From: Octopus vulgaris
Taxonomy: Eukaryota
Length of the DNA: 64,000 nt
Assembly (NCBI GenBank): GCA_951406725.2
Contig: OX597823.1
Location: 52,762,001-52,826,000, forward strand
Direction: 5' to 3'
Within the stretch, counting starts at the first letter, position 1. The number at the start of each line of letters is the position of its first letter. A program made the position numbers and the translations under genes. Shown one piece after another: positions 1-64,000 of this stretch. The notes beneath the pieces were generated by a model that saw only the letters and a list, made by a program, of their open reading frames with translations, was not told the origin of the DNA and ran no database searches.

Positions 1-1430
1 AACATTAGTGAGGATTACTAAGTAATTGCTATAAATGTGATACTCATAACCATTTTAATTAATCTAGTAATTTTTAGTACCGTAAGCTACAAAGACTAGG
101 GACAGTTTATACTGCTGGAGGTTATTAGTTGTAAAAGAAATGACAGAGATTACGTCCTGTCCTTGATGGCTTCAATGATGAGGACCAGTGAGTTTAGTGA
201 TGTTCATAATGAGAGATTGGCAGCGAGATCATGATGATTCCTGGTAGTGGCATTGACAGAAGATATGATTACAAACATGATGGTAGGAGGTAGAAAAATG
301 TCCTAAGAATATTTTGAAAGATCTGTCTGAAACTATAGAACACTTGATTGCATTTTGATTACTCTATGTAATCAGCATAAACAGTGCTATGCATGATGAA
401 GCACTGGCATCATGTTTTATTATCATTCTACCTTAACAGATTTCCAAAGACTGCACTCAACCAAGAAATAGCAAGTTGTGTTTGAAAAGACATTGGTTAC
501 AGAAAATAGGCTACAAACAATTCAATCTCCTCGTCTCTTTTCATATTTTAATAAATTGTTATTTTCCTTGTCAGGATAAAAGTAGAGAATAAGAATTGAG
601 ATATTTAATATGTAAATCAGGATAAAACTGGCTGGAAAGATGTAAACTACAAAATCCGAACAACAAAACAAGATTTCTCATGAGGTTTATCTTATTTACA
701 ATTCAAAGAAATAACTGTCTCTTTTGGCAAATAAAATTTAGTGAATGAATCATGTGTGTCTCTGTGTGTACATCTGTGTGTATCTATGTGTATGGGTATA
801 TATATCAAGTGTGAATGTGCATATGTATATTTGTGTATGTGTGTTTGTGTGTGTGTGTAAGTGTGTGTGTAAGTGTGTGTGTGTGTGTGTGTTTGTGCGT
901 GCATACAAATATCAAAAGGCTATGAGTAATATTGTTTGCTATCCGTATATTTTAAAATAGTTACACGTCTACTGAATCAGTTAAATCAATAACTAGAAAA
1001 TATTACTCTTTCTAAATGTTTAACATTAATCCTAGGTTCAGCAAAGTCTACATTTTTAGACAAATTTAAAATGGATGTGTAGATAAATAGTTCAGAAAGC
1101 TTAGTAAATATAACTAAAACATATAGATCGAAAAAGCAAACCCATTTGTTTTGTTTGCCATGTATGTTCAACTATATCTGAAAGTAAATTTATAAACAAC
1201 TGGTATAGCTGGATTTTTCAAGAATATGGATTCTCTTCCTACACATAAATAAACACAGACAATAAAAGTCCTGTATTTGTTCTGTTCTCTTCTGTTTCTT
1301 TACTGTTTATTAATCTATTCATTTTAATATTTTGAAATTTTACAGCTACGTCTGCAGAGAATTAAGTGTTCTATACTTGTAGATGACTTAGTAAAGCATA
1401 AGAATGTGCACGTGTGTTTGTGTGTTTATG

Positions 1431-1486
<56 letters not shown>

Positions 1487-1537
1487 TATTATATTACACA
1501 CACACAGTGTGTGTGTATAGTTACATATGTATATACA

Positions 1538-1573
<36 letters not shown>

Positions 1574-1633
1574 CATAAGTATATGTGTGTATACATATGC
1601 ATATATATATATATATGTATGCATATATGTATG

Positions 1634-1664
<31 letters not shown>

Positions 1665-1779
1665 ATGTATGTAATATATATATATTTAGTTGTAATAGTG
1701 AAGACAAACTGAACAGTGATATTTCAGAATGATTTAATATGTGCATTTCAGGGTTGTAAATTATATAAGAAATACATAT

Positions 1780-1855
1780 TTTAACTGATGATGACCTTAC
1801 ACAATGGATGCATTTCCTATTATATATCATGTAAACCAGAAACGTGTGTAATAAA
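1780..1855 (+). ncRNA. Degenerate minimal type-I hammerhead-like motif
   Basis: CTGATGA (1785-1791), imperfect stem II (ttaca/tgtaa), GAAA (1839-1842), CGTGTG-TA, weak AT-rich stem I; follows (TA)n tracts. Confidence 0.4.
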
Positions 1856-2170
1856 TGATTTCAAAATATAACCAGTTTCGTATGAGTTTATTACGACAAC
1901 TAATACGACTGGATGATAGTACAAACTAACCAGTCTTGACTCCACTTATGCAGATACTCTAACAATGATTTGGAGTAGGTTGTTATACTTGACTTGAGTA
2001 AAAAATTCTGGCATCGTGCAATACAAAATAGTACACACACACACACACACGCATATATACATATATTTATGTGTGTACATACATATATGCATAGTCAATT
2101 CAAGTAAAAGAAGAATAAAATTAACAATAACAGGCAACCAGAGCAGAGGACACTCAGTAAAAAGAGAGAA

Positions 2171-2206
2171 CTTTTGATGTTTCAAGTATAGCTCTTTGTC
2201 AGAAAG
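2171..2206 (-). ncRNA. Degenerate minimal hammerhead motif (Penelope-like element terminus)
   Basis: Minus strand reads cttt-CTGACAA-a-gagc-tat-actt-GAAAC-ATC-aaaag; same layout as 50583-50617. Confidence 0.45.
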
Positions 2207-2264
2207 GTGAAAAGGAATAGTCCAAAGAAAGAAAAGAAATCACCAACAGCTTGTGTGTAATATA

Positions 2265-3020
2265 CAGGGGTTGGACAAATAATGGAAACACCTTAAAATT
2301 TCAAACAAATTTATTTTAATATGAGGTAGGACCACTTTTGGCAGTAATTACAGCTTGAATTCCATGAGGTATGGGCTCGTAAAAAATTTGAATTGTTTCC
2401 AGAGGAATTTTCATCCATTCTTCAGCTAAAACAGTCTCTTGTTCTTGTAGTGATGATGGTGGAAGATATCGACTCCTTACTTGTTTTTTTAAAATGCACC
2501 ATAAATATTCAATAATATTGAAATCTGAGGACTGTGGTGACTAGATAACATGTTCAACTTCACTAGGATGTTCTTCGTGCCATTCAATAACAACTTTTGG
2601 TGTGTGAATTGATGCATTATCAACCTGAAAGATTGCGTTACCCTCCGGAAACAGTTCCACAATCATAGGATGAATTTGATCAGATACAATGCTTAGATAG
2701 TCTTGACTATTAATTCTGCCATGAAGGGAAACCATTGGGCCAGCAGATTTCCATGACATAGCCCCCCCTCCCCCCGACCATCACAGATCCTCCTCCATGT
2801 TTAACAGTTGGAAGAAGGTAGTCTAGGTCAAATGCTTCTTTTGGCTGTCTCCACGCGTGTACTCGGCCAGTGGTCAGAATTAAGGTAAAGGATGACTCGT
2901 CCAAGAAAATAACATTCTTTCACTGCTTTAGGGACCAATTCCATGGGTTCTTACTCCACTCTAAACACTTTGCAACATTTGTTTTCAAAAGAAGTGGTTT
3001 TCTGATTGCAGCCCTCCCAT
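2265..3020 (-). mobile_element. Tc1-family DNA transposon remnant (frameshifted DDE transposase, one TIR)
   Basis: TA|CAGGGGTTGGACAAATAATGGAAACACC terminus; minus-strand peptides DESSF..GRVHAWRQPKEAF..PTVKHGGGSVMV and FQVDNASIH, typical of Tc1 catalytic domains. Confidence 0.9.
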
Positions 3021-3079
3021 GGTTGGCATTAGGAGGGGCATCCAACTGTGAAAACATCACCAGATCAGATTGGAGAAAA

Positions 3080-3925
3080 TTCCGCCAAGGTCAACTTTGT
3101 CTTTCATCCTTTCAGGGTTGATAAATTAAGTACCAGTGAAACATTGGGGGTCAATGTAATTGACTAGTCCCCTCTACCACATTTCAGGCTTTGTGCCTAT
3201 AGTAGAAAAAAAGAAATGTTAGTACACCAGACAAAATGCTTTGTGACATTTTGTCTGTTTTTATGTTCTGAGTTCAAATTCTGCTGACGTTGATTTTACT
3301 TTTCATCCTTTTGGGGGTCGATGAAATAAGTATCAGATGAGCACTGGGAGTTGATGTAATCAACTAGCCCACTCCCAGAAAATTTCAGGCCTTGTGCCTA
3401 TAGTAAAAGGGATAATTAATTCATTCTAAGACAGAAGTGTTAGTATATCAGACAAAATGCTTAGCAGTATTTTGTCCTTCCTTATAGTTTGAGTTCAAAT
3501 TCTGCCAAAGGCAACTTTGCTTTTTATTCTTTCAGGGTTAATAAAGTGAGTACCAGTTGCATACTGGGATTTATCTAATCGACTGGCCCCCTCCCCAGGC
3601 CTTGTGCATAGAGTAGAAAAGAATATCATCTATGTAGCTAAAGATGGTGAGCTGGCAGAATCGTTAACATGCCAGGTGAAATGCTTAGCGGCATTTTGTC
3701 TGTCTCAATGTTCTGAGTTCAAATTCCGCATTGGTCAACTTTGCCTTTCTTCCTTTCGGGGTCGATAAACTAAGTACCAGTTGCATACTAGGGTTAATCT
3801 AATCAACTGGCCTCCTCCCCTGAAATTTTGGGCCTTGTGCCTAGAGTAGAAAAGAATAAAGTAAGTACTAGTCAAATACTGGGGCCAAAGTAATCGACTT
3901 GCCCCTCACCTCAAAATTTGAAACT
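3080..3925 (+). mobile_element. Head-to-tail array of about 5 copies/fragments of tRNA-derived SINE family A
   Basis: Repeated gttctgagttcaaattc (B box) and gactttgcctttcatcctttcggggtcgataaattaagtaccag core, tail ggccttgtgcctagagtagaaaagaat; most complete copy 3641-3856. Confidence 0.85.
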
Positions 3926-3954
3926 ACTATTAATCTACACTATTAATACAAAAT

Positions 3955-3973
3955 GATAATAATAATAGTAATG

Positions 3974-4045
<72 letters not shown>

Positions 4046-4090
4046 GAAATAATAATAGTAGAAATAATAATAATTATTATTATTATTATA
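3955..4090. repeat. (AAT)n/(ATT)n microsatellite
   Basis: Directly visible. Confidence 0.95.
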
Positions 4091-4339
4091 TTGGGTAGGT
4101 GCATAATTATTGCAGCCTCTTTTCAAAAAATTTAATTCAACAAAAACAATTACAATATTTAACAATAACATCTTTAAATGACGGTCTGATCGTCTGCCAA
4201 GCAAATGGGAAGCAGTAATTGAAGTAGATGGTGAATATGTTCGGGAATAATCATTTAAAGATGTTTTTGTTACATGTTGTTATTGTTTTTGTTGAATAAA
4301 ATTTGTTGAAAAAAAGCCGCAATAATTATGCACCAACCC

Positions 4340-4341
<2 letters not shown>
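4091..4341 (+). mobile_element. Mariner-derived MITE with ~90 bp TIRs and transposase C-terminal remnant
   Basis: TA|TTGGGTAGGTGCATAATTATTGC...GCAATAATTATGCACCAACCCAA|TA; centre encodes DRLPSKWEAVIEVDGEYVRE*, matching the mariner LP.RW..V....GEY end motif. Confidence 0.88.
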
Positions 4342-4392
<51 letters not shown>

Positions 4393-5903
4393 GAATAATA
4401 ATAGAAATAATAATGATAATAATAATAATTATTATTATTATACAGTTCTCTTGTATACTGTATTACTTCTGGATGTAGTTACAGTAGATTGTGCAGTGGG
4501 ATATGAACTGTCAACTGGTTTGACATAATAGTGCTATAGGAGAGAGAATGAAAATATGGGTTTAAAATTTTGGCACAAGGCCAGCAATTTTGGGGGTGGG
4601 GTAAATTGATTACATTTACCCCAATATTAAGCTGGTACTTATTTTATCAACTCCAAAAGAATGAGAGGTAAAGTTGGTCTTGGTTGAATTTTGGCGCAAG
4701 TCCAGCAATTATGGGGATAAGTCAATTACACTGACCCCCAGGGCTAAGCTGGTACTTATTTTATTGACCCTGAAAAGATGAAAAGGAAAGTCAACATTAC
4801 TTTTCATCCTCCTGGAGTCAATCAATAAAAATAAGCACCTTCTGAGCACTGGGGTAGATGACAGTGAAAATGTTGTTGGCCAGAACAAGCAGTTTTTGAG
4901 ATAATGCAAGAGAGAGTGAGATTATAGCAATATAGCCTTATATCTCCCTAACATGATTGTAAAGGTTTGAAGATGTTAACAATGGCTTCACTGTTTTCGA
5001 CTAGGCATATATCCTTAGTTTAATGTCATCTCGTGGTTTTTTTCATGAGCCTTTAGTGTAGTACATGTTGTTGCAAGCAATAAATTGGATCACCTGGGAA
5101 AGACTCATTTGTCAGTAAATTTCATTGTCTCACAACACTAAAAATCTTCTGTATATTTCAAAATAAATATACCCCAGAATGAAATATAAAAGAGAGGTAT
5201 ATTGACGAGCAATGATAAAACAACACTACCACTTCTGCTGCCACTGCTGCTGTTGTTGTTGTTGTTGTTGTTAAGCAACAAGCTGGGTAAGGGTGATTAG
5301 GTGATGGTCTAGGGCTTAGGGGCCGGAGACCCAAGACCTTGGAAAAAAAAAACTTTTGTCGTCTCGTTGTAGTCGAGGGCGCTTTGTTGATGCCCTACAC
5401 CACTGGGAGGTGGCCCTCGAAGTCGCTGGAAATGGAGATCTCCAGGTCCAAATTCTTGAACAGCTACTGCTGCTGCTGGCCTTTCATTTAATTTTAAACA
5501 TAGGGAGATATATGGTTATGTAGATAAGAAGTTTGTTTTTAGACACTGCTTGAAAAAAAAATAATAGGTGCATATCCTAAGATGACTTAGAAATATGAAC
5601 TGAGCTTGATAGATTGGCTAAACTGAGTGAGCTCAATGACAGTCTGATCACTGAAATAAGTAAAAGGCTAGCCAAGAGTTGCCAGAAACACAAGTCTGCC
5701 CAAACTTAGTGATTTACAACACCTGGTATTTTGAAATTTGGTGGTGTTATGAGAGAACCTTTATTTAGTTACTTGATTTGGTATAAACAGCAGCTAAGTT
5801 TCCTTAAATTACAATTACTGTCAGTTTTCTCTTCAATTAGGAGTGCTAGTGTTGCAAACAAGCAATACACATGTAATGAGTGTTTATGCTTGATAACTTT
5901 TGC

Positions 5904-5937
<34 letters not shown>

Positions 5938-5939
5938 TG

Positions 5940-6232
5940 TTCCTTCTCAAGCCACACCTGGCTCATAGGGCTAGTTTCCCGGGGTTTCCTTGGCATATAG
6001 GTTCCCCACCTGGATGGGACACCAGTCCGTCACAGGTGAGCTGCAAGATACAGGAGGAAAGAGTGAGAGAAAGTTGTGGTGAAAGAGTCACCAGAAGTTC
6101 GCCATTGCCTTCTGCTGGAGCCGCATAGAGCTTAGGAGTTTCACTCTTAAAAAACACACACATCACCCGGTCTGAGATTCGACCCGCAATCCCTCGACCA
6201 TGAGTCCACTGCTCTAATCACTAGGCCATGTG
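5940..6232 (-). mobile_element. tRNA-derived SINE family C
   Basis: Minus-strand tRNA-like head (tggcctagtgattag...ggttcgaatctcag); body shared with 19370-19600, 29780-30168, 60338-60643. Confidence 0.8.
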
Positions 6233-6312
6233 CCTGCACACACACACATATATATGTATATATATATATATATTTAAAAAAGGAGATGTGGAACACGAGT
6301 TGTGATATATAA

Positions 6313-6630
6313 AAAAAGGAAATGAAGAAAATGCTGACAAAATAATTTAAGTAAGGGAGAGTGTATTTAATTAGGTGAAAGTTCTTTTTACCGGTTGCGC
6401 ATTTGTTATGCTTATCAAAAGATATTTTGAGTGAGATAGAGTTCCTTTCTGGTTGATTTTTTTCTCTTATCTCATAAGAGAAAAAAATCAACCAGAAAGG
6501 AACTCTATCTCACTCAAAATATCTTTTGATAAGCATAACAAATGCGCAACCGGTAAAAAGAACTTTCACCTAATTAAATACACTCTCCCTTACTTAAATT
6601 ATTTTGTCAGCATTTTCTTCATTTCCTTTT

Positions 6631-6631
<1 letters not shown>
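6313..6631. repeat. Perfect fold-back palindrome (158 bp arms, 3 nt loop) between (TA)n tracts, carrying a degenerate hammerhead in each arm
   Basis: Arms 6313-6470 and 6474-6631 are reverse complements (ORF track gives the same peptide on both strands); 6522-6561 reads tctt-TTGATAA-gcat-aacaa-atgc-GCAA-CCGG-TA-aaaaga. Confidence 0.95.
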
Positions 6632-6661
<30 letters not shown>

Positions 6662-6724
6662 GTATGTGTATATGTTTATTTATATATATGGCAATTAGGT
6701 GCAGGCATAGCTATTTGTGACAGA

Positions 6725-6972
6725 TGAAATACTGCTAAGCCTTTCGTCCAGCATGCTAATGATTCTTTTCTACTCTAGGCACAAGGCACAAAATTTTCTG
6801 GGAGGGTGTCAGTCGATTAGATCAACCCCAGTACACAACTTGTAGTTAATTTATCAACACTGAAAGAATGAAAGGCAAAGTCGACCTTAGCAGAATTTGA
6901 ACTCAGAACATAATGACGAATGAAACACCGCTAAGCATTTCGTGTGCTAAATATTCTGCCAGCTCACCACCT
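6725..6972 (-). mobile_element. SINE family A
   Basis: Reverse complement of the family A core and head. Confidence 0.8.
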
Positions 6973-7271
6973 TAAAACACATTAATAATTGTAGTAATGT
7001 AATAGATGTCCACACTTGAGATGAAATCCCACAAGGTTAAGTTCATCTCCCAGTTCCAAATTCTCTTTTGTGATCAATTCATTTAGCTAATATTCTAAAA
7101 CTGAGATAATAGCATAAACTTTTCTTTTTCCCTTAAAAGTCTTAGGCTGTTGCTATTACTGTTTAATTCAACATCAATTCTAAGCTAGCAAAAGGTTTAT
7201 GCTGTTGTGGTCATTTAATTCATCATCATCTCTGATTTAGCAAATCTATTCTTAATATTTCTCTTAATTAA

Positions 7272-7492
7272 TCCTTTAACATTCAGATTACTCTCTCAAA
7301 TGTTATGCTTATCTATTCATGTTGTTTTGAATTAATCCATGCATTATCTTGTAGCTTTGTGATTAAAATGATGTGGTTGTTTGTTTTTAGAATGACATTG
7401 TAGAGTAGGTGTGAGAGGGTGGATCTTGTCAGTTCTAATATAAAACAGGCAGAATATTTGGGCCGGATATGGCCAGATTAAATGCTAAATGG
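7272..7492. mobile_element. TTAA-flanked MITE (piggyBac-type ends)
   Basis: TTAA|TCCTTTAACATT...AATGCTAAATGG|TTAA; degenerate CCCTTTAGCATT TIRs. Confidence 0.7.
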
Positions 7493-7899
7493 TTAAGACA
7501 GCAAGATGGTAGAATAGTTACTGTGCTAGAGAAAATGCTCTTCTGACTATACATTCTGAGTTCAAACGCTACCGGGATAGAATGTTGGCTTTTATCCATT
7601 AGGGGTTGATAATTTAAAAACCAATTAAGTACTGGGTTTGATATAACTGACTAACCACCCACTCCTTGAAATTGCTGGCCTTGTGCAAAAGTTTGAAACC
7701 AATATTTCCCTCACTTTCTTTTCTTTTTTTTTTGCTTTCATTATGTTAATTTCTATTGGCTGTTTTTCAGCTGTAGCAATCTTAAATGATTGAATGAAGC
7801 AAACTTAAATAAATTATGCTAATAAGGTTCAATAAGACCAAAACATATTTAAGTTGTTTCCCTTGTTTGCAAACAATGATCAAATTTTCTTTTAAGCAT

Positions 7900-8297
7900 T
7901 CTTTTATTCTTTTACTTGTTTCAATAATTTGACTGCAGCCATGCTGGAACACTGCCTTAAAGGGTTTTTTGTCAAAGAAATCAACCCAAGGACTTACTTT
8001 TTGTAAGCCTAGCACTCATTCTATTAGTCTATTTTGCTGATCTGCTAATTTACAGGGACATAAACACACCAAAATCAGTGATGATGGGGGACAAACACAG
8101 ACACATAAATATATACATATACAAATACATATGCATACAGCCGGCATCTTTCGGTTTCTGTCTACCAAATCCACTTACAAGGCTTTGGTTGGCCCAAGGC
8201 TATAGTAAAAGACATTTTCCCATGGTGCCACACAGTGGGACTGAACCCAGAACCATGTGGTTTGGAAGCAAGCCTCTTACCACACAGCCACATCTAT
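7900..8297 (-). mobile_element. tRNA-derived SINE family B (internal microsatellite)
   Basis: Reverse complement of the 25126-25530 element. Confidence 0.8.
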
Positions 8298-9139
8298 GAA
8301 TTAATTTTATAAAATTATTTCTTAATTTCTTGAAATTGCCTTCCTTTTTATTCAAGCCACTCACTAACAATGATTGCTAGTTTTTTTTTATGTACATATT
8401 CCAAATAAGAGAGAAGATTTAATTCAGAATATTTTTGCATATGCTTTTGCATAATTTTTATTTTTCTAGAGGGGCAGTCATGGCTGTGCATGTAAGAATC
8501 TTGCTTTGCAACCATATGGTCATGGGTTTAGTCCCCTTCTTGAGCACCACATTAGACAAGTTTATTCTACTATACTGTAGTAGCCCCAGGCTGTCCAATG
8601 CCTTGTGGAAGAATTTGGTAGAAAGAAATTGTGTGAAAGCCCATCATATGTGTTGCACTGTGTGTGTGTGTGTGTATGTGTGTGTGTGCACACGCACTCG
8701 TGTATGTTTGTCTATGTATGTGTGTCTATGTATGTGTGTATGTATGTGTATATGTGTGTATATGTGTGTGAATGTGTATATGTGTGTGTGCATGTGATGA
8801 GCCTGTAAGTGTGTATTTCTCCAAAGACCATTTGACAACTGGTGTTGTTGGATTTACATCCTTTCAATAAAAGAAATCAATAAAAACAAGACTTAAAAAT
8901 AAAAATAGGACTTTAAAAAATTACTGGGTTGACTAAATTCTTCATGGCCCCAGAAAGATGAAAGATAAAGTTGACCTTGGTGGAATTTGAGCTCGTAACA
9001 TAAAAGGCTGGAGGTAAATACAGCAAATCACTTTCTCTGATATTCCAAAAATTCTACCAATTACTACGTAACATCTCCCATTCTTATGAATCTGAGGATT
9101 TGGGCCTCGCTAGCCAGCTCCTATGGTCCTATACTGGCA

Positions 9140-9600
9140 AGAGTTTGTATAATAGTTTCAACATTTGGCATAAGGCCACTCCCTTTGAAGGAGAGAATAA
9201 GTCAATTACATCGACCCCAGGGCTCAAATGGTACTTATTTTATCAACCATGAAAGGATGAAAGGCAAAGTCAACTTTGGCAGAATTTGAACTCACAACAT
9301 AAAGATGGATGTAATGTCACTAATCATTTTGCCCAGCATGCTAACAATTCTGCCAGCTCACTGCCTAATTCTAAATTATTAACAATGGTTTCAAATTTTA
9401 GCACAAAGCCATTCAGTTTGGAGGAGGGGTTAAGTTGATTACATCGAACCCAGGATTCAAATGGTACTTATTTTTTCGACCCTTGAAAGGATGAAAGGCA
9501 GAGTCGATCTTGGCAGAATTTGAACTCAAAACATACAGATAGACAAAGTGTGTCACTAGCATTCTGCCCAGTATGTTATTGATTCCATCTGCTTGCTGCC
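9140..9600 (-). mobile_element. Two tandem SINE family A copies
   Basis: Two successive gaaaggatgaaaggcaaagtc...gaatttgaactca cores. Confidence 0.8.
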
Positions 9601-9694
9601 TGATGAGTTCATATAATAAAAGGCAGAAGTGTTGGGATTATTAACTTATTATAAATTTACTTAACTTCAAGTCATTTATCTATATTTATTTTCT

Positions 9695-10112
9695 TTTATC
9701 TTTTACTTATTTCAGTCATTAGACTGCAGCCATGCTAGGACACTGTCCTGAAAGGTTTTATTGAACAAATCAACCCATGTACTTATTTCTTTTTAAAGCT
9801 TGGTACTTATTCTATCAGTCTTTTTTTGCCAAATCGCTAATTTATGGGGTCATAAATACACCAACACCGGTTGTCAAGCAGTGGTAGGGGACTAACACAA
9901 ACACAAAGACATACACACACATATACACACACACACAAACACACACATATAATAGGCTTCTTTCAGCTTCTCTCTACCAAATCCATTCACAAGACTTTGG
10001 TCAGCTTAAGGCCATAGTAGAAGACATTTGTCGAAGGTGTCATGCAGTGGAACTGAACCCAAAACCATGTGGCTGCAAAACAAGCTTCTTACAATACTGT
10101 CAGGTCTGCACC
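9695..10112 (-). mobile_element. SINE family B
   Basis: Matches family B consensus. Confidence 0.8.
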
Positions 10113-11029
10113 TATTTTCTTTATTTTCAAAATTCATTTATTTATATTTTGAATTATTTCTTGTAATTATTCATACAATATAACTAAGATGCTGGTTAAG
10201 ACCAAAACCAAATATTTTTGTAATGAAACTACTTCATCATTTACACTAAGGTAAGCATTGAAATGTTTACTGGTGTAGCCAAAGCTAGAGTAATTTCTAG
10301 CCATGATGGTAATAGCTCTGACATCTATCTACAAGGTGTTTGCTCATGTGTACAATAAGTCTTTTGCTTTGTCAGCTTGTCTTCCCTGACGAAAATATAT
10401 TAATGTTCTGGCAATTATTTCTCTGTCTATCAGAAGTCTAAGCAGCATGATTTCTCACTCCACTCCTAATCACAGTGAAGTGAAAGTCCCTCCTCAACAC
10501 AGCTTTCTTTTCGTTTACAAACCCTATAACATTTGAGAGAAGGAGAGAGAGAGAGAGAAAGAGAAAGCGATAGAGTCTGTGTGTAAGAAGGAGAGAGAGA
10601 GACAGAGAGACAGACAGAGAGTGAGAGAGAGAGAGAGAGGCCAAGAGAGTCTTGATCAAGATATTTTCTGTCTGTTTGTGTCCCTCACCTGTAATCATTT
10701 TTCACTATGGCAACCTTCCAAAATATGTTATGAAAGTAAAAGATGACGAACTAAAAGGAAAGGGGGTAAAACGGGGAGATATATCATGTAAATAAGGGCT
10801 CGTCATCTCCTTGCTGGTGCCCCCCCAAAACCCCCAACCCCAACCACCAGTCCCTCCCTCTCCCCCTCTCCTGTCCATCATTCTCTCTGTCTAAATGATG
10901 ATTAGCTTGCTTATGTTTGTTATTACAGCTGCAGGGAGTTGGTACCATGAAAGCACTTGATAATGTTGTTTTTGCTGCAGTTGATGGTCATTGGTGGCAA
11001 AGGTGGTATTAGGGGTGGAGTGATTGTAG

Positions 11030-11040
11030 CAGAAGTAGTG

Positions 11041-11096
<56 letters not shown>

Positions 11097-11371
11097 TATT
11101 GTTATTATCATCATCATCATGGCAGAGATTGGGTTGGTGATGGTGATAGTGATGGTGAAAATGGTAATGTCGATCATGTAAGTGACAACAGTGATAATGA
11201 TTATGAAGGCAGTGATTAGTAATGATGATGATGATGGTGGTGGTAGTGGTGGTGGTGGTGGTGGTGGTGGTGTTGGTGGTGGTGGTGGTGGTTGTGGTGG
11301 TGGTGGTGTTGGGAATGGTGGTTTTGGTGGTGGTGGTGGTGGTGGTGGTGGTGGTGGTGGTGGTGGTGGTG

Positions 11372-11402
<31 letters not shown>

Positions 11403-11680
11403 CAGCAGAGGTGGCAGCAGTAGTGGTGGCAGCAGCAGTGAGGAGGAGGAGGAATGAAATTGATGACAAAGGTAATGTTGAAAATACTGGTGATGGTGGT
11501 GGTGGTGGTGGGTGACAGTACTATTTCCATCACTACTGCAGCTACAGATGATGGTGATGATGATGATGATGAAGTAGGACTTACCATTTTAAGGACATAT
11601 ATCACATTATAGCAAAGTAGCATCACAATGCAACAACTATATTTTTCCCACCAACATCACCACCACCACCACCACCACTG
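11030..11680. repeat. Compound trinucleotide microsatellite (GTA/GGT/GAT/GTT/GCA)
   Basis: Directly visible; source of the poly-T/H/V/G ORFs. Confidence 0.9.
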
Positions 11681-12650
11681 ACACCTCACTGTCCTACGTA
11701 CACTCCACATGCACCATATTGGCAAGAATATAATAATTAAACTTACAGCTAGATTGAGGAACAAAGATACTGTTTGATAGTATGCCCAGTTATGCTACAA
11801 TAATTACAATAATCCGTAGATTTTACTTGATGTCAAAAGAATTATTTCCAGTTTAGTGAACTTCAGAAAACCAACCTTGCTACTTGCAAAGCTAAATAGC
11901 ATTCTTAAATATGGTGAGAAAGGTGGAATAATGAATTAAATTTTTGTTTCAAATCTCTTTCTGAGCTATTAACTGTGAGAAATGTAAACCATTCTAAAGG
12001 ATCACTATCAAACAGTTGATAGATAATGCTGCAAAAATCTAATAAACTATATTGTTCCACGAACATTGATTTATTAGTGGGACTCTATCATCAATAATCA
12101 TAACATTGGTATTTTCCTTCAGTGGCAAAGGTCAACACTACCTTATCCTTAACCAGATACACTGACAATCATCATTCCAAAAGATTAACATTTACCATTT
12201 TCTTCACAGATTTTCCATAGCTCAGCATTGCCTCATTTATCAATAATTACCAATTTACTATGTTTTCAGGTATCCATTGGCAGCGCCTGTGCTGTGGCAA
12301 GCCTCAGCTCAGTTGTTTTTCATGCAAACAGAATGGAATATTCTAAAATATATTGTTATTGAAATTCATCTATTATTCATTCATATATGTGTGCAGGTGT
12401 AAGGTTCAGTTATGGATATATGTTATATATTACATTTAATTATTCATGCATACAAATCATAAAGATATAGACAAATAATAAATCTAAAAATACCTAATGT
12501 ATATAAAGAGACACACAGTCATCATTTCTTTATCTCTTTCTCTCATATATATAAATTAATGTTTGTTTTTATGTTCAGTTAAAAGTAAAACAATTTTAAG
12601 TTAATTTGAAAGGTTAGCCTAAATTTTTGCAGAATACAGATTTATTATTC

Positions 12651-12784
12651 TTAAACAAGAATATTATTGATAGTGACTTCGAAGTGCCAGCTAGTGAAGC
12701 CATGGTTGGCCAGTTAAACCACCATATAATGATGGTTTAACTAGCCAAAACTTCAAAGTCTCTGTCAATAATATTCTTGTTTAA
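12651..12784. repeat. Short imperfect fold-back element next to (TA)n
   Basis: ttaaacaagaatattattgatagtgacttcgaag pairs with cttcaaagtctctgtcaataatattcttgtttaa; inner stem tggccagttaaacc/ggtttaactagcca. Confidence 0.85.
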
Positions 12785-12796
12785 TACATAAATACA

Positions 12797-12872
<76 letters not shown>

Positions 12873-12878
<6 letters not shown>

Positions 12879-13411
12879 TAAATTAGAGATAAAACCACTA
12901 TTAGGCAAATCAAACAATAAAAAACATAAGCCAATACATAAAATTAATTAATTTATATTATTTTAAATATATATCAAAAGTATTAAAAGTTTAATAAAAG
13001 ATAAAGAGTAAAACACTACGATCGTTTCATGGCTGTACAATTCGTAATAATTCAAGTTATGGTTACAGTCAATCTTCAGGTAATTGAAATATTTATCTTA
13101 GCGAGGTTTAGCAATGAACTAAAATTTAATAATAATAATATTAAGGAGTAAATCCAAACTTACAGGGAAAAATTAGATTTAGGATTAAATCTAATTTCAC
13201 AGTAAAATATAGATTAAATTAGAGATAAAACCACTATTAGGTAAATCAAACAGTGAAAAGCATAAACCAAAACATAAAAATAAAAATAATTAATATAATA
13301 TGCAAAATACAAAATACATAATGTAAATATATTAATTATTTTTATTTTTATGTTTTGGTTTATGTTTTTCAATGTTTGATTTGCCTAATAGGTTTTATCT
13401 CTAATTTAATA
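12873..13411 (-). mobile_element. Non-autonomous Penelope-like element: direct plus inverted terminal repeats with a hammerhead
   Basis: ttaaattagagataaaaccactattagg..aatcaaac at ~12878 and ~13214 (direct), inverted at ~13330-13410; (TA)n on both sides; hammerhead at 13012-13084. Confidence 0.75.
13012..13084 (-). ncRNA. Minimal type-I hammerhead ribozyme
   Basis: Minus: tac-CTGAAGA-t-tgactgta...tacagcca-t-GAAA-CGATCG-TA-gtg; palindromic stem III, GUA triplet. Confidence 0.75.
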
Positions 13412-13421
13412 TATATATGTA

Positions 13422-13528
13422 TATATAGCTATGACAATACATATTCTAAAATTGGAATGATACAGAGAAGATAAGCATAGCTCCTGTGCAAGAATGACAC
13501 ATGAATTCGTGAGGCATTCCATATTTCT
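13422..13528 (+). pseudogene. RNU6: U6 snRNA pseudogene (near full length, diverged)
   Basis: acatattctaaaattggaatgatacagagaagataagcatagctcctgtgcaagaatgacacatgaattcgtgaggcattccatatttct aligns collinearly with canonical U6 incl. ACAGAGA box; many CpG-type substitutions; no upstream PSE/TATA recognised. Confidence 0.92.
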
Positions 13529-13533
13529 ATGTG

Positions 13534-13820
13534 AAGGTACATGGCTCAATGGTTAGCATGACAAGCTTATGATCGTGTGCTTGTGAGTTCAATTCCCAGA
13601 CTGGGCTGTGTGTTGTGTTCTTGAGCAAGGCACTTTACTTCATGCTGCTCCAGTTCACTCAGCTGTAGAAATGAGCTGCAATGTCACTGGTGCCAAGTTG
13701 TATCGGGCTTTGCCTTTCCCATAGATAACACCAGTAGCATGGAGAGAGGAGGCTGATATGCATAAGTGACTGCTGGTCTTCAATAATTAACCTTACCCAG
13801 ACTTGTGCCTAGGAAGGATA
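13534..13820 (+). mobile_element. tRNA-derived SINE (family D) directly downstream of the U6 copy
   Basis: tggctcaatggttag (A box), gagttcaattccc (B box), cttgagcaaggcacttt..ctccagttcactcagctgta; related copy at 50889-51180. Confidence 0.8.
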
Positions 13821-14674
13821 TGTACCTTTGTATGCATACTTAGAAAAAGCTGTTTACGCACCAAGTTAAATTTTCATTATATCCAGTTTCAAACCGAATG
13901 TCATTTGCCAGGATTCAAGACAACATCAACTAACTAATCTACTACCATTTGTTGGCATCCTTTTGTCTCGGGAGACAATGGATTGCGCATAAAATCAGTT
14001 TTGTAAAGGCCTGGGCTAGATATAAGAAAATCTTGGGTAGCCCAATCATTAGGATTCCTCTCTCTATTATGCTGACATAGTTCAAAGGAGTGCAGAGCAT
14101 TACGTTTGGCATCAGCATGGCCACAGTCTAATGACGGAAATAAATAAAAACATCCCCCCCCAAATAAAACGAACAAAAAACAAAGAGGGAAACTGTAAAA
14201 GTTTGTCAGATAGATCTTACCTGTAATTAACTGGTGATGAAGTCATTGATAACCTCGTACTCTATGAGGAGCAAGAGGCTTAAATAAGTCAGTAGTGAAT
14301 TATGCCCAAGTCAGCATTTTTCCGTTGCTATAAGCTTAAATATGTATAGGGTATAAAAATCAAGCCACTGGGTCTATTGATCCCAGTTTTGTGAAATAAG
14401 TTATCAGGTCAATGATTGGTTGTTTGGTAGATGTCCTATTGATGTTAATACATTTCTCTGTGCTCTATGAATGAGAAATAAGTGTATATAATCATTGAAG
14501 ATCTGTTTCAGTAGAAAGATATGATTCTGAAACTATCACAAGAATATAACGATAGTTATCTTCATCATCACTATCATCATCATCGTTGACGTCGTTATCG
14601 TCATCATCATCATATGCCTCATCAGCATCAGCATCAGCATCATCATCGTCATCATCATCATCATCATCAATATC

Positions 14675-14899
14675 TATTTCTTTACTACCCACAAGGGGCT
14701 AAATGCAGAGAGGACAGACAAACGGATTAAGTTGATTACATCGACCCCAGTGCATAACTGGTACTTATTTAATCGACCCCCGAAAAGGATGAAAGACAAA
14801 GCTGACCTCGGCGGAATTTGAACTCAGAACGTAGCGGCAGACGAACCACTGCTAAGCATTTCGCCCGGCGTGCTAATGTTTCTACCAGCTCACCACCTT
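14675..14899 (-). mobile_element. SINE family A, full length
   Basis: Complete head-to-tail match with 38195-38425. Confidence 0.9.
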
Positions 14900-15324
14900 A
14901 ATCACCATTATCTCCATGTGGTAGCACAACCACCAAGAAATAGTGAATTAATTACCCTCAGACTACAATTTCACATCTTTAAAAAAAAAAAAAGAAGATA
15001 TCCAGTGAAATGAAGTTCTGGAGATAGTGCCTGAGAGAAAGAGGCAGAATAGTCATGACTGGAAAGCTTCAATAATCTGTCTGCTTGAGAAAAATTGTCC
15101 TCAGGCTAAACGACAACAATAAAACAAATCAACATTTTAATATTCTTACATTTGTATGTTGGCTTAAGTTGGAAAGGTTCACCAAAGACAAGATTTTATC
15201 TGTCTATCTTTCTATCTCTATCTGTCTACTTACCTATCTATCTATCTAACTCTCTCTCTCTCTCTTTCTCTCTCTCTATCTATCTATCTATCTGTATGTA
15301 TGTGTATATGTGTGTGTGTTTGTG

Positions 15325-15408
<84 letters not shown>

Positions 15409-16379
15409 TGTATATATTTATATATATCTGGAGAGAGAGAGGGTGAGGGATGGAAAGAGGAAGAGACAGGTTGGCATATAACTAGAAAGATATAGATAGA
15501 TGTATATGTATATATATAACTCTGTGTGTGGGTGTTTATATATATATATATATATATACAAGTATAGTTTGTATGCATGTGTGTATGTATGTGTGCGTGT
15601 GTACCTATATATATGTACAAATATACATGTGTATATATCATCTTCGTTATTTAACATCTATTTTCCATGCTGGCTTGGACTGGACAGTTCAACAGGTATT
15701 GGTAAGCCAGAACACTGTACCAAGCTTTACTGTTGTTGTTGTATGGTTTCTACAGCTGGATACCTTTCCCAACACCAACCACTTTACAGAGTGGCACTGG
15801 GGTCTTTTTATGTGGCACCACCTACGGTGAGGTCACCAAGTAACTTGCAACACAAGACCCCTAAATTCAGGTGGGTAGTAGTATAGAAGGAGATGGTTTT
15901 GTGTGCCAGGTGATAAGAAGCTAGAGGGACAGAAGTTAAAGGGATAGAAATAAGGGTTTTGCAATATAGGAGACACATGGCTACCACCACGATTGGGTAA
16001 AGAGAGGGAGAGAGAGAGAGAGAGAGAGAGAGCAAGGGAGAGAGAGTGCAAGGGAGAGAGCGAGAGAGTGAGAGTATGAGAGAGATAAGATGGCATATAT
16101 ATATCTATATATATATATATTCTTATATTCTTTTATTTGTTTCAGTCATTTGACTGTGGCCATGCTGGAGCACCACCTTTAAAGACATATATATATATAT
16201 ATATGAAAGAGATGAGGACTGAAATCCTTCAAAGGGATGTCAAACATTCAAGTCCACTGGTATATTCTAAGTAAAGAATTTATATAAAAATATTTATTCA
16301 GCATTTCCAAAACCAATAAATGAAGTATAAGGAAAGGAAAAATTGTAGGTGTTTATATGTATATAAATATATGTATATG

Positions 16380-17236
16380 CAGGGTGCAATGGGTAAACTG
16401 CTGCCAATTTATACTTTTAATTTTACACATGCACATTGTTTGCTTTTGATTTTGTCAACTACACAGTATAGTAGGGTCAGCACCATGACGCAATTCACTC
16501 TGCCAGAAATTTAGAAACAACATGCTGTACTGCTTAGCATTTGCATCAGAAGCACCAATACAAATATTTCAGAGTGTTTGGGTGCCAATCTGAGTATTTG
16601 CCATCTTCCCAAAACATGTACCGAGAATGATAAAAATCAAACATCCAGTCAACATCATGGTGTTTGGAGTCATCACTAGTGATGGTGACATTATGCCTCT
16701 ATTCATCTTCCCACACAGCATCAGACTCAACACAGAGGCCTACATCAAGAGCCTGGAAGTGGTAGTGCTGCCCTTGGTCAACAGGGTGGCTGCTGGAAGA
16801 CCCTATGTCTGGCAACAGGACCCTGCACCATGCCACACAAGCAGGAGTACCCAGTCATGGCTGTCAGACAATTTCTGCAACCACATTACCCATAACATTT
16901 GACCACTTAACTCCCCAGGTTGCAACCCCCTTGATTATTATGTGGGCTGCATGGTTGAGCGAGAGACCAACAAAACTTGTAACACCAAAGATGAACTAAT
17001 GGCAAAGATAATGGCAACATTCACCAACTTAAATAAAGAGACTGTCCAGAAGAGTTACAGGAGATTCCAAAGTCGTCTGGAGGCCATAGTTGAAGCCAAT
17101 GGGGATTTCATTGAATAAATTTACTCTTTAATATTTCAAGATATTTTTATGTAATTTTGATGAATGTTAAAAATGGAATGTCAGTGTTATTTTCATTTTT
17201 GTGTAATTTAGATGACAGTTAATTCACCATACCCTG
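16380..17236 (+). mobile_element. Internally deleted maT-type (DD37D) Tc1/mariner transposon
   Basis: TIRs CAGGGTG..GGTAAACTG / CAGTTAATTCACCATACCCTG|TA; peptide KHPVNIMVFGVITSDG...WQQDPAPCH...(W)PLNSPGCNPLDYY with 37 residues between second and third D; stop and frameshift present. Confidence 0.88.
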
Positions 17237-17244
17237 TATATATA

Positions 17245-18656
17245 CACAGACATGACAGAAGCATATAGACACACTCATAATCATAAAAAGTTATTTAATC
17301 AGAAAATATACATTCAAATTATTTATTAATTGTTATATTGTAAATACTTATCTTTATCTTTATCTAGTTTCAGCTCACAAGCTGTGGCCATGCTGGGGCA
17401 CCGCCATTTGGTGTTGCTACATGATTTTACTTCACGAATGCTTTTTAGCAACTGCTATTTGGTGCATGAGAGAGTTCGATGCAGCTGCCCTCATCTGCAC
17501 CTCCTACTGTGAAGTTGGTTCATCTGGGACACCTGACAAGAAGAGATCCAGTTTTATTTTAAAGACATCTGCATCCACCCCATGCAGGTCTCTTAGGTTC
17601 TTCGGGAGGATATTGAAGAGCTGTGGGCCTCGGAAGCCCAGGCTATCACAGTATCTCGTCCTACATCTTGATGGCAAATTTGGAGCCCTTGGCACTATGC
17701 AGTGGCGCCCAGTTCTGGTATTTGTGTAACTCTCGATGCCAAAGTTTGAGACAAGTCCTTCTAGGATCTTCCAGATGTATATTATGGCATATCTTTCTCG
17801 CCTACACTCCAAGGAATAGAGTCTTAATCTCTTGAGTCTTTCCCAGTAGCTTATATGCTGCACAGAGGCTATCTTCTTCGTGTAGCTTCGTTGCGGAATT
17901 TTTTACCAAGTTTCGTGCAGTAATCTCAAAAGATCTGGCTTTGAAGATACTTTCTTGTCCTGTCCATTATGTCTCAGAGGTGTTCAATAAGGTTCATATC
18001 TAGTGACTGGCTTGGCCATGGAAGCTTTTTAATGCCATTCAATCCAACAAATCTTGGGTCATTTTAGCCATCTAACGAGGAGGCCCCATCTTCTGTAAAT
18101 AAAGAGACTTCTTTAATCATTTCAGCACTGGAGAAGATTGGAAGGAGTCCTTTCTGCTATATGGCCAATATTTATCTGAGTTTATGTTTCCCTCACACTC
18201 CACCAGCTCTTATTGATCATTGCTCCAAATTGCTCAAAGATCATCACAGAATAGCTGCCGTGTTTCATTGTCAGCTACAATCTTTTTAACATTAAATTCT
18301 TGATTACAGAGTCTCCATACCCACACTCGACCACTGTCAGGAAATACAGCAAATCTGGACTCTTCAGAGAATATGACAGTGTCCCAAAATGCTATTGGCT
18401 TCTTCACCATCTCAATCTTTTTCAATCTTTTACCAATCTTTTACACTGACTATATCCACCTTCAGAATGACTCACAATATGGCCTCCTTGAAATTCAGAC
18501 AGTTCCAAGGCTTCTTTTGTACATGGTATGATTAAAAAGTCACATATAGAATCTGAAACTTAAAAATGTCAATTAATAAAAAATCTAAACGTTTACAAGT
18601 TAGAATAAACAGAAAACGATGTTTTATAATGTGTCTGTTTACTTCTGTCATGCCTC

Positions 18657-18658
<2 letters not shown>
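17245..18658 (-). mobile_element. Degenerate Tc1 transposon interrupted by a LINE
   Basis: TIRs catgacagaagcatatagacac (~17251) / gtgtctgtttacttctgtcatg (~18631-18652); peptide FWDTVIFSEESRFAVFPDSGRVWVWR. Confidence 0.8.
17347..17892 (-). mobile_element. 5'-truncated CR1-group LINE (ORF2 C-terminus, 3' UTR, (AGATAA)n tail)
   Basis: ORF 17504-17863 SYWERLKRLRLYSLECRRERY...GPQLFNILPKNLRD...FKIKLDLFLSGVPDEP, typical post-RT region of CR1-group LINEs; short tandem tail at ~17349-17365. Confidence 0.88.
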
Positions 18659-18687
<29 letters not shown>

Positions 18688-18730
18688 GTGCATGTATGTA
18701 CTTCTGTCATGTCTACATGTGTGTTTATAC

Positions 18731-18765
<35 letters not shown>

Positions 18766-18828
18766 TGTATGCATGTATGCATGCATGTATGTATGTATGT
18801 ATGTTTGTATGTATGTATGTATGTATGT

Positions 18829-19230
18829 ATTTGAGAAAGTGAGTAGAAATGGATTTTCTGATGATTTTTCCACTTTAATAATTAGATGTTTATAGGTTAT
18901 TAGGTGTTCACAAAAGGTGACTCTGATAGGAGTTTCTCACTTAAAAGTGGTTTTCAAACTGATATTTTAGAGTGTTATTCACTGCTTAAATAGGGACTGT
19001 TTAATTACAAACATACTCACATACAAACACCAAAACACACACACACGCACACACACATACACATACATAGAGCAATGTACACACAAACTCTACATTATCA
19101 GTTTGAAAACCGCTTTTAAGCAAGTAAGTCCTATCAGTCACCTTTTGTAAATACCATATAACTTACAAACATCTAATTATTAAAGTGGAAAAAATCATCA
19201 GAAAAGCTATTTCTTTTCATTTTCTCAAAT
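18829..19230. mobile_element. MITE with ~135 bp imperfect TIRs in TA-rich microsatellite
   Basis: atttgagaaag..tttccactttaataattagatgttt..aaaaggtgact..ttcaaactgata mirrored at ~19096-19230; one-armed homolog at 60172-60325. Confidence 0.85.
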
Positions 19231-19273
19231 ATATAATACTGTAACAAGGACTTTCTATTTCTTATTCTATTAG

Positions 19274-19308
<35 letters not shown>

Positions 19309-19321
19309 CATATATATATAA

Positions 19322-19365
<44 letters not shown>

Positions 19366-19369
19366 TTGA

Positions 19370-19600
19370 TCCTTCTTGAGCCATGCCTGGCTCATAAGGA
19401 CCAGTTTACTTGGCGTATAGGTTCTCCACATGGACGGGACGCTGGTATGTTGCAGGTGAGATGCAAGATGCAGGAGGAAAGAGTGAGAGAAAGTTGTGGT
19501 GAAGGAGTCAGCAGAAGTTCGCCATTAACCTTCTGCAGGAACTGCATGGAGCTTAGGTGTTTTCGCTCATAAACATACATATCGCCCAGTCTGAGATTCT
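19370..19600 (-). mobile_element. SINE family C fragment
   Basis: Homologous to 5940-6180. Confidence 0.8.
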
Positions 19601-21808
19601 AGTAATATAGATATGCTACATCTCAGTCAACAACAATTGTCTACTTGAGTGGGTCAGGATACCACAAAAATCAACTTAAAAAATTACTTAACAGATCCTA
19701 TCAGGTGGTGCTGTGAAGTTAGACATGGCCTGAGCCAAGTTTTAGCTGAAATATTTTTAGCTGAAAGTTTTATAAGTTTTATATATTTAAGGTTTATATA
19801 TCATATCAATGGACATAGGTTTAATTAGCTGCCTGAAAAAATTTCTTGAATTAGTTTTCTTTTTTCCATCTTCCCTACTGTGCTACAAATAATGGTTATC
19901 AGTTACATTAGTTTAAATTTAGCCATAATACACATTTGATAAAGACCTCTTATATGTATAAGTTCCTAACTTCAATAGTTTGTTCTACAATGATTTTTTT
20001 GTTTTCTTTCTAAAAATAGTGATACAACTAACCTATCGATCTGTTCTGGCTATGCAATTTTGTTAATAGACTGTTCGTTCTACAATATACAATCAAACTT
20101 TTGAATCAATTCATGTAATTTTAACGGAACTTTTCATAGAATCTATATAATTTTATATAATTTATCAAATAATTTATTATATAAATATTTTAAATAAATA
20201 TATTTTATACATTTCCTTGTATGCTTTTGCTATTGGCCACATTTAGTCTAGTATGGATAGGAATATCTTGAAATTTTAAATATTCACTTACTTAGGAAAT
20301 AGCTGGAGAAAATCTTGTGTTCTTATTAATGTTATTTGCTTGGCTCTATCATTATTTATCTATCAATTTTTTCCCTAAGCATTATTAGAATTTGATGATA
20401 ATATATAAAATTATGAGAATTTCATATTCAGCTAAAATTCTCTTTAACTTTTGAATGAAATTTATTTGTATTCCTACACTAGTCTGCATTATTCCCTAAA
20501 TACTTAAGAATATTTCTCTCTAAAGTAACATTTAGAACTTCAGAAAAACAGGATCAGTGAAAAGATCAATTACAAAGCATCTTTTTACTTGGTGGGTATT
20601 CTCTTTGTATTTGATACAAACACAGTTTGGTTCCAGTGAGTCATGCACCATTTTATGTTCACTGCTAGCAGCTGTAGACAAAAGAATTACAAGAGATATT
20701 TATCAGTGATCCCTTAGCCTTAACATTTAAAATCTATTAAAACAATAATACCGAAGGTTCCTGATGACCACCACCACCTCCAAAACCACCACCACCACCT
20801 CCAACACCAACACCACCAGTAACGATACACCTTCTAGCAGTCATAGTATTGAAATTGGTAACATGTTGAGTAAGAACTTGGCACTTTTCTTATGGTCAAC
20901 ATTAATTCAACAACCCTTTTACAAAACATTTCAGGCTGTCAATACAGAATAAAATCCGTCTTCAAACAAATGTCCAAATTGGTCAAGCCTTTGTTATTTT
21001 TCTCCTCCCAGCAAACTATCTTACTTGCAAAGCATTCCCCAAATCCTCCCGAGATCAAATACGCACTAAATCTTTGCTTTATTACTTTCATCCTAAATTA
21101 GAACAAATAAAAATAATTCTTTGCTTAATTCCCTATGTTACTACAAATGAAATAACAGCAATTCTTATCAGTTTTTTTTGTTTTTGTTTTTGTTTTTTTA
21201 CAGAAAATGTTCAAGGAAATTGGCTAAATTGTTATAATATGAAATGCTAATGTGTACGATAATACATAATGTAATTACCTTCATAAAATCTTCAACTGTT
21301 AGTTCTCTACATGTGTGTTGAGATGAAAGAAAGAGGCTCTGGGTTATTTCACCACAGAGATTTAATTTTTCTCATAGGCCTGGTTAGTAATCAACTAATA
21401 TCGAAATACCAAAGAATTTCAATATCTACTATTAAGAGATGAATTAAAAGATTACTACTTTTATTTATTCATAACTAACATCTTCATTTTCCTTTCATCT
21501 CTTCTTCCATGTTAGATTAAGTTAAAATTTCTCCATATTAGTTTCAGTTAAACTGTACTATTTAACCATTTATAACAACAATTCAGGAATACTTCAAGAC
21601 AGGATGTTGTTGTCATTGTGAAAATGTTGACATGCCAATAGTGACATGTCTCTTAATTCTCAGCCAAACTACTGACTTTACCAAGAGCACATATTTTCTT
21701 TGATTATTCCTAGATAAGTAAATATTGAAGATTTCAAGACTTTCAGTTTCTTATAAAAATGAAAGGGTTAGTAAACTAGAGAGCAGTCAAATACAGGACC
21801 CATTTTAA

Positions 21809-22028
21809 CCCTTTCATTACTGAATTTATTTTGAGATGCTCAGTGTTTCTTCCAATTATGTTAAATATAACAAAGAATTAAGTAAAATAACATCGTTATC
21901 ATTAAGCTAGTGTTAGGGACATAAATTTGACTAAGGTTTGGTGGAAGGTTTTAATTCAGAACTTTTGAAAACCAGACATTTGTACAAAAGAGCCAGAGCC
22001 AGTTTCAGCCAGGTTGGTAACGAAAGGG
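21809..22028. mobile_element. TTAA-flanked MITE (piggyBac-type)
   Basis: TTAA|CCCTTTCATTAC...GTAACGAAAGGG|TTAA. Confidence 0.85.
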
Positions 22029-22390
22029 TTAAGTGGCTTCTCCTTCACCTCTCACAATATATATTTTTATTCCATTTGTAACAATCAGTATATTATGAAA
22101 GTATATCTGTTTCCTTTATATTTCATGAATATGCAGCAACAAACTACCAAGTCATAAGCCATATTAAAAACAAAATAGGGGTGAGAGTCACGTATTCTTT
22201 CAGTGGCCATATTCATTTCAGAGTTCTGAGGGGAGTTCAAGATCTTAATGAACCATTACTTGTACAAGACAATAAGGACTCTAAAAGGTTACCCTACTGG
22301 CTAAAATTATCAGCCAAATCATCATCATCATCATCACGACCACGACAACCACATCCTCATCATCACCATATATATATGTATATATATTTG

Positions 22391-22416
<26 letters not shown>

Positions 22417-22424
<8 letters not shown>

Positions 22425-22628
22425 ATTTACAAGATAAGGGCAGAAGGAAAATTCTAATGCCAGATACGCCGAAACAAAAAATTTGTCGATAACCATTAAA
22501 TTTATGCATCTCAAAACAAACCGGTTTGTTTCGAGACGCATAAATTTAATGGTTATCGACAAATTTTTTGTTTCGGCGTATCTGGCATTAGAATTTTTCT
22601 TCTGCCCTTATCTTGTAAATTATGTATA
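22417..22628. repeat. Near-perfect loopless palindrome (~105 bp arms) between (TA)n tracts
   Basis: Centre aaacaaaCCGGtttgttt at 22522/22523; arms differ by a few transitions; each arm has gcc-GAAA-CAAAaaaTTTG-TC-gataa (hammerhead 3' half). Confidence 0.93.
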
Positions 22629-22710
22629 AATTTTACCTTTAAAGGCATTTTTTGATATGCAGGCCATTGATAAAAATTTTTTCGTGAAAAAAATTTTATC
22701 CTATATCAGT

Positions 22711-22759
<49 letters not shown>

Positions 22760-23528
22760 CTAATAGTAAGGGATTATCAATCTAGCAAAATACTTAATAA
22801 ACTCTCTGTTGGCATACCAGGCTAACAGTATTGTTTAGATAAATGAAGGCCTCCAAGTATTCTTATGGTAGGGTCCAAGGTTATGATTCATTATAATCCT
22901 GTACTGTAAATCTGTGGGTGGGCTCCAGACAAACTGGTTTTACAGAATGATGTATAAGACAAAGTATAAATAATGTTAAATAATGTTCATTACATATTTT
23001 TCCTTTATTAGTACAAACAGGTTTATTGAATTTGTCTATTGATCAACTGAGAAAAATTGAACAACCTAAAAAAGTTAATGCTACTTTCTTCAGAGTCATT
23101 TCTGGTTATAACACGGGTAATATATCCAGGCAGGTACTGTTCAAGCACTCAATTAAAATCCAAGTTATGGCTAAGTACATTGAATAGTAAAGGGCACCTA
23201 GAATTATTTGTGGTAAGCAATTCTAATGTATTTCGTATGATGAGTAAATCCTGGGTTTGCTTCATTTGGTTATAAATACGACAATGCCTCAATATATGAG
23301 TTAATTTGTTCCCAGAGACTACTCATAGAGAAACATATCATAAAGTAGAGCAATAATTTCCGATAGCAGCAATGTTATAAATCATAATTCATTCCCAGAA
23401 AAATATTTTACTGATAGAATTTATAATACTCATAAATAAATGGTAATAAAACAACAGTAGAATGTACAGACTATTTTATGTAAAGTAAAAGTAATATCGA
23501 GATCATTTATAATAAAAAATATTATTAT

Positions 23529-23837
23529 TGTGATAGTCCCATGAAAGGGAAGAATGTTACTGCTATTTAGCCCTAGGAAACACCGTTTCCTGCTGGCCAT
23601 GACACATTTTCTGTGTCCTTATGTTTTCAAAGGGAGAGATAAGCACCTCCACCCAGCAAAGCCAGCATCCAGAGACTAGTTTCAGAGTCATTGCTCATCA
23701 TCAGTCTGGAGTAGCATGGCTTACTATCTCCTCCTTTGACAATATAAGGACACAGAAAATGTGTCATGGCCAACAGGAAAAGGTGTTTCCTAGAGCTAAA
23801 TAGCAGTAGCATTCTTCCCTTTCATTGGACTGTCACA
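23529..23837 (-). mobile_element. Rod-like fold-back element with terminal hammerhead ribozyme
   Basis: ~110 bp imperfect inverted arms (tgtgatagtcc..gacacattttctgtgtccttat / ataaggacacagaaaatgtgtc..ggactgtcaca) enclosing the hammerhead. Confidence 0.88.
23668..23710 (-). ncRNA. Type-I hammerhead ribozyme, intact core
   Basis: Minus: TCCAGA-CTGATGA-t-gag-caatga-ctc-t-GAAA-CTAG-TC-TCTGGA; 6 bp stem I, palindromic stem III (ACUAGU), GUC triplet, predicted cut between 23674 and 23673. Confidence 0.88.
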
Positions 23838-24286
23838 TTAAGTTGACAACATACCATCACTTTATCGTGCTGCTACTGTATAAATCTCTCTGAGAGATTT
23901 AGAAATGTAATATTAATATTGTTATCATTATTATTATAATCGTTTTCTGCATCACTTTCGTTTGCACTAGACTCAGTCGTACCATCACTTGTAGATGTGA
24001 TCACTGATTCACAAGCACTCATAGATGGACTTGTAGATTTCTTTTTAAAAAACAAGTCTAGAGTGGTTGGAACACTTCTGATCACAAAGTCTGCACTATC
24101 TGACCTTAGACAAATTAACAACAATGATAATAACTTTAGCAACAATGATTAAGCAATTAATTAAATAGATACATTCTTACATAAACAACGCAGATTAAAC
24201 TCATTATGAACAGAATAATTAACATTTAGAATATATTTCAGAGATATTTTCTCCAAAAACAAACCAATAGTAACTTAATAACATAT

Positions 24287-24501
24287 TGGTTTCAAATGTT
24301 GGCACAAGGCCAGCAATTTCGTAGAAGTGGGTAAGTCAATTACATTGATCTCAGTGTTCAAGTAGTACTCATTTTATCGACCCCTGAAAGGATGAAAGGC
24401 AAAGTTAATCTTGATGGAATTTAAACTCAGAACGTAAAGTGGGTTGAAATGCCACTGGCATTTTACACAGCATGCTAACAATTCTGCCAGCTCACTACCT
24501 T
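24287..24501 (-). mobile_element. SINE family A
   Basis: Core and head motifs present. Confidence 0.8.
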
Positions 24502-24734
24502 ATCACTTAACAACATATTAAATAGCCTTACAATGCAAAGCGTATTTTATCTGTTATATATGATACAAATTGTGAACAGACTGAAACAAACACCATATCT
24601 CCCTAAATTCGAATTAAGTTGAATTGGTGGTCAAGCATAGTAAATAAAATTAAGCTACAAAAGTAGAAATGTTGAAGAGATTTAAAAATTATAATGAATT
24701 GATGTCCCTTGCAAAATATATAATCATAATAAGT

Positions 24735-25100
24735 AGGCACCGATATGGCTGTGTGGTATGAAGCTTGCTTCCCAACCACATGGTTCCAGGTTCAGTCCCA
24801 TTGTGTGGCACCTTGTGAGTGGATTTGGAAGGCAGAAACTAAAAGAAGGTGGCGAGCTGGCAGAAACGTTAGCACACTGAGCGAAATGCTTGGCGGTATT
24901 TCATCTGCCGCTACATTCTGAGTTCAAATTCTGCTGAGGCTGACTTTGCCTTTCATCCTTTCAGGGTCAATTAAACAAGTACCAGTTATGCACTGGGGTC
25001 GATCTAATCGACTTGATCCCTTTGTCTGTCCTTGTTTGTCCCCTCTATGTTTAGCCCCTTGTGGGCAATAAAGAAATAAGAAACTGGAAGAGGCCCATTA
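24735..25100 (+). mobile_element. SINE family B interrupted by a full-length family A SINE (24846-25080)
   Basis: Family B head stops at agaaactaaaagaagg and resumes at agaaactggaagagg (duplicated target). Confidence 0.85.
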
Positions 25101-25125
25101 TATATATATATATATTTTTTTTTAG

Positions 25126-25530
25126 GTGCAGGAGTGACTGTGTGGTAAGTAGCCTGCTTACCAACCACATGGTTCCGGGTTCAGTCCCACTGCATGGCAC
25201 CTTGGGCAAGTGTCTTCTACTATAGCCTTGGGCCGACCAAAGCCTTGTGTGTGGATTTTGGTAGATGGAAACTGAAAGAAGCCCATCATATATATGTATA
25301 TGTATATATATATGTGTGTATGTGTTTGTGTGTGTGTGCTTGTTCCCCCAGCATTGCTTGATAACCGATGCTGGTGTTTACATCCCTGTAACTTAGTGGT
25401 TCAGCAAAAGAGACCGATAGTATAAGTACTAGGCTTACAAAGAATTAGTCCTGGGGGCGATTTGCTCGACTAAAGGCAGTGCTCCAGCATGGCTGCTGTC
25501 AGATGACTGAAACAAGTAAAAGAGTAAAAG
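25126..25530 (+). mobile_element. SINE family B, full length
   Basis: gcaggagtgactgtgtggtaag (A box), gggttcagtccc (B box), internal (TA)/(TG)n, 3' gactgaaacaagtaaaagagtaaaagag tail. Confidence 0.9.
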
Positions 25531-26134
25531 AGAATAAAGAGAGTGTGTATCTGTGTTTGCTCCCCCACACCACAATCACTTGACAACCAATGCTGGTTTG
25601 TTTATGTGCCCATAACTTAGTGGTTCAGTAAGAGACCAATAGAATAAGCACTAGGCTTACAAAGAATAAGCCCTGGGGTCAATTTCTTCAACTAAAACCC
25701 TTTAAGGTGGAACTCCAGCATGGCTGCAATCAAAATGAGTGAAACAAGTAAAATATATTGTAATAATTAAAGTGAATTTAAAATGTATGAAAAAGCTAAT
25801 TGTAGTAGTAACTAATTGTTGTAGTTTCTCTGCATAAAACAATGCATTACATCATGTTTAATTATCCTAGTGTCTTGAGTATGCCTTTATGTTGCATCCA
25901 TTAATGGGGCCCTGGTTCAGGAGTTCTAATGTTTTGAGAAGCGTGGAACCACTTCTTAACTGTTATAGTTCCCAAGTCTACGGATATGTAGTAGTAGCAG
26001 CCATTGGGATTCCAGCTATGGGTTAATTTGCATGTAACCACTTAAGCCAGAGTAAGTTGAAATCATGGGATGTGGCATGGTAAATAGGAACTATTTCAGC
26101 AAATGAATTTTATTGAATGAATGGCAAACATCAC

Positions 26135-26195
26135 CAGATACTGAACAGATGAACAGATACTGAACAGAGGAACAGATACTGAACAGATGAACAGA
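26135..26195. repeat. 19-bp minisatellite, three copies (cagatactgaacagatgaa)
   Basis: Directly visible. Confidence 0.9.
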
Positions 26196-27895
26196 CAACA
26201 AATTGTTGTCAGAATCAACCAGTTCTGTTAGTGAAATACTGCTATCATCTCTAGACATGGTGGATACAGTTGAAATATATCAATTAGCAAAAGACCAACG
26301 TAACTGAAACCCAAACCAGATGTGAATGATGCATCACTTGGTCAGGACGTCTGGCATGGAGGAATTGCATTGATCTGAGAAAGTTGTCTAACCAGATGAT
26401 TTACTAAGCATGATGACAGAAAAAAATGTATTTTGTTACAAAATCGGGGATGGGCTGTTTACCAGACATTTGTCTTTTATTATATAGAATAGATCCATTC
26501 AAATTTTGTCATGTCTTACATAATTTTTCTTTATCTTTAAATTGTATATTTGCTTCAACTTTCATTCATCCTTACCAAAATAAATGTCTTAAGATTATTC
26601 TTTCATCAATGTCAATATATTTCACTCTTAACATTTATTTACAATATTTCTCTGAGTTATTATCTTCATCAATATAGTGCTTTATTCTCTTGCAATATTA
26701 TACTATAGTCTAACACAGTAGGACATTTCCATCAGTTACTGTTTACTGGACACTTCAGCAATTTCGGCACCTTATAATAGCTGTGCTCCCTCTTAAGTGG
26801 TGCCAAGTTACATTGATGTTAGCTAGCACTGTCTGAGTATCTAGATCCACAAGTGCAACATGCTTCTATCATACACAAAAGCAACAAACAGAAAATTTCA
26901 AATACACATGAAACAGTATTTAGCTAAGAAGGGGATATAATGTAATAGCGTTTAATATTGTGAATCAGTAATTAAAAATATTCTCTTTTGATTAAGTATT
27001 AATCAAGTCTGTGAGTGGGAGGATTTATTGTCAACTAACATTCTCAAGTGTCTTACTGGTATTTGATAATTTTGATGAAAGAGATGGATTGTTTGAGGTG
27101 GTGAAACATTTCTGTTACTTTAATATTACCTGTTAATTTAATTTCTTGCTTTTAGATTGGATTAGTATTAATAATTTGATGAGGTTAAAACTTGTTATTG
27201 AAAAGGAAATGAATGCTGTTATGGTTATGATAGCTTAAAAGTTTGGGAAATTTACACTTATGTCATTTAAAAAAAAAAAAAGTTAATACAGGTGTAATTT
27301 AAACTTTGAACACTGTTCTCTCATATGGAATGTTGCAAAACCCTCTTAGCAATATACTTCATTATTTTCAATTTTTAGTTAATACAAGTCAAAGATGGGG
27401 TTAGAAATAGTAGCCAAACAACCCTCAAATCACATACCAGAACTTCATCAAAGAAAGAGAGTGAAGTCCTTGATACACCTTTTGTGAAAAAACAAAAGCT
27501 ATGTAGTCACATCTGAAGTAATTGCAATCAAAGGTTTATTTAATCAAGATCAGTCTGAGGTGCAACAACAAATGATCCAAAAGAAATAATAATTTTTCAA
27601 CTATTTGTGACAAGTTTCCAGTCAGAAAATTTGTCACTTATGGCAAACTGTGATTTCATTCTCTTCATAAATAAAGTTTTATTATTTTGCATATCTAAAT
27701 CTATCAAACTGGCAACAATTTCATATATTATGGTCGAATGTTAGCAATAGAAGAATCAAAAGAACCTCTTTATAAAAGTGGCAATGAAATCTTCTTCACA
27801 TCACATGCTAGCACCTGTCTTTGAAAATAGGATAATAATACACTGGAAAATGTAATCTTATAATGTAATCATACTTGGAATACTTTTTATCTTAC

Positions 27896-28152
27896 ATCTT
27901 CTTAACGAAGGCTGATTTAAATATACTTAGGTCCTTTGGTATTGTGAGATGCATAAGGCAACAAGCTTCCATCAGTGTAGTCAATCTGCTGCACTTGAAG
28001 CCACTTTTGTCCACTTGGTACTCATGCATTTGGAGTCCTTCTGGAATGTCCATTGCCACATGTTCTTGGGCTGACTCTTCATTTTCCTTATTTCACTGTT
28101 CCCAACATTTCAGTTTTCGCATGTCGAATTGCTAGCAGACACATAATACGAC
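27896..28152 (-). other. Candidate spliced exon (non-coding or pseudogenised)
   Basis: Strong acceptor atttctccttgcAG and donor GTAAGA; all three frames contain stops. Confidence 0.3.
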
Positions 28153-28937
28153 CTGCAAGGAGAAATCAATGCAGTGCCACAAAGATTTGTAATGACTGAG
28201 ATTTGCTTTACAAAAGAATTTCTACATTTGTAATTCTGTCTTCTTAGATAACTTTGAAGACCTTTTGTATTCATTACTGTTGGAATGTGTCCCACTTCTT
28301 GACCAGCTTTCTTGTCATTTTCTATGATTTACTGTCATATAAAACTGTTGGTAAAGTTATAGCATTCTATGGATGGATCTTTGTTAATTCCACTCTACAA
28401 TAAAGGTCACTTCCACTCTACAATACAGTGCAGTAGTTCTGCTAATTCCATTGGCTGCGAAACATGAAACAATCAAAGCTAAATTGTGATTAAGCAAAAA
28501 ACAAGCTCCAACAATATGCAGTACCCTGTTCTAATGATAATAAAATCTATAGGCTCCATCCAAATCAAAATAAACCCAAACCACTGAAACAGCTACTATT
28601 GAAGTAGGTAGCATTCCAATAGTTAGTGGCTAAAATTTTCTTCCATATAAAAAAAAAATGTTTTTTAAACATACCAACATGAGAACCTTCATGATTATAT
28701 ATGCTGTGGAAGGTGATGGATTATATATGCTGTAGAAGGTGATGGATGTAGCAAAATAGCAAAGGTGTGAATTCTAAGATTTCGTTGTACCAAAATATTT
28801 GTTAAAGTATTTATTGCTGATGTTAACATTAAAATAAAATTTTAAATTCATTTACACAATCAGTTTAAAGTATTTCTTTACATAAGTATTTTGATAAAAA
28901 TTTATATCCATTGAATCCCTCCATTTTCAAACTTATT

Positions 28938-28999
<62 letters not shown>

Positions 29000-29111
29000 A
29001 TAAGGGTGAAAAAATTGAATATTAATTTGATTAATATCAATTTAAAACCAGTGGTCTAGCATATTAAAATCTGAAGAATCAGAAAAATTATATTACATAA
29101 ATATAAGGGGT

Positions 29112-29184
29112 ATGACCACTATGTGGACATCCATTATGCTAGAAGTAGATCCTCTAGCATAATGGATGTCCACATAGTGGTCAT
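29112..29184. repeat. 32 bp perfect hairpin
   Basis: atgaccactatgtggacatccattatgctaga / tctagcataatggatgtccacatagtggtcat. Confidence 0.93.
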
Positions 29185-29439
29185 CCATCTTATGTGTATA
29201 TATATATAGAATATGAGGAGTTTAATTCATTCGTGGTCTAAACGAATAGGCATGCTGGTTAAGTGCTATAGTTTGTCAACCAATAGGCTTCAAGATCACT
29301 GCTAAGGCTGGATCTATGGATCTGTGTTAAGGTTCTATTATAACAGATATATATTATATTAGAGGAGAAATCAAAACCAAAGCAGAATGAATATCTCAAG
29401 TCATTTAGAATAATTTAATTAGGGTAAGGTGAATTTGAA

Positions 29440-29515
29440 GTCTTACAGCTGTTTCTGGGATAACCCAAGTGGTTGGTTAGCCCGTCCATGCACCAGATAT
29501 TTCGTCATCAGAGAC
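29440..29515 (-). ncRNA. Minimal type-I hammerhead ribozyme (stem II eroded)
   Basis: Minus: GTCT-CTGATGA-...-GAAA-CAGCTG-TA-AGAC; palindromic stem III, GUA triplet, 4 bp stem I. Confidence 0.75.
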
Positions 29516-29779
29516 AAGGTATGAATATCTTAGATGGGGAAAATTTACAGTTTACAAGGAATAAAATTCACAATTTATAAGGAATAAAATAGAAGGATAA
29601 AGTAGTGAAATAGAAGAATAAAGAGTAAAAGTAGTTAGAATAATATAGGCAGGAGAATAATGTTCCCAACTCATCTTTTTCCAGATTTTTAGTTAAAATC
29701 CCAGTAAATCCAAGCAGTATTTTGGCAGTATTCTGAATGATGTGTACCTATTGTAAATGTATATATAGAGTGAGAAAGT

Positions 29780-30168
29780 GTGTGGAAGCACTTCGTCGGT
29801 TACGACGATGAGGGTTCCGGTTGATCCGAATCAACAGAACAGCCTGCTCGTGAAATTAACGTGTAAGTGACTGAGCACTCCACAGACACGTGTACCCTCA
29901 ACGTAGTTCTCAGGGATATTCAGCGTGACACAGAGAGTGACAAGGCCGGCCCCTTGAAATACAGGTACAACAGAAACAGGAAATAAGAGCGAGAGAAAGT
30001 TGTGGTGAAAGAGTACAGCAGGGATCACCACCATCCCCTGCCGGAGCCTCGTGGAGCTTTAGGTGTTTTCACTCAATAAACACTCACAACGCCCGGTCTG
30101 GGAATTGAAACTGTGATCCTATGACTGCGAGTCCACTGTCCTAACCACTGGGCCATTGCGCCTCCACT
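29780..30168 (-). mobile_element. Full-length SINE family C with 11 bp target-site duplication
   Basis: TSD agtgagaaagt at 29769-29779 and 30169-30179; tRNA-like head ggaggcgcaatggcccagtggttagg..tttcaattccc. Confidence 0.9.
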
Positions 30169-30326
30169 AGTGAGAAAGTATGATGGACATAAATGGGGTT
30201 TGTGATTAGGTGTGTGAGAGAGAGAGAGGGGGGAGAGGGAGGGAGAGGAGAAAAAGAGAAAAGAGTGATAGGAGAAAGGATTAGAAAATAAGATAGTGGT
30301 ATAGGGAAAAATAAGAATAAAATAAA

Positions 30327-30357
<31 letters not shown>

Positions 30358-32834
30358 GTAAAAATTAGAATAAAAGTTAAGGTAATGACAGATATGTTCT
30401 AAATGGGTTCTGTGAGTAAATGTATGGGAGAGAGGGAAAAGGGAATAAGAATAAAATAAGATAGAGGTAACAGGATAAAGAATAATAAGATATTATTAGA
30501 AGTCAAACGTAAAAGTTTCAGTAGAGTTGGAGTGGAAGGCCAATCTAGGTAAGGTTGTAAGGACAATAGTTTAGTGCAGATATTTAAAATTGTATTTCAA
30601 GCTTCATAGTCATTAAATGATATGAGATTAAAGGATTAAGAATTAAACCTAAAATTGAAAATTAAAATTGAAAACTAAAATCTAAAACCTAAACTTAAAA
30701 TTACAAAATAAGAAAACTAAAATATAAAAAAAACTATAAAAATCGAAAATTATTGTGTTGAAATTAGCTAGTTTCTAAGATAGTTGTGTTGACAGAGAGG
30801 TAGGGAAAAAAGAAGAGAGTACATATAAATATATACATGCATACATATAAATAGACATGTATACACACATACATACACATGCATACACATAAGCGTACAT
30901 GTAAGGTGTGCACATATACATGCACACACACACATACTTACATATATATATATATATATATACATATTGAAACAATTATGGATGGATGTATTATGCATGT
31001 TGATTTTGTATACATTTGGATCTATGGAAGAATTTAAAGGTCTTATAGAACCTATGACAACATGTAGAAAAAGCTTTGTTTTATTTATTTAGTAATTGCG
31101 GTGAATTATGTATTAATATTTGGAAGGCTTCTTTTAGACATAGTTCATAAGCCTTCCAAATATTAATACACAACTCACTGCAATTATGCAGTGCCATGCA
31201 GTGGGACTGAACCCAGAACCATGTGGTTGGGAAGCAAGCTTCTTCCCACACAGCCACTCCTGCAGCTACATACTTGTGTGCTTGTATGAGATATTTGTAT
31301 TTCTTATATAAATTCCAGATATATACCATGCTTAAACTGATACTATAATAGTTTAATAAGCACATGCTAAACCTTTCTATAAATTTAGCAAAATAAGAAT
31401 GGAGACATTCTAATCTGTTACTTCCAATTTTGAAATGCTGAGAAATTCTTCAAATATTTTTGCATAAGCAAAGTTATATCTTGTATGTTTTATATACACA
31501 ACACACACATATATGCAATACATTATGTGTGCATATGTCCACACATATCAGTGTGTGTGTCTCTGAGTGTTTGCATGTGTGTGCCATAATTATGTGGATA
31601 AATATTTCATAGTCATACTGAAAATATTTATTGTGTAAGAGATTAGCTTTAGGGCCCAATAAATATGGAAAATATCAGATACTATATCCAATGATATTTA
31701 ATTACAATTAATATGAAGATTCACTTTAAAATTAAATCAACCCTAATATTGAAATATTTATGTCTATATATACAATATATTCTCTCTCTGGACACAATGT
31801 GTTTCTGTCAATCAGATTTTCATGCAATCTATTATCACCTGATGGCTTTACCTGCAGTTCTCCAAAGAGAATAGAAATTGGTATTTGCTGCTTATATACG
31901 CTTTAGGATAGTAGAAGGTGATGTATCTACTCAAATATCTAAAATGTGAATTTTAAGATTTCACTGTGCCAAAATATTTGTAAAAGTATTTATTACTGAT
32001 GTTGATATTAAAAATGAAATTTTAGATTAATATACAGAATCAGTTTAACAAATTTCTATACATAAATATTTTGTACTTTTACAGGAAATATTTTTATGTA
32101 AGGAATTAGTGAAAAGTCAAAAGACAAACTGAACAAATCTTAACTCTTCAATAAAAGTTAATAGAATCTTTACATTTATAGTGATGTGATAATCAGGGCT
32201 GGTGCTAGGAAGTGTGGGGCCTAATTAGAGAATTGTCAGTGGAGTCCTCCACTGTACAAAAGCTGAATATTGATGCTTTATAGTTTTTATAGTATTCCAG
32301 TCCCATCCAAATAACATTGAGGGCTTGACACTCTGCCTTTGGCCACAATGATATACTAAAAATTCATCATTGGATCCCTTGCTCTAGCATGTGTATGGGG
32401 ACCCTCGTTTGGTGCAGAAGCCCTCTCTTGATGCAGGGACCAATTTGAGCAAATGTCTAATTGGCTTAAAACTGGCCCTGGTGATGATAGCCAACTATGT
32501 GAATCTGATTACCAAGATATTGTATGTATGTATGTATGTATGTATGTATGTATGTATGTATGTATGTATGTATGTATGTATGTATGTATGTATGTATGTA
32601 TGTGTGTATGTATGTATGTATCTATCTATATCTATATCTATATCTATATATCTATATATCTATCTATATACATATATATATATATCTTTATATACAGGTG
32701 ATGTTTTGGACTACCATTTATCATTCTGAAGATTAGTCTGTTAGTTTTACTTCTCAACATACTTGTATATATGGGTGTACACATTCATATGTATATGTAT
32801 ATATATATATATATATATATTATATATTTCTCTT

Positions 32835-33223
32835 TTCTCTTTTTACTTGTTTCAGTCATATGACTGCGGCCATGCTGGAGCACCGCCTTTAGTCGAGCAA
32901 ATCGACCCCGGGACTTATTCTTTGTAAGCCCAGTACTTATTCTATCGGCTCTTTTGCTGAACCGCTAAGTGACGGGGACGTAAACACACCAGCATCGGTT
33001 GTCAAGCAATGCTAGGGGAACAAACACAGACACACAAACACATACACTTATATATATATACATATATACGACAGGCTTCTTTCAGTTTCCGTCTACCAAA
33101 TCCACTCACAAGGCTTTGGTCAGCCCGAGGCTATAGCAGGAGACACTTGCCCAAGATGCCACGCAGTGGGACTGAACCCAGAACCATGTGGTTGGTAGGC
33201 AAGCTACTTACCACACAGCCACT

Positions 33224-33226
<3 letters not shown>
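32835..33226 (-). mobile_element. SINE family B, young full-length copy
   Basis: Near-consensus, CpGs retained. Confidence 0.9.
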
Positions 33227-33260
<34 letters not shown>

Positions 33261-33314
33261 TCATCATCATCATCATCGTTTAACGTCCGTTTTCCATGCT
33301 AGCATGGATTGGAC

Positions 33315-33346
<32 letters not shown>

Positions 33347-33886
33347 TATGGTCTTCTATAATTCTAAAGTATACAATTTATAAATTTCATAATTTTATAA
33401 TTTTTATAGCTACATTTGTATAATAACTAATTGGATGTGTCTAGTATTATTGGTTTCTTGGTTTTTGTATGTGGGTTTTTGTTTGTTTTTTTTTTTTTAA
33501 GAGAAATGCAATATGACATAAAATAACATATTCATTTTGGTATTTGCCTTGTAATGTGTGTTGCATATTTAAGTGTGGATGTTTACATACATATCAAGTC
33601 ATCTAATTTGTTACCTATTTATTCTTTACTTATTTACTTATACTGGTGTAGTTTTATACATACATATCTATCATTTATTTTTATTTAATTTTAATAATAT
33701 ATACACTGTTATATATTTTGTTTTATTTTGTTCTGGCTACCTTCCTTTTTGTACAAATGTGTATTATATTATACAAGTGTAGCATTATGATGTATAAGTT
33801 TTTATATTTTACTTTTTTATATTTTTATATTTATATGTATATGATTATATAATATTTTTCACTATTATAACAAATTTAATTTAATT

Positions 33887-33994
33887 CTCTGAAGAGGCCG
33901 TGGGGCATCTTTGTTAATGCCTCATTTATACCTGCCTTTATGGCTTATAGGTTAAATGAGGTATGACTGTCCTCACTGCCGAAACAGCTGTCAG
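33887..33994 (+). ncRNA. Type-I hammerhead ribozyme with long extended stem II
   Basis: ct-CTGAAGA-ggc-cgtggggca..atgcctcattt/aaatgaggtat..tgtcctcac-t-gcc-GAAA-CAGCTG-TC-ag; GUC triplet at 33990-33992; stem I only ~2 bp. Confidence 0.75.
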
Positions 33995-34504
33995 TTTTGA
34001 TTTATTTGCATATTGTATTTGTAATTTTTTACTTATATCTCTTTATCTTTTTACTTTTACTATTACTGTATATCTCATTTCATTTCATTTTATATATTGC
34101 CTTTACTCCTATGTAATGGTGTATTAAAGTATGGATTGAGTATCATCGGATAGTTGATGTTTTATTGATTTAAATATGTTTCTCCATTCTCTAATTTTGT
34201 AGTATATATATATATATATATATATATAGGATTTTGAAATAATGTAAATTATACAACAAGATTATGAAATAACAGTAAACATATGTGTGTGTGTCTTTGT
34301 GTGTGTCTGTGTTTGTACCCCTACCATCGCTTGACAACTGATGCTGGTGTGTTTATGTCCCTGTAACATAGCAGTTCAGCAAAAAGAGACTGATAGAATA
34401 AGTTACTAGGCTTACAAAGAATAAGTCCTGGGGTTGACTTTTTCAACTAAAAGGTGGTGCTCCAGCATGGCTGTAGTCAAATGACTGAAACAACTATAAG
34501 AATA

Positions 34505-34955
34505 AAGGAATTATAATATAATTATAATATAAAAAGATATAATATAATATAACAAATATATATCCTACAATTTGATTCGATTCATATCCACTAGTGGATT
34601 TATAAAAATTCACATTTATGAATCTCGTCAGGGTAATATTTTTCTAAAAAAAAGACAAAAGTTTCATGCAAGAACTGCTAAATCATAAAATAAAGTGATT
34701 TATAATATACCTATATTTTACATAATTATATTTTAAATCACTCTATTTTATGATTTAGCAGTTCTTACATGAAATTTTTGTCTATTTTTTTTAGACAAAT
34801 GTTATCCTGATGAGATTCATAGACATAAATGTGAATTTCTTTTATAAATTCCCTAGTGGATATGAATTGAAACAAATTGTAGGATAATATTAGTTTTCCT
34901 TATTTGTTATATTATATTTATTGTATTGTATTATATATTTTTATAGTATAATTAT
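34505..34955. repeat. Diverged fold-back element with a hammerhead in each arm
   Basis: Arms ~34505-34710 and ~34725-34955 are reverse complements; + strand motif 34802-34887, - strand motif 34561-34637. Confidence 0.88.
34802..34887 (+). ncRNA. Type-I hammerhead ribozyme
   Basis: ttatc-CTGATGA-gattcata...tatgaatt-GAAA-CAAATTG-TA-ggataa. Confidence 0.78.
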
Positions 34956-35237
34956 ATCATATTATAATGTTAATAAATTTATAATATATCAATTGTATAT
35001 CTCTATTTCCTTTATTATTTATATATTGCAATTATACCATTTTGTAGCCCCTAATGGTAAATTATTTGCTCTTAACATATTGGGCTTCTAGACTATTTAC
35101 AAAAAAACATAAGATGAAGACAGATGTAGGAACAAGTATATTAGTTTAACACTTGGGAAAAAATGGAAAAGTCTGTTATGTTTCAAGCCTATGCTCTTGT
35201 ATATATGAGAGAGAGAGAGAGAAGGGGGGAGTGTCAG

Positions 35238-35416
<179 letters not shown>

Positions 35417-35720
35417 TTATGCTGAGGCTAAACTTCCAGAACTTGAAAACTTCTTCTGATGTGTGGCAGTTGGTGAATGATGGAGTTTGATGTTGCTACC
35501 CTCATATATACATTTCCTTCCATGAGGTACGTTCATCCAGAACTCTTGACAGGGGGGAATACTGTTTAGCTTTGAAAACACCTACATCCACACCAATGCA
35601 CATCTCTTGTACTTATAGGGAGGATATTGAGCTCTGGGCTTTTGAAACCATTGCAGAATCTGCTCCTGTATTTTGATGGTGATGTAGAGATGTTATATGC
35701 ATATATGTGTGTGTTTGTGT

Positions 35721-35767
<47 letters not shown>

Positions 35768-36689
35768 CCTATAAATACACACATAAAATACATACACACA
35801 AACGTGTCTATGTATAAAATCATATGTATGCATTTGTGTGTGTTTGTATGTGTGTGAGTGTATATGTGTGTGTAGATTTTATACATGAAACACATATTTA
35901 TACATATATACATGTACACATACATGCATGCACACACACACTCATACATACACATGCACATATATTAATCAATGAAATTCCAACTTAGTCTGAGTTTCAC
36001 GTTTAATTATGTGCAATTTTAACAATTTTACAATTTTACAGTTTTATAATCTCCTAATATAATAATGAGCATAATATTTTTATATATTTGTGTGTGTATA
36101 TATATATGTCCAAAAATCACAGAATTGGAGTAGGGCGGAATAGGAGAAAGTGTGGTATAAATGAAGGGAGAGGAGAGAAAATAGTAATTCAGTGAAGGAG
36201 AAGTAGTGAGAGTAATAGTCCTGACTGAAAGAGAGAGAGTGAGAGAAAGTAATAGCATTGAGAGAAAGGAAGTGGCAAAGAGCACATCGTGTATCCTCTA
36301 TTTTTCTCCATTACAACATATGAATGAGAAAGGAAGGGGTGATAAATGAATATTGAAGGAAAGGATGAAAATAATCAGCTTTTCAACTCTGTGTGAGTAA
36401 AAGTGAATGTTTGTGCGCGTGTGTGTGTGTGTGTGTGTGTGTGTGCAATGGAAATGGGATGGTGAATGTTCAATGCTGAAAAGAAAAATCAAAGAGCATT
36501 TCAAATCTGTTTGAGAATATGTGTGTATGTGTGTGCATGTACAAAGGAAGTATGTGAATGTTTGTATCTGTGATTATTATGTACCTTATTTTATACTTTA
36601 TTTATATATGAAATATTACAATTAGACGTCATTTTTTACTGCACAAGGTCAGCTAGTATGTGTTTGTATGTTTGTCTTAGAGTTAACCT

Positions 36690-37370
36690 AGCAAAAACTA
36701 AAGTCTTAATAAGTAGGAAAGCAGACAAACCACAAATCCCTTCTGGCTCTGCTTGATCTGTAGAAAAGGTGTAAGTAGGAACTCCATAAGATGGACCCAG
36801 TGTAAGCTATGGACACACAGGAGGTGCAGCAATATCAAAAGAAAGTTAACTGGGAAGATAGTTTTTGTGTGTGACAAATGCTCAGGAGCAATAAACGCTG
36901 AAAATGTGCAGAAAACAGCTTCCGTCACATTCCACAGGGAAAACTACAAGTGTTGATAGCTTCCATTACCTAGGTAACCAAGTCAATAGTGAGGGTTGAT
37001 GCTCTGAAAGTGTAGCTGCTAGAATAAGGATAACCTGGGCAAAGTTAATAGAGCTCCTACCTCTGCTGGTAACAAAGGACCTCTCCCTCAGAGTTAAAGG
37101 TAAACAGTATGATGCATGTGGGTGAACTGCTATGCTACATGGTAGTGAAACATAGGCTATGGCTGCTGAGGACATGTGTAAGCTTGCAAGGAATGAAGCC
37201 AGTATGCTCTGCTGGATGTGTAATGTCAGTGTGCATACTCGACAGAGTGTAAGCACCCTGAGAGAAAAGTTAGACTTAAGAAGCATCAGATGTGGTGTGC
37301 AAGAGAGACAAGTGTGCTGGTATGGTCATGTGTTACTAATCGATGAGGACAGCTGTGTGAAAAAGAGACA
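36690..37370 (+). mobile_element. RTE-clade LINE reverse transcriptase C-terminal remnant with Cys/His zinc-finger insert
   Basis: VDSFHYLG..ARIRITWAK..LRVKGKQYDAC..MLHGSET..MLCWMCNV..CWYGHV are RTE RT/thumb motifs; upstream CLICRKGV..CKLWTHRRC..CDKC; stops and frameshift. Confidence 0.85.
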
Positions 37371-37560
37371 CGTAAAAGCACCCACTACACTCTTGGAGTG
37401 GTTGGCATTAGGAAGGGCATCCAGTTGTAGAAACTTTGCCAGATCAGATTTGGAGGCTGCTACAGCCTTCTGGCGTGCCAGCCCTAAGTCAAACCATCCA
37501 ACCCATGCCAGCATTGGCAGCGGACGTTAAATGATGATGGGAATGATGATGATGATGATG
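37370..37560 (+). mobile_element. Retroposon 3' part with (ATG)n tail
   Basis: gtggttggcattaggaagggcatccag..aacccatgccagcat..ggacgttaaatgatgatg; fragments also at ~3020-3075 and 15640-15830 (minus). Confidence 0.7.
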
Positions 37561-37567
37561 ATATATA

Positions 37568-37709
37568 TATCTGTAAATAATAATGATACCTTATAAGCTT
37601 AAAGCTTATAAGCGATCACCATGTATTCACTAAGGAAAATAGTCTGATACTGGGGCATATGAGCCCTTGACAGAAGCTTCAGGCTTATAGAATATTATTA
37701 TTTACAGAT
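37568..37709. repeat. Small element with ~40 bp imperfect inverted termini
   Basis: atctgtaaataataat..tataagcttaaagctt / aagcttcaggcttata..attattatttacagat. Confidence 0.7.
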
Positions 37710-37741
37710 TTGTCACTTGACACCATTTCCCAATTCATCAA

Positions 37742-37789
<48 letters not shown>

Positions 37790-38194
37790 AATGATATTTG
37801 ATATATATGTATTTATTTATTGGGAATAATTCAAATTGATATTCCTAACTTGAATACCTCATCCCTGTGACGCCGGAATTGATATTCCCTCATTATTATA
37901 AAAATATATATCAAATGATATATATTTATACACACATATATATAACAAATCATATGTATTTCTACATATATATATATATACATCTTTTACCTGTTTCAGT
38001 CATGTTAGACTGCAGCCAAGCTAGAGCACTTCCTTGAATATTTAGTCAAAGGAATCAACCCCAGAACTCATTCTTTAGGCCTGGTACTTATTTTAATGGT
38101 TTCTTAGTGGTGGTGGGTGGACAAACACAAGCAGAAATAAACACACATGCAGATAGATATACAAACATACCTACCTATATACATACATATATAT

Positions 38195-38425
38195 ATTTCT
38201 TTACTACCCACAAGGGGCTAAACACAGAGGGGATAAACAAGGACAGACAAACGGATTAAGTCGATTACATCAACCCCAGTGCGTAACTGGTACTTAATTT
38301 ATCGACCCCGAAAGGATGAAAGGCAAAGTCGACCTCGGCGGAATTTGAACTCAGAACGTAACGGCAATCGAAATACGGCTACGCATTTCGCCCGGCGTGC
38401 TAACATTTCTGCCAGCTCGCCGCCT
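38195..38425 (-). mobile_element. SINE family A, young full-length copy
   Basis: Near-consensus, CpG-rich. Confidence 0.92.
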
Positions 38426-38457
38426 ATACATACATATATGTGTGTGTGTGTGTGTGT

Positions 38458-38508
<51 letters not shown>

Positions 38509-38923
38509 CGATGGCCTTCTTTCAGTTGCTGTTTACTAAGTACTCACAAGGCTTTGGTTGGTTCAAGGCTATAGTAGAAACACACACCCAAGGTGATACA
38601 CAGTGGAGCTGAACCCAGAATAATGTGGTTGGGATGCAAGCTTCTTACCACACAGCCATGCCTGCACCTATATGTCTGTATGTGTGTGTGTGTGTTTGTG
38701 TGTGTGTTAGAATTCATATATATATCTTTGAGTGTTTTTGAAACTATGTATATAGAATTATATGATTTTATAACTTCCTATGTGCCAAACGTGACTTGTG
38801 TTCTATGTGCATATCTATATGAGGTAATTCTGTCAAGTGTATGTATACATATGTGTGAGTGTGCGCATGTGTTCCTGTATAAATGCATGTATATGTATAT
38901 ATGTTTATGCATATATGTGAATT

Positions 38924-38924
<1 letters not shown>

Positions 38925-38975
<51 letters not shown>

Positions 38976-39055
38976 TGTCTGTTTGTTTGTAGGTGTATTG
39001 AGAAATCTATATGTGCAAATCTATGAATGAATACATATCAAAGTATGTGCATAAA

Positions 39056-39115
<60 letters not shown>

Positions 39116-39152
39116 TCTATATCTATATATATATATATATTTACACACACAC

Positions 39153-39199
<47 letters not shown>

Positions 39200-39232
39200 C
39201 ATACATATATGTACATACATATTTATCTATAA

Positions 39233-39264
<32 letters not shown>

Positions 39265-39453
39265 ATGTATATGTACATGCATATGTGTGTGTGTTTGTTA
39301 TATAATATTAATGTATAACACTGTATGCTTCTGTGAATCTTTGTATCTGTGTATATATATATATATATGTATGTCTATGAATATGTGTCTGTATATATAT
39401 ATATGCATAAATATAATAATAATATTAGGTAGTGTAATTTATATATGTTTATG

Positions 39454-39499
<46 letters not shown>

Positions 39500-39527
39500 T
39501 ATATGTATATATATATATATATATATA

Positions 39528-39562
<35 letters not shown>

Positions 39563-39620
39563 CCACACACATATACATATTACATATACATACATATACA
39601 TGCATGCAGTCACACATTCA
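38925..39620. repeat. Compound (TA)/(TATG)/(CA) microsatellite
   Basis: Directly visible. Confidence 0.9.
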
Positions 39621-40364
39621 TATATGGATTATGCTAAAATTAATGCAAGCCTGCCTGCAGTCTGTATACACATGTGTTTTTGTGTAACGCTCGTATGGCA
39701 TTGCCTATGCCTCTGTGTGCATGCAGGCATGTGAGCATGTGTGCATACATGCATATACATATGTCTGTTAGGAAGCAAGTCTGAGAATCTCACTAATGAA
39801 TTGGTCAGTGGAGAAGTGCTGGCCATAGCAGTGACAATTCAGAATAAGTAAAGCCACACTAGGACAGATGGTCATTAGGCTGGACTATAGGTAGGAATGA
39901 TGAGATGTATGTATGTATGCATGTATGTATGTATATATGTGTAAATATGTATGTGTGTGTCCAAGAGTATTTATATATGTGTGTGTGTATGTAATATATG
40001 TGAGGCCATAAGGCAGACAATCTTAAGAAGTTATGGGTGGGGGTGGAGTGGGGTGAGGATGGTGGAGGAGGGTTTCCGAGGTGGAATGGTGTTGCCCTTA
40101 GTAGCTTCCATGCAGAAGGACAACTAAGATGCGAATCAAAGAAAAACATAAGAACGAAAAAGAAAGAAGAAAAATTACTTTGTGTGGAGTAAGGTGGGGT
40201 GTTGTGGGGGTGGGGTGAGGCCAGTGGATTAAAGAAAATAGGCAAATAGATAAATAGATAGAGAGAAGGGAAGAGAGGGAGAGAGAGAGAGATAGTGGGA
40301 TGGACAGATATCAAAATAGATCAGTAAATATATTGATAAGTAGAGAGATATTTAATTGGTGAAT

Positions 40365-40395
<31 letters not shown>

Positions 40396-40514
40396 GTATA
40401 TATATGTATATATATGTATATATATATAGATAGATATATATATATACATATATATACATAAATGTGTGTACACACACACACACATATATACACATTCATA
40501 AACACATACACACT

Positions 40515-40546
<32 letters not shown>

Positions 40547-40820
40547 CTTAGATACACACACATATCTATATACACATAAGTATGTATATGATAGATAATG
40601 AGACAAATGGGTTAAATGCTGTGTTTTTTATTATAAATAATGATGTTACCATTATTATTAGCAATGGTTGTTGTTGTTGTTGTGGTCATCAGTGGTGGTG
40701 GTGGTGGTGGTGGTGGCGGCAGTGGTGGTGGTGATATTGTTGTTGAAGTTATGATATTGTACCATGTGGCTTTGTACACCCTGCACTTTTTGTCATCCTT
40801 ACTGCTGCTGCTGCGGCCAC

Positions 40821-40861
<41 letters not shown>

Positions 40862-41490
40862 ATGATGATGGTATAATTGATATTTACAATGTTGTTTTTA
40901 TTCTTGTTACTGACATGATACTTGTAGGTTTTATTATTGTTATTAGTAGTGATAGGCCTGAAATCTCAGATTTCAAGTAATGCTGCTGCTGCTACTGCTA
41001 CTACTGCTGCTGCTGCTGTTGTTGTTTTATCATTGTTTTTGACAGTAGTTTTTTGTTGTTATTGGGATTGGTTTCCTTTCTGTTCAGCCCTGGGTTAGCC
41101 CTAATCCAGCAGACTTATAACTAAAGACATTCTGACTTAGCTTATCTTATCTTCTCTCTGTGTCTAGAGAGCCTAGATTTCATTATATCTCTTCTAACAA
41201 CTTCAGGTGCACTTAGGGGCGACCTTGCTACTATTTCTAGCATATTGAGTAAACGCATACAGGCACCACTGTGTTGTCTATATTAGTAATTAAGGGTGTG
41301 AGGAAGAGTAGTGTTTATGATGATGGTAGCAGCACTTTTGAAGGTTCAGGTTACATGAGTAAAGTTTGTAATGTTGTTGAGATGGCATCTATGTGGTCAC
41401 TCGCTTTCCAAGAAATAGCAGCCAAATATCTTTCAAATCACAATCTACTGTCTTAAAAAGCATGTCTTTTATAATATAATTTTATATATA

Positions 41491-41613
<123 letters not shown>

Positions 41614-41874
41614 AGCCCTAGGTGCAGGCATGGGTGTGTAGTAAGACGCTTGCTTCTTAAATAGTTCAGTCCCACTGTGTGGTACCTTGGGCAAATGTCT
41701 TGTAATATAGTCTCAGCCATGTAAGTGAATTTGGCAGATGGAAACTGCAAAGAAGCCTGTCATATATACATACATATATATATATCTCTCTCTCTATATA
41801 TATATATATATAGAGAGAGAGAGGGAGAGAGAGAAAGATACATATATAAATTAAATTAGAAATGAAACCACTAT

Positions 41875-42287
41875 TCTTTATTCTTTTACTTGTTTCAGTC
41901 ATTTTACTATGGCCATGCTGGAGCACTGTCTTAAAGAGCTTTTTAGTTGAAGAAATTGACTCCAGGACTTACTCTTTGTAAGTCTAGTACTTATTCTATC
42001 AGTCTCTTTTGCTGAACCACTAAGTTATGGGTGCATAAACACAACCAACATCGGTTGTCAAGTGATGGCGGGAGGAACAAACATAGACACACATATAAAT
42101 ATATCCATATATATTCTATAATCTTATTTGTTTCAGTCATTTGAGTGCAGCCATACTGGAGCACCACCTTTAGTCAAACAAACTGACTCCAGGACTTAAT
42201 CTTTGTAAGCCTTGTACTTATTCTGTCATTCTCTTTTGCCAAACCACTAAGTTACAGGGATGTAAACACAGATACACACACAAACAT

Positions 42288-42343
<56 letters not shown>

Positions 42344-42454
42344 GCACACATACACACACACACACACACACAAATATATATGATGGGCTTCTTTCAGTTT
42401 CTGTTTACCAAACCACTAAGTTACAGGGATGTAAACACAGGTACACACACAAAC

Positions 42455-42505
<51 letters not shown>

Positions 42506-42605
42506 TACACACACACACACACAAATATATATGATGGGCTTCTTTCAGTTTCTGTTTACCAAACCACTAAGTTACAGGGATGTAAACACAGATACACACA
42601 CACAC

Positions 42606-42645
<40 letters not shown>

Positions 42646-42920
42646 GCACACATACACACATACACACACACATACACACACAAATATATATGATGGGCTT
42701 CTTTCAGTTTCTGTTTACCAAATCTACTTACAAGGCTTTGGTTTGCCTGAGGCTATAGCAGAAGACATTTACTCAAGGTGTGACACATTGAGACTGAACC
42801 CAGAACCATGTGGTTGGGAAGCAAGCTTCTTACCACACACCCAAAAGATACATATATATATATCATCATCATCATCATCATCATCATTGTCATCGTTTAA
42901 CATCGATCTTCCATGCATGG

Positions 42921-42954
<34 letters not shown>

Positions 42955-43174
42955 TTTTCTTTTACTCGTTTCAGTCATTTGACTATGGCCATGTTGGGGC
43001 ACCACCTTTAGTCGAGCAAATCGACCCCGGGACTTATTCTTTGTAAGCCTAGTACTTATTCTAACGATGACAATGATGATGCTGATGATGCTGATGATGA
43101 TGGTGGTGATGATGATGATATATATATGTATCTTTTGGGTGTGTGGTAAGAAGCTTGGAAGATCGATGTTAAAC

Positions 43175-43211
<37 letters not shown>

Positions 43212-43294
43212 GGTCCAGTCCCACTGCGTGACACCTCGAGTAATTGTCTTCTGCTATAGCCTCAGTATCAAGTGATGGTGGGGGACAAATACAG

Positions 43295-43330
<36 letters not shown>

Positions 43331-43495
43331 GACAGGCTTCTTTCAGTTTCCGTCTACCAAATCCACTCACAAGGCTTTGGTCGGCCCGAGGCTATAGTAG
43401 AAGACACTTGCCTAAGGTGCCACACTGTGGGACTGAACCCAGAATCATGTGGTTGGTAAGCAAGCTACTTACCACGCAGCCACTCCTGTGCCTAT
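41875..43495 (-). mobile_element. Cluster of family B SINEs with internal triplication and inverted duplication
   Basis: Three copies of a ~150 bp unit at 42240-42722; inverted copy of 42748-42913 at 43062-43265. Confidence 0.85.
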
Positions 43496-44837
43496 GTATA
43501 TATTTTATTATTTACTTGTTTCAGTCATTAAACTGTGGTCATGCTAGGGCACTACTTTGAGGAATTTTTCCATTTTAGCCAAATGAATTGGGCTTGGTAC
43601 TTACTTTCTTTTTTCCTTTTAAGTCTTGTACTCAGTCTGTAGTGCCCATTTGCCAAACCACTAAGTTACAGGTTTGTACCCCTAGCCCCCCTCACACCAC
43701 TTGACCTCTGGTGTTGGTGTGTTTACATCCTTGTAACTTAACAGTTCAACAGAAAAAGAACGACAGAATAAATAACAAGCTTAAAAAAAGTAATAAATAA
43801 TTAGAACTCAAATCGTTTGGGCTACTTAAAATTCTTGAAGGTGGTACCCCAGCATGGCCACAGTCTAATGACTGAAACAAGTAAAAAATAAAACAAAAAA
43901 TAGGATGGTCATGGCTGGAATGCCTTTGATCATTGGTCTGTTTCTTTAGGACTGACCTGAGGCTGACAACAACATCAGTAGGTGATTTTGGTTGTGTTGG
44001 TGTTAAAACTGTTATTGCCATTGCTGTTGTTGCTGTTGTTGTTGTTGCTTAACCCCCTATCAGATTTGGTGCAGTAGACCTATGAGCAGGCATCCCAGCC
44101 TAACCAACCCCTTATTAGTATTATATTGTCTGTTTGAGATAGATTAGCTGCTATTTCTAGCAGACTGAGTAAGCGCATTGTTGCTAGAGGTGGGCTGAGT
44201 GTAGAAGGATGGTGTTGGTGTTGTTAGAGGTGGTGCTGGAGACATTGATGGTGGTGGTGGTGACGATGGTGTTGGTGATTGAGGTGGTGATGGTGGTGAT
44301 GGTGGTAGGGGTGGTGAGGACCAGCGTTGTGTCGTTATTTGTAATAGTGATGTTGTTGATATGTTATTTGTTGTTCTAGTAGTGTTGTTGCTAGTGGTTG
44401 TGGTGCGGCTGGGGTTGAAGTGGTGGTGTTGGTGGTGGTGGTGGTGATGATGAGGCGATGCTGGTGGTTGTAGTGATTGAGGTGATGGTGGTGGTGAGTG
44501 GAGGTGGGATGGGGTGATGGTGCTGGTTGTAGTAGTTGAGGTGATGGTAATGGTGGTGGAAGTTGATGTGATGGTAACAGTGATGGTGATGGTGATGGTC
44601 CTGTTGGTGGAGTGGTTATTTGTGGAGTTGCTGTTGTTATTATCTGTGCCATTCTTTGAATTAGCTGTGATATTGATGATGATGATGATGATGATAATAA
44701 GGACAATATATGTTGATGACAATCTCTCTCTCTCACTCTCTCTCATTCACTCCCTCTCACTCTCACTCTCTCGCTATGTCTATCTAGTAAAAGTAAACAT
44801 AGACAGCAGAGAAACCAAGTCTCTCTCTCTGTATCTA

Positions 44838-44925
<88 letters not shown>

Positions 44926-45048
44926 TACATACATATATTTATATATATACATATATACATATATACATATATACATACATATATTTATATATATATACAT
45001 ATATACATACATATATACATATATATATATATACATGTGTGTGCGCAC

Positions 45049-45095
<47 letters not shown>

Positions 45096-45175
45096 TGCAC
45101 ACATATATATACACACACACACATGCACACATATATATACACACACACATATATATACATATACATGCATGCATA
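44838..45175. repeat. (TA)n/(CA)n compound microsatellite
   Basis: Directly visible. Confidence 0.92.
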
Positions 45176-45182
45176 TTGTTTT

Positions 45183-45583
45183 ATTCTTTTATTTGTTTCA
45201 GTCATTTGACTGTGGCCATGCTGGAGCACTGCCTTTAGTTGAGCAAATTGACCCCAGGACTTATTCTTTGTAAGCCTAGTACTTATTCTATCGGTCTCTC
45301 TTGCTAAACCGCTAAGTTACGGGGACATAAACACACCAGCATCAGTTGTCAAGCGATGTTGGGGGGGACAAACACAGACACACAAACACACACACATATA
45401 TATATATATATATACATATATACGACGAGCTTCTTTCAGTTTCCGTCTACCAAATCCACTCACAAGGCTTTGGTCAGCCTGAGGCTATAGTAGAAGACAC
45501 CTACCCAAGGGACCACGCAGTGGGACTGAACCCGGAACCATGTGGTTGGTAAGCAAGCTACTTACCACATAGCCACTCCTGCA

Positions 45584-45586
<3 letters not shown>
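45183..45586 (-). mobile_element. SINE family B, full length
   Basis: Near-consensus. Confidence 0.9.
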
Positions 45587-45652
<66 letters not shown>

Positions 45653-45672
45653 GCACACATATATGTATGTGA

Positions 45673-45899
45673 TTTATTTCTTTACTACCCACAAGGGGCT
45701 AAACACAGAGGGGACAAACAAGGACAGACAAATAGATTAAGTCGAGTACATGGACCCAGTTCGTAACTGGTACTTAATTTATCAACTCCAAAAAGCAAAG
45801 TCGACCTGAGCGGAATTTGAACTCAGAACATAACAGCAGACAAAAATACTGCTAAGCATTTCGCCCGGTGTGCTACCGTTTCTGCCAGCTCGCCGCCTT
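45673..45899 (-). mobile_element. SINE family A, full length
   Basis: Near-consensus. Confidence 0.88.
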
Positions 45900-46334
45900 A
45901 ACATATATGTATGTGATTGCCTGAGTGTGGAAAGGCTGACCATCATCCTGTGCTGGTCAGGTTAAATAGTTTGAATCTTCTTCAGCCACATTGAATTAAG
46001 AAGCAGGTGCAGTAAGAGAAGTGGAAAAGTCCACTTTCTTCTTTTAGTCTCCCTTCCGCCTAACCCCCATCCCCGCCCCACCCATTCACCACCCTCATCC
46101 ATCCACCCACTTTTTTTTTAACATCTTTCCCCATCTAGCCACCACCACCGCCAACAACAACAACAACATCTCTGTTCTGTTTCACCCTTTTTTTTTCTTT
46201 TTTGTCTTATCCCTTTGCATTCATTTTCCAATTCTCTTTCTTTCTTTCTTTCTCTGTTCCTTTCTCCAATCCTTTAGCCGGCACCACCGCCACCACCACC
46301 TCCATTCCACTTCACCTCCTTCTTGACCATAACT

Positions 46335-46682
46335 TCCACTACCACCACCACCACTACTACTACTACTATTACTACTACTACCACCACTACTCTTGCCATC
46401 ACCATTGCATCTATTTACTGCCTCTACTACTTATGTAGCTGCTCTTACTACTACTGATTATAATTACTACAGCTGCTGCTGCTGTTACTACTACTACTAC
46501 AACTACTGCTACTACTGCTACTAATACTATAACTGCTGCTGCTGATACTACTATTACCACTGGCATAATTACTACTATTACTATCTGATGTAATTATTAT
46601 TATTATTACCACTGCTACCCTGATGATACTACTACTACTACCACCACCACCACCACCACTACTAATATTGCTGCTGCTGCTG

Positions 46683-46751
<69 letters not shown>

Positions 46752-47129
46752 GTGGTGGAGACATTTCTTAGTGGGTAGATGTATGTGTATATGCTTAGGG
46801 AGCAGTCTATTATCTCCCCCACCCACCCATTCTGCCCTTTCAACTATTTCCACAACCATCACCACATCCACCACCACCACCACCACTACCACCTTTACCA
46901 CCTTTACCACTGTCACCACCGTCATCACCATCACCACTACCGCCACCACCAGTATCAGTGCATTCAGCTAAAGCAGTTACAACTGTCACCTGCTCTCTCT
47001 CCCATACACCCATAATGTACATTAACGCATGCATACATACATACATACATATATGATATATATACATATATATACATATATATGCACACACATAGATACA
47101 CACGCACAAACAAACATATATACATATAT

Positions 47130-47177
<48 letters not shown>

Positions 47178-47910
47178 TACATACATACACACATACATAT
47201 ACATACATACATGCACATATATATATGTAAACATCCATAACATACATATATATTGCATATATACATACACACACATACATATATATACATATATACATAC
47301 ATATATCACATACATACACACGTACATACATACATACACAACATACACAACATACTTACATACACATATACATATATACAGACATCCATACACACATACA
47401 TATATACATACACATACATACACACACATACATACACATATACATACAAACACACATACATACATACATGCATGCATACCTACATGCATACATACAATCA
47501 CACATACACACATGCATACATACACACATACATACATGCATGAATGCATACACACATACACACACACATACATATATGCATGCATACCTACATACATACA
47601 TGCATACATACATACATACATACATGCATACATGCACACATACATACATACATATACACATACATACACACATACATACATACATATATACATACATACA
47701 TGCATACATACATGCATACATACATACATACATATATACATACATACGTGCATGCATACACACATACATACATACACACATACATACATACATACATACA
47801 TACATACATACATACATACATACATGCATGCATACACCTATGCACAACTAAACAACTAAAGCACTACCACTGTCCTGACAACAACAACAACAACAACAAC
47901 AACAATCATA
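46335..47910. repeat. Extended (CTA)/(CCA) and (CATA)/(CA) microsatellite block
   Basis: Directly visible; source of the 276 aa H/T/Y/I ORF. Confidence 0.92.
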
Positions 47911-48182
47911 ACTCCATTACACAACATCAGCACCTTTAACCAAATCTCCTGTTCAGACTCCTCATCACAGCCATTATCATCGCCGCCCCCGCCCCCGCCC
48001 GCCCCCCACCCCGACTGTCCTTCTCCCTCCTCCTCCTCCTCCCTCCCTCCCCCACCCACCCCCCTTTTACACCCAACATCCAGACTAGTAAAAAGATGTC
48101 TTCTTAAGCTAAACTACCTTCATCATGACTGCCACCATGCCATGCCATGCCATGCCTTGCCATGCCATGCTTGCAATCCCCT

Positions 48183-48225
<43 letters not shown>

Positions 48226-49414
48226 TTTGTTTGTTTATTCATCTATTTATTTATTTATTTATCTATTTATTTATTTTATTTATTTATTTATTTATAAGGT
48301 GAAATGGTGGTGGGTGTCACCATGAGGGTACCTTGTAATAGTGTTGCCCTTGTCGTTGCAGTTATTGTTGTTGTTGCTGTTGTTGTTATAGTTCCCAGTG
48401 GCAGTGGTGATGGCGGGTGAGGGGGGGAGTATTGTGGATAGAGATGTTTTTAATTGTTGTTGTTGGTGTTGGTGGTGGTGGTGGTGGTGATGATGATAGA
48501 CGCAGTGCTTTTTCTTCTTGTGGATGTTGATGATAATGTGGTTGTTATTACTGTTTTACAGAAGTGGTGGTGGTGGTTAGGGTGCTTTTTTGTTGTCAAT
48601 GGTGGTGATGGTAGTGCTCTTGTGGATGATGTTGACGATGATGATGATGATGTTGATGATGATGATGGTTGTTGTGATGATTGCACTAATGTTATGTCAA
48701 CGATGATGTTGATGGTGATGATGATGATGATTATGATGACGATGACGATGATGATATGACGATGATGATGATGATTACAATGATGTTGATGATGATGATG
48801 ATTGTAGTGATGGTTGCACTAATTTTATGATGATGATGATGATGATGATGTCTTGGTTGTCTCTCCTCTCTTATGCTAACTGATAAAATTTTAACCGAAT
48901 GGTCAGTTATTCTGATGGCAGGAGATAAATGTAAAGTGGTGCGGCAAAGCAGCTTAAGACAATGTCCACTTGCTTCTTCATCGTCCCTTTTTTCTTCCAT
49001 ACTGTCTTACATGGCCTTCTCATTTACCTTCCTGCCACCCTGCCCTCACCCCACCTTTATTGTTTTTGTTTTCTTTTTCCATTTTCTTAGCTTTCTTTCT
49101 TTCCTTCTTCTCTCACTGACCATCTTCCCTGTCTCTGGACAGCCGCCCCTTCTGTCTCTATCTCCCTCTCCCTGTTGTTATAGCAATGGTCAGTTGTAAA
49201 AGAAATGAATTAGTTTTATTATATCTGGCCTTCATGACTCATAGTGCTTGGCAACATGGAAGCACTGCAAAATGGTGTTGTGTGACCACCACACTTTTAG
49301 ATTAGTCTCTTCCCAAAGCAGACTGTCCACTATTTGAAGCTAATACTGCTATCTACTCTTTTCTTTTTCTTTTCTTCCCTCACCATTCATCCTACCCTTA
49401 CACCCTTTTTTTTT

Positions 49415-49447
<33 letters not shown>

Positions 49448-50294
49448 TCCTTTTTCCTTGTTGGCAAGTCTCTGTCTGTCTACCAGTCTGTCTCTCTCCT
49501 TCCCTCTCTGTCTGTCTCTCTCTCTCTCTTCCTCTCTCATCATCTTTGTCATTCTCTTCCTTGTCAATGACCACAACTTCTGGCTATAGCCATCACTTGT
49601 CCACTATGTTCCCTCTCCAGGCTTCCTCCTACTCTTTTCAACCAATATCCTATTCCTTTTTCATTATTCTCTACAAACCTTCACCTATTCCAGAACCAAA
49701 CTTTGTAGACAATTCCTTTTCTTTCATTTTTATTTTTCTCTATTCCTCTTTAAAAATAGTAGCCGCTTCAGAATTTTATAGTTTCACAGAAAGCAACCAC
49801 AACACAACATAAACATACAAGCAAAAACCCGTACTCAATATAAACATGGAATCACATTTTAGCTTAGACATAGACTAAAAATGTTAATCATTTTTCCCCT
49901 CTCCTTCTCCTCTCTACATGAACTATGCATCTTGTATATCAAAATTAGCACCGTTAATCCTCCACTATTGCAAATTTCCATTTTCTTTTTCTAATTTTTT
50001 TCTCTTTATTACTAACAAATTCCAAGTAAAATCAAGTTTCGGTTTAATTTAAACAAAATATTGATATGAAACATAATCTAGGCATGGTTGTGTGGAAAGA
50101 AGCTTGTTTCTCAACCACATGGTTCTGGGTTCAGCCTCATTCTGTGGTACCTTTGGTAAGTGTATTCTACTATAACCCCAGACCGACCAAAGCCTTGCGA
50201 GTTGGTTTGATTGAAGGGAACTGAAAGAAGACTGTCATGTGGTGTGTGTGTGTGTGTGTATACAAATATATATATATATATGTATACACACATA

Positions 50295-50500
50295 CAAGGG
50301 GTTGCTAAAAAGGTCTTAGCTTGAAGGGTATCATGAAAGGCCTGCTTGAAGGACCAGCCATCTGTGTTCTCTTCAGAGCATAGAAAGACTGGACTTCTGC
50401 AATAAGTGTGTGAATCTAAGAAGGGAATATGTTAAATAAAATCATATTTAACTGATCCTCCTGTATTGGATTTTACCCAAAGCCAGGTTCTTTTCAACAT
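50295..50500 (+). mobile_element. Mariner-derived MITE remnant
   Basis: TA|CAAGGGGTTGCTAAAAAG terminus with degenerate partner; NKCVNLRREYVK* resembles the mariner C-terminal W.KC....G.YVE motif. Confidence 0.6.
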
Positions 50501-50582
50501 GTATATAGCCACCATTTAAAATGTGACCGTTGGCGATTTTTTTCCCTCTGTCTTCTCTTCTCTGGATAACTCCTTCTCCTAT

Positions 50583-50617
50583 GTTTCCAACGAAGAGCTC
50601 CGCTTGAAACGTTAAAC
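50583..50617 (+). ncRNA. Degenerate minimal hammerhead motif upstream of long (TA)n
   Basis: gttt-CCAACGA-a-gagc-tcc-gctt-GAAA-CG-TT-aaac; core has 3 changes from CUGAUGA. Confidence 0.5.
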
Positions 50618-50712
50618 CTCCTTCTTTCTTTCTTTCTTGAGCGTCCAATAATACTATATTTGTTCCACGTCCTCGCGTTGTTGTGTTTTTTTGTGCTTTC
50701 TTGTTTGGATTA

Positions 50713-50861
<149 letters not shown>

Positions 50862-51199
50862 AACTGATTTTAAAAAATAAAATATATATAGGCATGTGGC
50901 TTAGTGGTTAGGGTATTCAGATTGCAATTGTAGGGTCGTGAGTTCAATTCCCAGCGGCATGTTGCGTCCTTGAACAAGACACTTTATCTAATGTTGCTCC
51001 AGTTCACTCAGCTGTATTTCAAAGGGTTGGCCTTGTCACACTCTGTGTCATGCTGAATCTCCCTGAGAAATATGTGAAGGAGTTCACATGTCCAGTGGAG
51101 TGCTCAGCCACTTGCACATTCATCTCACAAGTAAACTGTTCTGCTGATCGGATCAAGTGGAACTTTTGTCATCATAAGCAATGGAGTGCCAGGTTTTTG

Positions 51200-51762
<563 letters not shown>

Positions 51763-51992
51763 AAGGTGGCAAGCTGGCAGAACCGTTAGCACGCCAGGCG
51801 AAATGCATAGCTGTATTTCATCTGCCATTACGTTCTGAGTTCAAATTCCGCTGAGGTCGACTTTGCCTTTCATCCTTTCGGGTCGATAAATTAAGTACCA
51901 GTTATGCACTGGGGTCGATGTAATCGACTTAATCTGTTTGTCTGTCCTTGTTTGTCTCCTCTATGTTTAGCCCCTTGTGGGTAATAAAGAAA
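51763..51992 (+). mobile_element. SINE family A, full length
   Basis: aaggtggcaagctggcagaaccgttagc...gggtaataaagaaa. Confidence 0.9.
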
Positions 51993-53436
51993 CATATATG
52001 TATATATATACACACACATAATTATATATATGTATGTATGTTTGCATGTGTGTGTGTATATGTGTGCACACATATCTTTTACCTTTTAACTTTACTTTTT
52101 AAGTTACTGAAAAGTTTAGTCAAACAAATTGACCGCAGTATGTATTTTATTTTAAGCTTGGTACTTATTTTAACAGTCTCATTTTTGCTGTTGCGCTAAG
52201 TTACAAGAACGTAAACAAACCAACAGCAATTACCAAGTAGTAGTGGGAGACAAACGCAAACACACAGACACGTGCATGGAGCCAAATCAAATTGTTTAAA
52301 CGAATAACATATGTGACTCCTACTAAATGTGTTGAGCAACTTATTTCATTTGTCCACTCAACTATTTAGGTGCAGGCATGTCTGTATAGTAAGAAGGTTG
52401 CTTTCCAGCCACATGGTTCTGGGTTCAGCCCCTCTCCATGGAATCTTGGACAAGTGTCTTGAACTTATAGCCGTGGGCCAACCAAAGCCTTACGAGTGGA
52501 TATGTATGTATATATATATACATACATACATTAGGCTTCTTTCAGTTTTTTCCTTCGTTCTAGCTTAACAGCCCTCAATGTTCATGTTACTGTTATTCTC
52601 CTTGTCCTGTCTTTCACTGTTTATATTTTGTATTGTTTTTACTGTCCTGTTTTTGTTACCATTTTTACCCCTCCGCAAAAAAATCTCAAATCTTATTTAA
52701 TTTGCTTTTGCGGGAAGGATTGTTTCAATGAAGTCGTGTCTCGCCTTTACCTTCGAACGCGGAGTAGATGAAACAGAGACGGCTGAAGAAGGGGAATGTT
52801 CCTTCTGTTGTATGTCTTGTACTCCTTTTTTTTCGTTGTTTAAGAAAAATGTCAATTTCCTTGGCTTTGTGTTTATGTTTTCGTTTCTCATTGTGTTCAA
52901 GGTTTTTTTTTTTGGTGTCCTGTACCCATATATGCATGTTTATATACATATAGATGTAGGTACGTACATATATGTATGTATATATGCATATGTTTTATTT
53001 ATTATATTGTTATTATATATATATGTGTGTGTGTGTGTTTATGTATGTGTATGTTTTTGTATTTGTGTTGACAAGTGGTGTCGATGTATTTAAGCCCCTG
53101 TAACTTAGCAGTTCAGCAAAAACGCCAATAGAAAAAGTATTCGGCTTTAAAAAACTCCTGGAGTCGATCTGTTCATCTAAAATCCTTCAAGGCTGTGCAC
53201 TGGCATGGCTGCTGTGAGCAGTCGGATGACTGAAACAAGTAAAAGATAGAAGATAAGATCTTATATATTTATAAATACATGTATATGTATGTGTTTGTAT
53301 TACACACACATGCACACTTATTCACGTGCAAATTTCATAAGACTATACAATATGCTACATTTTATCTCCCAAATCCTCAGGCTGTACCATAATTAAATAT
53401 TGATATGCTATTAAACTGATGTCATATACATAAATC

Positions 53437-53474
<38 letters not shown>

Positions 53475-53502
53475 CGTCTGCTTATATTTGCACTCTAAGA
53501 AA

Positions 53503-53877
53503 CTTGGAGTGTTGTTGCAACTTCTAACAAAAATTCATTCATTTATTTCATGCCTTTGAAAACTTCTGAAATAAAAGATTTCTCACCTGAAAACAGGTAG
53601 GTATTAGTTACAGGAATACTGACGTGACTTAGCTATGCCGACGTAGAAAACAGATATAAACTACAAGTTACCTCTGTGTGTGTGTGTGTGTTTGCCTGTA
53701 TACATATATACAAAGGTAAGCAACTTTGTGTTTATATCTCGTTTGTACGTCTGTATAGCTTAGCCAATGCTGTTTCTGTAACTAATACTTATCTGTTTTT
53801 AAGACGAGGAGTTTTCAAAGTTTTCAAAGTCATGAAGTGAATGAATTTTTGTTTGAAATGGTAATAACACTGTAAAG
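53503..53877. mobile_element. Diverged MITE with ~160 bp inverted arms around (TG)n
   Basis: acaaaaattcattca..tttgaaaact..aaaacaggtaggtattagttacagga mirrored by ttctgtaactaatacttatctgtttt..agttttcaaa..tgaatgaatttttgt. Confidence 0.75.
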
Positions 53878-53901
53878 ACGTTATGCATGAACTTATGCAT
53901 A

Positions 53902-54143
53902 CGTGGTCTGATCAATAAGTATCAAGAATATTGCCATAGTAACGAAGTTAAAGCATGCAGTATAAAGCACGGCACTGATTGACCTCGAACTCTGCAGTGC
54001 ATGCGCACTAAGGCTTAACGTTCTAGCTCACTCCCGCTGTTTGCAGCAATGCTCAGAAGGAAGATGTGTAGCGTGTAATCGTCGTGCTGACCATGACAGA
54101 GAAAGTTGAACAGAGAATCTGCATTAAATTTTGCCAAAAGCTT
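53902..54143 (+). mobile_element. Mariner 5' fragment (TIR plus transposase N-terminus)
   Basis: TA|CGTGGTCTGATCAATAAGTATC; ATG at 54093 gives MTEKVEQRICIKFCQKL, the mariner EQR..IKFC start motif. Confidence 0.8.
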
Positions 54144-54399
54144 AAACAAGCACATTGTTTCAGTGTTAAACCTTGCCTAAACCTAAAAATGAAATTCTGT
54201 AATTCATGATATTCTAGTTCTAAGTGGTTACTATTTGTCTAGTAGATGCAGGGGAGATATATCTTTAATTATATCATTATGTTTAGTATGTTTGGATAGA
54301 AGAAAGGGTTTCAAATGATGAGAGTTTCACAATAGTATTATGTTTGGAATTAAGTAAAGAACGTTGGTCAACCTTAATAGTTTCGTAGCAAGTATATGT

Positions 54400-54631
54400 G
54401 TTTCTTTATTGCCCACGAGGGGCTAAACATAGAGGGGACAAACAAGGACAGACAAATGGATTAAGTCGATTACATCGACTACAGTGCGTATCTGGTACTT
54501 AATTTATCGACCCCGAAAGGATGAAAGGCAAAGTGGACCTCGGCGGAATTTGAACTCAGAACGCAACGACAGACGCAATACCGCTAAGCATTTCGCCCGG
54601 TGTGCTAACGTTTCTGCCAGCTCGCCGCCTT
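54400..54631 (-). mobile_element. SINE family A, full length with flanking duplication
   Basis: tttcgtagcaagtatatgtg occurs on both sides (~54381 and ~54633). Confidence 0.9.
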
Positions 54632-54659
54632 ATTTCGTAGCAAGTATATGTGCACAGTT

Positions 54660-55330
54660 TGCCTGTCTACCTTTAAATACCCCAATATCGGCCCATAACG
54701 CCATGTTTTCTACAAGTAGTCACATGACATGGTCACGTGATGGTTAAGTCCTTCAAGCTTTACGCGGGTTAGGTCATCCCATAACGTGAAGGAGCAGCCA
54801 AGCGCAGGAAAACTATGTTAGTTCGCTGGAGCCTACCATCAGCTTCAAAAGAGGAACCTTTTCCGTTTTTCTTCAGTGAGATGAGATGCATGGTCGAGTT
54901 CAAATTTCGGCGTAGAGGAGGTTTTTTTTTCGCAGGTAGCCTTTGATGCATACGTCTTTCCTGTCTTCCAGTAGAAGTCACGTCACGTTCTTGCTTTCCT
55001 GTTCTATTCAAGAATGTACTGCGTGAGAAACTAATATGTATATTTTCTGACGCTATCATTCAAGATGAATTACAACAACTTTGCCGTGTTAATGCTCTTT
55101 AATGGGTTGAATAAATCGTCGCATTTAATCTTACCTCGTTTTCTCGTTCTTCCTTTATCTGCATACACACATATATTGGAACTCAAGCCAGCTTAATTCT
55201 TCAACTAACTCACCTCGTTAAAGTCTCTAAAAAATCGCACGAACGTAAATGGTAGATCGTTTTCAAATCACGTTGATAAGAATTTAACGATTTCAATATG
55301 GGCCATTCCAAGTAATAGCGAATGTTTTAG
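54660..55330. promoter_or_regulatory. Candidate CpG-retaining promoter/first-exon region
   Basis: Unique CpG-containing sequence; CGCCATGTTT (YY1-like, 54699), GTCACATGAC and GTCACGTGA E-boxes (54719, 54732); minus-strand donors GAG|GTAAGA (55135) and GAG|GTGAGT (55214). Confidence 0.4.
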
Positions 55331-55480
55331 GCTTTCAAATTGAAGATATATTCACCAATTGAAGTGGGGGTACTTTTAGTAAATGCCTAGAAAACTAACG
55401 GCAATAAGTGTAATATCTTCCTTTGAATTTGGAAGTGAAACCAATATAGAATTTGAAAAATATATGTATATGTATGGAAA

Positions 55481-55835
55481 CAGGCGTGGCTGTGTGGTAA
55501 GAAGTTTGCTTCCGGGTTCAGTACCACTGCGCGGTACCTTGGTCAAGTGTATTCTACTCGAGCCGACCAAAGCCTCGTGAGTGGATTTGGTAGACGGTAA
55601 GTGAAAGGAGCCCGTCGTGTATATCTATGTGTGAGTGTGTCTTTGTGTTTTTGTTTGTCCCCCACCACCGCTTGGAAACCGGTGTTGGTCTGTTTACATC
55701 CCCGTAGCTTAAAAGTGACCGACAGAATATGTACTAGGCTTTAAAAAAGTTCTGGGATCTATTTGTTCAATTAAAAACCTTTCAAAGTGGTGCTCCAGTA
55801 GGGCCGCAGTCTTATGACTGAAACATACAAAAGAT
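55481..55835 (+). mobile_element. SINE family B
   Basis: Matches consensus with small deletions. Confidence 0.82.
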
Positions 55836-56398
55836 GATAGATTAACAGAAGATTCATAAACTACATTATTACGTTTTCATTAACTATTGGGTTAACAATT
55901 TTCTTTCACTCTACAGTTACGCTTTTTATCAGGTCTTAGCAAAGAATTCCTAGCGACAGGTAGAAAATTACTGGCAGTGATATTAGAAGAAATTTCATAA
56001 TTACAATCCTTGTGAAGGTAGCGAGATGGCAGAGTCCTAGGCACGCTAGACGAAATGCTTAGAGGTATTTCGTCCGTTGCTAAGTTCTGAATTCAAATTC
56101 CGCCGAAGTCGACTTTACCTTTCATCCTTTTGGGGTCGAAACACTGGAGTCGATGTAATCGACTAGTCCCCACCAACTCCAAATTTTAGGCCTTGTGCCT
56201 TTAGTAGTAAGGATTATTACCATCCTCTTTTTCACCCTCCCTAATTTACAACCAATACAAGAATCATACATACTGCCCTTAACATTTTGATAGTTTTAGT
56301 GCTATTATCAATATTGTTAATATTATCATTAGTACAACTATTAATACAATCTTTATCATTAGCATTATTGTTGGTGTTATTATTGCTATTGTTTATGG

Positions 56399-56448
<50 letters not shown>

Positions 56449-56460
56449 GTTTTATTATTA

Positions 56461-56865
56461 AAGCGACGAACTGGCAGAATCGTTATCCTGCCGGGCGGGC
56501 GAAATGCTTAGCGGTATTTCGTCTGCCGTTACGTTCTGAGTTCAAATTCCATCGAGGTCGACTTTGCCTTTCATCCTTTCGGGGTCGATAAATTAAGTAC
56601 CAGTTACGCACTGGGGTCGATGTAATCGACTTAATCCATTTGTCTGTCCTTGTTTGTCTCCTCTATGTTTAGCCCATTGTGGGTAATAAAGAAACAGGTA
56701 TTTTCTGCCTTTATGTTCTGAGTTCAAATTCCGCCGAGGTCGACTTTGCCTTTCATCCTTCCGGAGTAGATAAAATTAGTGCCAGTTACACACCAGGGTC
56801 GATGTAGTCGACTTAATCCCTTCCCCCAAATTTGAGGCCTTGTGCTTCTAGTAGAAAAGATTATT
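56461..56865 (+). mobile_element. SINE family A followed by a second 5'-truncated copy
   Basis: Two successive cores ending in the two alternative family A tails. Confidence 0.85.
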
Positions 56866-57982
56866 ATTATTATTACTTTCATTATCCATGTCACGACTCA
56901 TACTTTTATAAGAGTTGCGATAAGGATCTATACTTTTACAAGTAATTTATTTTGAGGGACAAGTATTATTAAATCTATAATTTTTATACTTCTTTAATTT
57001 AGATCGATTATTAGCTGTTATAATAATTACTAAATTAGACATAGTAGAATTAGAAAGTTTAACAGTAGACTTATTGAATATTTGATAGTACTTATGTTGA
57101 GGTGCAAAATTGTGGGCAATTTTCATTTTGACATATCTTGCAAGTGGAACGTTTTACCGCGTAATATTCCGTTTTCTGTTTCATCCATTCAGTGATAGGT
57201 TATTATGATGAATGATGGAAGAGTTATTCCTTACCTTAGTAAATGAATAAATGAATGTTTATTATAGAATATGGAGACTGGGAAATATTGCTTGCTACTA
57301 TCAGTATTTGAAATATGACAGTGATTTTTAAAACTTTAAAATCTTGAATTACTAGAAGCTAGCAAAGAATCATATTTCTTCAGTAGTAACAATGGTTTTA
57401 AAGTTTTCTATAGTATGTGGTACTCTGATTGTGATTTACAGAAATATAGTTCTTACTTATAGTGGGACTGATAGGTCTTGACAAGGAGAGTTTAGTATAA
57501 TTTTTATATTTAGATGGTGAAAGATTATATTTATCTTTGCTATTTGACAAAATAAAACAAAAAATATAACTACCCCACTTTCATTAGACAGCTTGTGACC
57601 ATTTACATTTATAATATGCTTTTTTAATTTTGGCACGGGGCCAATATTTTAACGGGAGGGATTTGATTACATCAACCTCAGTGCTCAACTGGTATTATTT
57701 TATTGACCCTGAAAGAATGAAATGCAAAGACAACAGAATTTGAAATCAGAAAGTAAAGAAAGACTAATGCTGTTAAACATTTTGTCTGACATACTGACGA
57801 TTTACATTATTTATATTTGACGGATATTTGTCTTCACCTTGTTTGTTGTTAACACAACGTTCCAGCTGATATATCTTCCAGTCTTCAAGTGTCTTGGGAA
57901 AATTTCGAACATGGGTTCTCATTCCTAAGGTATTTTTCAATGTTATTATTATTATTGTTATTATTATTATTATTATTTATTA

Positions 57983-58361
57983 CTAGCAGTATCACCCGGC
58001 GTTGCTCGGGTTTGTAAGGGAAATAACTATATAAGCATTTTTAGAGATGTAAAGTATAATAGCCATCTCAATATGGCTAACCACAAGGGGGGGGGTTACT
58101 GTAGCTTTTTACGTACTGAGATTTAATAATAAATTTTTAGAGAGTTACTTCCCTTATATATGCATTAAAAATGAGAAAAATTGATGGTAAATTTTTTTAA
58201 ATCGTAGACTAAACGTAGACGCGCGCTAATACCCAGAAGGGCTCGATATGAATCACGACTATAAGATACCCGGTTTTTGTTAAGCTGCACCGCAAAATGT
58301 GGGTGTAGTTAGGAATCTAAATCGTAGGAGACAGCACACAACCTCTCTTTTATATATAAAG

Positions 58362-58362
<1 letters not shown>
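57983..58362 (-). mobile_element. Non-autonomous Helitron (380 bp)
   Basis: Minus: A|TCTTTATATATAAAAGAG...CCCGAGCAACGCCGGG hairpin-tgatactg-CTAG|T; A/T insertion site, no TSD. Confidence 0.9.
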
Positions 58363-58975
<613 letters not shown>

Positions 58976-59090
58976 CAGGTCACTGCATGAATATTATTAT
59001 TCAGGTCACTGCATGAATAATAATAACAACAATAATAATAACATCGAAAAATACCTTAGGAATGAGAACCCAGGTTCAAAATTTCCCCAA

Positions 59091-59136
59091 GACACCTGAT
59101 GAAGGCTGGAGGGTATATCAGGCGAAACGTTGTGTT
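59091..59136 (+). ncRNA. Minimal type-I hammerhead ribozyme
   Basis: GACAC-CTGATGA-a-ggctg-gagggtatat-caggc-GAAA-CG-TT-GTGTT; loopless palindromic stem III (AACGTT), GUU triplet. Confidence 0.75.
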
Positions 59137-59881
59137 AATAACAAACAAGGTGAGGACAAATATCCGTCAAATGTAAATAATATAAATAATGTACATAATT
59201 CCTCATCTCTTAAATATAGAACTGTAAGCTGACGATTGTGAGCTTGCCTGCTTACTTAGAACTTTCATATTAATTACAATAATATTTAATACAGAATCTT
59301 ATTGCTGTCACTTTAAAGTTTTATCACGATTTACTTCAATTTTTTTTCACTCTTGTAGGATGGTAGACTCCATGTCAACCAAAGTACGTGGAAAGATATG
59401 TGTAAAGTGTGTTCATATACTTAGTATTCATGTGTCTGTTAGCATATGTGTAATTAATTAATGTTAGGATTGTGTAATCAACTAATTAATTTTACCTAAT
59501 CAGAAAACAGGATTTGGAAGCTAGCATTTTCTGCATGATAGCTGTATATCACAAAATGAAAGCAATATCATAAGGAGGATGAATTTTTATTAAACAATCG
59601 AAAGCAAGGCATTATGACAACCAAAATTGTAAAAACTTCTGAAGTTTTGATAAGTTTTAATGAATAAAGTCATGTGAAACAGTTAGACAAACATGTAAAT
59701 AATTTTAATAGGGGCGGGGTCCTCAACAACGTTTTTTCTGCAAAAAATTGCACAAATCTGTCCTGACCAAGAGGCCTATCTGTCAGGGAAGGCATGGTCT
59801 GACATGGAATAAACAAAAATTTATTTAAGATATTCTATTTCGAAAATTACCCAGCAACCATGGGCTATTCAGCTAATATTC

Positions 59882-59933
<52 letters not shown>

Positions 59934-60337
59934 TTAAGTGTGTGTCTTTGTTGTCTGTGTTTGTCCCCTCCCCCTCCATCACTTGACAATTGATGTTGGT
60001 GTTTTTACATTCCTGAAACTTAGCAGTTTGACAAAAGAGACCTACAGAATAAGTACTAGGCTTACAAAGAATAAGTCCTGGGATAATTTCTTTGACTAAA
60101 AACCCTTTAAGGTAATGCTCCAGCATGGCTGCAGTCAAATGACTGAAACAAATAAAAGAATATATATATATATTTGAAAAAAATTAATAGAAATGGTTTT
60201 TCTCATAATTTTTCCACATTAATAATTAGATATTTATAAGTTATGAAGGTATTCAAAAAAGGTGACTCGGATAGGAGTTTCTTGGTTAAAAGTGGCTTTG
60301 AAACTGATATTATTATCTAGTTTCAAGTATTTTTTCT

Positions 60338-60643
60338 CGCCCTTTTCAAGCCTAGCCAGGCTCATGGTCCCGGTTTCCCAGTTTCTGTGGTGTATGTGTC
60401 ACCCCCAACCAGCTGGACGGGCTGCCAATCCATTGCAGCATTACTCAAGAAACAGGAAGAGAGAGTGAGAGAAAGTTGCAGTGAAAGAGTACTACAGGGG
60501 TTACCATCACCCCCTGCTGGAGCCTCATGGAGCTTTTAGGTGTTTTCACTCAATAAACGCACACAACGCCCGGTCTGGGAATCGAAACCGCAATCCTCCG
60601 ACTGCAAGTTCGCTGCCCTAACCACTGGGCCATTGCACCTCCA
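60338..60643 (-). mobile_element. SINE family C
   Basis: Head and body match 29990-30168. Confidence 0.85.
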
Positions 60644-61288
60644 CAGTTTCAAGTATAATTGATTAAAATTACATTTAATATCAGAGTTCTGATTATTAAA
60701 ACATCTTAAAATTGATGGACTATTTGTTTTGTTAATATTGGTTTCACATTTTGGCACAAGGCCAGCAATTTCTGGGAATGGCATAAGACAATTACATCAC
60801 TCCAAAAAACCTTGGCAAAATTTGAACGCAAAATGTAAAGATGGGATGAAATAACACTAAACATTTTGTCCGATATGCTAATGATCCTGTCAACTCAGCA
60901 TAATTAAATTACTTATATTAACTAAAGAAAGAAGTTATCAAATTTTTTATTTTCTTATTTTGATTAGATTTTCCGATAACAGAATGCTGATAAAAGATTA
61001 CATTTCATATAGAATGGTTTCTAAAATCGTAAAATTATTCATAACTAGTTACTGAAGGTAACATTACCATCTACAAGAAATTTAGTAGAAAATTTAAAAT
61101 ACAACTTTAAAAGAAATATTATTAGCAACGGCAACAGTATTAATAGCAAATTTATCTCTACTTAAAAGTGGATATTGTGTTAAAACACAAAATACTGCAA
61201 AAGTTACCATGAGAGAAACTTTCATAATGGCTTTCAGTGTGTATAAGCACTCATGCTTATATTGCTAGAGGGAAGATAATTTACCTAC

Positions 61289-61443
61289 CATTGCCACCTC
61301 TGATACTACCAGATAAAGAGATCTTGGCCTTCTCTGGCTTTGCCATTGGTAGATCCCTGGACACTGGAGATGGGATATCTCTGCTAGTAATACATAGAAT
61401 CTCATTGTCTAAGGAGGTACTGGTGTCTCAAATAACCAGTGGG
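61289..61443 (-). other. Candidate exon with one in-frame stop
   Basis: Acceptor tttttttaataAG, donor G|GTAGGT; frame PLVI*DTSTSLDNEILCITSRDIPSPVSRDLPMAKPEKAKISLSGSIRGGN. Confidence 0.25.
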
Positions 61444-61908
61444 CTTATTAAAAAAATAATTAATAGTGACACAAGCAGTATAAATACCAAAAGGTATTAG
61501 TTATTCCCACTTAAGTTATGTTAGAACACAAAATACTACAATGAGAGAAACTCTCATATGGACATGTGGCACAAATAGACACCCTCATAACTTAAAAAAA
61601 ATTTTCATGAAGAATCTCATCAAATAAGGCCATTTCTTTTATCGTTTATCTTTTACTTGTTTCAGTCATTTAACTGTGGCCATGCTGGGGCACCACCTCA
61701 AAGGGTTTTTAGTCAAATAAATCAACTCCAAGTGCTATATTTGTTATTTCAAGTCTATTACTCTATTGGTTTCTTTTGCTGAACCATGAAGGCACAGAGC
61801 CATAAACAAACCAACACACTGATTGTTAAGAAGTGATGGGGGACAAACAAACACAAAGACACACATACATAGATATATGCATGCATACATAGACGTGTAT
61901 ATATATAC

Positions 61909-61955
<47 letters not shown>

Positions 61956-62285
61956 TAGATAGATAGATAGATAGATAGATTTCTTTATTGGCCATGCAGG
62001 GCTAAACACAGAAGGGACAAAATACAAAGTAGGGCTTTTCTTTTTGGGAAGAAAAGAAGGGGGAAAGGGGGGCAATTCCGATCAAAAGGGATCGTGAAAA
62101 AAAAAGAAAGTGGGGCCGATCAATAGGGATTGTGTATCACAGAAATGTCAATGTAAAAACAAATTAGGTTTGTCTTTGGAGAGAAAAGCCTATGGAAAAA
62201 ACCAGGGGAACCTTGGGCAATAGTGTCATGCAAAAAGAAAACACATTACAGTAAGTGGGTCACTTTTTTCCTTTTGCTTTTTTAG

Positions 62286-62316
<31 letters not shown>

Positions 62317-62581
62317 GATAGATAGATTCTTTCCGGTATATAAATTTATCAAAAGGATGTTTTATAATATATATGTATGTGTGTCTTTGTATTTGTCCCC
62401 CATCACCTCTTGACAACTTGTGTTCGTTTGTTTATGTCCCTGTAACTCAGTGATTTCACAAAATACACCGATAGAGTAAGTACCAATCTTCAAAAAAGAA
62501 AATGGCTGGAGTCAATTTATTCAACTAGACACTTCAAGGAGTTGCTCCATCATATTATACAGTAAGTTAATTTAATATTAA

Positions 62582-63095
62582 AATATTCTTTTCTACTTTA
62601 GGCACAAGGCCAGAAATTTTGGGGGAGGGAGCCAGTCGATTAGATCGACCCCAGTATGCAACTGGTACTTAATTTATCAACCCCGAAAGGATGAAAGACA
62701 AATTCAACCTCGGTGGAATTTGAATTCAAAATGTAAAGACAGACGAAATTAATATTCTTTTCTACTCTAGGCACAAGGCCTGAAATTTTTTGTGGGGAAG
62801 AGGCCAGTCGATTAGATCGACCCCAGTACGCAACTGGTACTTAATTTATCAACCCCGAAAGGATGAAAGACAAATTCAACCTCGGTGGAATTTGAACTCA
62901 AAATGTAAAGACAGACGAATTTAATATTCTTTTCTACTCTAGGCACAAGGCCTGAAATTTTTTGTGGGGAAGAGGCCAGTCGATTAGATCGACCCCAGTA
63001 CACAACTGGCACTTAATTTATCAACCCCAAAAGGATGAAAGGCAAAGTCAACCTGGGCAGAATTTGAACTCAGAACGTAAATACAGATGAAATCA
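62582..63095 (-). mobile_element. Recent tandem triplication of a ~170 bp SINE family A segment
   Basis: Three near-identical units starting aatattcttttctact at ~62582, ~62751, ~62923. Confidence 0.92.
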
Positions 63096-64000
63096 ATATT
63101 AAAATATTAAAACAGCAGTACATCATCAGAAAATATTTAGATAGTAATTTAGTTACGAAATGGATAAACAGAAAGGCAAAAAGTAAAATTTGAAAGGTTT
63201 AATGGCAACTATGAAATTAATGCAGTTGAAGTGTCTCTGGAATGGGTCAACTCGAGGAATTCATTCTAGTTGTAGCATAACACCAGTTGGAACTAAATGG
63301 TAGCAGTGAGAGAAGTAGCATTAATTGAATTAAAATTACTTGAAGGTATCATTATCCAGTGTAGCAGTAGGAATAGTAAGATGCTGAGTTTAGCAATAGA
63401 AATAGTAGAATTGAAAAAGCAAAAACAATTTTGCACCATTAGTAGAGATAATTACTATAGTAGTATTAATAATGATGATGATGGTGGTGGTGGTGGTGGG
63501 GCAGTAGCAGTGGTGGTGGTGGTGGTGGTGGTGGTGGTCTCAGGCATAGCTGCAGAAACTGCAAGTTATCTAGCAATTATTCAGTGAAATGAAATAATTT
63601 TAGATAACATCCCTTACGGAGAGCTCATTCTTCTTTGAATGATAAGAAAAGTGCATAATTATATTCTTTATATATTGAAATTCGTACATTGTTATAAACG
63701 CATTTCACTAATATATGTATTTACATATTTTTTTTGTATGTGTGTGTGTGTGTGTGTGTGCATATGTGTGCACACATGTGAGCACACACGTGTGTATGTT
63801 TGCACATGTATGTAGACACATATGCAAACATAAACAAGTGCTCACACACACACACATACACACATATAAGTACATAACTATAGTTATTCTAGGAATCTCC
63901 AACATGGTCAGTCAACATGGTAGAAATAGCAACGAAATATCCCTGAAATCATATCCAAACATCTTACAAAAGAATGCTTTGCATAATATAGCAAAAAGTG

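What the first reader, a model, noticed from the sequence alone, without database searches (positions are those of the whole stretch)
23529..23837. Rod-shaped 309 bp element with an intact GUC hammerhead at the hairpin tip
Seen: ~110 bp inverted arms continue via aagcca/tggctt into a 6 bp stem I (TCCAGA/TCTGGA). The minus-strand transcript would therefore fold as one long rod capped by CUGAUGA/GAAA/GUC. The ribozyme lies in the unique loop, not in the arms, unlike the usual pseudo-LTR layout. Inference: a MITE-like or retrozyme/viroid-like non-coding replicon whose long stem I might stabilise cleavage despite the minimal stem III. The U residues flanking stem II are a core variant also seen at 13012-13084.
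Basis: partly seen in the sequence, partly recalled or inferred. Interest (0 to 1): 0.85.

Follow-up and report, generated by a model that had tools for sequence, protein, structure and literature searches.

The report
Back-to-back hammerhead retrozyme insertion, Penelope-type
The rod shape is one insertion of a 348-base non-coding repeat with a predicted self-cutting RNA motif, written as two back-to-back partial copies, most likely by a Penelope-type retrotransposon enzyme; it is a new family of a known kind, not a viroid-like replicon or a MITE.

Summary
The rod and the hammerhead core are real, but the stated ends are wrong. The insertion is about 23529-23914, with a likely 11-bp target duplication. 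It belongs to a dispersed family (114 exact core copies) whose unit is a circularly permuted 348-nt sequence with a minimal type I hammerhead.

The arms are not terminal inverted repeats. They are a sense partial unit joined to an inverted, 5'-truncated partial unit. Across copies the joints vary, but the outer ends fall at two fixed points about 55 nt apart, one per side (61 of 63 informative insertions). This is the published Penelope-like (PLE) tandem/inverted-plus-tail layout, so the family reads as a PLE-mobilised non-LTR retrozyme. Only 15 of 98 core copies are rods. Copies are about 5% diverged, and this one lacks the unit's likely promoter.

One less ordinary detail: joints are modestly enriched in register within the ribozyme's long stem I (6 of 57, P=0.005). 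One-ORF LINE-like elements also insert 26 nt upstream of this and related cores. This scan reported both the two-ended insertion pattern and the LINE targeting before, on other DNA of this genome. Cleavage, circles and the partner enzyme are untested.

The parts
23529..23914 (.). Whole insertion (about 386 bp): a sense partial unit plus an inverted partial unit, back to back
   Evidence: Alignment to family copies. The right end is uncertain by a few bases in AT-rich sequence.
23518..23528 (+). Likely left target-site duplication (11 bp, 1 mismatch to the right copy)
   Evidence: Read. It is low-complexity, so weak alone. Family-wide, 30 of 58 insertions have a 10-22 bp duplication against 3 of 174 shuffled flank pairs.
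23915..23925 (+). Likely right target-site duplication
   Evidence: An alternative register (23518-23529 with 23909-23920) also fits with 1 mismatch.
23529..23726 (-). Sense partial unit (unit positions about 326 to 174): 5' strand of extended stem I, hammerhead, 3' strand of stem I, arm. Ends about 26 nt short of the family's first end-point.
23668..23710 (-). Minimal type I hammerhead: stem I 23710-23705/23673-23668, core 23704-23674, 3-bp stem II with a U-U base, palindromic stem III region ACUAGU, predicted cut 23674/23673
   Evidence: Identical to the family majority. Activity untested.
23725..23726 (.). Joint of the two partial copies: 2-nt microhomology (TA), inside the extended stem I but about 14 nt out of pairing register
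   Evidence: Junction mapping
23725..23914 (+). Inverted, 5'-truncated partial unit (unit positions about 63 to 252). Its first 113 bp form the right arm.
23864..23914 (+). Tail between the family's two end-points (unit about 202 to 255), present on this side only
   Evidence: Bimodal ends

Best explanation
This is one copy of a 348-nt non-coding hammerhead repeat, made of a sense partial unit joined to an inverted truncated one, and it was likely written by a Penelope-like enzyme that primed two DNA copies from the two strands of a staggered cut. Shown: the unit, the two-part build, two fixed outer end-points with one on each side, 10-14 bp target duplications, and variable joints with short microhomology. 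Inferred: each cut strand primes reverse transcription at one of two internal start points of the RNA; the two cDNAs stop early and are joined; when both stop in the ribozyme's extended stem I, the result looks like a rod with the hammerhead at the tip. The template was likely a circle or multimer, because many copies carry sequence from upstream of the inferred transcription start. The window copy has lost the promoter-like segment, so it is likely a dead-on-arrival copy and the rod a by-product.
For: (1) 348-nt circularly permuted unit with head-to-tail partial tandems such as L102 and L027. (2) Sense 3' ends are bimodal: 51 of 101 at unit 190-205, 37 of 101 at 244-270. Among 90 distinct back-to-back insertions, 63 have both outer ends at a defined point; 61 use one of each, 2 use the first twice, 0 the second twice. 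(3) Target duplications in 30 of 58 against 3 of 174 controls. (4) 57 of 86 copies without a LINE insert have an adjacent inverted copy; joints spread over unit positions 87-348, mostly with 0-5 nt microhomology. (5) The two arms of one insertion differ at 76 of 443 polymorphic-site cells (17%) against 40% between insertions, and share rare variants 13% against 4%. (6) 46 of 86 copies extend over the whole promoter-like segment upstream of the inferred start (counted). (7) Published match: inverted 5'-truncated copy and a tail on one end (PMC8557442); two internal RT start sites delimit the tail and both strands are cut and extended (PMC11167929). (8) RT plus GIY-YIG PLEs with 781-aa open frames exist in this genome.
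Against: No autonomous partner sharing the unit's ends was found among 50 GIY-YIG loci; only 150 of 6136 candidates were scored. No locus with two head-to-tail cores was seen among 146 distinct cores, so the tandem criterion for an active retrozyme is not met. The tail (about 55 nt) is longer than the 30-40 bp described. The window copy's sense end is at neither fixed point. Within-insertion arm agreement is incomplete (17% against a 9% background) and could also come from gene conversion or shared subfamily age. RNA reads showed no pile-up of ends at the cut site.
Confidence: 0.85

Rival explanations
1. A MITE (non-autonomous DNA transposon) with about 110-bp terminal inverted repeats that carries a hammerhead in its spacer.
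For: Long arms, 103 of 113 matching. The 21 best non-self BLAST hits are nearly all full-length rod-like matches, but the query selected for that.
Against: Family sequence continues past both supposed termini, and the two ends differ by a tail. Rods are 15 of 98 core copies; inner joints vary widely. Duplications are 10-14 bp at variable registers.
Confidence: 0.02
2. A viroid-like rod RNA that replicates or transposes as a whole 309-386 nt unit, with the long stem enabling cleavage.
For: Strong rod fold. 15 of 57 inverted copies have both inner ends in extended stem I.
Against: Rods have independent joints. This copy has one hammerhead and no promoter-like ATCAGT segment upstream. The arms differ by 9%, without the identity expected of a maintained duplex.
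Confidence: 0.03
3. One cDNA folds back on the ribozyme's extended stem I and copies itself (snap-back synthesis), making the inverted arm.
For: In-register stem joints 6 of 57 against 1.7 expected, P=0.005. Arms of one insertion share variants.
Against: Snap-back can only give an inverted arm equal to or shorter than the sense unit. In 27 of 40 informative insertions, and in this one, the inverted copy carries the tail that the sense unit lacks. Most joints are out of register.
Confidence: 0.06
4. The unit is the pseudo-LTR of an autonomous Penelope-like element, and these copies are its severely 5'-truncated insertions rather than a self-contained retrozyme.
For: Minimal type I hammerhead and PLE-type ends. 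PLE insertions are commonly 5'-truncated (PMC8557442).
Against: Upstream of the hammerhead, copies lead back into the unit's own tail, not into an ORF. tblastn of a PLE protein on 218 loci gave one short hit. No shared novel sequence follows the tail.
Confidence: 0.05

Closest known systems
Metazoan non-LTR retrozymes (Cervera & de la Pena 2020, PMC7229834, passages seen; Li, Clavereau & Pollet 2026, 10.64898/2026.07.22.740005, part 1 of 5 and passages seen)
   Same: Non-coding unit of 150-450 nt (mussel 350-390) with a type I hammerhead, GC under 50%, duplications longer than 4 bp, PLE mobilisation proposed. U-U at the base of stem II as in axolotl HHR_Amex2.
   Different: The hammerhead is the minimal PLE-type form (1-2 bp stem III), not the canonical invertebrate one. 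No dimers or multimers with two cores among 146; copies are mostly sub-unit back-to-back pairs. 'Inverted' does not occur in the main text of PMC7229834 and occurs only in a reference title in the 2026 preprint. Circular RNA is not shown here.
Penelope-like element insertions (Craig et al. 2021, PMC8557442, passages seen; Frangieh et al. 2024, PMC11167929, parts 1-2 of 4 seen)
   Same: Partial tandems, an adjacent inverted 5'-truncated copy, a tail on one end only, two fixed end-points, a minimal hammerhead upstream of those points, AT-rich targets.
   Different: No ORF. The tail is about 55 nt against 30-40 bp. The unit is circularly permuted and has an snRNA-like promoter motif. The partner enzyme is not identified.
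Tx1-clade target-specific LINEs that insert into other transposons (Tx1 in Tx1D, Tx1-Mar; PMC4494074, passages seen) and half-L1 elements (HAL1: recalled, search listing only) - for the side finding
   Same: Insertion at one fixed site of another repeat, tandem re-insertion, about 14-17 bp duplication, 3' end just after AATAAA.
   Different: The target is a hammerhead repeat at an inferred transcription start. The copies examined encode only a zinc-knuckle ORF. Clade membership was not tested here (no RT recovered).

Membership tests
Non-LTR retrozyme | Short (150-450 nt) non-coding repeat unit without LTR | tested here: met
   348-nt unit; no long ORF tied to the unit
Non-LTR retrozyme | Type I hammerhead core in the unit | tested here: met
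   All 13 core positions intact here and in 24 of 29 arm- or tail-selected copies. Minimal form; no Rfam hit.
Non-LTR retrozyme | Head-to-tail repeats with at least two complete hammerheads (Li et al. criterion for an active element) | tested here: not met
   0 such pairs among 146 distinct cores in 188 loci; partial tandems up to 1.5 units exist. This was a sample, not the whole genome. The result lowers 'active tandem retrozyme', not 'works like a retrozyme'.
Non-LTR retrozyme | Target duplication longer than 4 bp | tested here: met
   30 of 58 against 3 of 174; mostly 10-14 bp
Non-LTR retrozyme | Self-cleavage and circular RNA | not testable with these tools
   Reads lie on both strands equally; unit-length 'goes back' joints also exist as genomic tandems
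Penelope-like element, insertion signature | Inverted 5'-truncated copy adjacent to the 5' end | tested here: met
   57 of 86 copies
Penelope-like element, insertion signature | Tail on one end only, from two RT start points | tested here: met
   61 of 63; about 55 nt
Penelope-like element, autonomous | RT plus GIY-YIG ORF within the element | tested here: not met
MITE | Fixed terminal inverted repeats defining both ends | tested here: not met
MITE | Uniform length and a short fixed target duplication | tested here: not met
Viroid-like replicon | Circular RNA replicated through both polarities, with a unit-length conserved rod | tested here: inconclusive
   One hammerhead, one polarity, rod not conserved as a unit; RNA replication itself cannot be tested here

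The most novel reading that the evidence does not exclude
The ribozyme hairpin is a structural part of the insertion reaction. A Penelope enzyme copies one circular retrozyme RNA from both cut strands at two fixed start points. The two cDNAs, complementary where they copy the two sides of the extended stem I, anneal there and close the insertion, giving the rod. The circle carries its own snRNA-type promoter, whose start site is parasitised by one-ORF LINEs.
Probability: 0.3. Interest if true: 0.55.

Novelty: new member of a known kind. Interest (0 to 1): 0.3.

Why it matters
As a single locus it is ordinary: a likely inactive, roughly 5%-diverged copy. The family gives genomic support for a link the literature proposes but has not shown mechanistically, that PLE enzymes mobilise animal retrozymes. 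It supplies exact predictions for the published in vitro PLE assay: start points near unit positions 200 and 255, one per strand, and joining favoured in stem I. It also shows that palindromic 'MITE-like' calls in such genomes can be retro-insertions. This scan has reported the same pattern for younger families in this genome, which are better test material.

Tried and rejected
1. The idea that the window copy's sense unit begins at the RNA's 5' end was rejected. Only 4 of 86 copies start at unit 321-325 (mean for equal windows 3.5), and this joint maps to 326-328.
2. A TTAA/piggyBac-type end was rejected: the TTAA is internal family sequence.
3. Partner search: 148 GIY-YIG matches, 50 loci examined. 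The two extended hits were sister repeats lying near a PLE, not its terminus.
4. Rfam: nothing relevant among the 150 of 217 listed window matches or the 10 local ones.
5. One search was aimed at the wrong locus, so its query was the tail; its 30 loci served as a tail-selected sample.
6. Expression: no RNA holder of the window stretch was listed, which is no evidence either way. Three RNA runs of the same species label, about 6% of each read, laid on family copy L102 at 85% likeness gave 463-593 reads each, on both strands, 86-87% running on into unlike sequence, and no pile-up at the cut or start site. Expression of the window locus itself remains open.
7. Monomer fold: the lowest-energy structure is not the active one; the ACUAGU palindrome gives a 6-bp intermolecular duplex of -6.2 kcal/mol. 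A full dimer model was not obtained (the script crashed).
8. Literature searches showed no paper on octopus retrozymes, on twin priming by PLEs, on retrozyme promoters, or on LINEs targeting hammerheads. The library lacks most subscription papers, and Repbase and supplementary files were not seen.

Full report
Observation. The minus strand of 23529-23837 folds as a long rod (-196.6 kcal/mol, z -19.6), with arms matching at 103 of 113 bases. At its tip is a complete minimal type I hammerhead core: stem I of 6 bp, CUGAUGA, a U-U pair under a 3-bp stem II, GAAA, C-UA-G and GUC, with the predicted cut at 23674/23673 (numbering recalled). The lowest-energy fold pairs the core bases otherwise, and forcing stems I and II costs about 2 kcal/mol. 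Rfam gives no hammerhead match. The genome has 2.8 Gb in 227 contigs. Relatives of a family-linked protein are named as octopus proteins, so the host is taken to be an octopus.

It is a family, and the ends are not where stated. A DNA search gave 3097 candidates, of which 40 were scored. Nearly all copies share sequence beyond both supposed termini. An exact 31-nt core occurs 114 times and a 31-nt arm word 237 times, with reversed controls 0. At about 5% divergence per copy this suggests some 500 core-bearing copies (inference). I examined 101 distinct exact-core copies: the 100 listed places plus one unlisted. Three duplicates were dropped, leaving 98. Upstream of the hammerhead most copies lead back into the unit's own tail, which defines a circularly permuted 348-nt unit. 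The long stem I belongs to the unit itself (z -6.8 in non-rod copy L102). In the window the insertion spans about 23529-23914. It is a sense partial unit on the minus strand and an inverted partial unit on the plus strand, joined by a 2-nt microhomology at 23725-23726 and flanked by a likely 11-bp duplication.

Architecture. Sense 3' ends fall at unit 190-205 in 51 of 101 copies, at 244-270 in 37, and elsewhere in 13, including this one. Of 90 distinct back-to-back insertions in 188 loci, 63 have both outer ends at one of these points. Of those, 61 use one of each, 2 use the first twice and none the second twice (this set includes rod-selected loci). Duplications of 10-22 bp flank 30 of 58 insertions against 3 of 174 controls. 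Of the 98 copies, 57 have an inverted partner, 29 do not and 12 carry a LINE-like insert. Only 15 are rods with both inner ends in the extended stem I. In other insertions the hammerhead lies in both arms or in neither. This excludes a MITE.

Match to PLE work. Craig et al. describe an inverted 5'-truncated copy and a tail on one end for PLEs (PMC8557442, passages). Frangieh et al. show that a PLE protein cuts and extends both strands and starts at two internal points that delimit the tail, and that uncleaved RNA is the main substrate (PMC11167929, parts 1-2 of 4).

Mechanism (inferred). A PLE enzyme makes a staggered cut. Each strand primes a cDNA at one of the two start points. Both cDNAs stop early and are joined. 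Snap-back of one cDNA cannot give the commoner class, 27 of 40, in which the inverted copy has the tail. The two arms of an insertion differ at 17% of polymorphic-site cells against 40% between insertions, and share rare variants 13% against 4%. This fits one template or one source lineage, though conversion could contribute and the match is incomplete. Joints lie in pairing register within stem I in 6 of 57 cases against 1.7 expected (P=0.005), suggesting that the two cDNAs sometimes anneal through the RNA's own hairpin. The window copy is not one of these. PLEs with intact RT and GIY-YIG frames exist here, but no partner sharing the unit's ends was found in 50 loci.

Promoter and template. 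Following a lead from earlier notes, I compared U2 genes. 18 of 20 U2 loci have ATCAGT or a one-base variant about 57-60 nt upstream of the start; the other two have an AATAAA-type 3' end there. The unit has ATCAGT 58 nt upstream of position 323, followed by a TATA-like run. Sister families 64-73% identical keep the motif at about the same distance from their LINE insertion site. Position 323 is therefore a likely start under an snRNA-type promoter. This rests on a 6-mer and spacing, chosen after the fact. 46 of 86 copies extend over this whole segment, so the template must have held sequence upstream of the start: a circle or a multimer. No locus with two head-to-tail cores was seen among 146, and the longest sense run is about 1.5 units. 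Short cDNAs would seldom rebuild a source locus, which may explain the family's decline (inference). The window copy lacks the motif upstream of its core.

Selection and expression. In 29 arm- or tail-selected copies spanning the core, 24 have all 13 core positions intact. Core cells differ in 16 of 377 against 124 of 1755 in the arm (P=0.05; P=0.18 without polymorphic sites). This fits neutral decay of copies from sources with an invariant core. Family-like RNA reads are present at a low level, on both strands, mostly embedded in other sequence, with no ends at the cut site.

Side finding. Twelve of the 98 copies carry a different element joined 26 nt upstream of the core. Full examples (L155, L091, L156) are about 1.9-2.2 kb, encode one zinc-knuckle ORF (PF00098 over cut-off for L155, weaker for two others, none for the L156 fragment), end after AATAAA and duplicate about 14-17 bp of target. 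Of the 30 best genome matches to one such 3' end, 12 are followed by this unit, 8 by a target half-site and apparently another insert, 7 by other hammerhead families at 26-27 nt spacing, and 3 are unclear. More distant relatives of the ORF sit in arrays without this target. No RT-bearing partner was recovered here. Earlier notes report this targeting on other DNA.

Verdict. A real feature with wrong boundaries. It works like a PLE-mobilised non-LTR retrozyme and meets its unit, ribozyme and duplication features, but in the sample it fails the two-core tandem criterion for an active element. It is a new member of a known kind; interest 0.3. Papers were seen as passages or parts as stated; their supplements were not read and may list cephalopod families.

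Noticed in passing
L155 (G000:C16:20269400-20277000), L091, L156, L219-L248: One-ORF zinc-knuckle LINE-like elements, at least three families by 3' end, inserted 26-27 nt upstream of hammerhead cores of this and other families, with about 14-17 bp duplications and tandem re-insertion.
   Followed up: partly
L323-L342 (U2 loci) and unit positions 265-323: ATCAGT about 57-60 nt upstream of U2 starts and 58 nt upstream of the LINE insertion site in the unit. L328 and L335 have an AATAAA-type 3' end directly before U2.
   Followed up: partly
L309, L310, L315, L317, L229, L240, L079, L345: Sister hammerhead repeat families 60-73% identical to this unit, some with a CCGAUGA core.
   Followed up: partly
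window 12860-13430: A separate AT-rich repeat with a partial tandem plus an inverted copy and a degenerate hammerhead core at 13012-13084 (minus strand); same layout, unrelated sequence.
   Followed up: partly
window 13419-13528 (+): U6 snRNA match, 85 bits, with several changes and no clean T-run; probably a pseudogene.
   Followed up: no
window 59096-59127 (+): Another minimal hammerhead-like core (CUGAUGA...GAAAC) in a different repeat.
   Followed up: no
window 6305-6639: Near-perfect palindrome: 166-nt arms, 99% complementary, 3-nt spacer, flanked by TA runs.
   Followed up: no
L170-L177 (G000:C1:150061245-150064761): A ribozyme-less back-to-back copy of the unit amplified in a tandem array of about 900 bp period.
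   Followed up: no
L303-L308, L312-L313, L319-L321: Young tandem arrays of about 1.8-kb one-ORF zinc-knuckle elements with intact 457-aa frames, not beside this hammerhead.
   Followed up: no
L343, L344, L359-L361: A young PLE family with intact 781-aa RT plus GIY-YIG frames and no hammerhead found by my pattern within the fetched stretch.
   Followed up: partly
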